Shown here piece after piece: positions 1-64,000 of a DNA stretch of 64,000 nt. This DNA is from Candidatus Woesearchaeota archaeon (lineage in GTDB: Archaea; Nanobdellota; Nanobdellia; Pacearchaeales; GW2011-AR1), in contig CAYHPN010000001.1 of NCBI GenBank assembly GCA_964358765.1, positions 91,182 through 155,181 on the forward strand. The letters are read 5' to 3'. How positions within the stretch are numbered: the stretch's first letter is position 1; each line of letters opens with the position of its first letter. Below the pieces are notes generated by a model that was given only the letters and a program-made list of their open reading frames with translations, did no database searches and was not told the DNA's origin. Position numbers and translations under genes: made by a program.

Positions 1-108
1 CTCAACAGTAATTGTGTACTTCTCATTATCTGCTACCATTGTTGCTGCAACAGTCAAACTGCTAGATAATATTAAAAATAAGAATATAAAAACAACCCTC
101 TTATTCAT
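1..108 (-). CDS. N-terminal fragment of a secreted/membrane protein gene running off the window edge
   Basis: ATG at 108 on the minus strand, open in frame to position 1. MNKRVVFIFLFLILSSSLTVAA... looks like a signal peptide. Truncated, so absent from the ORF track. Confidence 0.35.
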   Translation of the reverse strand, partial: MNKRVVFIFLFLILSSSLTVAATMVADNEKYTITVE

Positions 109-220
109 GAAAAGATTTACAATTACCAACTTATAAACTTATTTATTTTTTTATCTTGTTTAATATTGTTAAAGTATATAGAAACAAAACAATTATAAAT
201 AAAATTTTTCTATATAATGC

Positions 221-988
221 ATGGGAAAAAGAGGACAGGTTACTATTTATGTAATTATAGCCATCGTTGTGGTTGCTTTAATTGTTTTAATATTTATGTT
301 TAAGCCTGAAGTTGAAAGTTTTTTTGGAAGTAATTTGGATCCAAATGCTTTTTTGAATGATAGATTAAAAACTCCATTGACTGAAGAAAAAGAATTTTTG
401 TCAAAACAAGGAGGATATATTGAACCTGAAGGATTTATACTTTACAAAGGAAATAAGATTAAATATTTATGCTATAATTCGCAATATTATTTACCGTGCA
501 AAGTTCAGCAGCCTATGATAAAACAGAAATTTGAAGAAGAATTAGCAAAATCTATGGAAAGCGATGTAAAAAATTCAATTATAGAATTGAAAAGTCAGCT
601 TGAAAGGAGAGGTTATGAAATCAGTGGAGGAAATAATATAAAGATTAGTACAGAAATGGCTCCAAACAAAGTAAAATTGATAATTGATAGCGAATTAAAA
701 ACAAAAAAAGGTGAAGAAACTAAAACCTATGAAAAGTTTGAGATTGAATTAAACAGTGAAATGTACTTTTTGTTAATGACTGCAACAAGCATCGTAGATT
801 TTGAATCAGCTTATGGAGATTCTGAGACCAGATTGTATTTATTATATTATCCTAACTTGGTTATTGAAAAAAATAAACTTGGAGATGGTTCTAAAATATA
901 CAAGTTGAAGGAAATAACTACAAATGAGGAATTTTATTTTGCATCTAGAAGTGTCGCTTGGCCTGGAGGTTTGGGGTTAACTGCTTAA
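221..988 (+). CDS. membrane-anchored exported protein with class III (prepilin-like) signal peptide; function unknown
   Basis: N-terminus MGKRGQVTIYVIIAIVVVALIVLIFMF has basic residues, then G|Q, then a long hydrophobic helix, as in archaeal type IV pilin-like precursors. TATA-like ATTATAAATA lies about 20 nt upstream of the ATG. First gene of a co-directional cluster. Confidence 0.6.
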   Translation: MGKRGQVTIYVIIAIVVVALIVLIFMFKPEVESFFGSNLDPNAFLNDRLKTPLTEEKEFLSKQGGYIEPEGFILYKGNKIKYLCYNSQYYLPCKVQQPMIKQKFEEELAKSMESDVKNSIIELKSQLERRGYEISGGNNIKISTEMAPNKVKLIIDSELKTKKGEETKTYEKFEIELNSEMYFLLMTATSIVDFESAYGDSETRLYLLYYPNLVIEKNKLGDGSKIYKLKEITTNEEFYFASRSVAWPGGLGLTA

Positions 989-989
989 A

Positions 990-1271
990 ATGAATTTAAA
1001 TAGATTAAATTTTAAAAAAGAGGAAAATTGGGGATTTATTAGTCTTGCAGCAGGAATTATATCTATTCCATTGATATTTTTATTTCCAGTTTCAATAATA
1101 GTTTCCTTTATTGGTTTAGTTATTGGGCTGATTTATATGTTGAATAATAGAGGTTTTGGATGGGATGAGGAAAAAAAATTAGCCTTGTTTGGAACAATTG
1201 TTAATGTTTTATCTATAATTATAAATATAGCCTTAGTTTCATTTAAATTATTAATGAAAAAGTATTGGTGA
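990..1271 (+). CDS. small two-TM membrane protein
   Basis: Starts 1 nt after the previous stop. Has two long hydrophobic segments (GFISLAAGIISIPLIFLFPVSIIVSFIGLVIGLIYM and LFGTIVNVLSIIINIALVSF). Confidence 0.5.
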   Translation: MNLNRLNFKKEENWGFISLAAGIISIPLIFLFPVSIIVSFIGLVIGLIYMLNNRGFGWDEEKKLALFGTIVNVLSIIINIALVSFKLLMKKYW

Positions 1272-1278
1272 ACGACAA

Positions 1279-3216
1279 ATGATAAAAGAAAAGAAAATAA
1301 CAGCAATGTTGAAAATTAATCTTGTAATTGTATTTGCATTATTATTGGCTAATATAGATTATGTTAGTGCTCAAGGATTAACAAATACTGAGAAAGTTGG
1401 AATAAATGATGTGACAATATGCTGTGAGAAGACCAAATCCGGCCTATACTGCCAGGATGTAAAAGAAGAACAGTGTGCACAGGGAAGCAGAATGCCAAAG
1501 ACCTCATGTGAATCAACATCATTTTGTAAGGGAGGATTCTGTTATGATTCAATTGAAGGAACATGTTTAGATAATGTACCTCAAAAGGTTTGCAATGATA
1601 ATGGAGGAACTTGGAGTGAAGAGAAACCTGCACAATGCAATCTAGGATGCTGCGGGCTAAATGATCAAGCATCCTTTGTAACATTAGTAAGATGTAAAAG
1701 ATTAAGTGCATTCTATGGACTTCAAACTGATTGGAATTCTGAAATAACAAATGAAGCTCAGTGCATTTTAGGAGCAGGATTAAAAGAAAAAGGGGCGTGC
1801 GTGTTTACACAAGACTTTGATAAAACTTGCAAATTAACTACAAAAGAACAATGCACTCCAGATATAATAGGAAGTGCAATAAATGTTCCAGTTGAAATTA
1901 AGAATAAAAATTTAGAAGGATTGCAACCGAGCGGGGCTAGAAATATTGCTCCAAATTTTACCAATGCAAGTGAAATTAAAACAAGTCCAGGAAATGAAAC
2001 TGGAGTAGAATTTTTCCCAGGCAAATTATGTTCAGATGAAACTTTGGGGACAAACTGCGGACCTACAAAAGATACTATTTGTGTTGAAGGGAAAGAAGAA
2101 GTTTATTTTGTTGATACCTGCGGAAACCCTGCAAATATATATGATTCAAAAAAAGTGAATAATAAAGAATATTGGGCAAATATAGTTGATAAGAAAGATT
2201 CATGCAATTCCAATTCTGCAAATGAGAATGGAGTTGATTGCGGGAATTGCAATTATCTTTATGGAAGCTATTGTAGAGCTACGAGTACTTCGACAACTAA
2301 ACCTAAGTATGGAACTAATATCTGCCAGAGTTTAAATTGTAAGGATCCTCAAACTGGAGAAAAAAGATTGCATGGAGAAAGCTGGTGCGTATATGATGTT
2401 AATGGATACGATTTTGCACCAAAAGATACCGCAGCTAAGAACTATGTTCAAACAGAACTTGCTGAACAGTTAAGTAAAAGAGTCAGCGCCTCTTCATCTA
2501 ATCTTGCAAAAGGCGCTGGGCTAGGAAATGCTATACTTGCGGGAGCTGCTGGACCTGTGGGAAGTAAATTCTATAGGGAAATTTGCATAAATGGAGTAGT
2601 ACAGACAGAACCATGTGCAGATTTTAGACAGGAAGAATGTTTAGAAAATGTTTTAGACACCCCTGTAGGGAAGTTTTCTGAAGCAGCATGTAGAGTTAAC
2701 AGATGGCAGGACTGTACAGCACAAAGAAAGATGACTGATTGTCTAAACACTGATAGAAGAGATTGTACATGGATGGAAGGAATACAATATATTTTAATGG
2801 GCGCAATGATGAATGGATCTTCTTTAGATACAAATTCTTTGGCTAGTGTTAAAGAAAGAGTTAAAGCAGAGATAGATTCTGCTGGTGGAAAAGAATACTT
2901 GCCTAGGGGCGCATGCGTTCCAAAGAATCCTCCTGGATTAAAATTCTGGGGAGGCGAAGAAGCAAAAACTGTTTGCGCTCAGGCTAATGCATTGTGCCCT
3001 GTGACTTATTCCAAAGGATTGTTAGATAAAGAGTATAAATGTGTGAGCAACTGCCAATGCGATCCTAAAGAAAATCCTAGAATTGTTGCTGAAAGAGCAC
3101 AAGTTTGCATGGCTTTAGGCGATTGCGGACCAAAAGTAAATTATGTTGGAGATATTGGATATAAGAAAGGATATGAAATTAAGCAGAAAAAGATAGGTGA
3201 TGATAGTAAGAAATAG
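1279..3216 (+). CDS. large cysteine-rich secreted protein (43 Cys in 645 aa), function unknown
   Basis: N-terminal signal peptide (LKINLVIVFALLLANIDYVSA|QG). I counted 43 cysteines spread along the chain. Antisense ORFs 1364-1750 and 1758-2024 are spurious shadows. Confidence 0.75.
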   Translation: MIKEKKITAMLKINLVIVFALLLANIDYVSAQGLTNTEKVGINDVTICCEKTKSGLYCQDVKEEQCAQGSRMPKTSCESTSFCKGGFCYDSIEGTCLDNVPQKVCNDNGGTWSEEKPAQCNLGCCGLNDQASFVTLVRCKRLSAFYGLQTDWNSEITNEAQCILGAGLKEKGACVFTQDFDKTCKLTTKEQCTPDIIGSAINVPVEIKNKNLEGLQPSGARNIAPNFTNASEIKTSPGNETGVEFFPGKLCSDETLGTNCGPTKDTICVEGKEEVYFVDTCGNPANIYDSKKVNNKEYWANIVDKKDSCNSNSANENGVDCGNCNYLYGSYCRATSTSTTKPKYGTNICQSLNCKDPQTGEKRLHGESWCVYDVNGYDFAPKDTAAKNYVQTELAEQLSKRVSASSSNLAKGAGLGNAILAGAAGPVGSKFYREICINGVVQTEPCADFRQEECLENVLDTPVGKFSEAACRVNRWQDCTAQRKMTDCLNTDRRDCTWMEGIQYILMGAMMNGSSLDTNSLASVKERVKAEIDSAGGKEYLPRGACVPKNPPGLKFWGGEEAKTVCAQANALCPVTYSKGLLDKEYKCVSNCQCDPKENPRIVAERAQVCMALGDCGPKVNYVGDIGYKKGYEIKQKKIGDDSKK

Positions 3217-3282
3217 AATCTTAATTTTAACAACTTCCCAGTAATAGCAACATTTAAAAAGTATGAAAGAACTCTCTTTTTT

Positions 3283-3915
3283 ATGAATAAATCATCAAAT
3301 TTGATATCTAGCGGACTGATTGGAATAGTAGCGGGGGCTGGTATTTTATTGAATGGATGCGGAGATCCTAAAAAAACCGGTCCGGAACTATTACAAATAG
3401 TTATGGGCGTGAATGCAAGGGGGAACAGGAACTTAACACATGAGCAGAGAGCTTTTCTTCTAACAGGTGAAAAATATTTGAGAGATGAAAGAAGAAATCG
3501 GGCAATTGAAAGAAGCGGAACGACTATTATTTATAATAATCCAGTTGAGCAAGAAATGGAATTTAATCCCGACCAAAAATATTTATTTTTTGTTGGTAAA
3601 GATATCCCTGATTTTAGCAGTATTGAAGAAGATAATTACTTAGAAAATCCTCAGTTGAATAGAAGACATTTAAAATATAATGAACCTGTTTTATTGGGGG
3701 ATCTTATTTTTAATTGTCCTGGAAAAAAGGCAGAGATTGTATTACTAACTCCAAGCGGGAGAGAATTAAAATTTGGTAAACAAAATATAAGATTAAATAA
3801 ACATCCGCACTACATCAATTTAGATCCTGATCAAATTGAGAAGGGAAGAAATACTCTTAGAGGCTATATAAATGGCAGGGAAGTTTGCGAATTTGATTTT
3901 TATATTAAAGAATAG
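3283..3915 (+). CDS. putative lipoprotein, function unknown
   Basis: N-terminus SSGLIGIVAGAGILLNGCGDP has a lipobox-like L-N-G-C. Its own TATA-like CATTTAAAAAG lies about 22 nt upstream. Confidence 0.6.
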   Translation: MNKSSNLISSGLIGIVAGAGILLNGCGDPKKTGPELLQIVMGVNARGNRNLTHEQRAFLLTGEKYLRDERRNRAIERSGTTIIYNNPVEQEMEFNPDQKYLFFVGKDIPDFSSIEEDNYLENPQLNRRHLKYNEPVLLGDLIFNCPGKKAEIVLLTPSGRELKFGKQNIRLNKHPHYINLDPDQIEKGRNTLRGYINGREVCEFDFYIKE

Positions 3916-3955
3916 TTTTCAAAATATTTATAAGCATTAATTATCTGATTTATTG

Positions 3956-6127
3956 ATGAATAAGAGGGGCAGTAATTATCGTATTTATAATGTGGCAATT
4001 ATGCAAATGTTTTTATTGTTCTTATCTCTTTTTGCTTTCTCTTTTTTTATTTCTGAAATTGAATTAGCTAGTGCATTAGATGCAACTCCCGTAGGAGATC
4101 CAAAATTTGGCGGGGGAGTCGGTTTAACAAATGAACCGCCACCATCAGTAACTACGACTGCTGCAAAAACAACAACGGAAACAGCAGCAGCTGAATCCCG
4201 AGGAATATTTGATATTATTGGAGATATTTACGGAGGAGACGCATTCGCTGTTGAAGCTGGTGCTGAAGGGGGATTTACTTCCGGATTAAATTCAATAATT
4301 GGAGGAGCAGCTTGGGGGTTCACAGTTTATTTTGGTGTTAAAATGATCGGAAAATTGTTTGGCCTTGATAAGCCTTTAGTTGATTCATTATCTGCTGCTG
4401 CAGGTCTAGGGGTTGGAGCAGGAGTTACTGCAAGTTATCTTGTGAGTAATGGGGTATTGGGAAGCACTGTAGCTGGAGCACCGCAGATTTGGGGGATGAG
4501 CGCTAATGCATTTGGTGCTGTAGTTGGTATAGGAGTAGGTGTAGCTGTTTTACTTTTAACATATAAGAAAGAAAAAAGAGAAGTAATAAGCTTTGAGTGT
4601 TTGCCTTGGGAACCTCCACTAGGAGGAGAGAAATGCGACCAGTGCAATGATCCTATTAAACCATGTACAGAGTATAGATGCAAAAGCCTTGGACAAGGGT
4701 GCGAAATAATAAATCAAGGAACTGAACAAGAAATGTGCTTTTGGAAGAACAAAGGAGATACTCGGGCGCCAAAGATTAATACAGATAAAAATAAATTTAA
4801 ACCACAAGGATTAGAATTTAGACCTGATGCTGCAATAAGCATGCCCAATACTGGATTTAAAATAATTGATCCTAAAGCAAATAATGGATGTATTGAAGCT
4901 TTTACTAAACTTGAATTTGGAATAACAACAAATGAACCTGCACAATGCAGAATAGATTATGAACTTACCAAGACATATGATGAAATGGCATATTTATTTG
5001 GAGAGAGCAATTATTTTGATTATAATCATACTCAACAATTGAAAATTCCTGATCCTGCAAATACTGTTGGAGTTCCTATACTGTATACAAAGAAAAATGG
5101 AGTAAATACCATGACTTTATATGCTAGATGCATTGATGGAAACGGAAACGGAGGAAATTCAGGAGCTGTAGCATTTAGTTTCTGTGTAAAAGAGGGACCT
5201 GATACTTCGCCGCCAGTAGTTGAAGGCGGTTCAATAGACAGTGGGAGTTTTGTACAATTTAATGCAGATAAAGTACCGTATGAACTATATACAAATGAAA
5301 TTAGTGAATGTAAATGGAGTAGACTAGATAAAGCATTTGAGGACATGGAGAATACTATGAGTTGTGCAAATCAAGTTGAACAAATAAATGCAAATTTAGA
5401 TTATGTTTGTTCAACTGAACTGACTGGAATAAAGAATGATTTTGACAATAAATTTTATTTTAGATGCAAAGACTTGCCTGGGAAAGCAGAAAAAGATAGG
5501 AATGTAATGTCCACAAGTTTCCCATTGACTCTGAAAGGAACAAAGAATACTCTAGCAATAGAACAAGTCGGACCTAATGGTACAATCACTGGTGGAGAGA
5601 GTGTAGTGGGAGTAAATCTAGTTGTTAAGACATCTTTTGGAGTTGAAGATGGTAAAGCAGTTTGCGCATATTCCTTAGAAGAAAATGATTTAGCAAATTA
5701 CATAGATATGGATGAGACTGACAATTATTTGCATAACCAGACTCAATTCTTACCTCAAGGAAGTTATAAATACTTCTTCAAGTGTGTGGATGCTGGAGGA
5801 AATCTTGCTAGTGCGTCGACTTCGTTTATTGTAAAAACTGATACTGCTGAACCTTTAATCGCAAGAATATTTAGAGATGGATCAAGTATGAAAATAATTA
5901 CAAATGAAGATGGAGGTTGCGTATACTCTCTGAATTCCTGCAGTTATGATTATGAAAGCGGAACTGGATTTGTATATGATACTTCAGCTTCTGGAGGATT
6001 CAATAAAAAAGTACATTATACTGATTGGGATACATCTAAGACTTATTATATTAAATGTCAGGACATAAATGGAAAGAAACCACGATCAGATAAGTGCAGT
6101 GCAGTTATACAGGGAAGTGAGCTTTAG
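3956..6127 (+). CDS. large surface protein: signal peptide, Thr-rich linker, Gly/Ala-rich hydrophobic region, Cys-knot segment and four tandem ~100-aa Cys-containing repeats
   Basis: The track starts at TTG 3953; ATG 3956 lies 25 nt after TATA-like ATATTTATA. Repeat units are recognisable around CRIDYELTKTYDEM...YARCIDGNGN, CKWSRLDKAFEDM...YFRCKDLPGK, CAYSLEENDLANY...FFKCVDAGGN and CVYSLNSCSYDYE...YIKCQDINGK. Confidence 0.75.
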   Translation: MNKRGSNYRIYNVAIMQMFLLFLSLFAFSFFISEIELASALDATPVGDPKFGGGVGLTNEPPPSVTTTAAKTTTETAAAESRGIFDIIGDIYGGDAFAVEAGAEGGFTSGLNSIIGGAAWGFTVYFGVKMIGKLFGLDKPLVDSLSAAAGLGVGAGVTASYLVSNGVLGSTVAGAPQIWGMSANAFGAVVGIGVGVAVLLLTYKKEKREVISFECLPWEPPLGGEKCDQCNDPIKPCTEYRCKSLGQGCEIINQGTEQEMCFWKNKGDTRAPKINTDKNKFKPQGLEFRPDAAISMPNTGFKIIDPKANNGCIEAFTKLEFGITTNEPAQCRIDYELTKTYDEMAYLFGESNYFDYNHTQQLKIPDPANTVGVPILYTKKNGVNTMTLYARCIDGNGNGGNSGAVAFSFCVKEGPDTSPPVVEGGSIDSGSFVQFNADKVPYELYTNEISECKWSRLDKAFEDMENTMSCANQVEQINANLDYVCSTELTGIKNDFDNKFYFRCKDLPGKAEKDRNVMSTSFPLTLKGTKNTLAIEQVGPNGTITGGESVVGVNLVVKTSFGVEDGKAVCAYSLEENDLANYIDMDETDNYLHNQTQFLPQGSYKYFFKCVDAGGNLASASTSFIVKTDTAEPLIARIFRDGSSMKIITNEDGGCVYSLNSCSYDYESGTGFVYDTSASGGFNKKVHYTDWDTSKTYYIKCQDINGKKPRSDKCSAVIQGSEL

Positions 6128-6139
6128 GAATTAGTTGAA

Positions 6140-6559
6140 ATGATAATTCGTAAAGCAAAAAAAGAAGATATTGAATCCGTGCTAAAGTTAACAAAAATAC
6201 CTGAATTTGATAATCCTAATTCCAGCAATAATATGGAATCTAGAGAATATTTTAAAGAATATATTAAAAATGGAATATTTTTAGTAGCTAAAAAGGATAA
6301 AGAGACAATTGGATTTGTAACTGGAGAATTTATGCTGGGCGGTTATGTTTACATCGATGCTCTTTCTGTAAACTCTTCACTAAGAGGTAAAGGGATAGGG
6401 AAAAAATTAATTGATTCTTTTGAAAAAATAGCAAAAGCAAAGGGAGTTAAATATATACATTTAACTGCACCTAAATCTAATAAAAAAACCATAAAATTCT
6501 ATGAAAAAAATAAATATGATAAAGGAAAAGAATTTATTCAATTTTATAAAAAATTATAA
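6140..6559 (+). CDS. GNAT family N-acetyltransferase
   Basis: The acetyl-CoA binding motif is recognisable (LSVNSSLRGKGIGKKLIDSFEKIAKAKG), and the size is typical at 139 aa. Confidence 0.8.
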   Translation: MIIRKAKKEDIESVLKLTKIPEFDNPNSSNNMESREYFKEYIKNGIFLVAKKDKETIGFVTGEFMLGGYVYIDALSVNSSLRGKGIGKKLIDSFEKIAKAKGVKYIHLTAPKSNKKTIKFYEKNKYDKGKEFIQFYKKL

Positions 6560-6601
6560 TATAACTTGAATGATGCTTTATTTTCAAGTTCCCATAGATA
6601 G

Positions 6602-6631
6602 TTTTAAATATAGTACGTACTAAGTACGTAT
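6602..6631 (+). promoter_or_regulatory. TATA box plus palindromic operator-like repeats directly upstream of the 6632 ATG
   Basis: TTTTAAATA at 6602-6610 ends 22 nt before the ATG. The perfect palindrome AGTACGTACT (6612-6621) is followed by a second AGTACGTA (6623-6630). Confidence 0.55.
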
Positions 6632-7414
6632 ATGGGTGATTTAAAATTTATACATAAAGTATCTAAGGGAAGCAGGTTTAATCAGATTTATGTACCTTTA
6701 GATTATTCAAATGAATTTGAAGTTGGAGATTTTGTAGAAGTAAAATTATTAAAGAAACAAATAAAAATTTTTTATTCCGAATCAATGGAGAAATTAAATG
6801 AATTTAAAGAAAAACTGATAAAAGACATCTTTAATTTTTTAAAGAAATATCATGAAATTGAGCAAGTTTATATTTTTGGTTCTTTTTTATCAAAAAGAGA
6901 GGATTATAATGACATCGATGTTCTCATTATATCTGAAAATGAAAAATTAGATAATGAAATTTATGAGGAACTTGTAGAGAAATTCAATTTAAAATTTCAT
7001 GTTATTACCATTAGTATGGATAAGTTAGAAGTCCAGATTAAAATAGATCCAATGTTTAGAAACATTATTTATACTTCTGTCTCCAATAAAGAGATTATTA
7101 ATTTACCTCAAAGAAAAGTAGATAAAAACCACATCCAATTTTTCTTAATGTATCCAGAAGATTCTATAAAAGTAAATCTAGAAAGCAGTAGTTACTACAA
7201 TGCTATAAGAAAGGTATTTGTAATTGAATGCTTCTTAAGAAAGAAAGAAATTAGCTCTGAAGATATGAAAAAAGAGATTATTTCGAAGCTTAATCCAGAT
7301 ATTTATAAAAAAATTATAAATAATGAAATTCTCAGAAAAGAGGAATTAGATAAAATAAAAAAAGTTATTTCCAATAAGCTAAGAAATATATACCTTTTGC
7401 TAAAAAATGAATAA
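6632..7414 (+). CDS. nucleotidyltransferase-domain protein (MNT/pol-beta superfamily) with a small N-terminal beta-rich domain
   Basis: Has the canonical G-S-x10-D-x-D motif (YIFGSFLSKREDYNDIDVLIISE). The N-terminal segment (SRFNQIYVPLDYSNEFEVGDFVEVKLL) resembles AbrB/SpoVT-type DNA-binding folds. Confidence 0.65.
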   Translation: MGDLKFIHKVSKGSRFNQIYVPLDYSNEFEVGDFVEVKLLKKQIKIFYSESMEKLNEFKEKLIKDIFNFLKKYHEIEQVYIFGSFLSKREDYNDIDVLIISENEKLDNEIYEELVEKFNLKFHVITISMDKLEVQIKIDPMFRNIIYTSVSNKEIINLPQRKVDKNHIQFFLMYPEDSIKVNLESSSYYNAIRKVFVIECFLRKKEISSEDMKKEIISKLNPDIYKKIINNEILRKEELDKIKKVISNKLRNIYLLLKNE

Positions 7415-7721
7415 ACAAAAAACAATTTCAGAACTTACAACTTTCTTAGCTTATGCTGTCTCCCACAGAATAGGAAGCATTGTTAATAAAGATGAAATCT
7501 ATGCAGATAAATACCGAAAAGAGCCAGAAGAATTTATGAAAAAAGCAAAAATTATATCTTTTACGCAAAACTGGAATGAATATGATAAAATTATAATTAA
7601 AGAAAAATTTAGAAAAAATGTAGAAAGCGAATTAACTAGAAAAAATTTTCTTAATAATAGAAAATTTGAAATAATGGATGAAGAAATTGATAAATGTCTA
7701 AATGAATTGAATTTATTATAA
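7407..7721 (+). CDS. hypothetical helical protein overlapping the nucleotidyltransferase gene (possible cognate partner)
   Basis: 8-nt overlap with the upstream gene suggests translational coupling. I saw no RxxxxH HEPN motif, so no HEPN call. Confidence 0.4.
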   Translation: MNKQKTISELTTFLAYAVSHRIGSIVNKDEIYADKYRKEPEEFMKKAKIISFTQNWNEYDKIIIKEKFRKNVESELTRKNFLNNRKFEIMDEEIDKCLNELNLL

Positions 7722-8117
7722 TTAATCTTCAAAAAATTGGCTGAAACGTTTACCTTCTTCTTGGACAGTCTTTAAGCTTATTACCCAATTGTTCCCAGTG
7801 TCTTTTAATTGTTGAGGAGAGATAAAAAACCATCCAACTCTGTTAAAACGGACGGCAATTACGGGAGTTAAACCGATAATGTTTGAGAATAAAACAAAGT
7901 CCGATATTTGTTCTTTACTGATGTAAATTGAGGTTTTCTTAGAAGATTTTGCTTCTATTGTGTATCCTCTTTTTCCTAACTTGCCTGCGATGAGATCACA
8001 GGGAGAATCGTCATTAACTCCTGACCCTGCAACCCGAGCGGCCCTCCAAGAGTTCTCTGTAAAAATCCTTAAGAGTTCTCTTTCTGCTTTAGATCCTTTT
8101 GATTTATTATTTGGCAT
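7722..8117 (-). CDS. hjc: Holliday junction resolvase Hjc
   Basis: KGSKAERELLRIF...RVAGSG...DLIAG...IEAKSSKK matches the archaeal Hjc nuclease layout (E...D...E-x-K). Size is 131 aa. Confidence 0.8.
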   Translation of the reverse strand: MPNNKSKGSKAERELLRIFTENSWRAARVAGSGVNDDSPCDLIAGKLGKRGYTIEAKSSKKTSIYISKEQISDFVLFSNIIGLTPVIAVRFNRVGWFFISPQQLKDTGNNWVISLKTVQEEGKRFSQFFED

Positions 8118-8151
8118 AATTAGAAAAATAAAAACAAGTATTTAATAGTTA

Positions 8152-8487
8152 TTAACGTGCAATTGTTTTATTAAAATCACAGTTTTCAATTACGAATTTA
8201 AGGTCAAAATCTGAAATTTCTTTTCTATCTCCGTTAATGATAAAATAGTTAATAATTGATGAATTTACTGTTGAGGGTATTTGATTAATAATTAATTCAT
8301 CAGGGCAGGACTTTAATTTTGCCTGATTAAACTTGTTTATTTCTTCTTGTAATTGTTTATTTTTATTTTCTAGATCTGTTATTTTATCTTTTTGATTAAA
8401 TGTTTTATATCCGAAATAAAGGCCTATAATAAATACTATAATTAAAATAATTGTACTTGTTGTTAGACCTCCTTTTTTATTTTTCAT
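8152..8487 (-). CDS. N-terminally anchored membrane protein, function unknown
   Basis: Single N-terminal TM (LTTSTIILIIVFIIGLYFGY) followed by a coiled-coil-like segment. 4-nt overlap with mscL. Confidence 0.5.
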   Translation of the reverse strand: MKNKKGGLTTSTIILIIVFIIGLYFGYKTFNQKDKITDLENKNKQLQEEINKFNQAKLKSCPDELIINQIPSTVNSSIINYFIINGDRKEISDFDLKFVIENCDFNKTIAR

Positions 8488-8789
8488 TTTTTTGAAACTT
8501 TTTCTTCTTTTAGAACTTTTTTTGCAATAAGGAATACGACTAATGCAATTATAATGAAATTAATTAATTCTCCTAAGAATGCTCCCCAATTTATAACTAT
8601 TTTTCCTAAAGTAAATGTAGCAGTTTTCCAAGCTCCGCCAGGAATGAAAGGAGTAATTATAGGCATTATGATATTATCGACCAAAGATTTAATTAATGCT
8701 GTTGAAGCAACTCCTATTATAAATGCAATTGCTAAGGCCGTTACTTTATATTCCCTCATAAACTCTAAAAATTCTTTCATCATAGGCAT
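8484..8789 (-). CDS. mscL: large-conductance mechanosensitive channel MscL
   Basis: EFMREYKVTALAIAFIIGVASTALIKSLVDNIIMPII...GAFLGELINFIIIALVVFLIAKK matches the MscL TM1/TM2 pattern. Confidence 0.85.
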   Translation of the reverse strand: MPMMKEFLEFMREYKVTALAIAFIIGVASTALIKSLVDNIIMPIITPFIPGGAWKTATFTLGKIVINWGAFLGELINFIIIALVVFLIAKKVLKEEKVSKK

Positions 8790-8790
8790 T

Positions 8791-8946
8791 TTATTTTAAC
8801 CTATTGAATATCCATCCCAAAGAAATAACTATCACAATAAGAGGTATCCAAGGAATATCTATTGTAAGATAACCTAATTCTTTTATGAACCAAACTATTG
8901 CAATTATTAATATTATAACTGGAAAAGTTGGAAACTTATTTTTCAT
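8791..8946 (-). CDS. small membrane protein (51 aa), not in ORF track
   Basis: Minus-strand ORF MKNKFPTFPVIILIIAIVWFIKELGYLTIDIPWIPLIVIVISLGWIFNRLK ends 1 nt before the mscL ATG. Two hydrophobic segments. Confidence 0.35.
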   Translation of the reverse strand: MKNKFPTFPVIILIIAIVWFIKELGYLTIDIPWIPLIVIVISLGWIFNRLK

Positions 8947-9037
8947 ATATGTAATTAGTTGGATGAATATATAAATTTAGCGGGAAGATAAAATCTAGAA
9001 TAATAATCCTTAAATATTGAATAATGGATAACTTTTT

Positions 9038-9619
9038 ATGAAAACTATTATTGACCCTTTACGATATGCACCCAATGTGCCTTTTAGGCCATTGACTGAA
9101 GATGAACAAAAAGTATGCTGGGATTTTGCTAGAACACTTAAAGACATTGATCTTGAAAATAGATTTTGGCAAAAAACCATCCCTTATGCTAATAAAAGAG
9201 CAGAACAAATACAAAATGAAGGATATGTCTTAACTGATTCATCAGAGTGGGGAAATTCAATGGATGGATTTGGAGCCCATATTCATATTTACCCACCTAA
9301 AACAAACTTAGCTGACTTAAAAGAAAGAGTTGACAGAACAAAAGTTGTAGGATCATTAGAACTCTGGCAAAGTGGAGGGTTTATTCATGAGCCACTTTCC
9401 GTTTGGTATTCTCCTGAACAAGGAATTGTAAAACAGATCGAGGATGCGTTTAGATTTAGAGAGTATTTGGTTCAGGAAAAAATTCCTTTTTTTGAAACTA
9501 CAAATATAGTAAGACTAAAGGAACAAGCATTACGATTAGAAACTGAAGCATATGCGACTCGACATTTGATAAGAAGATTAAGTGGATTAAGAAAAGATAA
9601 ATATAATCCAGCCGATTAA
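9038..9619 (+). CDS. hypothetical protein
   Basis: 193-aa ORF. TATA-like CTTAAATATT lies about 20 nt upstream. No motif recognised. Confidence 0.5.
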   Translation: MKTIIDPLRYAPNVPFRPLTEDEQKVCWDFARTLKDIDLENRFWQKTIPYANKRAEQIQNEGYVLTDSSEWGNSMDGFGAHIHIYPPKTNLADLKERVDRTKVVGSLELWQSGGFIHEPLSVWYSPEQGIVKQIEDAFRFREYLVQEKIPFFETTNIVRLKEQALRLETEAYATRHLIRRLSGLRKDKYNPAD

Positions 9620-9783
9620 AGATCTCTGGCTTGAAGAGTTCTTCTACCGTTCGCCTTTGCACGATCCATTGCATCTTTTAACAACTGTTCAACTTTTTTA
9701 TTTAATGCCTCTGGAACTTCAGCTGAAACATTAAGGCCAGAAACAGCTTCTTTGATTTTGCTTTTTATGATTAAATCTACCAT
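9616..9783 (-). CDS. DUF1931-type histone-fold-like small protein (55 aa), not in ORF track
   Basis: Minus-strand ORF MVDLIIKSKIKEAVSGLNVSAEVPEALNKKVEQLLKDAMDRAKANGRRTLQARDL. The ...ALN..V..LL..A..RA.ANGR.T....DL pattern is as I recall for DUF1931 proteins. The ATG is 1 nt after the lysS stop. Confidence 0.5.
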   Translation of the reverse strand: MVDLIIKSKIKEAVSGLNVSAEVPEALNKKVEQLLKDAMDRAKANGRRTLQARDL

Positions 9784-9784
9784 T

Positions 9785-11287
9785 TTATTTCTTTGTTTTT
9801 TGATTTTCTTCTTTAGTTGTGTTTAAAGGCTTCATAAGAGGGAAAATAACTGTTTCCCTAATTGGCTTACCTTCCAAGAATGCAAATAAACGTTCTGAAA
9901 CACCGAAACCGCAGGTGGGAGGCATACCATATTTTAATGCTTCTACAAATGATTCATCATGATCTTGGGCTTCTAAATCTCCTGCATCTTTAAGTTTCCT
10001 TTGCTCAATAAAGCGCGATTCTTGGTCTAACGGGTCGTTTAATTCACTATATCCATTTCCAACTTCGCTTCCTGCGAGAATAATCTGAAATTGCTCAACA
10101 ACTCGAGGATCTTTTTGTGATTTCTTTGCTAATGGAGCAAGAAATACTGGCTGAGAGTTAAGAAATGCAGGTCCTGAAATACTTCTTCTGCAATGCTTCC
10201 ATAAAATATCAATAAGTCTTGGTTTTTCTAGATTTCGAGGAAATTCCTCTTTTAATTCTTTTAATTTAACTTCTATATCCTCTTTAGTCGCTTTCCAAAT
10301 ATCTATTTTCGTCTGTTTTTTTATCTCGTCTGAATAATTTATTATTTTCCATTCTTTTGAAAGATCAAATTTATGTCCTTGCCTCTCAAAAACTGTAGTG
10401 TTGTATAACTCTATCGCAATTATTCTGTAAAGTTCTTTCACTAATTCCATCCCATCTTCATAATTTGAATAAGACATATAAAATTCCATTTGTGTGTAAT
10501 CCTGCAAATGATCTGCGTCCATTCCTTCGTTTCGAAACTGCCTGCCTATTTCAAAAGTCTTTCCAAAACCCGCAACCATAAGTTTTTTCTGCCAAAGCTC
10601 CCCCATTGAAATTCTTAAGAAAACATCTAAGTCTAAAGCATTATGATGGGTTTTAAATGGAGTAGCTGCTGCTCCTCCCGCTGAATTTTCTAGAGTGGGA
10701 GTTTCTACTTCTACAAAACCTTTCCCGAGGAAAAAATTTCTCATTGTATTCCAAAATCTGGCTTTTCTAAGAAACATTTGTTTGACTTCGTCATTTAATA
10801 AAATATCTAAATATCTCTTCCTTAGTTTCTCTTCATCATCTTTAAGACCATGAAATTTTTCCGGAAGAGGAAGTAAGGATTTAGAAAGCATATCTATATT
10901 TTTAACTAATACCGATAATTCTCCTCTTTGTGTTCGAAAGATTATCCCTTCGACCCCAATAATATCTCCTGAATCCAGATATTTTTTAAAAAATTCAATT
11001 GTTTTTTTATCTGTATCTGGGTCTTGAACAACAATTTGAATTTCTCCATAAGGATCTTTAAGTTTTGCAAATGCGATTTTTCCAAGATCTCTAATATTTA
11101 GCACTCTGCCTGCAACAACAACCTTATCTTTAGTTTTTTCTGCATTTGCTAGATCTTTGTACTTAGTCTGTAAATCTGAGGAATAATTTTTAACTTCGAA
11201 TTTTGATGGAAAAGGATTTATATCTTCTTTTTTCAACTCGTTCAACTTCTTTAATCTCTCTGAGATCATTATTTCTTCTCTTCCCAT
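9785..11287 (-). CDS. lysS: lysine--tRNA ligase, class II
   Basis: OB-fold N-domain plus class II core motifs (FVEVETPTL..., FEIGRQFRNEGMDADHLQDYTQMEFY, GFGVSERL). Confidence 0.9.
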   Translation of the reverse strand: MGREEIMISERLKKLNELKKEDINPFPSKFEVKNYSSDLQTKYKDLANAEKTKDKVVVAGRVLNIRDLGKIAFAKLKDPYGEIQIVVQDPDTDKKTIEFFKKYLDSGDIIGVEGIIFRTQRGELSVLVKNIDMLSKSLLPLPEKFHGLKDDEEKLRKRYLDILLNDEVKQMFLRKARFWNTMRNFFLGKGFVEVETPTLENSAGGAAATPFKTHHNALDLDVFLRISMGELWQKKLMVAGFGKTFEIGRQFRNEGMDADHLQDYTQMEFYMSYSNYEDGMELVKELYRIIAIELYNTTVFERQGHKFDLSKEWKIINYSDEIKKQTKIDIWKATKEDIEVKLKELKEEFPRNLEKPRLIDILWKHCRRSISGPAFLNSQPVFLAPLAKKSQKDPRVVEQFQIILAGSEVGNGYSELNDPLDQESRFIEQRKLKDAGDLEAQDHDESFVEALKYGMPPTCGFGVSERLFAFLEGKPIRETVIFPLMKPLNTTKEENQKTKK

Positions 11288-11599
11288 AAATATATTGGAA
11301 AAATGATGTTTATATACTTTATTTTTGTATTTTTTAAATATAATTTATAAAAAATTATAGGATTATAGTTATTATGCTTGAAATAAATTCAATCAAAATA
11401 AGAATTTAAACAAATACTCTCTTTAACCTGAATTATAATCTGTTTAATAGCTCTATTTGGTTATGGATCATATTTTTTTGAAATTTAAGCAAAAATTCCA
11501 ACAAAATTCATTTAAATATTTTGTGGTTAAAATTTTTTTATATTTCTTCCTATGTAAGATTTAAATAGTGTAAATAATTTAAAAATTTTGGAGGTTTAA

Positions 11600-11716
11600 A
11601 TGGCAGAAAAAACTTTTGAAGAAGAGTCTGAAGACGAAAAAGACATGGATGACGAAGACATGGATGACGAAGACGATGAAGACTCTGAAGATGAAGATGA
11701 TGATTGGGATAAGTAA
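11600..11716 (+). CDS. highly acidic 38-aa micro-protein candidate
   Basis: MAEKTFEEESEDEKDMDDEDMDDEDDEDSEDEDDDWDK. GGAGGT (11590-11595) lies 4 nt upstream of the ATG. Sits alone in a 490-bp AT-rich intergenic region. Confidence 0.4.
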   Translation: MAEKTFEEESEDEKDMDDEDMDDEDDEDSEDEDDDWDK

Positions 11717-11777
11717 TCCTAAATTTTAATTTTATTTGTAATTTATATTAATTGTTTTTTTACACAAAATATAGAAC

Positions 11778-12053
11778 TTAAATTCTTACTATCTTAAATT
11801 CCTTGAAATCCTGGAATTTTTCCGGTGTTTCTGCAATATTTCTAATTTGCGAGTGCTGAGGCCCTGTTTTTGCAACAGATATTAATTTGTCTACATTAAC
11901 ATGGTCTCCTTCTGCAAATATTTCAATTCGGCCGTCCTCTAATTTTCTTAGATAACCTCTAACTTTGAGATCTAACGCATGCTTCATTATAAATTGTTCA
12001 AAGAAAAGGGTTTGAACGCTTCCAGTGATGTGCAACCTTATAGATTTTTTCAT
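11778..12053 (-). CDS. acyP: acylphosphatase
   Basis: 91 aa. ...ITGSVQTLFFEQFIMKHALDLKVRGYLRKLEDGRIEIFAEGD... matches the acylphosphatase fold signature. Confidence 0.7.
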   Translation of the reverse strand: MKKSIRLHITGSVQTLFFEQFIMKHALDLKVRGYLRKLEDGRIEIFAEGDHVNVDKLISVAKTGPQHSQIRNIAETPEKFQDFKEFKIVRI

Positions 12054-12222
12054 ATTTATTATAAAAAAACAAGGTTAATATAGTTTTTGATTTTAAGGAA
12101 GGAAATATTTTATAATTATCATAATCCATTAATTTTATTAGGTCATTAATAATATGGGGGATAAGGTTGATAATAATTTAAGTTGTATAGAAGTTAAAGA
12201 AATGAAAATTACTTTGTAATAA

Positions 12223-12978
12223 TCATATTCCAATTTCTTCTTTCTTTTCTGTTAATAATGCTTCATCTAATAACTTGATATAAGGAACATTTCTCCAATC
12301 CTTTCCTAATGATTTTGCTACTTGTTTATCAAGTTCTAAAGGTAAACCAGCCATAATGGTTCCTTGGGAAGAATGATCTATAATTGCAAAATCTGGTATT
12401 TTTATTCTTAAAATATCGTGCAGGGAATACTTAATTGGCCATTTTCTTATTTTGTTCTTATTCCTAGAGAAGAATCCTTTATAATGGGATGAAGGAAATG
12501 CTCCAAGCATGTTGGTAAGACTAGCAGAGATTAAAGTTTCATCATGCTCCGCAGATTTAGATAGAGAAATAATAAAACTATTGAGAAGAATCTTTGGATA
12601 ATGAATAGTCTCGAATTTCATGAAATCTGGAGAAACAATTTCTTCAGTTTCGGTATTGTTTAAGTCAATTAAAGAAACATTATAATTCTCTGCAAGTTTT
12701 TTGTAGCCTAATGATTCAAAAAGGTCTTCTGTTGGAGTGCCGTCCGCTCCCTCTGCTATGAAAATCTCAGTTATAGGGTTTTTTTGTGTCAGACAGAATT
12801 TTACAGTTGCTTCGACCAAAGAAATTGGTGTAGAAAGTTCGCTATCTTCAGAAAGATGAGGTTTAATGATAATTCGATCGTATTTCTTTATTTCATGGGA
12901 TAATTTCATTAATTCCAAAATTTTTGGAACAGTTTCCTGATAAGATATAAATTTTATTGATGCTCCTTTAACTACCAT
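12223..12978 (-). CDS. DUF362-like protein
   Basis: N-terminal ...YDRIIIKPHLS... and overall length resemble DUF362 family proteins. Weak, by-eye call. Confidence 0.45.
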   Translation of the reverse strand: MVVKGASIKFISYQETVPKILELMKLSHEIKKYDRIIIKPHLSEDSELSTPISLVEATVKFCLTQKNPITEIFIAEGADGTPTEDLFESLGYKKLAENYNVSLIDLNNTETEEIVSPDFMKFETIHYPKILLNSFIISLSKSAEHDETLISASLTNMLGAFPSSHYKGFFSRNKNKIRKWPIKYSLHDILRIKIPDFAIIDHSSQGTIMAGLPLELDKQVAKSLGKDWRNVPYIKLLDEALLTEKKEEIGI

Positions 12979-13034
12979 GTTTAATTTGATTTATTTGAGG
13001 TTTTTAATGTTTATGGTGGTGGCATTATAGAAAA

Positions 13035-13649
13035 TTACATAAGTCCAAGGTCTTCCCTTCTATCTATTTCATTGTTTAAAATTGCTAAAGCTTGTGAAGC
13101 AAAGTAAGTTCTTTTTCCTACCGTTAGAGGAGTGCAGATTTTTTTTATTCTTTTCATTTCCTTTAGAGGCAGACCTCTATGATCTCCTAGAACGAACACA
13201 GGATCTTTTCCTATTTCTGCTGTTCGGATGTCTTCTCCATCTGGATCTAGAATATAGACATTTCTTCCTTCTTTTACATAGTCTTTTATCAATTCGATAA
13301 AACCTTTTCTTTCTACACTAAAACCTGGAAAGACTTCTCTTTTTTCTCCTTCTTTAAATTTATAAAGCATTTTTTTAAGAATTATTGAGACGTTTGTTTT
13401 TGCTAAGTAAATTTTATCAACCCCAGTTTTTCCTTCGGTAACTGGCATTATTTCTAGATGTTTTGGAGGATCTGGAGGACCTGCGAAACAAAGATGTAAT
13501 TTAACATCTGTTCTGATTTTATGAGAGAGAAAAAAAGCGGCGATAACTGTATGAATTGCAATATCTATTCTTCCTGATTCCTGCAAGTTTTCCCCAATAT
13601 AGGAACCTGAAGTCGGAGCAGTTCTTGAATAATAAATTATTTCTCTCAT
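13035..13649 (-). CDS. trmY: tRNA (pseudouridine54-N1)-methyltransferase TrmY-like (SPOUT)
   Basis: MREIIYYSRTAPTSG...GRIDIAIHTVIAAFFLSHKIRTDVKLHLCFAGPP matches the TrmY/DUF358 N-terminal pattern. Confidence 0.6.
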   Translation of the reverse strand: MREIIYYSRTAPTSGSYIGENLQESGRIDIAIHTVIAAFFLSHKIRTDVKLHLCFAGPPDPPKHLEIMPVTEGKTGVDKIYLAKTNVSIILKKMLYKFKEGEKREVFPGFSVERKGFIELIKDYVKEGRNVYILDPDGEDIRTAEIGKDPVFVLGDHRGLPLKEMKRIKKICTPLTVGKRTYFASQALAILNNEIDRREDLGLM

Positions 13650-13680
13650 AAGGGAAATAAGATTGAAGGGGTTTTAAAGG

Positions 13681-14616
13681 TTACATCCCAAATGCAAATA
13701 ACAATGCATATAAAATTGCTACAATGATAAACATGCTGTATTCGGTATAGCGATGAATCTTATCTACGAGTTCCTTTTTCTTAAAATCCTGTAATTTTAG
13801 CATTATTACATTTAAGCCGAAACTAAGTAAGACTATTAAATAAGTCAAGACCATGAACTTATCTGCAAACGTAAGATAGCCTACGGGAGGAATTTGATTA
13901 CTTATTGAAATATGAAACATTACGCAAGCAACTAGTGCAGAACCTGCCATAGTTAAACGTGTAAGGATTTTATCAGTATCTAAGAAAAAACCTGTAAGCA
14001 TTACTAATAAAATAAAAATAACGGGGAGAAATGTTTTTAGGATTGAATTAATTTTTATTCTCTCTATTGGAATTGTTAAAACATATTGAGAATACGATTC
14101 ATCATAGACAATGTAGTCGTGCTCTCTTTCTTCTGCCGTCCATTGACCTAGAGACCAACCTGTAAAAGTAATAGACTCGTCAATTCCAGTCTCCTCATTA
14201 TTTGGAACATATATTAAAGTATCTCTTGTTGACTTTTTATCTTCTATAATGATCTGCATTTCTTGCCTATCAAAAGGAAAACTCCTTAAATTAACTGGGG
14301 AATTTAAGTTTGCCTGAATTCTATAAAACTTTTCGTTGTCTTCATCTATAATTTTTTCCATACTCGAAGCTCTGCCATTCATGAATTCAAAATCAAAAGG
14401 AGGACATTTTTCTTCGCATTGAAAATCTAGATAAAAATCTGCAGTGAATGAGCCTGTTGCAATGTCAAACTTTCCTAAATTTAGTAAGTAAAGGCCGACT
14501 TGGACTTCGCTAGTTTCTTCACTTTGTGGAGGAGTTGGCTCTAATGCTTTAGAGAATGAAATTAATTGCATTGCTAAAATAAGTAATATTAATATTGAAA
14601 TTATATTTTTTCTCAT
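13681..14616 (-). CDS. pentameric ligand-gated ion channel (Cys-loop receptor superfamily) homolog
   Basis: Signal peptide, then an extracellular beta domain with VQVGLYLLNLGKFDIATGSFTADFYLDF and the hallmark FPFDRQEMQIIIED (FPFD-x-Q). Four C-terminal TM helices follow, with an M2-like RLTMAGSALVACVMFHISISNQIP. Confidence 0.7.
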   Translation of the reverse strand: MRKNIISILILLILAMQLISFSKALEPTPPQSEETSEVQVGLYLLNLGKFDIATGSFTADFYLDFQCEEKCPPFDFEFMNGRASSMEKIIDEDNEKFYRIQANLNSPVNLRSFPFDRQEMQIIIEDKKSTRDTLIYVPNNEETGIDESITFTGWSLGQWTAEEREHDYIVYDESYSQYVLTIPIERIKINSILKTFLPVIFILLVMLTGFFLDTDKILTRLTMAGSALVACVMFHISISNQIPPVGYLTFADKFMVLTYLIVLLSFGLNVIMLKLQDFKKKELVDKIHRYTEYSMFIIVAILYALLFAFGM

Positions 14617-14703
14617 AAAATTATTTTATATTAAGGGTTTAAAAATATTCCTCATTGGGAGAAAAGTATATAAATGCCCATTTATTATATAAATTGCCCA
14701 AAA

Positions 14704-14937
14704 ATGAAAACGATATTAGCGGATGGTCGAGGAAGAATTACACTGGGAGAGAGGATTATAGCTGAGCATGGAAAGAAATTTATGATAGTTAGTTCTAAAA
14801 AACAAGTTATACTTGTTCCAATATCTAATGACCCATTAAAAAGATTAAGAGAATTAGCTAAAGGATCTGGAATACACAAGTATTCTGTTAGTGAATTAAA
14901 AACTATAGCAAGAAAACAAGCTGAAAAAGAGGTTTAA
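14704..14937 (+). CDS. vapB: AbrB/SpoVT-type antitoxin (VapB-like)
   Basis: GRGRITLGERIIAEHGKKFMIV is a swapped-hairpin AbrB motif. The track start at 14674 abuts the TATA-like GTATATAAA, so ATG 14704 is more plausible. Confidence 0.6.
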   Translation: MKTILADGRGRITLGERIIAEHGKKFMIVSSKKQVILVPISNDPLKRLRELAKGSGIHKYSVSELKTIARKQAEKEV

Positions 14938-14940
14938 AGT

Positions 14941-15309
14941 ATGTTTGCTGATAGTGATTTTATTCTTGCGTTGATTAAAAATACCGATTGGCTTAAAGAA
15001 AGTGCAGAAAATATACTGCTAAAAAATAAAGGTAAAATAACTACTTCTTTGTCTGTAATGATTGAATTAGCTTTGGTGCTCCCACGTTTTAATATTAATA
15101 TTCTAGAAACGTACGCTAATCTAAATGAGTTAATTAAAATTGATAAGAAAACTATTGAAATTTCTATGAAAGCAGCACTTTTTATCCAAGAATATAATTC
15201 AAATGTTTTTGATTCATTTCATGCTGCTTCATGCAAAGATGAAATTATAATTAGCTCCGATTCTGTTTATGATAAATTTGGAATTGAAAGATTGAAGTTA
15301 GGAAAGTAA
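14941..15309 (+). CDS. vapC: PIN-domain ribonuclease toxin (VapC-like)
   Basis: Acidic residues are placed as in PIN domains (FADSDF..., IELA, FDSFHAA, ISSDSVYD). Starts 3 nt after the vapB stop. Confidence 0.65.
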   Translation: MFADSDFILALIKNTDWLKESAENILLKNKGKITTSLSVMIELALVLPRFNINILETYANLNELIKIDKKTIEISMKAALFIQEYNSNVFDSFHAASCKDEIIISSDSVYDKFGIERLKLGK

Positions 15310-15314
15310 TTATT

Positions 15315-15578
15315 TTATTTGTTGTATCCTCTTACTGTGCAACGAGCTCTTATTTGCATTCTTCCAGACTTGGCCGATAAATCGCTTATACTTACCCCAT
15401 ATCTCATGAGTTTTCTTTCTTGAGTCCTATCAAATCCTTCAAATACTAAATCAAATCCTTCTCTCCTTAAGTATTTAGCTTGAGAAGGCAAACTATCAAA
15501 ATCATTAACACAAAAATCTACTACATCTCCATGCTCCAATTTATCAATATCAAAACGATAATTAATTTCTCTTTTCAT
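15315..15578 (-). CDS. hypothetical protein
   Basis: 87-aa ORF, no motif recognised. Confidence 0.4.
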   Translation of the reverse strand: MKREINYRFDIDKLEHGDVVDFCVNDFDSLPSQAKYLRREGFDLVFEGFDRTQERKLMRYGVSISDLSAKSGRMQIRARCTVRGYNK

Positions 15579-15628
15579 GATTTTATTTTATTATTTCGCC
15601 TATAAAGATATTTATATAATTAAATAAC

Positions 15629-16429
15629 CTATTTTTTAACCATATTTGAAATCAAATAAACCATTAAAGCAGTAATAAATAGCAAAACAACCCCTATTAG
15701 AGGTTTATTTTGATTAAATGAATCTAAATTAGAAATGACATTTCCAGTTATAGAAAACTGAAATGATAAAGCAAAAATTAAGATACCAAACATGAGGAGC
15801 ATTGTGACATGTTTTCCTTTTGCAAGTCGCTCTAGAAAAGAATGTTTGCCTCTTTTTCTTGGAGTTAACATTGAATCTTGGATTTGATCTCCTCCATAAG
15901 ATAAACCGTTTTCTGCCTTCAATCTCCTTACTCTTTCTCGATGTTCCTCCCACCATTTTTCATTGTGGGACTTGCCTCCTTCCAAATACTGTGCTTCTTT
16001 CTCGATCTTTTTTTGATACCTCTTTTTAATATTGCCCAATCTAACTCTTTTATCAACCTCTTGAGGATTCAAACTATCAACCTTATCTATTTCTTTTTGA
16101 ATTAGTTTTTCTTCGTATCTGAATACTTCATAAGCAGACTCATGATCGTCTAATGAGCGGTATATATTTCCAACGCGATCAAGATTATCTGGTATTTTAT
16201 CATCATAGAAACTAACTGGTAACTCTTTTTTCAATTCTATCTCTATATTTATTAAATTTTGATATATTAATTGCTTCTCTTTTTCTGATATTTTATTGTT
16301 ACCATACCAATAAATATAAGTCTCTATATACCCTAATTTATTTTCCACAACCCTCCAATTATTTTCTCTATTTCCTTCAAGAAAACTTTTAAGTTTTTTG
16401 AAATCTTGGTCTCTATTCTTATCAACCAT
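15629..16429 (-). CDS. hypothetical protein with two C-terminal TM helices
   Basis: 266-aa ORF. C-terminal hydrophobic segments (VTMLLMFGILIFALSFQF and LIGVVLLFITALMVYLISNM). Confidence 0.5.
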   Translation of the reverse strand: MVDKNRDQDFKKLKSFLEGNRENNWRVVENKLGYIETYIYWYGNNKISEKEKQLIYQNLINIEIELKKELPVSFYDDKIPDNLDRVGNIYRSLDDHESAYEVFRYEEKLIQKEIDKVDSLNPQEVDKRVRLGNIKKRYQKKIEKEAQYLEGGKSHNEKWWEEHRERVRRLKAENGLSYGGDQIQDSMLTPRKRGKHSFLERLAKGKHVTMLLMFGILIFALSFQFSITGNVISNLDSFNQNKPLIGVVLLFITALMVYLISNMVKK

Positions 16430-16467
16430 ATAACAATAAAATCACATTATTGATAAATATATCTATC

Positions 16468-17031
16468 TTAAACTTCTCGGTGCCTATAGCAATCAACTAA
16501 ATGATCATTGATCATGCCTGAGGCTTGCATGAAGGCGTAGCAAATGGTTGAACCTACAAACTTAAAGCCTCGCTTTTTTAAGTCCTCGGACATTTTATCT
16601 GAAATGTGGTTTTTTGCAGGAAGATCTTTTTGATTTTTGAATTTGTTTATGATTGGCTTATTATTTACAAATTGCCAGATATATTTGTCAAAAGATCCAA
16701 ACTCTTCTTGAACATCTAAAAACTTTTGGGCGTTTGTAATTGTACCTTGAATTTTTAGACGGTTTCGTATTATGTCTGCATTGTTGACCAGACGATTAAA
16801 ATCTTTATCTATATATTTTGAAATTATTTTAGGATTGAAGTTATGAAATGCTTTTTCAAAACCTTTTCTTTTTTTTAAGACGATCTGCCAGCTTAGGCCT
16901 GCCTGAAAAGCATCAAGAACTAAAAACTCAAAGAGCTTTTTATCATCATGCAATGGGACTCCCCATTCATTATCGTGATAATGAATCATCTGTTCATCTT
17001 TTCCTGGCCAGAGACATCTTTTTTTATTCAT
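16468..17031 (-). CDS. tag: DNA-3-methyladenine glycosylase I
   Basis: YHDNEWGVPLHDDKKLFEFLVLDAFQAGLSWQIVLKKR and the C-terminal ...YAFMQASGMINDH... are Tag signatures. Confidence 0.85.
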   Translation of the reverse strand: MNKKRCLWPGKDEQMIHYHDNEWGVPLHDDKKLFEFLVLDAFQAGLSWQIVLKKRKGFEKAFHNFNPKIISKYIDKDFNRLVNNADIIRNRLKIQGTITNAQKFLDVQEEFGSFDKYIWQFVNNKPIINKFKNQKDLPAKNHISDKMSEDLKKRGFKFVGSTICYAFMQASGMINDHLVDCYRHREV

Positions 17032-17595
17032 TTATTTAAATTCCTCCAAGATTTCTTTAATTTCAGTAACTCCATCATCTTGAGTAAAATGACCTTTATT
17101 TTTTAAAATTGTGACTTTAGCATCTAACTTTTCTTTGAAGATTTTTTCATTATCTTTCACAAATCCATAGGGTTCATTATCTGAAAGGAAAACGGTTAAT
17201 TTATTAATTTTTTGTTTAACTTTCTTTAGATCCATCTTGGTTTCTAGCCAAGGTTTTGCTATAGCTTCTACTTCGTCTCCTTCTAGATTGTCTAGTTTGA
17301 ACCATCCTGCAACGAAGACTATCTTTTCTATTTTACCTGAGAAATCTTCTTTCTCTAGATACCTCATAATCGTTTGGCATCCGATACTATGTCCGATAAA
17401 ATAAGTATTGTTGTCTAATTTTCCTACAATTTTCTTTAGATGCTTTACCCATTCTTCTATCTTAGGCTCTGAAGTATTTGGCATAAGGGGAACAAAAACA
17501 TCAAACCCTTTCTTTTCCAGTTCTTTTTTTATATAAGGATACCAATTCATATTTGGATTAAAATCCCAGCCATGAATGATGAATACTCTTTTCAT
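17032..17595 (-). CDS. alpha/beta serine hydrolase, YdeN/RBBP9 family
   Basis: VFIIHGW...W, the nucleophile elbow GHSIGC, and a C-terminal GHF. Confidence 0.65.
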   Translation of the reverse strand: MKRVFIIHGWDFNPNMNWYPYIKKELEKKGFDVFVPLMPNTSEPKIEEWVKHLKKIVGKLDNNTYFIGHSIGCQTIMRYLEKEDFSGKIEKIVFVAGWFKLDNLEGDEVEAIAKPWLETKMDLKKVKQKINKLTVFLSDNEPYGFVKDNEKIFKEKLDAKVTILKNKGHFTQDDGVTEIKEILEEFK

Positions 17596-17625
17596 TTAAA
17601 GAGGTGATAAATCATCTTTAAATAA

Positions 17626-18456
17626 TTAATTGATTACAAATTCTGCCTTAGCAAGAATGTCTCCATCATTAATTACTTTATATATGCCTATCAATTTATC
17701 ATCATTAAAAGCCGCGAATTTATCATTTAACATTTCATTTGGTTTGATAAAGTCATCTTTCATTAAAGGTTTACCTGTTAGAATCTTCTTTAAATTTTTA
17801 TCAGAGATTTGAACGACTTGAAGGACTTTTTTTAGAGCTTCATCGGCAGGAATAAGGTATTTTTTTAATTCATCTTCATTTTTTACTAATTCATCAAATT
17901 TATAGAGATCTATGAATTTAGGGTCTTTTTCTGTGAAGATGCTGGCTTGTGATCTTCTTAATTCAAGCATATGGGCTCCCCCAATTTTCTCACCCATGTC
18001 AAAACAGAGTTTTCTTATGTATGTCCCAGCTTGCACTTTTGTCCTGAATAAAACGTCTTTTCCTTTAATTTCCAAAATACTGAAAGATTTTATTTCCCTC
18101 ACTCTTTCTGCTCTTTTTACCGAAGACCTGACTGGGGGAAGTTGAGTAATTTTTCCGATAAACTCGTTAATTACTTCATCTAATTTTTCTTTAGATACTT
18201 TCTTATGAACTCGCATAATACCAACATATTCCTTATCTGAATGCATAAAATAATTAGATAAGCGACAGGCTCTTCCTAAAAGAATAGGGAGAACTCCAGA
18301 GACTTGAGGGTCCAGAGTTCCAAGATGAGAAGTTTTACTTAAATTTAGATATTTCCTAATATAATTAGTTATTGTGAAAGATGTTGGGCCGGATGGTTTA
18401 TCTATAATTAAAATTGAGAAATTTAATAATTCATTAAATGATTTTTGTGGTTTCAT
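17626..18456 (-). CDS. cbf5: H/ACA RNP pseudouridine synthase Cbf5 (TruB family) with PUA domain
   Basis: GTLDPQVSGVLPILLGRA catalytic Asp motif, GTYIRKLCFDMG, and a C-terminal PUA-like segment. Confidence 0.85.
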   Translation of the reverse strand: MKPQKSFNELLNFSILIIDKPSGPTSFTITNYIRKYLNLSKTSHLGTLDPQVSGVLPILLGRACRLSNYFMHSDKEYVGIMRVHKKVSKEKLDEVINEFIGKITQLPPVRSSVKRAERVREIKSFSILEIKGKDVLFRTKVQAGTYIRKLCFDMGEKIGGAHMLELRRSQASIFTEKDPKFIDLYKFDELVKNEDELKKYLIPADEALKKVLQVVQISDKNLKKILTGKPLMKDDFIKPNEMLNDKFAAFNDDKLIGIYKVINDGDILAKAEFVIN

Positions 18457-18457
18457 A

Positions 18458-18724
18458 TTATTCTATTTTTGGATTGTATTTATTAATATGTTCTAACAAC
18501 TGGTTTAATAAATGTTCATTATAACCATCTATAACCTGTATATTGTGGTTTTTTTTGATTCTTATTAGAGATATTTTATTTGGAAGATATCCTTGAACAA
18601 CGTTTCTAAGAACTTTAATATCGGCTGTAATAATTTCATTAAATTTTATATTATTTTTATTAAAAAACTCTTTAATTAATTCTGAATTTTTATCTTCTGG
18701 GACTGAAAATAACTCTATTTTCAT
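18458..18724 (-). CDS. small thioredoxin-fold/glutaredoxin-like protein lacking the CxxC motif (tentative)
   Basis: 88 aa with a beta-alpha-beta layout resembling Grx/ArsC (MKIELFSVPEDK...), but no cysteines. Starts 1 nt after the cbf5 stop. Confidence 0.3.
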   Translation of the reverse strand: MKIELFSVPEDKNSELIKEFFNKNNIKFNEIITADIKVLRNVVQGYLPNKISLIRIKKNHNIQVIDGYNEHLLNQLLEHINKYNPKIE

Positions 18725-18732
18725 GTAAATTC

Positions 18733-19485
18733 TTAAATTTCTCCTTTCAAATATCTTTGCCTTTTTTCCTCTGGAAATCTTTCAATTGCATATCTTAATG
18801 ATGTTCTTGGCATGAATTTATAATGGCTTTTTAGGAATTTCTCTAAAACTGATGAATCTTTCTTTCCCACTTCTCTAAGCATCCAACCAACCGCTTTATG
18901 AATTAAATCATGTTTATCCTTAAAGAGAATTTCTGAAATTTTTAATGTGTCTATAAATTGATTATTTTTAATAAAATGAAACGTTGATATAATAGAAATT
19001 CTTCTCTCCCAGATATTTGATGAAGAAGATAGGTAATATAAAATTGATTTATCTTTATCTATTAAGTACTCGCCTACAATCTGTTCTGCGGAAGAGTCCA
19101 CTAAATCCCAGTTATTAATAAATCCTGCGTTATCTAAATAAAAATCAAAAATCTCTTTTTTTTCTTTTGATTTTTTAAATTTATCAACTAAAATAAATAA
19201 AGCAATTAATCTATGTTCATGAATTTTTGATTTTAAAAGATCTTTAATTTCATTTAAGGATAGATTTGGATAATTTAAAGCTATTTTTCTAGATATAGGC
19301 ACAGTTAAACCTAAGAAAATATCTCCTTCTCCATACTCTCCTTTACCGGTTTTAAAGTATTTTTGTAAAGAGGCGGCTTTCTTAGGATTTGCTAATGAAT
19401 TTATTTCTGATTTTATTTTATTTAAAGACATATTTAGATAAAAATAGAGTACATTAAAAAGTTGTTGTATTCTCTGTAACTTCAA
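18733..19485 (-). CDS. DNA alkylation repair protein (AlkD-like HEAT-repeat glycosylase family)
   Basis: NPKKAASLQKYFKTGKGEYGEGDIFLGLTVPISRKIA... and WMLRE are typical. The track start is TTG at 19485; ATG at 19431 is an alternative. Confidence 0.7.
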   Translation of the reverse strand: MKLQRIQQLFNVLYFYLNMSLNKIKSEINSLANPKKAASLQKYFKTGKGEYGEGDIFLGLTVPISRKIALNYPNLSLNEIKDLLKSKIHEHRLIALFILVDKFKKSKEKKEIFDFYLDNAGFINNWDLVDSSAEQIVGEYLIDKDKSILYYLSSSSNIWERRISIISTFHFIKNNQFIDTLKISEILFKDKHDLIHKAVGWMLREVGKKDSSVLEKFLKSHYKFMPRTSLRYAIERFPEEKRQRYLKGEI

Positions 19486-19537
19486 ATTGAATTGAAGTTA
19501 TCAATTTATTTAAATAGAATAGAGGATTAGATAATTT

Positions 19538-20407
19538 ATGAAAAATAAATTAATGTGGATATATGGATTAGCAGGTTTATCAGTTGTAATTATATTAATA
19601 ACAGTAATTCTAATACAAAATAGACAGAACATTCAAATTAATAATTTTGAGGACTGTGAAAGTGCTGGGGGAGACATAATGAAATCTTATCCTAGAAAAT
19701 GCGCGATAAATAATAATGTCTTTACTGAAGTAATTGAAGAAGAAAGAAGATATATCTCAAGAGAGGTAGAGCAATGCATGGTAATTAGATTTGTATGTGT
19801 AAAGAATAGTTCTGCATTTAGTGATAGTACTGGGTGTGGTTGTGAAGGAAGCTTTGAAGATGTAGAAGTAAGTGACAAGATTGCAGAAAAGTTTATACAG
19901 TTAACTATTGAGAGCCAAGAAGCTATTCCTGTAGAAGGATATGATCCAGATTTGTATATGGGAGTGTATCCTGCTCTGGCAAAAGAAGATTTTGATGGTA
20001 CTGAAGCAATTGGAGGAAAATGGATAATAGGAGAAAAAAGAGAAAATGAACTTATATTTTTAAGAAATGAAAATGAAGAAATAAGTACAGCAGACGGAAC
20101 TTTGACTAATGAAGGTATAAAGAAATTTTTAGGAAATATTGCAAAAAGATTAAACATTCAAATTGAAAACGAAGATGATTTAGAATTGTTAATTGATAAA
20201 ATTTCTGAAAAGAAAAATAATTACTGTAGTGAAGAAAGCAGAAATACGCAAGCTTGCACATTTGATTATAACCCAGTGTGTGGTTGGTTTTATCCAGAAA
20301 AAATACAATGTGTAAAATATCCTTGCGCACAAACTTATAGCAATAGTTGCGGAGCATGTATAAATAAAGATGTTTTATATTGGACGCAAAACGAATGCCC
20401 GAAATAA
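19538..20407 (+). CDS. secreted protein with a C-terminal Kazal-like Cys motif
   Basis: N-terminal TM/signal (LMWIYGLAGLSVVIILITVILI). The C-terminus CTFDYNPVCG...CAQTYSNSCGACINKDVLYWTQNECP resembles the Kazal PVCG...TYxNxCxxC core. Confidence 0.55.
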   Translation: MKNKLMWIYGLAGLSVVIILITVILIQNRQNIQINNFEDCESAGGDIMKSYPRKCAINNNVFTEVIEEERRYISREVEQCMVIRFVCVKNSSAFSDSTGCGCEGSFEDVEVSDKIAEKFIQLTIESQEAIPVEGYDPDLYMGVYPALAKEDFDGTEAIGGKWIIGEKRENELIFLRNENEEISTADGTLTNEGIKKFLGNIAKRLNIQIENEDDLELLIDKISEKKNNYCSEESRNTQACTFDYNPVCGWFYPEKIQCVKYPCAQTYSNSCGACINKDVLYWTQNECPK

Positions 20408-20444
20408 AGTAAAGTTTTATATTATAGTCTAATTTTTACAATAA

Positions 20445-20999
20445 ATGAAAGAAAAAGGCGAAAAATATTGCATAGTATTCTTTTTGAAAGGAAGTGCAAA
20501 AAAGCATCATATTAAGCTTTCTAATAAGTTATCAGATATATTTGGAGTTGCCAGAGTCTCTGAAAAAATCGATCCGCATATTACTTTGAAAGGATTTACT
20601 AGCCTAATTAAAAAGTCCGAGATAGAAGAATTAAAGATCTTATTACAAAATTTTTGCAAAAGAAGCTGTAGAGTCAATATTAAATTAAAAGGCATTGGTA
20701 AATTTACAGATAAAGTTATATTTATTGAAGTAATTCCAACAAAGGAAATGAAGAAATTGTATAAAAACTTTGTAAAAGAATTAGAAAAACTAAAATGGAT
20801 TAAATGGAACAAGTATGACAAAGAAAATATGCATTTTCATGCTACACTTGTAGCAAATACAACTCCAAACAAATTTAAGAAGATTTATGAAACTGCTTTA
20901 AAAGAAAAGCCAAATTTTGATTTAAAACTAGATAATATCTGTATATTAATAAAACCAAAGGAAAGATGGGAATTATACAAAGAATTTAAGTTAAAATAA
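20445..20999 (+). CDS. 2H phosphoesterase superfamily protein (LigT/2'-5' RNA ligase-like)
   Basis: Two H-x-T-x motifs (DPHITLKG and HFHATLVA) at the expected spacing. Confidence 0.7.
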   Translation: MKEKGEKYCIVFFLKGSAKKHHIKLSNKLSDIFGVARVSEKIDPHITLKGFTSLIKKSEIEELKILLQNFCKRSCRVNIKLKGIGKFTDKVIFIEVIPTKEMKKLYKNFVKELEKLKWIKWNKYDKENMHFHATLVANTTPNKFKKIYETALKEKPNFDLKLDNICILIKPKERWELYKEFKLK

Positions 21000-21018
21000 A
21001 AAATATAAAATTTTAGTT

Positions 21019-21456
21019 TTATTCAACAATAAAATTGCCTTTCATGCCATTTGCTCTGTGCTGGCCTACTGAGCAATAATATTCAAATGTGCCTTTTTTA
21101 TCAACTATGAATTCGACAGAAGTTGAATTCCCTGAATTTACCTTTGCCGTTCTAGCATTAAATTCGTCTACAACCCAATCATGAAATCCTCCAGAACTCT
21201 TAAATTCAATTTTTACTTTGTCACCTTGCTTAACTTTTATATCGGGATTTTCTACTCCATCGATATAGAACCTAAAACCTGAACTGTCGACAACAAAAGT
21301 TTTTACTTGAATATTAGAAGGTTCTTGAGAATCATCATTTAAATCTGAATTAGTATCAGAAGAACTATCAGTGGTAGGATTAGATTTTGGAACAAAGAAG
21401 AAAATTCCCACTATAACGATAAGAACAATAATAATGCCAATTACAGCTTTTTTCAT
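21019..21456 (-). CDS. membrane-anchored cupredoxin (blue copper protein)
   Basis: N-terminal TM. Type-1 copper ligands FHDW ... YYCSVGQHRANGM (C-x4-H-x4-M). Confidence 0.8.
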   Translation of the reverse strand: MKKAVIGIIIVLIVIVGIFFFVPKSNPTTDSSSDTNSDLNDDSQEPSNIQVKTFVVDSSGFRFYIDGVENPDIKVKQGDKVKIEFKSSGGFHDWVVDEFNARTAKVNSGNSTSVEFIVDKKGTFEYYCSVGQHRANGMKGNFIVE

Positions 21457-21487
21457 TTTTAATACAGAAAATTAGAGTTTATAAGTA

Positions 21488-21982
21488 TTATGAATTTTTC
21501 TGGAGATTAATTGAAACCTTATCGCCTTCTTTTATGTTTAGCTCTTTTGTTAGATTAGAATTGATTTCTAGGATGTAAAGAGCTTCACTATCTGGATTGT
21601 AAATGGGACAGGGATCTTGTTTACAAGATTGTGCATTTGCTATATAAACTACATTAAAATCTTGATCAATCCAAATGATATCTAGGGGGATGAGGGTATT
21701 TTTCATCCAGAAACTTGCTTTTTGAGGAGTAGTGTAAATAAATAACATTCCTTTATCTTTATCTAAATGATTGCGGTTCATTAAACCTATTTGTTTTTCT
21801 TCTTGAGTAATTGCTAATTCTATTGAAAAACAATTCTTGTTGAAACAGACTTGTGAAAGATTATTACTCTCTTTATTTGAATTATAATTTGATTTAGTAA
21901 AGATTATGATAATTAAAATTAAAATAATTAAAATTATTGTGAAATGGATTTTATACTTTTTCATGTGATAATAGATATACAA
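21488..21982 (-). CDS. DUF192 family protein
   Basis: GLMNRNHLDKDKGMLFIY...FWMKNTLIPLDIIWID matches the DUF192 core. N-terminal TM. Start may be the internal ATG at 21964. Confidence 0.65.
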   Translation of the reverse strand: MYIYYHMKKYKIHFTIILIILILIIIIFTKSNYNSNKESNNLSQVCFNKNCFSIELAITQEEKQIGLMNRNHLDKDKGMLFIYTTPQKASFWMKNTLIPLDIIWIDQDFNVVYIANAQSCKQDPCPIYNPDSEALYILEINSNLTKELNIKEGDKVSINLQKNS

Positions 21983-22014
21983 AAGAATAAAAATGTTGTT
22001 TTTTGAGAAATTTC

Positions 22015-22455
22015 ATGGTTCAATTAGAAAAGGATAGAAAATTTATATATCTCTATCCACATCAAGATATATTTGATGAGGAATTAAGAAAAGGAGCAGT
22101 CGTTAGTGGAGTTGCTGATAGAGTAGCTGATAAATATGGAAAAAGTCACAAGAAAGAGATATGGAAACTTATTATAGAAGAATACAAACCATATTATCAA
22201 CAAAAGTTAAATGCGTGCATTCATCATAGATACAGAAAAAAAGGGTTTTCCATAGTGTATGCGTTACTAGACAATGAGAAAGTGTCGAACATTATTAATT
22301 TAAGAGAAACTGATGAAATAATCTATGTAGGTATGGATAAAAAGACCCATACAACTCCAAGAGATGATGGAACTTATCCTTATCCTGATGAAAATCATAT
22401 TCTCAACCAAATGTTGCCCATTACATCATTAAGAGTTGGTGGCTTTCATATGTAG
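22015..22455 (+). CDS. hypothetical protein
   Basis: ORF with the first ATG at 22015 (the track begins at TTG 22003). No motif recognised. Confidence 0.4.
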   Translation: MVQLEKDRKFIYLYPHQDIFDEELRKGAVVSGVADRVADKYGKSHKKEIWKLIIEEYKPYYQQKLNACIHHRYRKKGFSIVYALLDNEKVSNIINLRETDEIIYVGMDKKTHTTPRDDGTYPYPDENHILNQMLPITSLRVGGFHM

Positions 22456-22470
22456 GATTGTGTAGAGAAA

Positions 22471-22683
22471 TTGGCTAAAACTGCTTATGGAAATGGAATA
22501 GATACTTTAGTGGATGAAGACCTTACTGAGTTTTTTACAGGAATGATAAAAAATAAAGATTTTAGAATAAAGACCTATCCAAGTTTTAATCCAAGAAAAA
22601 GAATGAAAATGAGCAGAAGAGATTATTTTGACAGATTTATGAGAGCGAGAGAGGGAAAACCATGGCTTTGGCAAGATTACTAA
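22471..22683 (+). CDS. hypothetical small protein
   Basis: 70-aa ORF with a TTG start directly downstream of the previous ORF. Weak. Confidence 0.3.
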   Translation: MAKTAYGNGIDTLVDEDLTEFFTGMIKNKDFRIKTYPSFNPRKRMKMSRRDYFDRFMRAREGKPWLWQDY

Positions 22684-23241
22684 TTAAATCATTTCTTCCA
22701 TAGAAGCAATTCCCAATTTTACTTCTTTTTCATCTTCTGAGTTAACCCCGCGTTTGAAGACATTGAATAATATAAGATTAAGCGGCGAACTTAACTCTAT
22801 TCCGTCAAAATGAGATTCTCTTGAAACGGCATAATTTTGCAAGCCTATTCTTAATTGATTTTCATCCAAGCCAAAAAAGCCCATTATATTTACCATTGTT
22901 GCAGATGCAACTGGAGAAACGTTATTTGCAGCGGCAAACCGGTAATATGCTGCGACAGATTCTAAACTAAAACCATCACGATATCCCTCAAATTGTCTTG
23001 CTATTAGAGTAGAAGGTTTGCGAGGTATACCAAGTTTCATTAAGCGAGAAATGTTTAAAACGTGAGAAGTCATATCTTCAACTATTCCAGGGTTTCCTGT
23101 AATAAATGCATCTGCTCGTTCAGATATAAAACCTGCTATATCTTGGTTTTCCTGAGTAAAATGATCTACTGCTTCAAGACTATTTCCTTTGGTTAAACGA
23201 TAATATTCTCTAAGCCTATTTCCGAATTCGCCTTTCATCAA
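22684..23241 (-). CDS. hypothetical protein
   Basis: 185-aa ORF, no motif recognised. Confidence 0.45.
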   Translation of the reverse strand: MMKGEFGNRLREYYRLTKGNSLEAVDHFTQENQDIAGFISERADAFITGNPGIVEDMTSHVLNISRLMKLGIPRKPSTLIARQFEGYRDGFSLESVAAYYRFAAANNVSPVASATMVNIMGFFGLDENQLRIGLQNYAVSRESHFDGIELSSPLNLILFNVFKRGVNSEDEKEVKLGIASMEEMI

Positions 23242-23341
23242 ATTGTCATTTTCAGTATAGTTAAAAATCTTTCTATCAAGAGAGTTAAATTCCTCCCCAA
23301 TTATAACAAAAACTTATAAACTAAACTTCTAAACATCAAAG

Positions 23342-26137
23342 ATGAAAGACATTGTAATAAGAGGCGCTAGAGAACATAACCTAAAGAACGTTAATGTAAC
23401 GTTACCTAGAGATAAATTTATTGTAATTACTGGGTTGTCTGGTTCTGGAAAGTCTACTTTAGCCTTTGATACTCTTTACGCAGAAGGGCAGAGAAGATAT
23501 GTGGAGTCTCTGAGTGCGTATGCAAGGCAGTTTTTAGGCCTGATGAACAAGCCGGACGTGGATTCCATTGATGGACTTAGTCCTGCAATATCAATTGAAC
23601 AGAAAACCACTTCTAATAATCCAAGAAGTACTGTTGGGACTGTTACAGAGATATTTGATTATCTAAGACTGCTTTATGCAAGAATTGGAGTGCCTCATTG
23701 TCCAGAACATAAAATAAAGATTGAAGCTCAGACAGCAGAGCAAATTGCTAGTAGACTTGGAAAAGAAATATCTGGGGAGATGACTATTCTTGCACCAATA
23801 GTGAGAAAGAAAAAAGGAACATATGAAACTTTAATTAAAGATTTGGGTAAAGAAGGATATTCTAAAGTAAGAGTAAATGGAAAAGTGTACAGAACTGACG
23901 AAACAATAAAACTTGATAGATATAGAATGCATGACATTGAAGCAGTAATAGATAAGGTTTCTGGAAAAGATCAGTCGCGATTAAATGAAGCAGTAGAAGC
24001 AGGACTAAAAAAAGGGAGAGGGTTAATTATTATCGTTGATTCGAAAGATAAAGATCATTTATATTCTTCTGCAATGGCTTGCCCTATTTGCGGAATGTCT
24101 TTTGAGGAATTGCAGCCAAGAATGTTCTCATTTAACAGCCCGTTTGGAGCATGTGAAGAATGCAAGGGCCTAGGAGTAAAAATAGAATTTGATCCCAAAC
24201 TAATTTTACCAGATAAAAAGAAAAGCATCATGGATGGGGGGATCGCATTATACGGAAAAATGGATTTAAGCTGGAGAGGGCAGCAAATGCAAGTTATAGG
24301 GAAGAAATATGGATTTACACTTTTTATGCCTTTAGAAAAATTCAGCAAAAAACAAATGGAAGTTTTATTATATGGAACTGATGAAACTCTCAGAGGTAGA
24401 TGGTCAACGGGTGCGGAAATGAATTTTTCCGGCGGTTGGGAAGGACTTATACCGCAGTCAGATAGATTGTATAAGAAAACAGAATCTGACTGGAGGAGAA
24501 AAGAATTTGAGAAATTTATGAGGTCTTCTCCATGTTTATCATGCAAGGGAAAAAGACTAAAAGATAAAGTTTTGGGAGTTACTGTAAGGAATAGATCGAT
24601 AATAGATATAACTGATTTATCTGTTAAAAATTGTTTAGAATTTTTTGAGAGTATTGTACTAACAAAAAAAGAAGAAGAAATAGCTAAATTAATATTAAAA
24701 GAAATAAACTCTAGGTTGAAATTTTTGCTTGATGTTGGTTTAGGTTATTTGAATTTATCCAGACAAGCTGGAACATTATCTGGAGGTGAAGCGCAGAGAA
24801 TTAGACTAGCAACACAGATAGGATCAAATCTAATGGGTGTTCTTTATATTTTAGATGAACCTTCTATTGGACTACATCAGAGAGATAATGTAAAACTAAT
24901 TGAGACATTGCATAAACTGCGAGATTTAGGGAATACATTAGTCGTTGTTGAACATGATGAAGACACGATAAGGAGAGCGGATTATGTGGTTGACATGGGG
25001 CCTGGGGCAGGAACGCATGGGGGGGAGATAATTGCGGTAGGAACACCTGAAGAAATATACAAAAATCCTAAATCTTTAACTGGAAAATATCTATCTGGGA
25101 AATTAGGAATTCCTATTCCAGAAAAAAGAAGAGAAAGCAAAGGATCGATAATTTTTAAGGGATGTACCGAGAATAATTTGAAAAATATAGATATTAAAAT
25201 TCCCACTAGCATAATAACTTGCCTCACAGGAGTATCTGGAAGCGGGAAATCTACACTTTTAGAAGAAATTATTTACAAAGGACTAATGAAAAATATTCAC
25301 GAATCTAGTGTTATTCCAGGAAAACATAAGTCGATAGAAATGAATGCTGAAATTGATAAAGTAATTGTAATAGATCAAAGTCCAATTGGAAGGACACCAA
25401 GAAGCAATCCTGCAACATATATTAAAGCATTTGACGAAATAAGAAATTTATTTGCTTCAACTAAAGAAGCAAAGATGAAAGGTTACGGACCAGGAAGATT
25501 TTCATTTAATGTTGAGGGAGGAAGATGCGAGAAATGTTTTGGAGATGGTACAATAAAAATCGAGATGAATTTCCTGCCTGATGTCTATGTTGAATGTGAA
25601 GAATGTAAAGGGAAGAGATATAATAAAGAAACTTTGAATATTACTTACAAAGATAAATCTATTGCAGATGTACTGGACATGACAGTTGAAGAATCTCTTT
25701 TAGTATTTGAGGCAGTTCCTCTAATACAAAGAAAACTAGCCACGCTAGTAGAAGTCGGGCTAGGATATATTAAAGTAGGGCAGAGCGCAACAACATTATC
25801 TGGTGGAGAGGCACAGAGAATAAAACTCACAAGAGAATTATCCAAGAGAGGAACTGGAAAAACAATGTACTTACTTGATGAACCTACAACAGGACTTCAT
25901 TTCCATGACATTATTAAATTACTTGACGTATTACATGGGCTTGTGGATAAAGGAAATACAATATTGATTATTGAACATAATCTTGAAGTCATTAAGTCTG
26001 CAGATCACATCATAGATTTAGGTCCAGAGGGAGGAGAGGGAGGAGGAGAAATAATATTTGAAGGCACTCCTGAAGAGATCATTAAAAACAATAAAAGTTT
26101 TACTGGGAAATTCCTTAAAGATGTTATGAAAAAATAA
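23342..26137 (+). CDS. uvrA: excinuclease ABC subunit A
   Basis: Two ABC ATPase modules (GLSGSGKST and GVSGSGKST Walker A; LSGGEAQR signatures twice) plus zinc-finger Cys clusters. 931 aa. Confidence 0.95.
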   Translation: MKDIVIRGAREHNLKNVNVTLPRDKFIVITGLSGSGKSTLAFDTLYAEGQRRYVESLSAYARQFLGLMNKPDVDSIDGLSPAISIEQKTTSNNPRSTVGTVTEIFDYLRLLYARIGVPHCPEHKIKIEAQTAEQIASRLGKEISGEMTILAPIVRKKKGTYETLIKDLGKEGYSKVRVNGKVYRTDETIKLDRYRMHDIEAVIDKVSGKDQSRLNEAVEAGLKKGRGLIIIVDSKDKDHLYSSAMACPICGMSFEELQPRMFSFNSPFGACEECKGLGVKIEFDPKLILPDKKKSIMDGGIALYGKMDLSWRGQQMQVIGKKYGFTLFMPLEKFSKKQMEVLLYGTDETLRGRWSTGAEMNFSGGWEGLIPQSDRLYKKTESDWRRKEFEKFMRSSPCLSCKGKRLKDKVLGVTVRNRSIIDITDLSVKNCLEFFESIVLTKKEEEIAKLILKEINSRLKFLLDVGLGYLNLSRQAGTLSGGEAQRIRLATQIGSNLMGVLYILDEPSIGLHQRDNVKLIETLHKLRDLGNTLVVVEHDEDTIRRADYVVDMGPGAGTHGGEIIAVGTPEEIYKNPKSLTGKYLSGKLGIPIPEKRRESKGSIIFKGCTENNLKNIDIKIPTSIITCLTGVSGSGKSTLLEEIIYKGLMKNIHESSVIPGKHKSIEMNAEIDKVIVIDQSPIGRTPRSNPATYIKAFDEIRNLFASTKEAKMKGYGPGRFSFNVEGGRCEKCFGDGTIKIEMNFLPDVYVECEECKGKRYNKETLNITYKDKSIADVLDMTVEESLLVFEAVPLIQRKLATLVEVGLGYIKVGQSATTLSGGEAQRIKLTRELSKRGTGKTMYLLDEPTTGLHFHDIIKLLDVLHGLVDKGNTILIIEHNLEVIKSADHIIDLGPEGGEGGGEIIFEGTPEEIIKNNKSFTGKFLKDVMKK

Positions 26138-26152
26138 GAATGTTATTTTGTA

Positions 26153-26308
26153 TTACTTAGGTAAAGCAGGAGGTTGAGGAATTGAACTTCCACCAGAGAA
26201 AGGAGAGGAGCCATCTCCTGACATCATTACATAAGCAATAATTCCTACTATGATTAATATCGCAATGATTAATATCCAGATCCATGCTTTTCCTCTTTTG
26301 TTTATCAT
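26153..26308 (-). CDS. small single-TM protein (51 aa), not in ORF track
   Basis: MINKRGKAWIWILIIAILIIVGIIAYVMMSGDGSSPFSGGSSIPQPPALPK starts 1 nt after the upstream stop. Its C-terminal PPALP echoes the PPAIP/PPSIP of the two upstream paralogs. Confidence 0.4.
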   Translation of the reverse strand: MINKRGKAWIWILIIAILIIVGIIAYVMMSGDGSSPFSGGSSIPQPPALPK

Positions 26309-26309
26309 C

Positions 26310-26987
26310 TTAATTAGGTATTGCAGGAGGGTTAGAACCTCCGATTATTTTATTTAATGCACAACTATTTTTAACCTTTACTAACATACCGTTACTTAAG
26401 AAATCATCAAAGTCATAGCTTTTTAATTGCATACCTGGATCCATTGTTCCCCATTCTTGTTTTTCTGCGTTCCAATAATATATTTTTTCATACTCACAAT
26501 TTCCTTTTATCGCCATCCAAGAGAAATATTCTCCTGCATAACCTTCGTTCGGATTATAAGTGCCCATATACATGTCTGGAAGGACTCCCACAAAATTCCA
26601 TCCTACTGATAAAGGTCTTTCATTTAATGGAAGAGGCTCTTCTAGCCAATATTCAACTCCATGAGGCATGTTGTTAAATGAACCTTGAATTGTTTTATCA
26701 GAGTATACCCAATTTACTTGTTTTTCAAAATAACTATCTCCATATTTAGCAATTATTGGACTTTCTGGATTAGGATATAATCTAACATATTTATTTTCAT
26801 TTGGCAAATATGAATAAATTGCCTTAACATTAGATAAATCTAAATCTCCTTGAGGAGAAGAGGGGGTAAATCCATGAATTAAATTCCATCCTTCATAGAT
26901 TGCTACTTGAGATTCTACTGTAGTAGATTGTGCAAAAGAAATTATTGAGATAAATAATATTATAATTAAAGAAATTTTGTTTTTCAT
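26310..26987 (-). CDS. secreted protein, paralog A of a two-member family
   Basis: Start placed at ATG 26987 (MKNKISLIIILFISIISFAQS signal), forming an ATGA overlap with the upstream stop. Shares EGWNL.HGF, YVRLYPNP, GWNFVG..PDM, L.KV.N.C.L and PP.IP blocks with 26984-27862. Confidence 0.65.
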   Translation of the reverse strand: MKNKISLIIILFISIISFAQSTTVESQVAIYEGWNLIHGFTPSSPQGDLDLSNVKAIYSYLPNENKYVRLYPNPESPIIAKYGDSYFEKQVNWVYSDKTIQGSFNNMPHGVEYWLEEPLPLNERPLSVGWNFVGVLPDMYMGTYNPNEGYAGEYFSWMAIKGNCEYEKIYYWNAEKQEWGTMDPGMQLKSYDFDDFLSNGMLVKVKNSCALNKIIGGSNPPAIPN

Positions 26988-27862
26988 TGAATACATGCTC
27001 CGTTTGCACATCCGTTTGGACAAATATAACTTTCATCATCATACTCTTTTGAATTTTTACAAACAAGTTCATATAAATTATCCCCATTACATTCATCTGA
27101 TGCAGAAGTAATTCCAACTGGTCCGTTTTCATTTTGACCTGTTACAGTTCCTTTTAGGTTATAGTTTAAACCTCCATCAGAATCAATGCAATCACTATTT
27201 TCTATAGGAATAGAAGGAGGAGAGGGAAACTCTAATCCCAATTTACAATTATTGAATACTTTAATTAATATTCCATTGCCTGCATCATCGGGGTTGTCTA
27301 TAAAGTTAATTTTATTCCAACTCATTCCTGCATTTGCAAGAACATTTTCATCAATAACATTCCAATTTTTATTATCTCCGTCATTAAAATTTGCAGCTTT
27401 TTGGATTATACAACCTGCGCTTTCTAAATCTAAAATTCCATCCATGTCTGGAGTTATTCCGACAAAATTCCAACCTGCGTATAATGGCCTATTTTGATAA
27501 GAAACATATGATCCAACTGGAAGATCGTAATTAATTCTTCCTGTTTTATCAGAATATATTAAAAAAGCAGTGTTTGCAATCTCGTCGTCATCAATTTGCC
27601 TTAATTTATTTGAATCTGGATTAGGATATAATCTAACATATGTTTGAGTTTGAGGGATAAAACCGTAAACTACCTTAATATTATCTTGACTTATTTCTCC
27701 AGATACAATTTGTGCTGGAGAGAGAAAACCATAAGCTAAATTCCAACCTTCCTCAAAAAAGCGAGAAGCTTTATTGTATTCCAAATCCATTGAACTGTTT
27801 ACAGAAGTGCTCATAAAGGATAATATTAATAAAACAAATATAGAAAACAGTGATTTCTTCAT
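26984..27862 (-). CDS. secreted protein, paralog B, with an extra C-terminal Cys-rich module
   Basis: Signal peptide MKKSLFSIFVLLILSFMSTSVNS. Conserved blocks as in paralog A. C-terminal extension CIDSDGGLNYNLKGTV...CNGDNLYELVC...CPNGCANGAC. Confidence 0.7.
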   Translation of the reverse strand: MKKSLFSIFVLLILSFMSTSVNSSMDLEYNKASRFFEEGWNLAYGFLSPAQIVSGEISQDNIKVVYGFIPQTQTYVRLYPNPDSNKLRQIDDDEIANTAFLIYSDKTGRINYDLPVGSYVSYQNRPLYAGWNFVGITPDMDGILDLESAGCIIQKAANFNDGDNKNWNVIDENVLANAGMSWNKINFIDNPDDAGNGILIKVFNNCKLGLEFPSPPSIPIENSDCIDSDGGLNYNLKGTVTGQNENGPVGITSASDECNGDNLYELVCKNSKEYDDESYICPNGCANGACIQ

Positions 27863-27950
27863 AGAGTAAATATTTGTTTATTCTATTTAAAGCTTTTCTT
27901 AAATATTTTTATCCCAAAACTTTAAAATAATCATTAATGTTTCTAAAAAA

Positions 27951-29555
27951 ATGGTAAAGACAAATGAACTAGCCCATCTTCCTACTGAATCTGGATGCTA
28001 TTTATTTAGAGATGAGAATGGAGAAGTGCTCTATGTTGGAAAGGCAAAGAATCTTAAGAAGAGAATATGCAATTACTTTCAGAAAAAGGAACTGGATAAA
28101 GAGAATTCTGATAGTTATTCTATAAATAGCCAGAATTCTCTAATGGACAATTCTGAAAAACAAATACTGTCTAACAGAATTATCCATAGCAAGACAGTAC
28201 TTTTAGTTACACAAATAAAAGATATTGATTTTATTGTAACTAAAAATGAACTGGAAGCACTTTTATTAGAAAATAATCTAATAAAAAAACATTATCCAAA
28301 ATATAATATTGATCTGAAGGATTCAAGAAGATATGCTTATATTTTAATCCATGAGGGTGATGTTCAATGGTTAGAAGTTGTAAGAAAAAGAGAGGTCAGA
28401 GGAGAGTATTATGGGCCGTTTGTTTCTGGGCAATATAGGAAAATAATTTTAGAAGTCTTAGAAAGAAATTTTAGAGTATTAACTAGGAGGCCTTCTCCAA
28501 GATTAAGTAAAGCGATAGAAAAAGAAGGATATTATGAAAGAGTTAGACAAGCAAGACAGATATTAAAGGGAAATGTTGATGAACTGATCGATGAGCTCAA
28601 AGAAAAAATGAAAGAATCTTCATCTAAAACATATTATGAATATGCTTTAACATTGAAAAATCAGATTGAAGCCCTTGAAAGCTTGAAAGAAAAACAGGTA
28701 ATGGAATTAACAAGATCTGTAGATGCACACATAATAAACTATAGAGTTATGGGTGATGAAGTATATTTACTTTTATTTTTTATTCGAAAAGGAGTATTAG
28801 AAGAAAAACAGGCATATAATTTTACATATTATGATGACTTCTTGAACGATTTTTTAATTCAGTATTATGATAGTGCACCTATTCCCAAAGAAATTATAGT
28901 TCCTCACGAAGTTGATGAAGCACTAGTAGATTATCTCTCTACCAAAGAAAACAGAAATGTTTCTATAATAGTACCTAAACAGGGCGATAAGAAAGATTTA
29001 CTAGACTTGGTTGGGCATAATATAACTCAGACATTTTTAGCAGGAAGTGAAAATATGACTGCATTAAAAGAGATATTGAAAATGGAAAAACTTCCTAAAG
29101 TAATCGAATGTTTTGATATTTCACATTTATCTGGAACAAATACTGTTGCATCAATGGTTACTTTTAAGGATGGTTTTGCGGATAAAGAGCATTATAGGAA
29201 ATTTAAAATTCGTCTTGCTAATGAGAATGATGATTATTATGCTATCGAGCAAGTAGTGAGAAGAAGATATTCTGGAAGTTTGACAAAAACATTGAGGAGT
29301 CCCGATTTGATTGTTATAGATGGAGGTTTAGGGCAACTCGGAGTCGCACTCAAAGTATTAAAAGAACTAAATATTAAAATTCCAATTATTTCAATAGCGA
29401 AGAAATTTGAGGAAATTTATATTTCTGGAAAGAATCAACCCTTGAGAATTGATAAGAAGAATAAGGGTTTGCAGTTGTTACAATCTATTAGAGATGAAGC
29501 GCATAGATTTGCATTGACTTATCAGAGATTATTGAGGACAAGAGAACTAAGATAA
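27951..29555 (+). CDS. uvrC: excinuclease ABC subunit C
   Basis: GIY-YIG N-terminus (GCYLFRDENGEVLYVGKAKNLKKRICNYF), a UVR-like region and a C-terminal endonuclease domain (DGGLGQL...EAHRFA). Confidence 0.9.
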   Translation: MVKTNELAHLPTESGCYLFRDENGEVLYVGKAKNLKKRICNYFQKKELDKENSDSYSINSQNSLMDNSEKQILSNRIIHSKTVLLVTQIKDIDFIVTKNELEALLLENNLIKKHYPKYNIDLKDSRRYAYILIHEGDVQWLEVVRKREVRGEYYGPFVSGQYRKIILEVLERNFRVLTRRPSPRLSKAIEKEGYYERVRQARQILKGNVDELIDELKEKMKESSSKTYYEYALTLKNQIEALESLKEKQVMELTRSVDAHIINYRVMGDEVYLLLFFIRKGVLEEKQAYNFTYYDDFLNDFLIQYYDSAPIPKEIIVPHEVDEALVDYLSTKENRNVSIIVPKQGDKKDLLDLVGHNITQTFLAGSENMTALKEILKMEKLPKVIECFDISHLSGTNTVASMVTFKDGFADKEHYRKFKIRLANENDDYYAIEQVVRRRYSGSLTKTLRSPDLIVIDGGLGQLGVALKVLKELNIKIPIISIAKKFEEIYISGKNQPLRIDKKNKGLQLLQSIRDEAHRFALTYQRLLRTRELR

Positions 29556-29611
29556 AGTAAATTTTTAACGAAAGATTTATAAAAAACATTATAGATTAAA
29601 CAATTAGTAAA

Positions 29612-30034
29612 ATGAATGCACAAAAAATTAAAAAGATCATTAATGTTGTTCTCAAGGTAGTTTTATGCCTATTGATTGTTACACCTATACTTGGAGCATT
29701 TGGAATTTTCCCACAACCAACTCGCGACCTTTACAATACCGACATTGCTTTTGAATTTATCAACATCCTTATGCAGATAAAATATATAAATTATATTATA
29801 TCCATTGTATTTTTGCTAGCTATCTTATTGATTATCACTAAGCGAACAGCCCTTGCAATTTTACTGATTTTACCCATTTCGGTCAATATTATTGCTTTTC
29901 ATGCATTTTTAGATGGAGGTTTATTTACCCCCGGAGCAATAATGGGCAATATACTATTTTTAATAAATATTTATTTTCTATGGCAAAACAGAGAACTATA
30001 TTCCATTTTATTTAAAACTAGTAAGAATAAATAA
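29612..30034 (+). CDS. four-TM membrane protein, function unknown
   Basis: 140 aa, hydrophobic throughout. Confidence 0.5.
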   Translation: MNAQKIKKIINVVLKVVLCLLIVTPILGAFGIFPQPTRDLYNTDIAFEFINILMQIKYINYIISIVFLLAILLIITKRTALAILLILPISVNIIAFHAFLDGGLFTPGAIMGNILFLINIYFLWQNRELYSILFKTSKNK

Positions 30035-30047
30035 TTTTATAATCTAA

Positions 30048-30833
30048 TTAATATGTATCATTATTACCTTTCTGGTATAGTTGAGAAAGCAAGCCACTAG
30101 CTCCCAGACGTATTTTCAAAGGATCTAATTCTATTTCACCCTGGTAATTATTTGCTGCACTTAGAAACTCTTGATAGTTATCTAAGTTTACTCCGCCTGA
30201 AATATTAATTCCTCTGTGGAAGTTTTTTTTCACGAAGTGAACTAAATTAGGAGTTGGATTTTTGGCATATCCTGTGGAAGTTTTAAGAAAATCAATCCTT
30301 AAGTTATCGGCAAAAATAAATGCAGAGATAATTTCTTTTTCATCGAGCTCACCTATTTCTAAAATTAATTTAGAGAGCATGCCTTTATTTTTAATTGAAT
30401 TATTAACAGATTCGACATAGTTTTTAATGATGGAACCATTTGGACTAAATTTGTTTCTAGGTAATACAAAATCAATTTCTCTAGCTCCACATTGATAAGC
30501 TATATCAATTTCATTTATTGTTATTTGGAGTTGAGAAGAATTACGCGAAAAGATATCTGGATAGGGAAAGCCAACAGCTGCTGCAATTTTAATATCATCC
30601 CTATGATTATTATCGAGTGCTTCTTTCATCTTGCTAACATCAAAATGTCTTACACATGCCGCGTAGGGATTAAAAATAACTACCTGACTAAGAAATTCTT
30701 TAAATGCCTTTTCTCTAGCGGCTACTGCTCCCAGAGGATCTTTGATAAATGCATCTTCTGTTTTAAGAAAAATATAATCTGTAATTGAAGCAACCTGTTC
30801 TGCCTTTAAATATTTAATAGTATATTTTTCCAT
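30048..30833 (-). CDS. deoC: deoxyribose-phosphate aldolase-like (DeoC family)
   Basis: Class I aldolase Schiff-base region DFLKTSTGYA, plus a TIM-barrel-like length. Confidence 0.65.
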   Translation of the reverse strand: MEKYTIKYLKAEQVASITDYIFLKTEDAFIKDPLGAVAAREKAFKEFLSQVVIFNPYAACVRHFDVSKMKEALDNNHRDDIKIAAAVGFPYPDIFSRNSSQLQITINEIDIAYQCGAREIDFVLPRNKFSPNGSIIKNYVESVNNSIKNKGMLSKLILEIGELDEKEIISAFIFADNLRIDFLKTSTGYAKNPTPNLVHFVKKNFHRGINISGGVNLDNYQEFLSAANNYQGEIELDPLKIRLGASGLLSQLYQKGNNDTY

Positions 30834-30895
30834 TAAGTGAATGATAATAATTGTTATTTAAGGATTATCATGAGCGACTAAGGCGTGTTGATTTG

Positions 30896-31153
30896 TTACA
30901 TTAATAGCTTTAATGAAGATATTATATATTTTTTATCTTTGAAATAATTTTCAACTAATCTTTCTTTTCCATCTTTCATTAACTTATTATAATATTGGAG
31001 ATAACTGCTTTTTATTCTTTCAAGTTTCATTTTTATGTATTCCCCCGGGCATTTATCTGAACAAAATAAAAAAACTTTCTCATCTCTGAATTGAGTAGAC
31101 ATCCAAATTCCTGAATCAATATTATTTCTACAAGTTTTATAAGTTTCTGTCAT
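30896..31153 (-). CDS. small Cys-containing protein (TRASH/zinc-binding-like, tentative)
   Basis: 85 aa; ...VFLFCSDKCPGEY... resembles the FCSxxC TRASH motif. Starts 1 nt after the upstream stop. Confidence 0.35.
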   Translation of the reverse strand: MTETYKTCRNNIDSGIWMSTQFRDEKVFLFCSDKCPGEYIKMKLERIKSSYLQYYNKLMKDGKERLVENYFKDKKYIISSLKLLM

Positions 31154-31154
31154 T

Positions 31155-31817
31155 TTATTTCTTCTTTTTACCTTTCGCTTTAACTTGTTTATTTAATAAT
31201 TTCCAGAGTTTATCTAAAATATCTTTAGGAACAATAATTACTTTTTGATTACTTAACTTTTCAAGTTTTTCTCCTAGATTCAAAATTGCAGACTCGTTTC
31301 CTAGTTTTACTTGCTCATTTGATTCTTCTATTAGAAGTTTCCAGTTAATTTTAGTTTTGTTTATAATTGAAACTATATCATCAAGATCTTTATCTCTGGA
31401 TGTTACGCTCTTCATAATTATAATATCAATCGGATCTGCTGCCTTTATGAAGAGTTTATCTGCAAATTCATGAATTTGAGTTGCCCTTTTTTGCATTCCT
31501 TCTGAAAAATTTGAGGAAATTATCTTTAATAAAAATAGATCAATCCTCACATCTGAGAGTGCGACCATTTGAGGAATATTATCTTTATTTCCGTAAATAA
31601 TTTCTGCTTTAGTTCCTTTAAAACCTAAAGAAAGTGCAGTTTCTCTAAATATTCTTCTGTCTTCTGCATTTCTAAAAACAATATCTACATCAAGAGTGCT
31701 GTCTTTTAAACCATGAAAAATCATTCCTGTTCCACCTATGGCATATGCTTCTATATTTCGTGGCAAATTCTCCGCTATATTTATTAACAATTTTTGCTGT
31801 TGTTGAATATTTATCAT
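31155..31817 (-). CDS. nucleotidyltransferase-fold protein (AbiEii/DUF1814-like, tentative)
   Basis: AIGGTGMIFHGLKDSTLDVDIVF shows the GG...G...S/T.D.D NTase motif. 1-nt overlap with the upstream wHTH gene. Confidence 0.55.
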   Translation of the reverse strand: MINIQQQQKLLINIAENLPRNIEAYAIGGTGMIFHGLKDSTLDVDIVFRNAEDRRIFRETALSLGFKGTKAEIIYGNKDNIPQMVALSDVRIDLFLLKIISSNFSEGMQKRATQIHEFADKLFIKAADPIDIIIMKSVTSRDKDLDDIVSIINKTKINWKLLIEESNEQVKLGNESAILNLGEKLEKLSNQKVIIVPKDILDKLWKLLNKQVKAKGKKKK

Positions 31818-32464
31818 TAGCTAACCTCCACTTTATAATCTGTTAAATCTGATGCATTAAGCGGGATATAGACTTTCCATTTCTTTTCAATATTTTTAAA
31901 ATCTGATGAATCCAGACCTTGAATAATAAATTTATATTTGTCTTTCTTTTTGGGAGTAGCAAGTGTTTTGAATCTTTTTGGCATCCTAGTTATTTTTGGG
32001 ATAATTAATCTTGAAATATCATATAGTGCAACAACTTCCCTAACTAAATCATTATCTTTGGCTCTTTTGTACAGTTCACTCCAATTTTTAATCTTTTTAA
32101 ATAAAGATAAAGTAGCGATAATATATCTGACACTTTTGCGTTTAATGGCATAAATAAGGGTTTCCTCAATACTTGGTTCTCTGCCGTAAATTTTATGAAC
32201 ATCGACTGCAAGCAACTTGATAGGAGAATTTTTGTTAATAATATCTATATAGCTTGTTCCACCAAGAGCATTCTGAGGAGATATATGATACACTCTTGTC
32301 TTGTCTGAACGATATTCGGTCAGAACAAATCCTTTCATCCTTAATTTATAGATAATATAAATTGCTTTAGCTCTGCCTACATTTAATGAGTTTTCGATCA
32401 TTTGGATTGTATTGAGCCCGTTTAACTCTTCTGCCAACTCTAAGTCATTCATTTTGGTTTTCAT
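31817..32464 (-). CDS. winged-helix DNA-binding protein (AbiEi-like partner, tentative)
   Basis: N-terminal wHTH-like segment (IENSLNVGRAKAIYIIYKLRMKGFVLTEY). First gene of a three-gene minus-strand operon. Confidence 0.45.
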   Translation of the reverse strand: MKTKMNDLELAEELNGLNTIQMIENSLNVGRAKAIYIIYKLRMKGFVLTEYRSDKTRVYHISPQNALGGTSYIDIINKNSPIKLLAVDVHKIYGREPSIEETLIYAIKRKSVRYIIATLSLFKKIKNWSELYKRAKDNDLVREVVALYDISRLIIPKITRMPKRFKTLATPKKKDKYKFIIQGLDSSDFKNIEKKWKVYIPLNASDLTDYKVEVS

Positions 32465-32466
32465 CT

Positions 32467-32544
32467 TTAAATGTATGGGCTTTAATATATAAACCTTTCT
32501 ATAATTTTAGATTATTATTAAATGTATGGGCTTTAATATATAAA
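32467..32544 (-). promoter_or_regulatory. tandemly duplicated promoter: two identical 27-nt copies 51 bp apart
   Basis: TTAAATGTATGGGCTTTAATATATAAA occurs at 32467-32493 and 32518-32544. On the minus strand each copy carries TTTATATA. The proximal box ends 22 nt before the ATG at 32464. Confidence 0.7.
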
Positions 32545-32597
32545 GGAAGTCAAGAAAATTGACAAAATAATGTTCCTTATCTTAATGGAATTGTATT

Positions 32598-32635
32598 AAC
32601 GCCCCCACGATTACTTAATCCTAAGGATTAACTCC
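32598..32635. repeat. GC-rich module set (left copy): AACGCCCCCACGA, TTAATCCTAAGGAT, TAACTCC
   Basis: The same three short modules recur at 33517-33557 in the same orientation but in permuted order. TTAATCC-TAA-GGATTAA can form a 7-bp hairpin. Confidence 0.6.
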
Positions 32636-32655
32636 CTAACAATTTGCTCTGTGAA

Positions 32656-33384
32656 CTAAAAAATAGGCTTAGCGATAATCATACAAACAGTTCCTTCGTT
32701 TGAACTATGGGATTCTTTCATTGTTATTAACTTAAAATTTGCCTTATTAATGTTTGATTTTATTTTTGCGATAGGGTCATTAAAAACCTTATCAACAGTG
32801 TATAAGAAAACTGATTCTTCTTCTTTTTTAATAATTCTATAAGCTTCTTTTAATATTTTAATCCATTTTTTATCTTTAGATAAACCCGTTCTTCTAGCCA
32901 TGACAATATTTTGAGAATTTGATTTTATAGGCGTTTTAGTAACGGAAGAAGTTATAATTTTTATATTGTTTTGATCCAACTTTTTAGCAAATTTTCTTGC
33001 TATTTTGTTCATTCCATCTGAGATATCAACACAAGAAATGATTCCTAATGGAACAATTTCCTTTGCTAGAAATAATTCATAGACCGCCAATCCAGAGGCA
33101 AAACTAGTTATGTGTGAATTTGGCTTTACATTTGTATATTTAGAAAAAAGTATCACTTCCGGAGATAAATCTTCATTAGCCACAACATTGCTCCAGACTT
33201 TAGATAATTCATTATCATAAATTTTCTTCATAACACCTTCTTCTTTATTGGGTTTATTATAGATTTTGCCATAAGACACTTTTATCTTTCTCTCAATTTC
33301 AATCATTTCTTTTTTTATTGGTTTTCTACCGACTGTTTTTAGTAGGTGATTTTTGAATTTTAATTTTAAAAGTCTCTTGTTCAT
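32656..33384 (-). CDS. putative class I SAM-dependent methyltransferase (tentative)
   Basis: Rossmann-like segment ITSFASGLAVYELFLAKEIVPLGIISCVDISDGM. TATA TTTTATAAAC lies 21 nt upstream of the ATG. Confidence 0.45.
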   Translation of the reverse strand: MNKRLLKLKFKNHLLKTVGRKPIKKEMIEIERKIKVSYGKIYNKPNKEEGVMKKIYDNELSKVWSNVVANEDLSPEVILFSKYTNVKPNSHITSFASGLAVYELFLAKEIVPLGIISCVDISDGMNKIARKFAKKLDQNNIKIITSSVTKTPIKSNSQNIVMARRTGLSKDKKWIKILKEAYRIIKKEEESVFLYTVDKVFNDPIAKIKSNINKANFKLITMKESHSSNEGTVCMIIAKPIF

Positions 33385-33516
33385 AATATTTAAACAAATT
33401 GTAAGTTTATAAAATTAGGGTTCAACTCCTCTCCAGAGCGTCTAACTTTTTGGTTCAAAGAAGTGATGGGGCAGTGAGCTATAAACCTCGCCAGTTATTC
33501 GGTTTATGTAGCTAAG

Positions 33517-33557
33517 TTAATCCTAAGGATAAACGCCCCCACGAGGCATCTAACTCC
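33517..33557. repeat. GC-rich module set (right copy): TTAATCCTAAGGAT, AACGCCCCCACGA, TAACTCC
   Basis: Direct-orientation copy of the modules at 32598-32635, with the first two swapped. Embedded in a locally GC-rich intergenic island (33420-33560). Confidence 0.6.
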
Positions 33558-33602
33558 AAACTTTTAAATATCTGGCTGTAAGAATTAATTTATGGCTCTG
33601 GG

Positions 33603-34283
33603 CTAGCTTATTTTCTTGGGGAAAAGCGCCACGCCATAGCCAGAATGAAAAGTCTCTATTGTATAACAGTCAGAAAAGCCAAAAGAGAATTTCTCAATGT
33701 CTGGCATGCGTCTATCTGACCTATTTTCATTGAGGAAATCCACAATTGAAAGTGGATCTGCTACGAATATTCTAAGATCTGGAGAGAGCCTATAATTAGA
33801 TTCTACCATTTCCTCTTTAATTAAATTTAAATTTCTTACTTCCAATTTTCTTTCCGGATAGTATCTTTTGTCATTGTAAACTGGATTTCTTAAATTCCAA
33901 AATAGAATATTAACGGTGTTCTCACAATGTTGATTTACTTCTTCTCTAAAACTCCTTCTGCCATTTAAATTCCGCGTACAATCTTCTAATAAAGATTCGA
34001 TATCTCTCTGAGGATCTATAGCATGCAGATAAGAGATGGTTACTGGACAAGTTTCAGGGGTTCTTTCTTCCAAGTATTGAATTGCGTTTCTCAGTTTAGA
34101 TGCTTCAATACTTTGACCTTTGTACTTTGATAGAGCACGCTTTCCAAAAATAGCAGCAGAATCTCTACAATCTTCCATCTCTCTGAGAAATTCAGGGCTT
34201 GAATGACTAACAAAACAGTAATTTACTCCTTCTGTCTTCTTCTCTATTACTTTGATTTGTTCTGTTTGAATTTTGTTTTCCAT
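33603..34283 (-). CDS. hypothetical protein
   Basis: 226-aa ORF with several Cys. No motif recognised. Confidence 0.45.
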   Translation of the reverse strand: MENKIQTEQIKVIEKKTEGVNYCFVSHSSPEFLREMEDCRDSAAIFGKRALSKYKGQSIEASKLRNAIQYLEERTPETCPVTISYLHAIDPQRDIESLLEDCTRNLNGRRSFREEVNQHCENTVNILFWNLRNPVYNDKRYYPERKLEVRNLNLIKEEMVESNYRLSPDLRIFVADPLSIVDFLNENRSDRRMPDIEKFSFGFSDCYTIETFHSGYGVALFPKKIS

Positions 34284-34317
34284 GTAAAACCTGAAAAAAG
34301 AAAGGTTTTAAATATTA

Positions 34318-34339
34318 GCTGCTATAGATGTCTAGCAGC
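34318..34339 (+). promoter_or_regulatory. palindromic operator candidate at the TrmB-family gene start
   Basis: GCTGCTA (34318-34324) and TAGCAGC (34333-34339) form a 7-bp inverted repeat downstream of TATA TTTTAAATA (34306-34314), spanning the first ATG. Confidence 0.45.
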
Positions 34340-35101
34340 ATGAATACAGAATTAGAAGAAAGTTTGGGGAAAATTGGACTTACAAAACAAGAAGCAAGAA
34401 CTTATTTGACACTTCTTGAATTAAAAGAGTCTCAGACAGGAAAGATTTGCGAAAATGCTCATATTGAACGGTCGAATATCTATAAAGTATTGTCTTCCTT
34501 GATGAATAAAGGACTAGTCAATTACCGAATACAGAATAATGTTAAAGTATTTTCTGCCTCACCTCCTGAATCTCTTAGTGAATTGTTCAAAGAAAAACAA
34601 AAAAGACTTGAAGAAGAAAGGAAACAAGTAGAAAGGATTGTATCAAATCTTAAAACAAAGGAGCCTGGAAAAGACTCTATTTCTAATTATAAGTATTATG
34701 AAGGAATACCTGCGATTAAATCAATGTGGCATGAGATAAATAAAACTCTTTCCAATAAAACTGAAGAAAAGATTTACGGGGTGAGAAAGGGAAGTTATGA
34801 AAACCTTTTAGGATTCTATGATGAACACCATAAAATAAGACTCTCAAAGAAAGCGAAGGCAAAAATATTACTTGCCGATGAAGATACAAAAAGAGCAGAA
34901 CAGAGAAGAAATAGCTTGACGCAGGTAAGATTTTCAGAACTGAAAAATGATGCTGAATGGGGAGTTGTTAATGATTATGTATATTTACAACATATAACGA
35001 CAAAGACACCTAGGGCATTTCTAATAAAAGACCCCATTTTTGCAAGAACATTTGAACAAGTATTTGATCAGGCATGGAACAACGCTCAAACACATTTATA
35101 A
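34328..35101 (+). CDS. TrmB-family transcriptional regulator
   Basis: N-terminal wHTH LGKIGLTKQEARTYLTLLELKESQTGKICENAHIERSNIYKVLSSLMNKGLV. ATG 34340 is an alternative start given the TATA spacing. Confidence 0.75.
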   Translation: MSSSMNTELEESLGKIGLTKQEARTYLTLLELKESQTGKICENAHIERSNIYKVLSSLMNKGLVNYRIQNNVKVFSASPPESLSELFKEKQKRLEEERKQVERIVSNLKTKEPGKDSISNYKYYEGIPAIKSMWHEINKTLSNKTEEKIYGVRKGSYENLLGFYDEHHKIRLSKKAKAKILLADEDTKRAEQRRNSLTQVRFSELKNDAEWGVVNDYVYLQHITTKTPRAFLIKDPIFARTFEQVFDQAWNNAQTHL

Positions 35102-35123
35102 ATAAAAGGGCTGAAAGAAGTTT

Positions 35124-37082
35124 ATGGGAGTATTCAAGATTGTTGCGCCATTCAAACCTGCGGGAAGTCAGCCTCTTGCTATTAAGGAACTAAGTGAAGG
35201 AATACAAAAGGGAATAAAGATGCAGACATTGCTGGGAGTTACGGGAAGCGGGAAGACATTTTCTGTCGCGCATGTGATTGAAAATGTGCAGAAGCCGACT
35301 CTTGTGATTGCACATAATAAGACGCTGGCTGCGCAACTGTATAGAGAGTTTAAAGAGTTTTTTCCTGAGAATAGAGTTGAATATTTTATTTCATTTTATG
35401 ATTATTATCAGCCAGAGAGTTATATGCCTGCTAAAGATCAGTATATTGAGAAAGACTCGCAGATTAATCCGCTTATTGAGAGAATGAGACTGAGTGCTTC
35501 TGCATCGCTGATGAGCAGAAAAGATGTGATTGTTGTTGCTTCTGTGAGTTGTATTTATGGAATCGGCAACCCAAAAAACTTTCTTGGAATGGGAGTTGAT
35601 TTTTCTAAGAAAGCGAAAGTGAGCAGGTCGGAAATTATGTCGAAGTTAATTGATATTCAGTATGAGAGAAACGATATTGAATTATTATCTGGGAGATTTA
35701 GAGTAAAAGGAGAGGTGATCGATATTGTTCCTGGATATGAAAAAGATATCTTGCGAATTGAACTAGATGGAGAGAGTGTTGAGCGAGTAAGTATTATTGA
35801 TAAGATAACTGGGAAAGTATTGCAACTCTTAGATCATTATTTTCTTTTTCCTGCAAGGCATTTTGTAACGGACGAAGAAAGTATGAAAACTGCACTGAAA
35901 AAGATTGAAGATGAACTTGCGGTGCAGTTGCTTAAATTGGGACTCATTGAAGCGCATAGATTGAAACAAAGAACGCAATATGATCTTGAGATGTTAAGGA
36001 CGATTGGATTTTGCAAGGGGATTGAAAATTATTCCAGACATTTTGACGGAAGGGAAGAAGGAGAGAAGCCGTATTGCTTGCTAGATTATTTTGGAGAAAA
36101 TTTTTTAATTGTAATTGATGAAAGCCACCAGACCATTCCACAACTTCATGCAATGTATAATGGGGACAGGCAGAGAAAACAAACATTAATAGATTATGGA
36201 TTTAGATTGCCTAGTGCACTTGATAATAGGCCATTAAAATTTGAAGAGTTTGAAGAGTATATGAAAAAGCAGCAAGTGGTTTTTGTAAGTGCGACCCCTG
36301 CAAAATATGAAAAAGAAAATTCGCAAAAAGTTGTTGAACAACTTATTAGACCTACAAATTTAGTAGATCCTATAGTTGAAATAAGGCCTATTAAAGATCA
36401 AATGAATGATGTGATTAAGGAAATAGGTGCTGTAGTAAAAAGAGGCGATAGGGTGCTTGTGACAGCACTAACAAAAAAATTAGCGGAGGAGATTTCTGAT
36501 TTTTTTGCTTCGCAGGGAATAAAGACTAGATATTTGCATTCTGAAGTCAAGACTCTAGAGAGAACGGAGATAATAAGACAACTTCGAGTTGGGAAGTTTG
36601 ATGTGTTAGTTGGAATTAATCTACTTAGAGAGGGAATTGATATTCCTGAACTGGGACTTGTGATTATTTTAGATGCAGATAAAGAAGGATTTTTAAGAGA
36701 TCAACAGAGTTTGATACAGATTATTGGTCGCGCAGCTCGAAATGCAAATGCGAAAGTAATACTGTATGCTGATAAAAAGACGGATTCTATTATTGGAGCA
36801 TTGGCAGAGACTAAGAGAAGAAGAGAATTGCAGCTTGAGCATAATAGAAAACATGGACTTGTGCCTGTAACTATAAAGAAGACAATTGAGGAGCAATCCA
36901 TTATTATTAAAGATACTAAACATATTCCTAAGAAAGAAAAAGAGAATTTAGTAAAACAGTTAGAGAAGGAAATGCATGCAGCAGCTGAGGAACTTGATTT
37001 TGAACTTGCAATTGCACTGCGGGATCAATTGAGAGCGCTTGAGAAAGAATTAGGAATAAAGGAAGAAGTTAGTTTGAATTGA
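35124..37082 (+). CDS. uvrB: excinuclease ABC subunit B
   Basis: Helicase motifs (GVTGSGKT, DESH), a beta-hairpin region and the C-terminal UVR domain (ELDFELAIALRDQLRALE). Confidence 0.95.
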   Translation: MGVFKIVAPFKPAGSQPLAIKELSEGIQKGIKMQTLLGVTGSGKTFSVAHVIENVQKPTLVIAHNKTLAAQLYREFKEFFPENRVEYFISFYDYYQPESYMPAKDQYIEKDSQINPLIERMRLSASASLMSRKDVIVVASVSCIYGIGNPKNFLGMGVDFSKKAKVSRSEIMSKLIDIQYERNDIELLSGRFRVKGEVIDIVPGYEKDILRIELDGESVERVSIIDKITGKVLQLLDHYFLFPARHFVTDEESMKTALKKIEDELAVQLLKLGLIEAHRLKQRTQYDLEMLRTIGFCKGIENYSRHFDGREEGEKPYCLLDYFGENFLIVIDESHQTIPQLHAMYNGDRQRKQTLIDYGFRLPSALDNRPLKFEEFEEYMKKQQVVFVSATPAKYEKENSQKVVEQLIRPTNLVDPIVEIRPIKDQMNDVIKEIGAVVKRGDRVLVTALTKKLAEEISDFFASQGIKTRYLHSEVKTLERTEIIRQLRVGKFDVLVGINLLREGIDIPELGLVIILDADKEGFLRDQQSLIQIIGRAARNANAKVILYADKKTDSIIGALAETKRRRELQLEHNRKHGLVPVTIKKTIEEQSIIIKDTKHIPKKEKENLVKQLEKEMHAAAEELDFELAIALRDQLRALEKELGIKEEVSLN

Positions 37083-37596
37083 GTTCGCAAGAAACTCTCT
37101 TGTAACAATTTCTCATTTCTTCAGCCCATATTCTGAATGTTGGTGAACAATTTCTCTTATCAAAATTTCTTACTTGATTTTCGTATGCCCTATACTCTGC
37201 ATTATTTACATCGGAAAAATGGGAAATTATTTTAGGAGATTCGAAAAGTTCTTTAGCATGATATCCTTCATGGTCTATAAGCATAGATAGAAAATCTCCT
37301 AAATGCCACGATTCTTCTCTTATTCTTTCGAATGATATAGGATAAACCTTTACTCTTGATTTAAACCTTGGAATTAAAAAAATTCGAGCAGCAGGGTTGG
37401 ATATTGACATCCTATAGGAATTATTAACTACTATCTTTAATCCTTTAAAACCTATTAATCTACTTTCACGAGCGATATAGTCAACACCCGAGATATATTT
37501 TCCAGCTCCTTCTAGATCTAAACTTCTGAGAAATTGAGAACGAGCAGAGCTAGAAGGATTGTTACAAAGATCTATGAGTTCCTCATTAGTTGTCAT
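37069..37596 (-). CDS. hypothetical protein with an HExxH motif
   Basis: 175-aa ORF containing LIDHEGYHAKE (possible zinc-metallopeptidase-like site). Its 3' end overlaps the uvrB 3' end convergently by 14 nt. Confidence 0.4.
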   Translation of the reverse strand: MTTNEELIDLCNNPSSSARSQFLRSLDLEGAGKYISGVDYIARESRLIGFKGLKIVVNNSYRMSISNPAARIFLIPRFKSRVKVYPISFERIREESWHLGDFLSMLIDHEGYHAKELFESPKIISHFSDVNNAEYRAYENQVRNFDKRNCSPTFRIWAEEMRNCYKRVSCELNSN

Positions 37597-37640
37597 AAAA
37601 ATCCAATAAATATTGATTATTTAAAGGTTTAGAATTATAT

Positions 37641-38141
37641 TTATTTCTTGACTTTTTTCTTCTGCATTTTCTTGAACTTTTTCCAGAGTTTTTCGTCAAG
37701 GATGAAACCTGGGCAATTCTTAGTGCCGCATTTACAAGGATGGTCTTTGTAATCTTCGAGATCGTAACCATAATTATAATAGATTTCCTGGCTCTTTTTA
37801 ATATTCTTTTTTGCTTTTATCCAGATATGATCGTTCCTTATATGGATTTCAGAGTTTGGATTACAAGAGTGATTGATATATTTTGCAGTATTGTATTCAA
37901 AAATGCCATCAATGTCGAATTTTTTATTTAATTCAAAGATATAGACTGCGCCTTGTGATGGATTTCCTTTTGACATTTCAAAATGTTTTTCTGCTCGCCT
38001 CTCGCCTTCTTTTTTAGTTACTTTTTCTCCAATGTACTCTATGATTCTTTCGCCTTTTTTGATAAATTCTTTTGCATAGATGCCACGACCGTGGATTTTA
38101 GATTTTTTTAGGAAGACTTTGCTAGTAGATTTTTGTTTCAT
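37641..38141 (-). CDS. SET-domain protein lysine methyltransferase
   Basis: GRGIYAKEFIKKGERIIEY, NHSCNPN, YNYGYD and the post-SET CKCGTKNC. Confidence 0.85.
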   Translation of the reverse strand: MKQKSTSKVFLKKSKIHGRGIYAKEFIKKGERIIEYIGEKVTKKEGERRAEKHFEMSKGNPSQGAVYIFELNKKFDIDGIFEYNTAKYINHSCNPNSEIHIRNDHIWIKAKKNIKKSQEIYYNYGYDLEDYKDHPCKCGTKNCPGFILDEKLWKKFKKMQKKKVKK

Positions 38142-38162
38142 TGAAATTTTAAAGTGGAAGAA

Positions 38163-38729
38163 TTACTTCTTTAGAGCCATTCTATGAATTATTGGCGCTT
38201 TACCTTTTGTAGTATGCTTTTGAACTTTAACATCCTGTTTTGCTTCTGCTGCTCTTAATTGGGCTACTGATTGTTCTTTTTCTTTTTCGTCTTTCTTCTT
38301 TTCTTCGTCTTCTCTCTTTACTTCTTCATCTTTTTTCTCTTCTTTTTTAGTTTCCTTTTGTGCTTGAGGTTTTATTGAATCTAATTTCTTTTGTTTCTTA
38401 GCAGCTTTCTGCATAAGGAATTTAACATGATCTGGAATGTCTGCAAGTTCTACTTTAACTATATTTCCAATTTTTGTTGCTTTAACTTTGATTTTTGAAG
38501 GAGGACTTTTTCTGCCTCTAAACCAGATTTCTTGATTGACATACATATCTAATTTAACCAGATCAAGATTTCTTTCAGGGACTTTCATATGCCTAGCAAT
38601 AAATTCTTTAACTGTTCTTACGGCTCTGCCTGTCCTTTTGAAATATGAAGTCTTTCTCCACTGGTTTCTAAGTGGAATTACATATTCCCTTACTAAATTT
38701 TCTTTGTTTTCTTTTTTTTCAGTTGCCAT
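38163..38729 (-). CDS. rpl31e: ribosomal protein eL31 with a long K/E-rich C-terminal extension
   Basis: REYVIPLRNQWRKTSYFKRTGRAVRTVKEFIARHMKV...VNQEIWFRGRKSPPSKIKV matches eL31. About 80 extra K/E-rich residues at the C-terminus. Confidence 0.8.
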   Translation of the reverse strand: MATEKKENKENLVREYVIPLRNQWRKTSYFKRTGRAVRTVKEFIARHMKVPERNLDLVKLDMYVNQEIWFRGRKSPPSKIKVKATKIGNIVKVELADIPDHVKFLMQKAAKKQKKLDSIKPQAQKETKKEEKKDEEVKREDEEKKKDEKEKEQSVAQLRAAEAKQDVKVQKHTTKGKAPIIHRMALKK

Positions 38730-38730
38730 T

Positions 38731-38934
38731 TTATCCTAGGTGCTGCCTCTTAGCTGTGCTTCTTGGTTTAGTTTTGAGTTTGGTTCTTCTCCAGTGTCTT
38801 CTATGTTTTGTTACACTGCTTGGATGAACTCTTTTTCCTGGGCCATGTTTTTTTACAACTACCCAAAATGGAGCCCATTTTGTGTGCTTATTTGCAATTG
38901 ATAATTTTACTTTCTTTTGATTTAAAGGTTTCAT
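38731..38934 (-). CDS. rpl39e: ribosomal protein eL39
   Basis: ...WAPFWVVVKKHG...HRRHWRRTKLK matches the eL39 core. Confidence 0.8.
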   Translation of the reverse strand: MKPLNQKKVKLSIANKHTKWAPFWVVVKKHGPGKRVHPSSVTKHRRHWRRTKLKTKPRSTAKRQHLG

Positions 38935-39338
38935 TTAACACTCTCCAAAAGATGTTTGCCTTTTTCTGTTAATTTTCTTCCTGATTTTTTGCCTTTTACT
39001 TTTTCAAGCAAACCTGCTGACTCTGCTTGTTGTAAAATAACTCTAATGATTTTTCCGCCTGATTTTCTAAATTCTGGAGGGCGCATTCCTCTATCTTTTC
39101 TTCCGCCATATCGTGTTCTTAGTCTTTCGACTCCTACAATATCATGGAGGTAGATCTGCCTTAAAATACTAGCTGAACGTTTATACCAGAAATCAGGTTC
39201 AAAAATAGGCCTTGCTTTATGAACTGAACTTTTAACGAAGTCAACCCACTCCGGTTTAGCAAATTCGGGTATATGCTTTAATTTCTCTGAAAGCATTTTA
39301 TTATATTTTCCAGATTCGATTGCTTTTATTTCATTCAT
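38931..39338 (-). CDS. rps19e: ribosomal protein eS19
   Basis: PEWVDFVKSSVHKARP...FWYKRSASILRQIYL...VGVERLRTRYGGRKDRG...GGKIIRVILQQAESAGLLEK. Confidence 0.85.
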   Translation of the reverse strand: MNEIKAIESGKYNKMLSEKLKHIPEFAKPEWVDFVKSSVHKARPIFEPDFWYKRSASILRQIYLHDIVGVERLRTRYGGRKDRGMRPPEFRKSGGKIIRVILQQAESAGLLEKVKGKKSGRKLTEKGKHLLESVK

Positions 39339-39820
39339 TTTTTATTGGTCTCCGCTAGTGTTGAACTTTTCTTAACTTTTTCTTTAATGTTTGTTTTATT
39401 TTCCATATTATGTATAGATTGTAAAATAAGCTCTGAACCTGCTTTCTTAATCTTTTCTGAAGCAACTTTGGAAGCAGAAGTTGCAGTAATTTTATATTTT
39501 CCTTTTATTTCTCCGTCAGCTAAAATTTTGTAACCCACTAAATTTATATCTTTATTATGGCCGTGTTTTAATTCTATATCGCGAAGATTTATTTCTTTAA
39601 GTTTTACTTTTTGTTTTCTTCTAAGAGTTTTACTTTTTCCGAAATAATCATTGCCATATAAATTTAATACTAGTGTTTTTCTTTGGTCTCCTCTTTTACC
39701 AGTTCCCGCTAAACCTTTTCCGCCTTGATGACCTGAGCCTCTGGCTTTCTTCTTTCCACCCCTACGGTTAGTGTGTGATCCTCTGAATCTACTTGACTTT
39801 TTTCTTTTTTTTAGTTTCAT
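39335..39820 (-). CDS. rpl15: ribosomal protein uL15
   Basis: RFRGSHTNRRGGKKKARGSGHQGGKGLAGTGKRGDQ N-terminal signature. Confidence 0.85.
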   Translation of the reverse strand: MKLKKRKKSSRFRGSHTNRRGGKKKARGSGHQGGKGLAGTGKRGDQRKTLVLNLYGNDYFGKSKTLRRKQKVKLKEINLRDIELKHGHNKDINLVGYKILADGEIKGKYKITATSASKVASEKIKKAGSELILQSIHNMENKTNIKEKVKKSSTLAETNKK

Positions 39821-40055
39821 TTTTTGCTCCTCCTAGTTTAGTTTTTGATTTTAATTTTGATTTTTTAATTTTATTATTTTTAACTGACATTAAGTCTATA
39901 TCTTCAGACATATCTTTTTCTCTTTCGTCAATTAACTCCTCTGGAAGTTTTGTAAAACTGTCTAAACTTAGACAATCAGGACATTCTTCTGGAGATTCTT
40001 CTCCATAATCTACAAAACCGCATTTGCACTCCCACATAAAACCAGCCATCGACAT
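39789..40055 (-). CDS. rubredoxin-like zinc-ribbon protein with a K-rich tail, embedded between uL30 and uL15
   Basis: MWECKCGFVDYGEESPEECPDCLS has a CxC...CPxC knuckle pair. Its ATG shares one nucleotide with the uL30 stop (TAATG), and its 3' end overlaps the uL15 start by 32 nt. Confidence 0.5.
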   Translation of the reverse strand: MSMAGFMWECKCGFVDYGEESPEECPDCLSLDSFTKLPEELIDEREKDMSEDIDLMSVKNNKIKKSKLKSKTKLGGAKNETKKKKKVK

Positions 40056-40474
40056 TATAACATCCTCCTTACTAAATCATTAATATGAGCTTTATTATCG
40101 CCTAAGACTCCTTTTCCTACACCAAAATGCCTTTTTGACTCAATACCTTTTCTTGGAGGATGCAATCTAAAGAAAGGTTTTAAATTTAAAGATTCTAATT
40201 TTTTCTTTTCCATTTGAACTATAACTTCATCAGCATTTATTTTTTTTGTTTTATCAATTGGCTGTCCTCTCTCGGAGATCAGTTCTTTAAGTGTTTCTTT
40301 ATTTATATCACCGAATGCAACATGGTTTCTCAATTTATTTAATATTTTCATATTCTGTGCATTTGGATTTAACAAGACTGCAGAGTATTTTCTTCTTAAT
40401 CTGAGCCTGTAAAGAGCACTACGAATATCTGAATTAATATCCACATCGCCTGAAATTCTTATTATTAATAACAT
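40055..40474 (-). CDS. rpl30: ribosomal protein uL30
   Basis: LLIIRISGDVDINSDIRSALYRLRLRRKYSAVLL. Confidence 0.85.
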   Translation of the reverse strand: MLLIIRISGDVDINSDIRSALYRLRLRRKYSAVLLNPNAQNMKILNKLRNHVAFGDINKETLKELISERGQPIDKTKKINADEVIVQMEKKKLESLNLKPFFRLHPPRKGIESKRHFGVGKGVLGDNKAHINDLVRRML

Positions 40475-40475
40475 T

Positions 40476-41255
40476 TTATTTTTTCATCTCCGTTGTTTTT
40501 TCTAGTGCATTAATGCAAGCTTTAGCTAGATTAAAAGTAGTTCTTGTAAAACCTTGAGTTTTTGAATATACATCTTTAATTCCCGCTAATTTTAAAATCT
40601 TTTTGCATTCATCGCCTATTACTAAACCTGTTCCTCTTGGAGCTGGCCAAAGAACAATTCGTGCGCTTCCACATTTCCCTTCTATTTTAAAAGGGATTGT
40701 ATGAGGATCAGAATGATCTTTTTCATGCTCTGGGGACTCAAAACCTAAATTAACCCTTATTATACTTAATTTTGCATTTCTAATAGCCTTTTCTCTTGCA
40801 GGAAGTGTTTCTTTTGCTCTGCCATATCCAATACCTACGTGGCCTTTCTTATCTCCAACTATTGCCATTGCTGAAAATGTAATAACGTTGCCTTCTTGTG
40901 TTTTTTTCTGAGTTTGACGCCATGCTCTTCTTTTTCCTCCGCCGAATTTTCCTTTTGCTTGCCCGATAGATAACAAATCAGAAGATAGATTTAACAAAGT
41001 ATCTACAATCTGAGGTTCAAGAATTTTTTTACCGTGCATTAATATTTTATCTATATCTTTTTCCTTTCCTTCTTTTACTGCTTTTCCTAATTTTGTTCTA
41101 GGATCCCATGAAAAAACTTCTTTCTTTTCTCTATCATCTAATTCTTTTATCTTGATTTCACTATCCATCTCTACTTTTACTTCTAAGTCTGCAATTTCTT
41201 CTGGTGTTGCTTCGATTAAATCTTTTGGTTGATTTCTTGTTTCTTTTTCTGCCAT
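40476..41255 (-). CDS. rps5: ribosomal protein uS5
   Basis: ...FSAMAIVGDKKGHVGIGYGRAKETLPAREKAIRNAK... and GTGLVIGDECKKILKLAGIKDV. Confidence 0.9.
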   Translation of the reverse strand: MAEKETRNQPKDLIEATPEEIADLEVKVEMDSEIKIKELDDREKKEVFSWDPRTKLGKAVKEGKEKDIDKILMHGKKILEPQIVDTLLNLSSDLLSIGQAKGKFGGGKRRAWRQTQKKTQEGNVITFSAMAIVGDKKGHVGIGYGRAKETLPAREKAIRNAKLSIIRVNLGFESPEHEKDHSDPHTIPFKIEGKCGSARIVLWPAPRGTGLVIGDECKKILKLAGIKDVYSKTQGFTRTTFNLAKACINALEKTTEMKK

Positions 41256-41256
41256 T

Positions 41257-41733
41257 TTATTTAGCTCCTTTTATCTTTTCCACAAGACTTTTTGGAATAT
41301 TTTTATTTGAAAAGATTCTTTCATCTGTTGGAAGAATACTCTCATCAATATTGATATTTAAACCTGCTTCTTTTGCACCTTTAACAAGAGCGTAAATTCT
41401 AGAGCCGTGTATGTTCCTATGCATTCCGATATCTAAAATAACTTCTTTGACAATATTTTTTGAACTCTTTGCCAAAAGAATACCCGTTAGGTAGCATGCT
41501 GCCAAACTTTTAAGGCTTCCTTTTTTATCTTCAGGCCAGCCCTTGGATAATAAATCGCTTGAGCTTATCGTCAATAATACTTTGTCCTGTGCAATGTCAG
41601 AGACAACTATCTGAGATAAAATATATCTATTTGTTTTTCTAATTACCAAACGAGGCAACTCTGATTTTAAGAGGTTAAATCTTAATTTGTAATCTGTTTT
41701 TGCTTCTAGTCTTCTTCTTCTGATTGTTTTCAT
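41257..41733 (-). CDS. rpl18: ribosomal protein uL18
   Basis: RRRRLEAKTDYKLRFNLLKSELPRLVIRKTNRYILSQIV. Confidence 0.85.
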   Translation of the reverse strand: MKTIRRRRLEAKTDYKLRFNLLKSELPRLVIRKTNRYILSQIVVSDIAQDKVLLTISSSDLLSKGWPEDKKGSLKSLAACYLTGILLAKSSKNIVKEVILDIGMHRNIHGSRIYALVKGAKEAGLNINIDESILPTDERIFSNKNIPKSLVEKIKGAK

Positions 41734-42146
41734 TTTTTATCCCCCATTGAATTAGATATTCTCTCTTTAAAATGAGAGAGATCTTTAAACATACTAGCCC
41801 GGATTTCTCTTCTTAACTTTAAGTATTCTTCTTGAGATATTTTTCCTTTAGATTTTAATATTTTTAGATGAGATCTAAATTTTCTTGTAAGAGTCATGTA
41901 TTTTTCTTTTGATCTTTTGATTTTTTTTCTTACACTTCCTGCTCTTCTTCTTCCTTTTGACTTTACTATTGCCTTTCTTCCTTTCATTTCCTTAATGGAA
42001 ATGGCGCCAGAAGCCAGTAAATCTTTTATGTCTTGTTTGGTAATTGCTTCTTTAACTTCGGATAATCTTTCATTATTGAATGTGACTCTCTTCTTTCCAA
42101 CACCTAGAGTTCTAGCAACCAATGCTTTTTTTCTTTCCAATTTCAT
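41730..42146 (-). CDS. rpl19e: ribosomal protein eL19
   Basis: KKALVARTLGVGKKRVTFNNERLSEVKEAITKQDIKDLLASGAI. Confidence 0.85.
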   Translation of the reverse strand: MKLERKKALVARTLGVGKKRVTFNNERLSEVKEAITKQDIKDLLASGAISIKEMKGRKAIVKSKGRRRAGSVRKKIKRSKEKYMTLTRKFRSHLKILKSKGKISQEEYLKLRREIRASMFKDLSHFKERISNSMGDKK

Positions 42147-42490
42147 TATTTTTTTCCTCCCATATTTAGTATTTTAATATTTTTTTCATTAGCTAATTTT
42201 ATCAGTTCAATTCTTTTTTTTGAGCCTACTTTTGCTAAAATTACAATATTTTCTTTCTTGACTTTGAGAAGTTCTCTGGAGTTATGAACTAAAATAGGTT
42301 TAAGAGAATTAATTTTACCTGAAGTGACTTTAGGAGACTTATAGCCTATTAAGACAATCTTTGGATAGGATTTTCTTCTCTTTCTCATTTTACTATGTCT
42401 TCCTTTTGGCTTTCTCCATGCAACCTTAACTTTCTTTCTTCCTAATTTATGAGATCTCATAAAATCTTGTCTCTGAAAATCTTTTGACAT
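42146..42490 (-). CDS. rpl32e: ribosomal protein eL32
   Basis: FMRSHKLGRKKVKVAWRKPKGRHSKMRKRRK...IGYKSPK. Confidence 0.85.
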   Translation of the reverse strand: MSKDFQRQDFMRSHKLGRKKVKVAWRKPKGRHSKMRKRRKSYPKIVLIGYKSPKVTSGKINSLKPILVHNSRELLKVKKENIVILAKVGSKKRIELIKLANEKNIKILNMGGKK

Positions 42491-43032
42491 TATAATTTCC
42501 TCCCTGGTTTTTGAGTTATAAAAATTCCGTCCTGATAAATTCTTCTGTCTCTTGCTTTTATCTTTGTTGCTTTCTCGATATTGGCTGCTGTCTGTCCTGC
42601 TGCATTACGGTCATTTGAGGTTAAAGTTAACAAAGTTCCCTTAACTTCTACATCAACATTTGGAATGATTACTGCAACTCTTGGAGTTTTCTCACCTAAG
42701 AAATTGTTTATTATTAGTTTCTTTGAATCTACTTTAATAGTCATAGGGAAATGGACATTACAGGCTTCCATTTTATATACAAACTTTTCATTTAAGCCTG
42801 AAAAGATATTATTAATGTGAGCAATTGCAGACTTAATTTTCTTAAAATTGTTTTTGTTCCCTTTCTTGCATTCAAACACGATTGATTCAGAAGATAATTT
42901 AACATCGGTGCTAGGGAGATTTAATTTTCTTTCCATTGTACTTTTATTATTTGAACATTTTAATATTCCCGAATTGTAATGGCATGAAATGCCTTGCGGG
43001 ATTAAAATTTTCTCGGATATTGCGTGCTTCAT
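42490..43032 (-). CDS. rpl6: ribosomal protein uL6
   Basis: Position and pattern (...YKMEACNVHFPMTIKV...INNFLGEKTPRVA...) fit uL6. Confidence 0.85.
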   Translation of the reverse strand: MKHAISEKILIPQGISCHYNSGILKCSNNKSTMERKLNLPSTDVKLSSESIVFECKKGNKNNFKKIKSAIAHINNIFSGLNEKFVYKMEACNVHFPMTIKVDSKKLIINNFLGEKTPRVAVIIPNVDVEVKGTLLTLTSNDRNAAGQTAANIEKATKIKARDRRIYQDGIFITQKPGRKL

Positions 43033-43033
43033 T

Positions 43034-43408
43034 TTAATAGAAATATGCTAATAAGCATCCTCCTAAATTTTTCTCTATAGCGGTTAAGTGAGTCATTATT
43101 CCCTTTGAGGTTGAAACAATAATGAATCCTATGTTTTTAGCTGGAAGGTATCTTTTTACATATTTGTCTATTTCTGGAACAGTTACTGTAAATCTTGGTT
43201 TTATTGAGTTACATTTGTTTAAATGTCCAATTTCAACTTTAAGCATTTGACCATTTACTTCATAATTTCTTATTTGTCCTTTTAATTTAGCTATTGCTAG
43301 AATTGAAATTAATAATTTTGAATGCCTTTTTAATTCTACTTTTGTCTTTTTTGCTCTAGAAGCGTTCATTATTTGATTCAAAGAGTCCGAAACTATATCT
43401 TGTGACAT
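43034..43408 (-). CDS. rps8: ribosomal protein uS8
   Basis: Start placed at ATG 43408 (MSQDIVSDSLNQIMNA...), 1 nt after the uS14 stop. C-terminal GGCLLAYFY. Confidence 0.85.
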   Translation of the reverse strand: MSQDIVSDSLNQIMNASRAKKTKVELKRHSKLLISILAIAKLKGQIRNYEVNGQMLKVEIGHLNKCNSIKPRFTVTVPEIDKYVKRYLPAKNIGFIIVSTSKGIMTHLTAIEKNLGGCLLAYFY

Positions 43409-43409
43409 T

Positions 43410-43640
43410 TTAAGAGTATTTTTTAAATCCGATTTCCTCCGCAATTTCTCGGAAACATTGTCTGCATAAATTTAGATTATATTGGTTAAGATGAGCACCA
43501 AATCTTCCGCATCTTTCACATTTTTTGACAGTAATTCCTATTTTTCTGTCCTTTGGTTTATTATGCCTTATGAATTTTCTTAATACTGCAGGTTTTCTTC
43601 GAAGTTGCTTAGTAATTTTTTTCCAATCGCTTGCCGTCAT
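43410..43640 (-). CDS. rps14: ribosomal protein uS14 (zinc-binding type)
   Basis: CERCGRFGAHLNQYNLNLCRQCFREIA. Confidence 0.8.
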   Translation of the reverse strand: MTASDWKKITKQLRRKPAVLRKFIRHNKPKDRKIGITVKKCERCGRFGAHLNQYNLNLCRQCFREIAEEIGFKKYS

Positions 43641-43641
43641 A

Positions 43642-44184
43642 TTATTTTACCTCCGTACTGAAATTATTTACCATATAAGTTATAATTTCATTTGGCGATA
43701 CATACTGTTTCTTACCTAATTTTCCTGCTTTAATTTTCTTTCTTTTTGTTCTAACTCCAGGTCTAATAAAAACAACAGTCACGTTTAAACCTCTAATTCC
43801 AATATCTCTTTGGTATTCAATTCCAGGAATTTCGATATATTCTTTAATTCCAAATGAAAAACTATTCTCGGCAATTTGATCTTCATCTAAAATATTATCT
43901 ATGGCTCCAAGAAGTCTTTTTAATAAAGCTATTGCCTCTGCACCTCTAAGAGTTATTCTAACACCTACTTCTAAACCCGGCCTTACTCCAAAATCTGGAA
44001 TTCTTTTTGTTGAAGCAATTTTTTGCGCATGTTTTCCTGAAAGAAACTCCAATAATTTCTTGCCTTTTTCAAGCTCCTGAGCAGTACCGCTGCAGCTTAT
44101 AATTATCTTCTCAATTTTAACTTTTCTCATTATGTTTTCTGCACTAGGTTTCTTTTCTACTGCTGGTTTTGTTTGTTTTTTCAT
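43642..44184 (-). CDS. rpl5: ribosomal protein uL5
   Basis: MRKVKIEKIIISCSG...FGVRPGLEVGVRITLRG...FGIKEYIEIPGIEYQRDIGIRGLNV. Confidence 0.9.
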   Translation of the reverse strand: MKKQTKPAVEKKPSAENIMRKVKIEKIIISCSGTAQELEKGKKLLEFLSGKHAQKIASTKRIPDFGVRPGLEVGVRITLRGAEAIALLKRLLGAIDNILDEDQIAENSFSFGIKEYIEIPGIEYQRDIGIRGLNVTVVFIRPGVRTKRKKIKAGKLGKKQYVSPNEIITYMVNNFSTEVK

Positions 44185-44801
44185 ATTACTACTGCGCTCC
44201 TTTTTGTTAATACTTTGACAGATTTATCATCTAAAGCTATTTCTGCAGTTTTACCTAAAACTTCTTTTATAGTTCCATGGTGTCCTGAATATTTTCCTGA
44301 AATTATGAAACATTTCTTGCCTTTTTCAAATGCAACATGCTTTTTAATTTTTGTAGAAAAATCAATATATACTGAATCGTCTACATTTATTTTTTCTTTT
44401 GATAAAATATTTGTTCCTTCATGTAAATTTAATTGTAATTGGCCTTTTTTATATAATGTTTTATTAATGACCTTGCATAATCTTTCTTTTGAGTTATCTT
44501 CCTCGAAAGCAAATTTTCCTAAATTATTCAACGTTAGTTTATAGTGCTTATCTGCTTGGAGAATATTAAATAAACGAACACTATAACGATGATCTTTTAC
44601 CAACTGGCCGTTTATTTTTAATAATTTTTGATGAATCATTTTTTCTACTTCCTTTAATGTCCTAGCAAGTTTAAGCATATCTCTAACGGCTATGACTACT
44701 GGTACTGAATTTATTCTGTCCATTTTAGAGCTAGCTACATATTTTGTTCCTTTTCTTCTAATTGGTATTTTCTTATTTACTTCAGATCTTGTTTGATGCA
44801 T
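44181..44801 (-). CDS. rps4e: ribosomal protein eS4
   Basis: Position between uL24 and uL5, plus the S4/KOW-like layout (...VIAVRDMLKLARTLKEVEKMIHQKLLKINGQLVKD...). Confidence 0.85.
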   Translation of the reverse strand: MHQTRSEVNKKIPIRRKGTKYVASSKMDRINSVPVVIAVRDMLKLARTLKEVEKMIHQKLLKINGQLVKDHRYSVRLFNILQADKHYKLTLNNLGKFAFEEDNSKERLCKVINKTLYKKGQLQLNLHEGTNILSKEKINVDDSVYIDFSTKIKKHVAFEKGKKCFIISGKYSGHHGTIKEVLGKTAEIALDDKSVKVLTKRSAVVI

Positions 44802-45255
44802 TTTTCTTCTCCTTAACTGTTACTTTTTTTTCTGGGGCTGTCTTTTTATTATCTTGTTTAACTGTTTTTTTTGTTGCTGTTCTGCTTAAAGATTCCATTC
44901 TTTTTTTATCATCTAAATTTAATGCAATGATTTGTAAATTGCTTGGGTGAAAATGAACGTTAACTTTTGCTCCATCTTTCTTTGATCTTTGAATATTCTC
45001 CAAAGCTACTCTAGATTTTTTATGATTGACTGCAATTACTTTAGCTTTCTTCTTCTTAAATGAACCGCGCATGATAAACACTTCGTCTCCTTTCCTTATC
45101 GAGATATTTCTCTTACCATGCTTCTTTATTAATTCTTTTGAAAGATGAGCATTTAAAAATTTATGCTTGATATGTAGGGGTGCATTGAAACGATATTTTC
45201 TTTGTTTTCTTTTTTGTCTGCTGGCTCTCCAGTGTGTCGAAAATTCTTTTTTCAT
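44782..45255 (-). CDS. rpl24: ribosomal protein uL24 with a K-rich C-terminal extension
   Basis: KQRKYRFNAPLHIKHKFLNAHLSKEL...IRKGDEVFIMRGSFKKKKAKV (KOW motif). Confidence 0.85.
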   Translation of the reverse strand: MKKEFSTHWRASRQKRKQRKYRFNAPLHIKHKFLNAHLSKELIKKHGKRNISIRKGDEVFIMRGSFKKKKAKVIAVNHKKSRVALENIQRSKKDGAKVNVHFHPSNLQIIALNLDDKKRMESLSRTATKKTVKQDNKKTAPEKKVTVKEKKNASNKI

Positions 45256-45680
45256 AGTACGAATTGCGCGATTTTAGCGACCTCTTTCCATCTTTCAAAA
45301 ATTTCTCTTGCAACAGGCCCTTTAATCATTGTTCCTTTTGGATTGCCTTTTTCATCCTTTAATAATGCCACTGCGTTATCCTCAAATGATATTCTTTCTC
45401 CAGTTAATCTTCTATATGGTTTTTTTTGTCTTATTACTACAGCATCAAAAACTTCTCCCTTCATATCAGGTTTTCCCGCTCTTACTGAAACTTTTACCCA
45501 ATCCCCAATCTTTGCGTACTGCTGTCTTTTCTTTTTTGTTTTACCATGCTTTACTCCAGTAATTCTAACTATTCTAGCTCCGCTGTTGTCTGCTGCTACA
45601 ACTAGACTTCCAATATTTAATCCACGGGTAGCTCTTGCTGAAATTGCCTTACCGCTGATGACTGGATGTTTTTGTGCCAT
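45252..45680 (-). CDS. rpl14: ribosomal protein uL14
   Basis: ...LNIGSLVVAADNSGARIVRITGV...GDWVKVSVRAGKPDMKGEVFDAVVIRQKK. Confidence 0.9.
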   Translation of the reverse strand: MAQKHPVISGKAISARATRGLNIGSLVVAADNSGARIVRITGVKHGKTKKKRQQYAKIGDWVKVSVRAGKPDMKGEVFDAVVIRQKKPYRRLTGERISFEDNAVALLKDEKGNPKGTMIKGPVAREIFERWKEVAKIAQFVL

Positions 45681-45681
45681 T

Positions 45682-46023
45682 TTACTTTACCATCTCCTTA
45701 TTTTCGATTGATTTATTTATTATTTCTAGAACAATAAAATGAATAATTTTACTAAGAGGCCTGCATTCCTGAATTTTTATTAAATCCCCAATTTCTGCAT
45801 TTATGTTTGGAGGAAGTCTTGCATGAAGTCTTGTTTTCTTTACCATGTATCTTTCATATTTCTGAATATAAACTGTTCTTTCAAATTCAATAGTAACTCT
45901 AGTAGGGAATTTTCTAATTACTTTTCCCTGGAATATTCTTCCTCTGGTTCCCACTATATTTATTTTATTTTCTATTTTAGACTTTTCTGTCTGTTTTTGT
46001 TCTTTGGTTTTTTTCTTTTCCAT
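45682..46023 (-). CDS. rps17: ribosomal protein uS17
   Basis: GRIFQGKVIRKFPTRVTIEFERTVYIQKYERYMVKKTRLHARLP...GDLIKIQECRPLSK. Confidence 0.85.
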   Translation of the reverse strand: MEKKKTKEQKQTEKSKIENKINIVGTRGRIFQGKVIRKFPTRVTIEFERTVYIQKYERYMVKKTRLHARLPPNINAEIGDLIKIQECRPLSKIIHFIVLEIINKSIENKEMVK

Positions 46024-46039
46024 TTTTCTCCTTGTTTGA

Positions 46040-46336
46040 TCAATCGCTTATTGAGCTTTCTGGAAAACCCAGCTTTAAAAGGATTGGCCTTACATTTTTT
46101 TTGTGGTCTCCTTGCAATTCGATGACGCCGTTTTTCACAGTGCCTCCGCATGCAAGCCCTTCTTTAAGCTTTTTTCCTATTTCTTTTATATCTACGTGCT
46201 TATCGAATCCCTGGACGAGTGTTATTTTTTTTCCGTATCTCCTCGCCTCGGTCATCACCTTTATTTGCTGTTCGCTCTTCGCGATTTCTTCAAACACGTC
46301 CGATTCACTTGGTAGTCCGAACTGGTTTGAATCCAT
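46040..46336 (-). CDS. sui1: translation initiation factor aSUI1 (eIF1 homolog)
   Basis: RRYGKKITLVQGFD...GKKLKEGLACGGTVKNGVIELQGDHKKNVRPILLKLGF. Confidence 0.8.
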   Translation of the reverse strand: MDSNQFGLPSESDVFEEIAKSEQQIKVMTEARRYGKKITLVQGFDKHVDIKEIGKKLKEGLACGGTVKNGVIELQGDHKKNVRPILLKLGFPESSISD

Positions 46337-46542
46337 TATTTTTCTTTCAACAATTTTTTACTTTTGTTGAAGTTGATTGCTGTATTAATTCTTGAAACTG
46401 CCCTTTTAATCTCTTTGGTTTTTGCATTTGTCTTATTTCCTGCAATATTTGCTTTTATTAATTGAAGTTTTAATTCATCCATTTTTTCATTACGCTCTTT
46501 ATCGCTCATTTTTATTATGTCTTTATATTTTAAAATCGCCAT
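46336..46542 (-). CDS. rpl29: ribosomal protein uL29
   Basis: 68 aa helical protein. ...MSDKERNEKMDELKLQLIKANIAG... Position between uS3 and SUI1. Confidence 0.8.
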   Translation of the reverse strand: MAILKYKDIIKMSDKERNEKMDELKLQLIKANIAGNKTNAKTKEIKRAVSRINTAINFNKSKKLLKEK

Positions 46543-47240
46543 TATTTTTTATCTCCCGCTTTATGCTTTTTTGATTTAGATTCTTTTTTAACATCTTCTT
46601 TTGGATTTTCTAACTCTTGTGCAGAAATTCTCAGTCTTTCTTTTAAATCTTCATCTACAATTATCTGGTCGTGGATCTTTGCATTTGGGGGCAGTATTCT
46701 TATTTGAACTCCAACTACTCCAGGCATTGTAGTGGCCTGTGATTGCGCGCTAAGAACTACTTTGGCAGGGTCTCCTGTTTTCTTAAGATATCCTTGAGAA
46801 AATCTCCATCTTCTTGCTCTGTCACTTGGAAGCTTTCCAGATAATACAATCTCTGCACCTAGAGCGCCTGATTTCATAATTTGTTGAAGCATTTTATAGG
46901 CAATTACTTTGAATTTTAAAGAGCCCTGTCTTTCAAGCATCATAGCAATTTCATCTGCAACTAATTGTGCATCAAGCAAAGGTTGAATTATTTCTTCTAT
47001 CTTTATATGTGGATTGTCAAGATGAAAACGTTTTTTTAATACTGTTGTAAGCTCGTCAATCTTTTCTCCTCTCTTTCCTATGACTAAACCTGGTCTGCTA
47101 GTTGAAACAATTATTTTTTCTCCGACTGGAGTATATTCTATTGTAACATCGCTGACTTTAGCTTTACCTAATTCTTTCTTAATATATTCCCTGACTCCTA
47201 ATTCTTCTTTCTTAAATGTTACAAATTTTTTCTCATCCAT
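46542..47240 (-). CDS. rps3: ribosomal protein uS3
   Basis: KH domain (VSTSRPGLVIGKRGEKIDELT) and a C-terminal domain (GALGAEIVLSGKL...). Confidence 0.9.
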   Translation of the reverse strand: MDEKKFVTFKKEELGVREYIKKELGKAKVSDVTIEYTPVGEKIIVSTSRPGLVIGKRGEKIDELTTVLKKRFHLDNPHIKIEEIIQPLLDAQLVADEIAMMLERQGSLKFKVIAYKMLQQIMKSGALGAEIVLSGKLPSDRARRWRFSQGYLKKTGDPAKVVLSAQSQATTMPGVVGVQIRILPPNAKIHDQIIVDEDLKERLRISAQELENPKEDVKKESKSKKHKAGDKK

Positions 47241-47241
47241 T

Positions 47242-47868
47242 TTATTTTTTTGCTCCCATTTTGAATTCTTTAGCCTTTAAGATTACATTTGATCTCTTAG
47301 CTCTTTTTCCGCCGGCTCTTTGTGGTCTAGCCGCCCAACTTGTTGAACCGATATAAATTCTTGTTTTATCTAAATCCAATCCTGAAGAAATTACATTTCC
47401 CTTTAATCCTTTTAACAAGTTTATGAACTCTATTGATGCATTTATAGGGTATCTTCCTGACATCATACCTTTACCTTTTCTATGAGGAATTTCGCCTTTA
47501 AAAGGTATTGCCCTTTTGTAAGCAATAACTTCTCTAAGTTGAGAAATTGCAAGATCGATTGATTTATTTTTAATGAAACTACAAATAAACATTCCATGTT
47601 TTTTTGAGATATGCAAATTAGATCCGTATGCAACTGCTTCATATTTTTTAACTTTTGGTTTCTCGAGGGCTTTCTTGGCTTTGTCTTCTTTCTTTTCAGA
47701 TAGGGTTTCTTTTTTATCATCTGATTTTGCTGGGTGCTTATGCTCGACTTTAGCTTCTAGACTATGGGCGGGAACTACAGAATCTGATTTAGGTGCAGGG
47801 GTTTTTTCTTCGACTTTTGCATCTACTTTTTTTACTTTCTCTGCTTGTTTTTTTGTTTCTTCTGTCAT
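47242..47868 (-). CDS. rpl22: ribosomal protein uL22 with a ~75-aa K/E-rich N-terminal extension
   Basis: Core ...LHISKKHGMFICSFIKNKSIDLAISQLREVIAYKRAIPF... Start placed at ATG 47868, 1 nt after the uS19 stop. Confidence 0.8.
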   Translation of the reverse strand: MTEETKKQAEKVKKVDAKVEEKTPAPKSDSVVPAHSLEAKVEHKHPAKSDDKKETLSEKKEDKAKKALEKPKVKKYEAVAYGSNLHISKKHGMFICSFIKNKSIDLAISQLREVIAYKRAIPFKGEIPHRKGKGMMSGRYPINASIEFINLLKGLKGNVISSGLDLDKTRIYIGSTSWAARPQRAGGKRAKRSNVILKAKEFKMGAKK

Positions 47869-47869
47869 T

Positions 47870-48283
47870 TTACTTCTTCTGAGCTTTGGATCCTTTTGTT
47901 GCTCCAATACCTGCGCTTCCATGATTTACTTTACTTCTTGTCATTGCAAACTCTCCTAAACGGTGACCAATCATTTCATGAGTTATTGTAATATCTTGGA
48001 ACATTTTTCCGTTGTAGATTCCAATTGTTAGACCTACAAGCTTTGGAACTATAACTAAATCACGCAAGTGTGTTCTTATTTTTCTGCTTTTTGATGCCTG
48101 GCTTTCACAAAGTTTTACAAATTTTTCTATGACATCAAAATTTCTATTTATGGATCTTCTGCTTCTGGAAGGCATGAATTTTGCAGATTCTCTTACGTCT
48201 AAACCTTTTAGATAATCTAAAGGTTTGCCCCTGTAGATATATTCTTTGCTCTTTACTTCTACGTTTTGTTTTTCATCAGCCAT
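47870..48283 (-). CDS. rps19: ribosomal protein uS19
   Basis: ...RTHLRDLVIVPKLVGLTIGIYNGKMFQDITITHEMIGHRLGEFAMTR... Start placed at ATG 48283, 1 nt after the upstream stop, with a GGAG 12 nt upstream. Confidence 0.85.
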   Translation of the reverse strand: MADEKQNVEVKSKEYIYRGKPLDYLKGLDVRESAKFMPSRSRRSINRNFDVIEKFVKLCESQASKSRKIRTHLRDLVIVPKLVGLTIGIYNGKMFQDITITHEMIGHRLGEFAMTRSKVNHGSAGIGATKGSKAQKK

Positions 48284-48284
48284 T

Positions 48285-48641
48285 TTATATTTGTTCTCCT
48301 GATTGTTCTCTCGCTTCATTTAGCTCTTCTAATAATGCTACAGCTTCATCTCTTTCTTCTCTTGGAACAAAAGCGATTTTTGCATAATGTAACTGCCTAA
48401 GACTAAACTCTTGCTCTCCATTTGTAATCTGATCTTCACCAAACATACGAATTTTGACATGGAGTATTGTTAATAATCTAACACTTTGCAAAGAACCATT
48501 CAATCCAAATCTCAAGTTACCTTCAACATCCCCAAGATAAACATGAGGCACCATTGTCTCTCCAATAGCATATTCTCGTCCAACTACCAACTCTGGTCTT
48601 TTCCATTCAAATCCTTGATTAGATGTTTTTTCTTCAGTCAT
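48285..48641 (-). CDS. unassigned 118-aa protein inserted between uL2 and uS19
   Basis: ATG is 2 nt after the uL2 stop; stop is 1 nt before the uS19 ATG. No match to any ribosomal protein I recognise. Confidence 0.55.
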   Translation of the reverse strand: MTEEKTSNQGFEWKRPELVVGREYAIGETMVPHVYLGDVEGNLRFGLNGSLQSVRLLTILHVKIRMFGEDQITNGEQEFSLRQLHYAKIAFVPREERDEAVALLEELNEAREQSGEQI

Positions 48642-48643
48642 TT

Positions 48644-49339
48644 TTATTTTTTCCTCCCTGTTCTTCTAGGTCTTAAGTGTCCAACTTTCTTTCCTGGAGG
48701 AGCGTTTCTAACTGCAATCTTGGATTTAATTCTTTTACCTCTACCAGATCCGAAAGGATGATCTACTGCGTTAACTTTAACTGCGGAAGTTCTTGGCCAT
48801 AATTTGTTTCTAGCTTTCATTTTGTAATGTTTTTTACCTGCAGTTACAAATGGTTTTAATAATCTTCCGTCTCCAGCTATAACTCCTAGAGTTGCTCTGC
48901 AATTATCATTTAATGTGATTTCATTTTTATTAGGCATTAATATTATCGCAGAACTTTTCTCTTTTTTTACTAAAGTAGCAAAACTTCCTGAAGTTCTAAT
49001 CATTTTTCCCCCGTCGCCTGGATTTCTTTCTAAGTTGTAAATTTTAGATCCGAGTGGAATGCTTTTTAAGAATGAGATGTCTCCTTCTTTAGGCGTTTCG
49101 TTTCCAACTATAATTTTTTGTCCGACAAAAGAGCCAGTAAAAGCAGGAATATAAGAAATTTTATTATTTAAATTGAGTTTTAATAATGGGGCTGAGTGTG
49201 CTGCAGAATGAAAAATTCTGTCAATGTGAGCTTCTCCCGAAATTGATGGATATTTAATTGTGTATATGAAAGCTTTTTTTCTAACTTGATATGTTGGTCC
49301 GCCTTTACCCCTTGCCTGTTGAATTATGCTTTTTCCCAT
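48644..49339 (-). CDS. rpl2: ribosomal protein uL2
   Basis: ...GDGGKMIRTSGSFATLV... and VNAVDHPFGSGRGKR. Confidence 0.9.
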   Translation of the reverse strand: MGKSIIQQARGKGGPTYQVRKKAFIYTIKYPSISGEAHIDRIFHSAAHSAPLLKLNLNNKISYIPAFTGSFVGQKIIVGNETPKEGDISFLKSIPLGSKIYNLERNPGDGGKMIRTSGSFATLVKKEKSSAIILMPNKNEITLNDNCRATLGVIAGDGRLLKPFVTAGKKHYKMKARNKLWPRTSAVKVNAVDHPFGSGRGKRIKSKIAVRNAPPGKKVGHLRPRRTGRKK

Positions 49340-49340
49340 T

Positions 49341-49583
49341 TTAGATCATACCTAGTTTAGTTGCAATATCTATTGCAGGATTCTCCTTTTTAAGTTTAAC
49401 ATATGCTCTTTTTTGATTATGCCTGATAAGAGTTCTTACTGATTCAACCTTGACCTTGAATACAGTTTCAACTTCTTTTTTAATCTCATCTCTGCTTGCT
49501 TTTTTTTCTACTCCAAATAATAAAGTGTTATCTAAATCAATCATCTTTACTGCTTTTTCAGAGGATAATGGTTTAAGAATCAT
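49341..49583 (-). CDS. rpl23: ribosomal protein uL23
   Basis: ILKPLSSEKAVKMIDLDNTLLFGVEKKASRDEIKKEVETVFKVKVESVRTL. Confidence 0.85.
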   Translation of the reverse strand: MILKPLSSEKAVKMIDLDNTLLFGVEKKASRDEIKKEVETVFKVKVESVRTLIRHNQKRAYVKLKKENPAIDIATKLGMI

Positions 49584-50356
49584 TTTTTACTCCCTATGTG
49601 ATTTAATTCTGAAATTGCTTTTTCAGTAAACAAAGTCAATCTTCCTAATGGGTAAAGATCTGCGATTTCTAGATTTCTAATATTTCTAATTTCAAACCCG
49701 CTGAATGTTGCTTTTTCATCTTTGCCTGTTAAAATTAGAATTCCTGCATTTGATTTATATTTTCTTCCTCTCTTTTTCCCTTTTCCTGCTCGCACAACTT
49801 TATTTTTTAATGCTAACTCAATATTCTTTCCAAGAATTTTTTTTAATGTAGAAACGAGAGATTTTGTTTTTTGAGGTAATGAATCAATGATGAAAGGAGC
49901 GTGATCGAGAGTATGTAATGTTTCGTATCTTTTTTGTATAAGAGAAATAGAAGATGTAGCAGCAATACCAGAATTAATTGCCAAGGCAATTTCTTTTTTA
50001 TTTGTTTTTTTATCGGCGTAAATTCCAGTTGGAGGGAATGCTCTTCTTCCGCCTCTGGCAGAAGGCATGTTGGAAGCGACCCAATAGAAATTTGTTCCAC
50101 GTCTAGACATTGTTTTTCTTGGAACTCTTGAAATACCTTTTCCATAATGGCCTTTCCAGTCATGTCTTTTGTGGCTAATTTGATTATATCCTTGCTGCCT
50201 TATACCTGCACCGATTTTTGGAGAGTAGGGTTGAATTTTTTTAGATACTTCAAAGTGCTTCATTACAATGTCTTCTCTTATTGGAGAAGAAAATACTGAT
50301 GGTAAGTCTATTTGACCTTTCTTCTCGCCTGCTGAACTATATAATGTTGTTTTCAT
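49580..50356 (-). CDS. rpl4: ribosomal protein uL4
   Basis: ...QGYNQISHKRHDWKGHYGKGISRVPR... and position between uL3 and uL23. Confidence 0.85.
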   Translation of the reverse strand: MKTTLYSSAGEKKGQIDLPSVFSSPIREDIVMKHFEVSKKIQPYSPKIGAGIRQQGYNQISHKRHDWKGHYGKGISRVPRKTMSRRGTNFYWVASNMPSARGGRRAFPPTGIYADKKTNKKEIALAINSGIAATSSISLIQKRYETLHTLDHAPFIIDSLPQKTKSLVSTLKKILGKNIELALKNKVVRAGKGKKRGRKYKSNAGILILTGKDEKATFSGFEIRNIRNLEIADLYPLGRLTLFTEKAISELNHIGSKK

Positions 50357-50679
50357 AGTCCGAAACTCCTTAGATATGCGTGAGTTGTAATTTTTTTATC
50401 TTCATTATGAATAGTATCCGACATATAATATCCAGATATTAATTTCAACGCCCCGTTAGAAATCTTTAATTTATCACTCTGTGTTAAAAATACTTCTCTA
50501 GGCTGTCCACTTTCATATCTGCTTAATAATGTAAATTCATCATTATCGGATCTGTACATACATCCATCAGAAGTTGCAATGAACTCTCCAGGCTTTAAAT
50601 TATCTAAGTCATCTAAAGATCTTAAAATTACTACTTCCATTTTTCTCTCCATTGTTGTTTCTGATTCTCCTATTCCCAT
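50353..50679 (-). CDS. unassigned ~95-108-aa protein inserted between uL3 and uL4
   Basis: First ATG is 1 nt after the uL3 stop. Internal ATG 50640 is preceded by GGAGAG. Its stop overlaps the uL4 ATG (ATGA), and the uL4 GGAG lies inside its 3' end. Confidence 0.5.
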   Translation of the reverse strand: MGIGESETTMERKMEVVILRSLDDLDNLKPGEFIATSDGCMYRSDNDEFTLLSRYESGQPREVFLTQSDKLKISNGALKLISGYYMSDTIHNEDKKITTHAYLRSFGL

Positions 50680-50680
50680 A

Positions 50681-51619
50681 TTAATGCATTAACTCCTGAA
50701 ATTCATATTTTCTTTTAGTTTGTATTTTAGTAGGTCTGAATGCTGGAGTTAATAATATTTGTCTTTTTACTGGACCTTGAATAGAACCTTTGACAATTAA
50801 ATATGAAGTTTTTATATTTCCGTAATTTTTGAATCCTGTAATGGGGTTAACATTTTTATCTTTTACATTGCCTTTTGATAATATCATTAAATTATATATA
50901 ATTCTTGTAAATAGGCCGAACTGACCTGCTTGTGGGGCGTGGAAAGTAACTCTAGCCGGATGCCATGGAGCTAATGATCCAGGTCTTCTTACTCCTTTTT
51001 CTGTTTTGTGTTGTTTAAGGGCAATACCAAATCTTTTAACTGGGCCAACTAAACCTTTTCCTTTAGTTAGGCCTCTAGCGTCAATCATGTCAAATTTAAA
51101 ATCATCCACTGTAATTTCTTTATGTAAATGAGCTTTAACAAAAGCCAATTTATCTGGAGAGGAAATAGCAACTTCAACAATATCTGGTGTTTTTTTAATT
51201 GAAGTTTGTTTTGGAATAGAATAGATTATTACTCGAATATCATCATAACCCTCTGGAACGTGATCGAGATTTTTTGTTTGTTTAGGAACTTTAAGAATAC
51301 GTTTTAATTCTTTATCATTAGAAACAATGATTTCCTTCATGACTTGGCCATGTTTATAGAATCTTACTGAGAATATTTTCATATGAGGAACTTCGAGAAT
51401 TGTAACCGGAAGAACGATTTGCTTTCCTTGTGTCATAACTTTATCTGTTGAATCTTTAATTAATGCTGAAGACATTCCAGCCTTGTATGCAATAATACCT
51501 AAAAAACCTTCAGTCTTTGTATTAATAGTGCTCCAGTTAGGACTAGGGAGATACTTAGAAACTCTCTTTCTCGGATAAAATTGAAGACTTCCTCGTCTTG
51601 GTCTTGATAATTTTGACAT
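50681..51619 (-). CDS. rpl3: ribosomal protein uL3
   Basis: SRPRRGSLQFYPRKR...GIIAYKAGMS... and FHAPQAGQFG. Confidence 0.9.
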   Translation of the reverse strand: MSKLSRPRRGSLQFYPRKRVSKYLPSPNWSTINTKTEGFLGIIAYKAGMSSALIKDSTDKVMTQGKQIVLPVTILEVPHMKIFSVRFYKHGQVMKEIIVSNDKELKRILKVPKQTKNLDHVPEGYDDIRVIIYSIPKQTSIKKTPDIVEVAISSPDKLAFVKAHLHKEITVDDFKFDMIDARGLTKGKGLVGPVKRFGIALKQHKTEKGVRRPGSLAPWHPARVTFHAPQAGQFGLFTRIIYNLMILSKGNVKDKNVNPITGFKNYGNIKTSYLIVKGSIQGPVKRQILLTPAFRPTKIQTKRKYEFQELMH

Positions 51620-51728
51620 ACTTTAACATTGTTTGGCTCCAACTCCGTTGCCTATTTTAATTCTAAAAAACCTTTGAAGTTTTTTGGATTCTACTTTACT
51701 TTGAGAAAATTGGGGTTTTTAAATCTGG

Positions 51729-51736
51729 CGGTAGGA
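51729..51736. repeat. target-site duplication, left copy (CGGTAGGA)
   Basis: The 8 nt immediately outside the left terminal inverted repeat are identical to 55040-55047. Confidence 0.7.
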
Positions 51737-51762
51737 TGAGCTGTAAAGTAAACGTCACCTAA
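51737..51762. repeat. left terminal inverted repeat
   Basis: TGAGCTGTAAAGTAAACGTCACCTAA. The reverse complement of 55014-55039 is TGAGCTGTAAAGTTAACGACACCTAA. Confidence 0.75.
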
Positions 51763-51794
51763 GAATATTTAAATGCCTTGATATCTTAGTTTAG

Positions 51795-52163
51795 ATGGAT
51801 GATAAGAAAGTAGAACGTGTTTTTAAAAGGAAGTTTACTACAAAAAATGATGGAGAAAACGTAACATTAAGAGAGAATTTGCCATCTAAGGAAACAGATA
51901 TGGATGCTGAAGATGTAAAAAATAGAGACGACTTCATACTATTTCTAAAGAAACTAAATGCTGATTTTAATGATTGGTTGCAAAACGAAAAATCTGACAA
52001 TCCCATTATGTGGGATAGTAGTAGATGGGCACAGAAATTTACTGGAGATTTTTTAGAAGCAATGTCTGCTTGGATAGAAGGACATGACTATGGAAAAGGG
52101 AAAAAAGCTCTTAGCTGGAGAGAAATTGCTGAACTCTTTGACGGCGCAAGAGTTTATGAATAG
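51795..52163 (+). CDS. hypothetical acidic protein (transposon passenger)
   Basis: 122-aa ORF. TATA TATTTAAAT ends about 21 nt upstream. Convergent 10-nt overlap with the transposase 3' end. Confidence 0.5.
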   Translation: MDDKKVERVFKRKFTTKNDGENVTLRENLPSKETDMDAEDVKNRDDFILFLKKLNADFNDWLQNEKSDNPIMWDSSRWAQKFTGDFLEAMSAWIEGHDYGKGKKALSWREIAELFDGARVYE

Positions 52164-53017
52164 CCTGAAGAAAGCCTAATCAACCCTAACCATCTATTAT
52201 CGCCTAAGTTTAACTCTTGTCCTGCTCTATTACAAGGCACTTCGTCTATTGTTGTGTGGGCTTCTATGAAGTTATGTTGTATAGTTATAGCCATCATCAT
52301 TATTGGTGCAGACCAAAGAGCTTTCAAACCTCTAAAGTCATCTACTCTATCTTTTATCTTCATGAAAACAGTTTCTATCCGATAATTATGAACTTTTGTT
52401 TTACTATAATTTTGTATCTTATGTTCAACTGTTAAACCTTTTATTTTGTTAGAATAGAATAGCTTCTGAAATGCTCTAGGATAAAATACTCCTGCATCAG
52501 TTTGGATATATTTTGGCTTCCCTTTACTTATTGCCTTCTTTAGAAACTGCATTGCTTGATTAGGATTACCAGACAATGAATAATGAATGCCAGTGATTAA
52601 ACGAGTATCCCAATCAAGACAACACCAAAACCTATCGCCTCTACCTTCACAGTCTATTAGAGTTTCATCTGCATAAAAGCTATTTCCTAAATTGTAGCCT
52701 AACTTTTCAACAAATTTCTGAACTTTCAAAGAATATCTTCTTACCCAATCTAAAATAGTCATGTGACTAACCTTAGTGCCTAAATGCCTACTTAACTGGC
52801 TTTTCATTTTTCTACTTGAAAGATTAGAGATATACATATCAACAGACATAGTGATTATTTTCTCGTTGTTTCTCATTCTGTAAAATCCTAAGTCTTGCGT
52901 GAAGTATCTCTTGCAGTTTTTACAATAATGTTTTTGGATTTTACCCCTATTTTCTGTCTTTCTATATCCTTTCTTGTAGCTATTTATTCCCTTACAAAAT
53001 TTACATTTTATTTCCAT
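52154..53017 (-). CDS. IS6-family DDE transposase with an N-terminal zinc finger
   Basis: CKFCKG...CKNCKRYF zinc finger. DDE region YADETLIDCEG...WCCLDWDTRLITG...IQTDAGVFYPRAF...NYRIETVFMKIKDR...HNFIEAH follows the IS6 D-D-E pattern as I recall it. Confidence 0.8.
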   Translation of the reverse strand: MEIKCKFCKGINSYKKGYRKTENRGKIQKHYCKNCKRYFTQDLGFYRMRNNEKIITMSVDMYISNLSSRKMKSQLSRHLGTKVSHMTILDWVRRYSLKVQKFVEKLGYNLGNSFYADETLIDCEGRGDRFWCCLDWDTRLITGIHYSLSGNPNQAMQFLKKAISKGKPKYIQTDAGVFYPRAFQKLFYSNKIKGLTVEHKIQNYSKTKVHNYRIETVFMKIKDRVDDFRGLKALWSAPIMMMAITIQHNFIEAHTTIDEVPCNRAGQELNLGDNRWLGLIRLSSGYS

Positions 53018-53024
53018 GCTATAA

Positions 53025-53062
53025 TTCGGTTACCGAAGTATTTAAGCATTTCGGTGTCCGAA
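53025..53062 (-). promoter_or_regulatory. promoter-operator cassette copy A (transposase)
   Basis: TTCGGTTACCGAA - GTATTTAAGCAT - TTCGGTGTCCGAA: two TTCGG-N3-CCGAA palindromes flank a minus-strand TATA (CTTAAATA). The TATA ends 22 nt before the transposase ATG. Confidence 0.6.
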
Positions 53063-53081
53063 CATATAACTTACTAACTTA

Positions 53082-53156
53082 TACAATAATAGTAGGTTTT
53101 TTTAGAAAGATTTAAATAGTTTAAACCTACTATTATTGTAACTAATAGTAGGTTTT
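53082..53156 (+). promoter_or_regulatory. Fic gene promoter with an 18-bp perfect inverted repeat bracketing the TATA box, plus a third half-site
   Basis: TACAATAATAGTAGGTTT (53082-53099) and its exact complement AAACCTACTATTATTGTA (53123-53140) bracket TTTAAATA (53111-53118). TAATAGTAGGTTTT repeats directly at 53143-53156. Confidence 0.55.
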
Positions 53157-53162
53157 AGTAAC

Positions 53163-54521
53163 ATGAGAAGACCGAAATCACCCCCACAACAAAAAGAATT
53201 GCGAGAAATAGTCGGAGATAAAAAAAATCAATCGTTATTCGATTATATGGGTAATAAAGAGATTAACGCATTTATTAAAGAGATGAATAATAGATATTTG
53301 CATTGGGATGAATTTGTTTATAGAACCCCTCCAAATAATGCAGATAGGGAAATCGTATGGACTTTGATGAAGTTTAATAGAAATTCCGCTGCTAAAAAAA
53401 TTAAAATAAGTAATGAAGGAGAGTTTAGTTTCAAATTTAATTTGTTAGACAATATACAACAAAAGTTACATGAATTTGACATGAATTTAGGAGGAACTTT
53501 AGGGTCGGCACAGTTTATTCCACAAGAAGAAAAAAATAGATATCTGATAAATTCTATTATGGAAGAAGCGATTGCCTCTAGTCAATTAGAAGGGGCTTCT
53601 ACAACAAGGAAAGTAGCAAAAGAGATGTTAAGAACTGCGAGAAAACCAAAAAACAAATCTGAAAAAATGATTATGAATAATTATCTAACTGCTAAGATGA
53701 TAAAAGATTCGAATGTTAAAAAACTTACTCCTGAATTTATACTTGAAATACACAAAAGTATAACTAAAGATACTTTGGATGATAAGAGTTACGAAGGAAA
53801 GTTTAGAGACACCGACGATATTGTTGTAGTGGACGAATCTACTGGTGAAATTTCTTATCATCCGCCAAAGCATGAATTAATTAGCAAAGTAATTGAAGAA
53901 TTTTGTGACTTCGCTAATAAACCTAGCACTTATTTTATGCACCCAATAGTGAAAGCGTCTATTCTCCATTTTTTAATTGGCTATATTCACCCATTTGTCG
54001 ATGGAAATGGTAGAACGGCTAGGTCTCTTTTTTACTGGTATTTAACCAAAGAAGGATACTGGATAATTGAGTTTATGTCTATTTCTAGGATAATAATAAA
54101 ATCTCCATCTAAATATTCAAGAGCTTATCTCTATACAGAAACTGACGAAAACGATTTAACATATTTTCTCAACTATCAAATTAGAACAATAGATATAGCT
54201 TTACGAGAATTGAAAAATTACATCTCTAGAAAAATGAAGGAGAAAGAAACATTATTTAAAATTATAGATAAGATAGAGGGTCTTAACATTCGTCAAGCAA
54301 ATATGATTAAAATGCTTTATCAAGATGAAAGAAAAAGACTAACTATGAGGGAACTACAAGAAACATTTAACATAGTATATGAAACAGCCAGGAAAGACTT
54401 GTTAGATTTAGAGAATAGAGGTTTTATCGAAAGAAGATTAATTGGAAAACAAAAGCTAATCTTCATTCGTTCAAAGAAGTTTCATGACTTGATAAGTAAA
54501 CATCTAGAAAATATCGAGTAG
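53163..54521 (+). CDS. Fic/Fido-domain protein with a C-terminal winged-helix domain
   Basis: Canonical Fic motif HPFVDGNGRTARSL, with a wHTH-like tail (TMRELQETFNIVYETARKDLLDLENRGFIER). Confidence 0.85.
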   Translation: MRRPKSPPQQKELREIVGDKKNQSLFDYMGNKEINAFIKEMNNRYLHWDEFVYRTPPNNADREIVWTLMKFNRNSAAKKIKISNEGEFSFKFNLLDNIQQKLHEFDMNLGGTLGSAQFIPQEEKNRYLINSIMEEAIASSQLEGASTTRKVAKEMLRTARKPKNKSEKMIMNNYLTAKMIKDSNVKKLTPEFILEIHKSITKDTLDDKSYEGKFRDTDDIVVVDESTGEISYHPPKHELISKVIEEFCDFANKPSTYFMHPIVKASILHFLIGYIHPFVDGNGRTARSLFYWYLTKEGYWIIEFMSISRIIIKSPSKYSRAYLYTETDENDLTYFLNYQIRTIDIALRELKNYISRKMKEKETLFKIIDKIEGLNIRQANMIKMLYQDERKRLTMRELQETFNIVYETARKDLLDLENRGFIERRLIGKQKLIFIRSKKFHDLISKHLENIE

Positions 54522-54683
54522 TTATTTATCTTTTTCAATAATTATTTTGTTGTTTTCGAATTTTACATTTAACTCTTTACCCTCAAGTCTACTCTCTTCG
54601 ACAACTCTTTTAGGTAAATTAATCTTATATTTATAATAAATTGTTTCGCCAACTTTTTTATCCACCGCTTTCATAATCTTCAT
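54522..54683 (-). CDS. AbrB/SpoVT-like micro-protein (53 aa), not in ORF track
   Basis: MKIMKAVDKKVGETIYYKYKINLPKRVVEESRLEGKELNVKFENNKIIIEKDK has the ..i.LPK.vve...l..g.el.v..e...iii.k swapped-hairpin pattern. Driven by cassette copy B with identical 22-nt TATA-ATG spacing. Confidence 0.5.
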   Translation of the reverse strand: MKIMKAVDKKVGETIYYKYKINLPKRVVEESRLEGKELNVKFENNKIIIEKDK

Positions 54684-54690
54684 AAAAGGT

Positions 54691-54728
54691 TTAGGTTACC
54701 GAACTATTTAAGTTTATCGGTGTCCGAA
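54691..54728 (-). promoter_or_regulatory. promoter-operator cassette copy B (AbrB-like ORF)
   Basis: 33/38 identical to 53025-53062 in the same orientation (TTAGGTTACCGAA - CTATTTAAGTTT - ATCGGTGTCCGAA). Confidence 0.6.
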
Positions 54729-54965
54729 TCAATTCTTATACTCTTTTCGTGCTTTTAATCTTGCTTTTTCCTTAATAAACTCTTCTTTGTATAAGTTACC
54801 CTCATATTCTTTTAGTCCGCTTTTATTTAATTTTATCAACTTTCCCTTTCTATCTAATTCACTCTTGCAATAACCACAAGTCCAACCGCCCCATAAAATT
54901 TGTTTCATATTACTAGCAATTCTAAAGAAAGGTAACGGTTGTTTACAAACAGGGCAATTTACCAT
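54729..54965 (-). CDS. zinc-ribbon protein (transposon passenger)
   Basis: CPVCKQ...CGYCKS pair of Cys knuckles. TATA AATTTAAATA lies about 21 nt upstream. Confidence 0.5.
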   Translation of the reverse strand: MVNCPVCKQPLPFFRIASNMKQILWGGWTCGYCKSELDRKGKLIKLNKSGLKEYEGNLYKEEFIKEKARLKARKEYKN

Positions 54966-55013
54966 CTCAACTTTAAGAAAAGCCCATATTTAAATTTCAC
55001 TCAAAGAGCTTAA

Positions 55014-55039
55014 TTAGGTGTCGTTAACTTTACAGCTCA
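55014..55039. repeat. right terminal inverted repeat
   Basis: TTAGGTGTCGTTAACTTTACAGCTCA, the inverted partner of 51737-51762 (24/26). Confidence 0.75.
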
Positions 55040-55047
55040 CGGTAGGA
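55040..55047. repeat. target-site duplication, right copy (CGGTAGGA)
   Basis: Immediately outside the right terminal inverted repeat and identical to 51729-51736. Confidence 0.7.
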
Positions 55048-55081
55048 GTAGATTTAAATAATTGACTAGACTACGGAAAAT

Positions 55082-55501
55082 ATGGTTGAAGGTAATAAGG
55101 GCTATACTATAAAACGTTTCGAAAAAAGAAAAGATATTGCAGTTATACAATTAAGAGATCCTGACGAATTCTTAAGAGAGTCATACATGTGCAGTTTACT
55201 TTATCCTATGATCGCTGAACTAAAAAATGAAATTGAAAAACAAAAAGGAGTAAACTATTACTGCTTGGATTTGTCAAATGCCTCCAGACCTTTTGGTGGA
55301 TGCTCCCCCACTACATTAGTTTCATCTTTGTCAAGGGTGAAGAAAGAGAGACCGTATAAGTTAAGTGTTGTGTTCAAATATGAAGATAATAGAGAAAGAT
55401 TAAGAAAAGAAAGAATAGATAGGATGGCAAGAATACATAATAGTTTGGATTCTTTTAGAAAGGTTCATCGTATCAAAGCGCCATATAGATATGAAAAATA
55501 G
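55082..55501 (+). CDS. hypothetical protein
   Basis: 139-aa ORF. TATA TTTAAATA (55053-55060) ends 22 nt upstream of the ATG. Confidence 0.5.
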   Translation: MVEGNKGYTIKRFEKRKDIAVIQLRDPDEFLRESYMCSLLYPMIAELKNEIEKQKGVNYYCLDLSNASRPFGGCSPTTLVSSLSRVKKERPYKLSVVFKYEDNRERLRKERIDRMARIHNSLDSFRKVHRIKAPYRYEK

Positions 55502-55506
55502 GTAAT

Positions 55507-55980
55507 TTATTTCAAATCCATTTCCATTATAAAATTGTGCTCTAAGAATCCATTCTTTTTGTAAAATGAAATCGCATGCTTATTTGCTGCTGTTACAATT
55601 ACTTTTACCCTCTTAACTTTTTTAGATTTAGCCCATTTGATAAATTCTTTAACTAATAGATTTCCTATTCCCTTGTTTCTATGATTTAAAGGAATAAACA
55701 TGTTTTCTAGTTCTGCAATTAATTTTATTTTTCTATAACTCTCTGCTTTTTGTATACTTCCTATCAAATATCCGACGATATTATTTTCTATTTTTGCAAT
55801 TATAGTTAAATGATTATTTTTGATTATTCTATCTTTAAAGTATTTTTTATTTTTTATTGGCCAAGTGCTATCTAATGTATTGTCAAACTTATTATATGTC
55901 TCAAAATTAAAGAGCTCTTGATTTAAATTCATAATAGAACCAATATCTTCTAATTTTGCTTTAACAATTTTAATCTCCAC
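55507..55980 (-). CDS. GNAT family N-acetyltransferase
   Basis: ...MFIPLNHRNKGIGNLLVKEFIKWAKSKK... acetyl-CoA motif. Confidence 0.8.
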   Translation of the reverse strand: MEIKIVKAKLEDIGSIMNLNQELFNFETYNKFDNTLDSTWPIKNKKYFKDRIIKNNHLTIIAKIENNIVGYLIGSIQKAESYRKIKLIAELENMFIPLNHRNKGIGNLLVKEFIKWAKSKKVKRVKVIVTAANKHAISFYKKNGFLEHNFIMEMDLK

Positions 55981-56095
55981 ATGTAGAATATTTGTTCTTA
56001 ATATTTAAATTATTCTTAAATAAGAGAAGATAGACGCGTAAATGTAATATTGAAGGATAATAATAAATATAAACCCTAGACCTAATAATGATTAA

Positions 56096-57157
56096 ATGGA
56101 TGCTGACAATAAACCAGTTTATGCCATTGATATTGTATCTGATTTAATTAGAGCTTATTCTGGAACTGAACCTGTTTTTTTCCAAAGAGATGGGAATTTT
56201 TTCGCTGCTTCTAATGTTGGATTTGGATGGCTGGGGCATGGATTAAGCACGACTCCTAAGGATCCTGAAAGATTAAGATATTCTGAAAAGGAAGACGCTG
56301 AAATACTAGAATCAGAAGACATAAGAAATTCTGATGAAGAAAGAAAGATTAAGAAAAACGAATTAAATAGAGTTAAGCCATTAATCTTTGGTCCAGACCA
56401 TGACTGCTATTCTTTAGAAAACATGTTTGAGTTAGTTGAAGAAATTTCAAAGTTAAAAGATGATGGGAAAATAAGGATGCTTACACACGGAGTAAGATAT
56501 AGAAGCCATAAATACGGATACGCGTCTGATGGTGAAGATGTAGGGCTAAATTCTGGCAGGGTAATTGACAGGAAAAGGTATTTTGAACTAATGAGATTAA
56601 AAGAAGAAGGATTATATTCTGGACTTGAAAGAGTAAGTGAAGAAGCAAAAGACGAACCGGAATTTGGAATGGGAATGACCAAAAGTAAAAAAGATATTGT
56701 GGAAATGGCGTACGATGGAACTGAAACTGGAAGAATGGGCCATAAACCATTCTCAATTCTTGATGCACTTGTGATTACTCCTGATTTCTTAATAACATTT
56801 CCAAGAAATGGAACTTTTGATTATAGAGGCGAAAATAAAACTTGGACAGAAAAAACAGAATTTAACGGAAGAGGAGGAGTTTTAAAATTCAGAGGTGTTG
56901 GAACTGGAAGTGAATCTCCATTCTCTTCATACTATAGGACAAACTCCTTTGAGATTAGTGGCATTGACTCTCAAGATTTTGGTGTAGAATCTGAACAAAT
57001 AGATAGAACACTTGCATATGGGCGAAAAGTTATTTCTGAATTTATGCCTAAGATACAACAATATGTTGGGAGATTAAATAAGATGAATAATCAAGCATAT
57101 AGTGGTGAAATCGCAGGAAGAGAAAAGAGAAGACAAGAAGATCTTGCAAGAGTTTAA
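56096..57157 (+). CDS. hypothetical protein
   Basis: 353-aa ORF, no motif recognised. The antisense track ORFs inside it are shadows. Confidence 0.5.
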   Translation: MDADNKPVYAIDIVSDLIRAYSGTEPVFFQRDGNFFAASNVGFGWLGHGLSTTPKDPERLRYSEKEDAEILESEDIRNSDEERKIKKNELNRVKPLIFGPDHDCYSLENMFELVEEISKLKDDGKIRMLTHGVRYRSHKYGYASDGEDVGLNSGRVIDRKRYFELMRLKEEGLYSGLERVSEEAKDEPEFGMGMTKSKKDIVEMAYDGTETGRMGHKPFSILDALVITPDFLITFPRNGTFDYRGENKTWTEKTEFNGRGGVLKFRGVGTGSESPFSSYYRTNSFEISGIDSQDFGVESEQIDRTLAYGRKVISEFMPKIQQYVGRLNKMNNQAYSGEIAGREKRRQEDLARV

Positions 57158-57163
57158 TTAACT

Positions 57164-57697
57164 CTAAGTCCACATTTCCAAGGTCTTATCTATGAGGGTA
57201 TCAAGAAAACTTTCCCTATAAGTTATGATTAGCTTGATAATTTTATCTCGACTATAAATTAGACTGTATTTTGCTGATTTACTTATGGAAGATTTTTTAA
57301 TAATGTTGTTATCTATCAATTTTTTTAAATAAAATGATAAAGTTGATGGTAGGAGTTTTGTAAAAACTTCTAAATCTTTAAACGACGAATTAACATTTAT
57401 GGAGAGAAATAGGAGGATTCTTCTAATATTAGTTTGCCTCAATAAAGACAAAATTTCTATATCTTCATATTTTATTTCTTTAGGGAAATATTGGTCAAAG
57501 CCTTTTTCTTTTTTTTCCAATATTAAATCATTTTTAACAAGAAAATGAAGGTGATATTTCAATGTTGTGTATGGAATATTGCTTTTTCTTTCCAAATCTC
57601 TTAAATGGCATCCAGCGAATTTTGAAACCAGAAGAAAAATTTTATTCCTAAGTTCGAGTTCCAAGACTTTATCTTTTTTTGAATTTATTAATGGCAT
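57164..57697 (-). CDS. tandem winged-helix (ArsR-like) transcriptional regulator
   Basis: Two wHTH-like segments (LRNKIFLLVSKFAGCHLRDLERKSNIPYTTLKYHLHFLVKNDLI and IRRILLFLSINVNSSFKDLEVFTKLLPSTLSFYLKKLIDNNII). Confidence 0.6.
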   Translation of the reverse strand: MPLINSKKDKVLELELRNKIFLLVSKFAGCHLRDLERKSNIPYTTLKYHLHFLVKNDLILEKKEKGFDQYFPKEIKYEDIEILSLLRQTNIRRILLFLSINVNSSFKDLEVFTKLLPSTLSFYLKKLIDNNIIKKSSISKSAKYSLIYSRDKIIKLIITYRESFLDTLIDKTLEMWT

Positions 57698-57709
57698 TGT
57701 GTTTTTTGC

Positions 57710-58081
57710 CTATTTTTTAATTGTACCATAAAAGAAACTTAAAACTGCCCCAAATTCAAGTATTATGGCTAGAGGATTAAAAAATTCAATTTCAGCAATA
57801 AATAACTCTGAAGAAATAAGCAGACTCTTTATTGCAAATAATAAAAATGCCATGCTTACGAAGAAAAGTCTTTTTCTACCATCTCTTTTATATGCTAAAA
57901 ATGTTATAATGAATAGGATAGTGCATAATATTGCTATGATAAATGATAAAATTTTTTCTAGCTCTAAACCTTGAAACATTATATCCCCATCTTCTATTGA
58001 TTGAGCATTTATAACAGGTATGAAAAAAAATACAAACAATATTAGTAAGAATATATAGTTTAGATTATTTTTGTTTTTCAT
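57710..58081 (-). CDS. membrane protein, function unknown
   Basis: Signal/TM plus three further hydrophobic helices. Upstream of the regulator on the same strand. Confidence 0.5.
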   Translation of the reverse strand: MKNKNNLNYIFLLILFVFFFIPVINAQSIEDGDIMFQGLELEKILSFIIAILCTILFIITFLAYKRDGRKRLFFVSMAFLLFAIKSLLISSELFIAEIEFFNPLAIILEFGAVLSFFYGTIKK

Positions 58082-58170
58082 ATTATTTATAACCTTTTAA
58101 TCTTTATATTTGTTTTTAAATTGGATAGATCAAAAGTTGAGTGAATAAAGTAAAAAAAATTAATATTTAT

Positions 58171-58596
58171 TTAGTCGCCATCTTCTTCATCTTCATACTC
58201 TGTGCTTAAAACTTTGAAGTTTTCATCTAAATGAACGTCTACTTCATTTCCGCTATTAAGAGTTATTTCAATTTCAAAGTAGCCTTCTTCGTCGCCTATT
58301 TCTGTATCAGTTACTCTTCCTTCTCCAATATAAGCCAAAGCTGAAGCACTTGCTTTTTCTAAAGCTGTTCCGGTTATAGGCAATTCCAAAGAATCTTCAA
58401 CATCCATCTCAATTTCATTATTTGTTACCGTACTTGTAAGTTCTATAGTTTGCTGTTGAGAAGACTGGAGTTGTTTTGAAACTTTATTCTCTTGCACCTC
58501 ATTATTTGCACCTAAAGCTGAGATAAGCACACCACTCATTCCTAATAAGACAACAACTAAAATTGTAAGAATAATCTTTTCTGTTTTACCAATCAT
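58171..58596 (-). CDS. membrane-anchored PepSY-like domain protein
   Basis: N-terminal TM. C-terminal ALEKASASALAYIGEGRVTDTEIGDEEGYFEIEITLNSGNEVDVHLDENFKVL resembles PepSY. Confidence 0.5.
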   Translation of the reverse strand: MIGKTEKIILTILVVVLLGMSGVLISALGANNEVQENKVSKQLQSSQQQTIELTSTVTNNEIEMDVEDSLELPITGTALEKASASALAYIGEGRVTDTEIGDEEGYFEIEITLNSGNEVDVHLDENFKVLSTEYEDEEDGD

Positions 58597-58723
58597 TTTA
58601 TCCTCCTTACATTTTTTATCATGTTAGGTCGTGAACTTTTTTATTTATATATCTTATAGATCAATTGTTGAATGAAAAAAACAAAATCAACAGATTTATA
58701 AAATATTAAATGTTTAAGATAAT

Positions 58724-59023
58724 ATGGCAAAGAAGACATGGGAAAAACTTGGTGAAGCTGCAATTAAAGGCGGAACTGAAATAGTTAAAGGATTTGCAGG
58801 AAGAGTGAAAGAAAACATTGATGAAAAACTAGCAATGTATAAAAAGAAAATCTCAATGTGGGTATGGGAAAGCGTCTTCTTTGTGTTTGGATTTATTCTT
58901 TTAGCTATTGGGATAATGAAATATATTAGAAAATACTTACCAATTGAAATAGTTTACGTTATATTTGGATTGTTATTCATAATTGTTGGATGGATTTTTA
59001 ATAAAAATTCTGAGAAGAAGTAA
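58724..59023 (+). CDS. small two-TM membrane protein
   Basis: 99-aa ORF with two hydrophobic helices. Confidence 0.45.
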   Translation: MAKKTWEKLGEAAIKGGTEIVKGFAGRVKENIDEKLAMYKKKISMWVWESVFFVFGFILLAIGIMKYIRKYLPIEIVYVIFGLLFIIVGWIFNKNSEKK

Positions 59024-59055
59024 TGATTTAAATATTAAATTCTTTATTAATTAAA

Positions 59056-59613
59056 ATGGAAATAAAAACTAAAAGACTATTGCTTAGACCCTTAAGAAAG
59101 GGAGATGAAAAAAGCATAGTTGAAAATATAAATAACTTAAATGTTTCAAAATGGCTACTAGTTGTGCCTTATCCATATAAGAATAAAGAAGCACTGAGTT
59201 GGATAAAAAGGAATAGGGCGAAATGGAAAAGAAAGAAAAACGAAGATTATACTTTTGGGATTGAACTAAAAGAAACTGAAAAGGTAATTGGAGGAATAGG
59301 AATACATCAAATAGACAATTTTCAGAAAAAAGCAGAAGTAGGATACTGGCTTGGAGAAAAATACTGGAATAAAGGTTTAGGAAGCGAGTCGTTAAATGAA
59401 ATTATAAAATTTGGATTTAGAAAATTGAAGCTAAAAAGACTCGAAGCTCTTGTTTTTGTAGGGAATCCTTCTTCTGGAAGATTACTAGAAAAATTTGGAT
59501 TTAGAAATGAAGGACATAAAAGAAAGTCTGCAAGATGCAAAGCCGATGGTAAAATTAAAGATGAATATATTTATGGATTGTTAAAGGAAGATTTTAAGGA
59601 ACTTAAGCATTGA
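59056..59613 (+). CDS. GNAT N-acetyltransferase, RimJ/RimL-like
   Basis: TKRLLLRPLRKGDEKSIVENINN... N-terminus and GYWLGEKYWNKGLGSESL core. Confidence 0.8.
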   Translation: MEIKTKRLLLRPLRKGDEKSIVENINNLNVSKWLLVVPYPYKNKEALSWIKRNRAKWKRKKNEDYTFGIELKETEKVIGGIGIHQIDNFQKKAEVGYWLGEKYWNKGLGSESLNEIIKFGFRKLKLKRLEALVFVGNPSSGRLLEKFGFRNEGHKRKSARCKADGKIKDEYIYGLLKEDFKELKH

Positions 59614-59694
59614 TAAATGGTGAGAAGATTAGACCTAGTTAGTAATATTTTTTATCCCCTAAAAATACTTAAAGAATAAACATCTTAATTGGAT

Positions 59695-60042
59695 ATGACT
59701 ATGAATGTTATGGAAAGAGGAAACTCAGCTTTAGATGATAGCTGGCGAGATTGTTTAGTGGATAATTTTCCGAAAAATTTATATTATGATTTAGCACAAA
59801 TGTCTTTGGTTTTAGCTGAAGCTCATCTAAAATCTGTTTCTATAAAACTTGCGGGAGATAAAAGAAATGAAGAAATTTTGGAATGTATTAGAAAAGCAAA
59901 AGATTATGCTAGAGAGTTCAAAATGCCTTTTGATAATAGATTTTTAAATCATAGAGACGAAACAGCAGAGATGTATAATAAAATTGCTTTTAGATTAAAC
60001 CGAAAACTAGGCTATCAACGAATTGATTATATTCTTGATTAG
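59695..60042 (+). CDS. hypothetical protein
   Basis: ORF with the first ATG at 59695 (the track begins at TTG 59689). Confidence 0.4.
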   Translation: MTMNVMERGNSALDDSWRDCLVDNFPKNLYYDLAQMSLVLAEAHLKSVSIKLAGDKRNEEILECIRKAKDYAREFKMPFDNRFLNHRDETAEMYNKIAFRLNRKLGYQRIDYILD

Positions 60043-60140
60043 ATTTAGAAATGAATAAATATTTTATAAAAAGTTGAAAAATTTAAAATGTTATTGATTT
60101 TATTGAAATTATTGCAGATTTTGAATTAAGAAATAATTCT

Positions 60141-60893
60141 TTACTTCTTAGATATTTTCCAGACGTACTCAAAATATCTCCTATATTTATCTGCAACTTG
60201 ATTGCTTTTGATAAGAAAGGCTATGGGCTTATCAGAATAAACTAATGTTAGAACTATATCTTTATAAATGGCAATATTTGTTGGAAACTTTATATCAGTA
60301 AATTTAGATTTATAAAATCTTGAATCTGGAAATTGCATCATTTCCTCTTTTGTTTCTAGACCCATAATTATTCTTGCAGGGACTTTCTTCTCTTCTCTCT
60401 TTAGATGAAATTTTTTTATAAATAAATTAACTTCTTCTGTTGATATTTCTTTTTTACCAATTCCAAAAGCTAGATACTCATCATTGTATTCTAATTCCTC
60501 AAGTATTTCATTATAAACTGTTTTCCATCCATCTAGACCTATATAAACCCTAGATTCTTGTTTTTCTGAATTTTTTCCTTGGCCGTTAATTATTTCTTTT
60601 GCTATTTTTCTTGACTCTTCAATTTTATTTTCTATTTCAATTCTTTTTTCAATTAAGAATTCCGTAATTCTTGTCGGTTTTGATGCTTCAAAGTGTCTAA
60701 TTTTATCTTTTATTACCTCTGAGACCAATCCTTTTTGTTTTAATTTCTCTAAAACATCATATACTTTACTTCTAGAGACTCCAGAATATTTTATTAAATC
60801 ACCTGTACTAGTATTCCCCAATTTAACTAATGCTAGATATACTTTTGATTCTCCCCTAGTAAGACCCATATTCTCCAAATTTAATTTGTGCAT
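60141..60893 (-). CDS. TrmB-family transcriptional regulator
   Basis: GLTRGESKVYLALVKLGNTSTGDLIKYSGVSRSKVYDVLEKLKQKGLV. Paralogous in layout to 34328-35101. Confidence 0.7.
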   Translation of the reverse strand: MHKLNLENMGLTRGESKVYLALVKLGNTSTGDLIKYSGVSRSKVYDVLEKLKQKGLVSEVIKDKIRHFEASKPTRITEFLIEKRIEIENKIEESRKIAKEIINGQGKNSEKQESRVYIGLDGWKTVYNEILEELEYNDEYLAFGIGKKEISTEEVNLFIKKFHLKREEKKVPARIIMGLETKEEMMQFPDSRFYKSKFTDIKFPTNIAIYKDIVLTLVYSDKPIAFLIKSNQVADKYRRYFEYVWKISKK

Positions 60894-60986
60894 TGGAATA
60901 TTAGAGAGTTGGACTTTATAAATTTTAATACTGTATTCTCTTAGGGGGAAGATAATATTTACATAACTATATTTTTAACTAAATTA

Positions 60987-61607
60987 ATGAAACTGAATAC
61001 TCTTGAAGACATTGAAATCCTAAAATCAGACAGAAAAATTCAAGTTTTTAGAGTGGATCATATAATGCCATATACGATGGAAGAAGATATTAAAGAAATT
61101 GTAAAAATGAGAAAATCTACCCTTGAGAAAAGACTTTTTGCAGAAGATTATGAATATAATGATTTCGAAGTTGGTCCTTGTGTGGATATTAGAACTCTGG
61201 TTTTTTTAGCGCCTAAAGAGCCTATTGCGAACATTTGTGATTTAAATTATTTTGGTAAGGCACTATCTATTCATCTAAAAAATAAATATAGTTTTGAAAA
61301 AGCAAAAGAACAATCAAGAAAAACAGGACTTGAACCCCCTATTCAAGTTCTAGGTCTTCCTAGCCCTCCATATTTCCGACCAGGGGAATTACTAAATTAT
61401 CAAAGATTAGTGTCTTTTAGAGTTCCTGTGCCTTTGGTGAAAAAAACAATTAATTGCTCTCATCGATCATCTATATTTATTTTTCCAAGTGTGCCTCCAT
61501 CTTCCATAGCTTTTAAAAAAAATTATACTAAGATTGTTCAAAGTGAATCTGATAGTTTTGATCTAGTTAAATGGTATAAAGGAGAATTTTATGGGGAAAT
61601 TTATTAA
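60987..61607 (+). CDS. hypothetical protein
   Basis: 206-aa ORF, no motif recognised. Confidence 0.45.
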   Translation: MKLNTLEDIEILKSDRKIQVFRVDHIMPYTMEEDIKEIVKMRKSTLEKRLFAEDYEYNDFEVGPCVDIRTLVFLAPKEPIANICDLNYFGKALSIHLKNKYSFEKAKEQSRKTGLEPPIQVLGLPSPPYFRPGELLNYQRLVSFRVPVPLVKKTINCSHRSSIFIFPSVPPSSIAFKKNYTKIVQSESDSFDLVKWYKGEFYGEIY

Positions 61608-61608
61608 A

Positions 61609-62337
61609 TCAATCGTCTTGTTCAATTCTTGGAGCAAGAACGAAAGATAGAATAACTTCGCCTGTTGGGAAATCCAATCTCATGGGATGATTATCTGAGA
61701 AACTTAAGGAAGCTTTGTTTGAGATCTTTGCGCCTTTTACAAATTTTGCTAAATACTCTAAAGAGAATCTTGCAGTTGAATTTCCCGAATGGATTTGAGC
61801 TTCATCGGTAGAGAATTCTGCTCTTGCAGAATTTATTCCATGAGCTTCAACAACAAATTTATTCGGTTCAGCGATAAAGGTGCATGCATCTGAAACAACT
61901 GAACAATCCTCTATTACTTCAACAAATGTTTCTGAATTAATATGAACAACTGAATTAAATTCCCATTGGGGAAGGGATTTTTCCTCCATGTCTATATCTA
62001 TTAAAGCCAATGAAAAATCTCTTTTTATTCTGTCTTTAATTGTTAGATTTAGCATGTTTTCCTGTTTAGATAAAATTAATGCACTTCCAGGCTTGCATCT
62101 TCTTAAAACTGCTTTTAGATTGTTTAAATTCAGGCCAAGGTCTACATCTTTATCAAGATCGAATTCTGAAAATAGAGAAGAAGGTATTTTGAAATAAACC
62201 ATTGCAACGTTTGCAGGATCTATAGCTGTTAAGGTTATTCCTTCTTTATTTACTTTTATTCTAACTTCTGTTACTAATTCAGAAATTATAGTAACAATGT
62301 CTGAGAAGATTTTTGGATTTTCAAGTGTTAGTTGCAT
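61609..62337 (-). CDS. pcn: DNA polymerase sliding clamp PCNA
   Basis: 242 aa. FSDIVTIISELVTEVRIKVNKEGITLTAIDPANVAMVYFKIPSSLFSEF... with a two-domain layout typical of PCNA. Confidence 0.85.
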   Translation of the reverse strand: MQLTLENPKIFSDIVTIISELVTEVRIKVNKEGITLTAIDPANVAMVYFKIPSSLFSEFDLDKDVDLGLNLNNLKAVLRRCKPGSALILSKQENMLNLTIKDRIKRDFSLALIDIDMEEKSLPQWEFNSVVHINSETFVEVIEDCSVVSDACTFIAEPNKFVVEAHGINSARAEFSTDEAQIHSGNSTARFSLEYLAKFVKGAKISNKASLSFSDNHPMRLDFPTGEVILSFVLAPRIEQDD

Positions 62338-62393
62338 TTTTATTTGAAATAATAGAGGCTTATAAGGTTTATTGTTGTGGAAAAAAGATTTAA

Positions 62394-62711
62394 ATGATTG
62401 TAACTTGGAGAATAGTGTTGGAAGAACAGAAAGATTATCAAAATAAGAAAGTTGCTTGTAATGCCTTGGATAGAGTTTGGGATCTTTACCTTGAAGGAAA
62501 ATTAAGATCGGAAAATCTCAGAAGAATAGCTGAACACTTGATCGCATGTAAAGGTTGTGATGAAAAAATAAAAGAAAGAGCAAGTTTATGCAATCTTATT
62601 ATAAGAACTCCTGTGAATGAAATTTATAAAAATCTTAGCAATAATAGCAAGGAGATGATAAACCGAGGCATATTTTATAACGAGAGTTCATCGAGAGAAT
62701 CAATGAACTAA
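62394..62711 (+). CDS. hypothetical protein with an H-x3-C-x2-C zinc-finger-like motif
   Basis: AEHLIACKGCDEKI resembles the zf-HC2 motif of anti-sigma factors. Weak. Confidence 0.35.
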   Translation: MIVTWRIVLEEQKDYQNKKVACNALDRVWDLYLEGKLRSENLRRIAEHLIACKGCDEKIKERASLCNLIIRTPVNEIYKNLSNNSKEMINRGIFYNESSSRESMN

Positions 62712-62884
62712 TTAAAAAATAAATTTTTTAGTACTTGCTTACTTTTATGAAGTAGATTTTACATTTACCTTTTATAAATTTTAAGTAAATTAAAATTTAT
62801 AGCAATTTTACCAGCGAAGCTTCACAAAGCTGAGTTGATACATTTTTTAAATAGATTTAAATATTTGAGAACCTTTGATTTTTA

Positions 62885-63091
62885 ATGGAAACTGAAGGAT
62901 TGAGGTTTTCTGATGCGGCAAACGATCTTGAGACGGCCGCGAGCAGTTCTAATTACTTTGATAAAAATAGGAATAGCCCTAAGAGTATTGCAAGATATTT
63001 ACTTTATAAAGTGGCTGAAAAATTATATGAAAGAGGAAAATATTTTATTGACGCTCGAAGATGTTATGGGTTAGCTAAAAATGTTTTATAG
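62885..63091 (+). CDS. hypothetical small protein
   Basis: 68-aa ORF preceded by TATA-like sequences. No motif. Confidence 0.3.
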   Translation: METEGLRFSDAANDLETAASSSNYFDKNRNSPKSIARYLLYKVAEKLYERGKYFIDARRCYGLAKNVL

Positions 63092-63489
63092 ATTTTTTAA
63101 AGAAAAAAATTAAGATTAAGATCAAAATTAAATAAATTTTAGCATCTAATAGTATGTTATGAACCGACGAACTGAGCCACAAGGTTTAAAAACTAACGAA
63201 ACTGAGATTTTTTACTCAAAAGAATAATTTGGGGGCTAAAATCGTAATCGAAAATATAAAAATCATAAATCATACTCACTTCAGTGGGAAATATGGCGCT
63301 TTATCTTCGATAAAGTGTCATTCAGAGATAATATTCAATGATGTAAGCAGGAAGACAAGTAATACAAAAAATATTTGTTAAAACAAATGTTTTTTAGATA
63401 ATTCTTAAAGGATTTTAATTAATCGTAAGAATTATCTTCAAGGTATAATAATAAACAATAATTCCATTAGAATTATTATTTCAGAAGAA

Positions 63490-64000
63490 ATTTGATCTTA
63501 TACACTACTAGACGAATAGCTTGGTTTGGGTTGTGATGATAGACGCGGCAAGCTGCGATAAGCTTGGGGGAGCTGCATGCGAGCTTTGAACCCAAGATTT
63601 CTTAATGCGAGAACGTTTTCGCGAGAAAATGCCGAGAGGCAGATGTACGCTGGGAATTGAAACATCTTAGTACCAGCAGGAAAAGAAAACAATAGTGATT
63701 CCCTAAATAGCAGCGAGCGAAAGGGGAAGAGAGCAAACTGAATCTCCGTTGGAAACGACGGTAGAGATGTGGTGGAGCTTAAGCCTAAATTGTCGAAAAG
63801 AAGTTTTCTGGAAAGAGGCGCCTTAGAAGGTGATAGCCCTGTATTTGAAGACAATATGGTATGCTCTAAGAGAGTAGGGCTCCTTAGATAGGGAGTCTGA
63901 ATATGGCAAGATTAATTGCTAACTCTAAATATAAACCCAAGTCCGATAGCAAACTAAGTACCGCGAGGGAAAGCTGAAAAGTACCCATAATAGGGGGTTA
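63490..64000 (+). rRNA. rrl: 23S rRNA, 5' portion (continues beyond the window)
   Basis: Conserved LSU domain I strings are present: ...GATGATAGACG...CTGCGATAAGC..., GGGAATTGAAACATCTTAGTACC, AGCGAGCGAAAGGGGAAGAGC and AGTACCGCGAGGGAAAGCTGAAAAGTACC. The start is estimated by alignment to the E. coli 5' end from memory, +/- 15 nt. Confidence 0.85.

Follow-up and report, generated by a model that had tools for sequence, protein, structure and literature searches.

Archaeal insertion sequences (ISs) of the IS6 family encode a DDE transposase with the signature E--F---K-R in a single ORF, generate 8-bp target site duplications (TSDs), and end in terminal inverted repeats (TIRs) that are longer than the bacterial 14 bp and often do not start with GG (PMC6807381, PMC7986276). 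Family members normally measure 0.7 to 0.9 kb without passengers, and ISDsp3 is the single example with a passenger gene (PMC7986276). For Tn7-like and Tn3-family unit transposons, the available accounts describe cargo dominated by defence systems (PMC8649781), antitoxin-fold regulators that can adjoin the transposase (PMC7157771), and, for the Tn7-like elements, a presence now reported in archaea too (bioRxiv 10.1101/2025.07.27.667033).

The window, i.e., the whole 64-kb stretch of DNA analyzed, very probably holds at positions 51737 to 55039 a unit transposon that is intact, probably autonomous, and a member of a family widespread in DPANN archaea (Table 1). The left TIR arm, TGAGCTGTAAAGTAAACGTCACCTAA, and the reverse complement of the right arm, TGAGCTGTAAAGTTAACGACACCTAA, matched at 24 of 26 positions by direct reading and repeat search alike, and identical copies of CGGTAGGA directly abut both arms, as the earlier note had described. 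With the flanking target halves, the inverted repeat found by the repeat search extends to 45 nt. A degenerate TIR 26-mer occurred twice in the window, compared to 0 occurrences expected from 100 shuffles, and at up to 6 mismatches in 23 positions no TIR-like sequence beyond the two ends was found there.

The family TIR consensus is TGAGCTGTAAAGTWARCGTCACCTA, from which the ends of the window element differ by 1 to 2 mismatches. The TIR recurs elsewhere: exact matches to the 26-mer pattern (with W at two positions) were present in 30 species-representative genomes, mostly DPANN (Woese-, Aenigm-, and Nanoarchaeia), nearly all of them given by the left arm's own sequence. Several exact TIRs in the genome tiles had no partner or transposase within 3 to 7 kb. 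The transposase had 697 relatives at E ≤ 0.001, and the best 120 of these were 69 to 91% identical. In total, 38 distinct complete elements of 1721 to 6307 bp were reconstructed, each with a perfect 8-bp TSD and cargo. Their TSDs and flanks differ, which argues against copies of a single locus and for independent insertions; two different elements, L066 and L092, lie on one 829-kb contig.

The core of the family consists of four parts, namely, 25- to 26-bp ends with TG...CA termini, the transposase (38/38 elements), an AbrB/MazE-like protein, and a putative palindrome-bracketed promoter. Different members carry unrelated genes in three cargo slots around this core, between IRL and AbrB, between AbrB and the transposase, and between the transposase and IRR, which in the window element are filled by a zinc-ribbon protein, a SoFic-type Fic AMP-transferase, and a DUF7660 protein, respectively. 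The AbrB-like ORF is a core gene and not cargo because homologues are present in 33 of the 38 elements, whatever the cargo; of the four extra ORFs that had been counted as passengers, three are thus cargo. The supposedly unusual nature of a cargo-bearing IS6 derivative did not hold, since cargo is the rule in at least 38 elements of 1.7 to 6.3 kb.

Cargo is hypervariable across the family, with defence genes richly represented. The 38 elements carry 114 cargo ORFs, 77 of them singletons, including restriction-modification systems of type IIG, type II (NgoPII with C5 methyltransferase and Vsr), and type III, the last accompanied by Shedu SduA. Other defence-related cargo comprises ThsB TIR, GajB-like UvrD helicase, STAND ATPase, and the SoFic-type Fic, and the nondefence cargo includes pstSCAB-phoU, cyclodipeptide synthase, and peroxiredoxin. 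In the window element, the DUF7660 protein is a singleton among the cargo clusters, with the TATA-like TATTTAAAT about 20 nt upstream of its gene. The 78-aa protein, also a singleton, is called zinc-ribbon-like from its cysteine pattern and showed only a weak Trm112-like match and no Pfam match.

Table 1. Features of the transposon and its target site in the window
Feature	Positions	Strand	Remarks
Target site, left half, TTTAAATCTGG	51718..51728		Outside element; fits family target consensus
8-bp TSD, left copy, CGGTAGGA	51729..51736		Identical to 55040-55047
IRR, transposase-distal TIR	51737..51762	+	24/26 match to other end
DUF7660 protein, 122 aa, cargo	51795..52163	+	Transposase-IRR slot; Pfam PF24693, 36.1 bits (cutoff 27)
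Transposase, 287 aa	52154..53017	-	N-terminal CxxC...CxxC zinc finger and DDE domain; PF13610, NCBIfam IS6
Candidate operator-promoter P2	53025..53062	-	Two TTCGG-N3-CCGAA palindromes flanking TATA box; just upstream of transposase
Fic upstream region, AATAGTAGGTT(TT) x3	53065..53157		Two direct, one inverted; repeat search
SoFic-type Fic AMP-transferase, 452 aa	53163..54521	+	AbrB-transposase slot; Pfam Fic 5e-20, PADLOC SoFic 3.2e-44
AbrB/MazE/SpoVT-like protein, 53 aa, core gene	54522..54683	-	Homologues in 33/38 elements
Candidate operator-promoter P1	54691..54728	-	Just upstream of AbrB-like gene; direct repeat of P2
Zinc-ribbon-like protein, 78 aa, cargo	54729..54965	-	IRL-P1 slot; CPVC...CGYC cysteine pattern
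IRL, transposase-proximal TIR	55014..55039	-	Reverse complement TGAGCTGTAAAGTTAACGACACCTAA
8-bp TSD, right copy, CGGTAGGA	55040..55047		Identical to 51729-51736
Target site, right half, GTAGATTTAAA	55048..55058		Outside element; fits family target consensus

Compared to the archaeal IS6 entries of ISfinder (clades Ai to Aiv; ISPfu1, haloarchaeal, Sulfolobales, and Thermococcales), from which it is set apart by their descriptions, the family has in common the signature, the 8-bp TSD, the longer non-GG TIRs, and the single transposase ORF. It differs in size and in the cargo of all its members, the AbrB/MazE-like accessory gene, the palindrome-flanked promoter, the N-terminal zinc finger of the transposase, and a marked symmetric target preference. 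An IS-type transposase combined with passenger genes in one pair of inverted repeats is also the arrangement of ISDsp3 and of "tIS" (ISs with passenger genes); however, ISDsp3 is bacterial and single-copy with one hypothetical passenger, whereas the present family has hundreds of members and highly diverse, often multigene cargo in its three slots. The machinery is unrelated to that of Tn7-like and Tn3-family transposons, consisting of a single small DDE protein without TnsBC/TniQ, resolvase, or res site, and the elements are far smaller and select targets in a different way.

The insertion had been taken to be recent, which the follow-up did not bear out: the predicted empty site was not found, and all contigs from the same aquifer (Hainich) that cover the site carry the insertion or break at its ends. 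No second identical copy of the element was found, and the window contains one. Together with the decayed relatives L123 and L129, these observations would fit an immobile, fossil copy that has become fixed in the population and no longer transposes, its cargo being effectively chromosomal. Such a state is unlikely in view of the five intact ORFs, the catalytic residues D117, D174, and E215 and zinc-finger cysteines that are all present, the ends that resemble each other and the family consensus, and the perfect TSD, all of which speak for an intact element. A same-site variant on a 4x-coverage contig, L112, suggests cargo exchange or could be a chimeric assembly across the conserved core.

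The Fic protein, already recognized from its motif, was corroborated by the Pfam match. Its catalytic motif HPFVDGNGRTAR starts at residue 276, the inhibitory-helix motif SSQLEG lies at residue 139, a C-terminal HTH_DeoR is present besides the Fic domain, and the PDB matches are FICD and SoFic structures. It shares the [ST]xxxE[GN] inhibitory and HxFx[DE]GNGRxxR motifs with SoFic, an anti-phage protein in which an inhibitory helix lies at the N-terminus and a wHTH at the C-terminus, and differs in its archaeal origin and an N-terminus about 80 aa longer; its defence role here is putative. By homology to SoFic, it would be a self-inhibited AMPylase, probably acting in abortive infection/defence or as an addiction module. 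The repeats upstream of the gene are a candidate operator for its own wHTH, and a related repeated motif, AAATAGTAGATTTTA, is found upstream of the 67%-identical Fic of L123. This relative has kept the operator boxes, its ends have diverged, and the N-terminus of its transposase is decayed. The 83%-identical Fic resides in a sister element that bears the family TIR and occupies a different site, in agreement with the proposal that the transposon would mobilise Fic.

P1 and P2 form a 38-nt direct repeat (87% identical) and contain the only four TTCGG-N3-CCGAA boxes in the window. The putative palindrome-flanked promoter precedes the transposase in 15/38 elements and is duplicated in 7 of the 15, both copies occurring in seven members that hold cargo in the AbrB-transposase slot. 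PF04014 (MazE_antitoxin) was matched by 13 of 18 AbrB-like proteins (best E-value 7e-7), and the family profile matched MazE structures weakly (E ~0.02); the window protein itself had no Pfam match, and its single-sequence AF2 model, of low confidence, gave the order beta-beta-alpha-beta-beta. Conservation and fold suggest, as the most likely role of the protein, repression of the palindrome-flanked promoters in front of both the AbrB-like gene itself and the transposase gene. Alternatively, rather than regulating transposition, it might act mainly as the antitoxin of a Fic toxin-antitoxin (TA) or addiction pair by which the transposon would be stabilised, similar to the Tn3-family TA pairs and the AS1 antitoxin of Escherichia coli Sofic. 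EcSofic toxicity is neutralised by a downstream 47-aa gene (PMC12249575), TA modules are described within Tn3 transposition modules (PMC7157771), and the MazE_antitoxin matches point the same way. In all five contexts examined for Fic homologues of 66 to 83% identity, an AbrB-like sequence lies directly downstream, called as a convergent ORF in four and seen in L129 as a partial tblastn match (residues 18 to 52); no such AbrB-like/transposon context was found for homologues at ≤58% identity. However, the same ORF accompanies cargo that has no relation to Fic and often makes up, with the transposase and one cargo gene, the whole gene content of an element. STAND ATPase and other cargo (L038, L069, and L044) likewise show tight convergent packing against AbrB, so that the adjacency to Fic follows from element architecture, and Fic has an inhibitory helix motif of its own. 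The antitoxin role is thus rather improbable, and the small ORF beside Fic, a transposon core gene, is not demonstrably of AS1 type.

The transposase matched Pfam PF13610 (DDE_Tnp_IS240) with 53.5 bits (cutoff 27; 3.8e-14). Its top NCBIfam match, IS6, covered model positions 1 to 200 of 202 with 90.7 bits, below the cutoff of 125. In a comparison of 30 relatives with identities as low as 30%, residues C32, C35, D117, D174, and E215 are invariant and C5, C8, K222, and R224 nearly so, and the segment ETVFMKIKDR fits the archaeal signature E--F---K-R. With IS26 and IS6 sensu stricto, the element shares homology of the catalytic core at the Pfam/NCBIfam level, the 8-bp TSD, and G at end positions 2 and 7, in contrast to its TG instead of GG ends, 25 to 28% identity to annotated IS6 transposases, and cargo within a single pair of inverted ends. 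The earlier IS6 call was therefore right in that the top profile matches are all IS6 and too strict as to membership; by sequence, the transposase is of the archaeal "IS6-like" type. There is only a slim chance that this type is a misclassification and that the element belongs to another family, IS1 or its archaeal ISMhu11-type subgroup, some of whose members, as listed in ISfinder, reach several kb. Besides the length of some of its members and the IS6 score under the cutoff, this assignment draws on the name "IS1/IS6 family transposase" given by NCBI to close homologues and on the alignment of the zinc finger region to the NCBIfam IS1 model, but the latter scored 34.3 bits against an IS6 match over the whole model. 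The Pfam match and the archaeal signature also favor IS6, as do 10 of the 12 rows listed from a tblastn search against plasmids (208 records), which are annotated as IS6 family transposase, the other 2 being without an annotated feature.

That the element is an ordinary IS of roughly 1 kb (transposase plus ends of its own) among unrelated genes, with unrelated or coincidental outer repeats and 8-mers, has the usual IS6 size in its favor and was refuted, with next to no probability left, by the outer 26-mer that is not expected by chance and bounds every family member together with its TSD, by cargo even in the smallest complete element (1721 bp), and by internal ends: none of IS size and no TIR-like sequence flanking the transposase alone were found in the window, and the sole internal TIR-like copy among the 38 elements is that of L047, an end-proximal duplicate about 30 bp inside its transposase-distal end.

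Insertions favor the symmetric target T.TAAA..T..|N8|..A..TTTA.A (38 sites). In leave-one-out scoring with a position weight matrix, 35/38 sites reached the top 5% of random positions, 29 of them the top 1%, and the window site scored highest of all 38. Statistically, the transposase prefers a symmetric, A/T-rich, TATA-box-like target. No comparable target consensus is known for IS26. The symmetric palindromic target preference of this family is new here. In the proposed mechanism, the transposase would bind both ends, expose 3'-CA ends, and join these to the two target strands at an 8-bp stagger, which is shown by the duplications; the pathway may be an IS26-style replicative cointegrate or a simple insertion.

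No earlier description of the family was found in the searchable literature, and it is apparently an undescribed, large transposon family of the tiny DPANN archaea. Cargo turnover is probably due to family members recombining within their conserved core, and once the transposase decays, the cargo would stay behind as a fixed part of the host genome.

The element in the window (51737-55039) was a single unit of 3303 bp with three cargo ORFs, bounded by 26-bp terminal inverted repeats that agreed at 24 of 26 positions and were abutted on the outside by identical 8-mers. These ends and the 8-bp target-site duplication (TSD) had been proposed in an earlier note from the sequence alone, and both were confirmed, the repeats by direct reading and with a repeat finder. 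In the 64-kb window, the degenerate 26-mer occurred at two sites only, the two arms, and its count was 0 in 100 shuffles. A scan of the window for inner repeats that would reduce the true IS to about 1 kb found no IS-sized internal ends, nor was a second copy or any other family member found within the 64 kb. Among 38 complete elements reconstructed for the family, only the one at locus L047 had an internal copy resembling the terminal repeat, about 30 bp from the transposase-distal end; the distal end was present there in tandem duplicate, 30 bp apart (L047:7927-7957). No compositional anomaly was seen, with a G+C content of 31.2% in the element and 31.4% in the window. The host site was a 151-bp divergent intergenic region between the ribosomal operon rpl3-rpl4-rpl23-rpl2... 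and an orphan 139-aa gene (55082-55501, +), for which only the gene itself was matched in a collection of 5.8 billion proteins. Between rpl3 and rpl4, a 108-aa ORF without a Pfam match (50353-50679, -) overlapped rpl4 by 4 nt and was kept in all same-population contigs. The features of the element are listed in the table.

Features of the cargo-carrying element and its target site in the window
Feature	Position	Strand	Description
Target half-sites	51718-51728 and 55048-55058		match the symmetric consensus
Target-site duplication	51729-51736 and 55040-55047		CGGTAGGA
Left arm	51737-51762		TGAGCTGTAAAGTAAACGTCACCTAA; direct reading and repeat finder
DUF7660 protein	51795-52163		cargo
Transposase, 287 aa	52154-53017	-	N-terminal CxxC...CxxC zinc finger and DDE domain
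38-nt module, two copies	53025-53062 and 54691-54728		hold all four TTCGG-N3-CCGAA boxes of the 64 kb
Fic protein, 452 aa	53163-54521	+	Fic domain and C-terminal DeoR-type wHTH
AbrB-like protein, 53 aa	54522-54683	-	no match by itself (no Pfam)
78-aa protein	54729-54965		cargo; zinc-ribbon-like cysteine pattern, no family match
Right arm	55014-55039		reverse complement TGAGCTGTAAAGTTAACGACACCTAA; direct reading and repeat finder

The earlier note had taken the element for an unusual cargo-bearing derivative, and it proved to be no one-off. From 80 metagenome loci and genome matches, 38 distinct complete elements were reconstructed, all with cargo, a pair of terminal inverted repeats and a perfect 8-bp duplication, and each was an independent insertion with its own duplication and flanks. 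They spanned 1721-6307 bp and shared the end consensus TGAGCTGTAAAGTWARCGTCACCTA; one 829-kb contig held two different elements, L066 and L092. Copies elsewhere, for which the note had suggested looking, were also apparent from the ends, as the 26-mer pattern had exact matches in 30 species-representative genomes, mostly MAGs of Woesearchaeota, Aenigmatarchaeota or Nanoarchaeia and a few labelled Methanosarcinales, Hadarchaeota or Sneathiellales bacterium. The transposase had 697 relatives (E <= 0.001); the best 120 listed were 69-91% identical, some of them named 'IS1/IS6 family transposase [Candidatus Pacearchaeota archaeon]'. Clustering at 50% reduced its clade to one or two representatives, followed by sequences at 39-42% and then about 30-36% identity. 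No near-identical copies at different sites were found, the best pairs being 87-90% identical over their shared parts.

Transposase-less derivatives with family ends and a perfect 8-bp TSD were found in two Methanosarcinales-labelled MAGs, one MITE-like and 423 bp long (L024:7149-7571) and the other of 1491 bp (L023:4345-5835) with a 346-aa methyltransferase-like gene as cargo. At five loci in genome tiles (L003, L008, L016, L017, and L021), exact 26-bp ends stood alone, as the 3-7 kb available held neither a second end nor a matching TSD nor a transposase; these could belong to very long or non-autonomous elements or be solo ends. The elements in non-DPANN bins, namely, L001 (Sneathiellales), L022 (Hadarchaeota), and L023 and L024 (Methanosarcinales), may reflect true transfer or faulty binning. 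Mis-binning is likely for L001, because its 3.8-kb contig is almost all element, and true cross-phylum transfer is possible for the other three.

The transposase was encoded in all 38 elements and a homologue of the 53-aa AbrB-like ORF in 33, located near the transposase-proximal end in either orientation. Pfam PF04014 was matched by 13 of 18 members of the AbrB-like family (best E-value 7e-7), and the family profile reached MazE structure chains at E = 0.018-0.026; the AF2 single-sequence model, with a pLDDT of 55.6, was too low in confidence for a fold search. On this family-level evidence, the protein appears to belong to the AbrB/MazE/SpoVT group. Because of this affinity and its presence in 33/38 elements, the gene was assigned to the core, so of the four extra ORFs counted as cargo in the earlier note, those for DUF7660, Fic, and the zinc-ribbon-like protein stand and the AbrB-like one does not. 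In a sub-lineage of eight loci (L062, L063, L089, L090, L094, L098, L107, and L108), the AbrB-like gene was inverted, at element positions 41-202, and ran divergently from the transposase, and the inner part of the terminal repeat differed (..GTCTGGAA / ..GTCAGGT).

A 38-nt module composed of a TATA box (TTTAAATA or TTTATATA) between two 13-bp palindromes, TTCGG-N3-CCGAA, immediately preceded the transposase gene in 15 of the 38 elements. The module was doubled, once before each gene, in seven elements (that of the window, L034, L035, L038, L044, L068, and L069), in which cargo parts the AbrB-like gene from the transposase. We infer from this arrangement that expression is autoregulated: a DNA-binding dimer, for which the AbrB-like protein is the most plausible candidate, would occlude the TATA box and repress the dual-palindrome promoter.

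Variable cargo surrounded this conserved core, with 114 cargo ORFs in the 38 elements, 77 of them singletons. Three slots were used, from the transposase-proximal terminal repeat (IRL) to AbrB, from AbrB to the transposase, and from the transposase to the distal repeat (IRR), and none was empty in the window element, where the zinc-ribbon gene lay in the first, Fic in the second, and DUF7660 in the third. Restriction-modification and repair cargo included a type IIG enzyme resembling Eco57I/MmeI, type II enzymes, among them NgoPII accompanied by a C5 methyltransferase and Vsr, and a type III Res/Mod pair together with a protein like Shedu SduA; also related to defence were genes for STAND ATPases, a TIR protein of the ThsB type, and a UvrD helicase resembling GajB. 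A complete pstS-pstC-pstA-pstB-phoU set, an Lrp/AsnC regulator, a PLP decarboxylase with NAD synthase and an ATP-grasp protein, LD-carboxypeptidase, cyclodipeptide synthase, peroxiredoxin, and glyoxalase were also carried. At L064:7024-7440, the cargo was an IS200-type Y1 transposase, a case of nested mobile elements.

The Fic-domain protein with its motif, as read in the earlier note, was verified, with the catalytic HPFVDGNGRTAR at residue 276, an inhibitory-helix motif SSQLEG at residue 139, and HTH_DeoR at residues 377-424. It matched the PADLOC SoFic model at 3.2e-44 (model positions 23-350 of 361), scored 69 bits with the NCBIfam SoFic model, far below the cutoff of 550, and was alignable to FICD and SoFic structures. 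The sequence features of SoFic, HxFx(D/E)GNGRxxR, the (S/T)xxxE(G/N) helix, the C-terminal wHTH, and the model match, were all present, and the protein would be a self-inhibited AMPylase with a role in defence or addiction. Copies of AATAGTAG(G/A)TTTT lay just upstream of the Fic gene both in the window (53065-53157) and in a 67%-identical relative (L123:4900-5000), and are a candidate operator for the C-terminal wHTH of Fic itself.

In all five close Fic homologues examined (P0273-P0277, 66-83% identity), AbrB-like sequence adjoined the Fic gene, as a called convergent ORF of 52-53 aa in four and as a partial match to residues 18-52 in L129. The 83% sister (L119-L121) had a family terminal repeat directly after the AbrB-like gene and flanks different from those of the window; Fic has thus been moved by this transposon family, as the earlier note had expected. 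A Fic gene 67% identical and its AbrB-like partner were found mid-contig at L123:4700-6600, flanked by a GINS gene on one side and an MNT/HepT pair on the other. The two operator boxes, inverted repeats that resemble diverged ends, and the decayed N-terminus of a transposase persist there; this is a fossil element whose Fic gene stayed behind in the chromosome. Homologues of at most 58% identity (L127 and L128) were without AbrB-like or transposon context, and in L031, which has the closest transposase relative (91%), the slot of Fic was occupied by another Fic-domain gene, 30% identical. A minority alternative, that the MazE-fold AbrB-like protein also tempers Fic, was kept because a 47-aa antitoxin, AS1, was reported in 2025 downstream of E. 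coli Sofic (PMC12249575); since the AbrB-like gene also accompanies unrelated cargo, this would not be its primary role.

The top family of the transposase was NCBIfam NF033587 transpos_IS6 (90.7 bits, below the 125-bit cutoff), and Pfam PF13610 DDE_Tnp_IS240 was matched at 53.5 bits (cutoff 27). The NCBIfam IS1 model reached only 34 bits, in the zinc-finger region; the ISMhu11-type subgroup of IS1 contains long archaeal elements. In a plasmid tblastn search, 10 of the 12 listed rows were annotated as IS6 family transposases, and identity to annotated plasmid or bacterial IS6 transposases was 25-28%. Among relatives down to 30% identity, D117, D174, E215, C32, and C35 were invariant and K222, R224, C5, and C8 near-invariant. 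Residues 215-224, ETVFMKIKDR, displayed the archaeal signature E--F---K-R, and the bacterial E-DH---K was absent. The family ends were 25-26 bp long and began TGAGCTG..., with G2 and G7 present and T, not G, at position 1.

IS6/IS26 proper has 14-bp terminal inverted repeats, a GG start, G7, E-DH---K, and at least about 40% identity (Harmer & Hall 2019, PMC6807381), whereas this family has TG ends and E--F---K-R and falls outside that definition by ends, motif, and identity. The same authors describe archaeal 'IS6' transposases with E--F---K-R and terminal repeats of at least 18 bp, often without the GG start, and argue that such elements are not true IS6/IS26 members; the signature, repeat length, and TG start found here agree with this archaeal IS6-like group (their clades a-d). 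In the broad sense of IS6, the IS6/IS240-type DDE homology and 8-bp direct target repeats were present and the NCBIfam equivalog score and small passenger-free size were not, IS6 elements typically measuring about 0.7-0.9 kb, at most 1.7 kb in long-transposase clades, without passengers (PMC7986276). Passengers and transposase within one pair of inverted repeats and one TSD correspond to a tIS or unit transposon. The IS6 membership claimed in the earlier note was therefore upheld for the DDE homology and the 8-bp TSD and not for the NCBIfam cutoff, GG start, 14-bp repeat, and E-DH---K. The element was not filed as strict IS6 because it lies below the curated cutoff, ends in TG, and far exceeds the size and passenger norms, and we would call it IS6-like (archaeal group). 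Movement may proceed through IS26-like cointegrates or by simple insertion; a directly repeated pair of element copies was not seen in the loci examined.

A target preference of the family emerged as a new finding. On either side of the duplication, the flanks of the window element are palindromic over 9 bp, TTTAAATCT gg CGGTAGGA gt AGATTTAAA, and the 38 reconstructed empty sites, from loci L001-L110, gave the symmetric consensus T.TAAA..T..|C......G|..A..TTTA.A. When sites were scored leave-one-out with a symmetrised matrix against random positions in flanking DNA, 29 of the 38 ranked in the top 1% and 35 in the top 5%; none scored higher than that of the window. The half-sites resemble archaeal TATA boxes about 22 bp apart and most sites lay outside long open frames, a pattern that fits insertion into promoters or between genes. 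Insertion is staggered by 8 bp, as the duplications at 38 different sites show, with DDE chemistry presumably acting at the TG...CA ends.

The predicted empty site of the window element is ...GGGTTTTTAAATCTGGCGGTAGGAGTAGATTTAAATAATTG.... When both flanking genes were looked up by exact protein, no empty site came up, only contigs identical to the window or broken at the element ends, and the downstream 139-aa neighbour, its own sole homologue, gave no lead. Locus L114 was tried as an empty site and rejected; its first 14 nt differ inside the terminal repeat, and it was read as a repeat-induced contig end. No second identical copy of the window element was found either. Recent activity of this copy was thus not demonstrated, nor was the recent insertion suggested by the earlier note. 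A contig from the same aquifer, L112, had the same flank as the window element, and the IRL, the zinc-ribbon gene, and the start of the AbrB-like gene (5' end) also agreed, at 98.8% identity. It diverged in the remainder (L112:1-1560 against window 52532-54683), with two ORFs of 73 and 159 aa that had no match in Pfam where Fic sits in the window, and a transposase 83.5% identical. Either recombination has exchanged cargo or core here, or the contig, with a coverage of 4x, is chimeric; cargo turnover would proceed by recombination within the conserved core, L112 being the case in point.

In the searchable literature, that is, among publications as distinct from ISfinder entries, no prior description of the family was found. 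According to a 2019 survey, passenger-carrying DNA transposons had not been detected in archaea (PMC6563490), and an IS6 review lists one passenger-bearing member (PMC7986276). In a 2026 archaeal IS survey, 'passenger' occurred 0 times and 'cargo' only twice, in passages that did not tie it to IS6. The general kind, an archaeal cargo transposon, is already known, because archaea have since been reported to carry Tn7-like cargo transposons.

Taken jointly, we give somewhat better than an even chance to the view that the window element is the first copy to be recognised from an abundant family of single-transposase unit transposons, so far undescribed and native to DPANN archaea. Such a family would combine an IS6-like zinc-finger DDE transposase and an AbrB/MazE-fold co-factor with a dual-palindrome operator-promoter, a 30-bp symmetric TATA-box-like target that steers insertions to promoter or intergenic DNA in gene-dense genomes, and cargo cassettes exchanged at three fixed slots. 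It would also be a main DPANN shuttle for small metabolic modules and defence genes (restriction-modification, Shedu, Thoeris-like TIR, and SoFic), with cargo that stays when the transposase decays.

In database annotation, the family is now scattered as 'transposase-like protein' and hypothetical genes. With one 287-aa transposase, one 53-aa partner, 26-bp ends, and a clear target consensus, it is a compact and tractable system for IS6-like target selection and may serve as a starting point for archaeal genetic tools. A family with cargo as the rule would fill the archaeal gap left by the 2019 survey and the single passenger-bearing IS6 member (PMC6563490, PMC7986276). It spans many DPANN lineages, and its cargo extends from restriction-modification, Shedu, ThsB, and SoFic to a pst operon and biosynthetic enzymes; such a family would be a tangible carrier for the heavy horizontal gene flux that has been inferred in these small-genome, host-dependent archaea.
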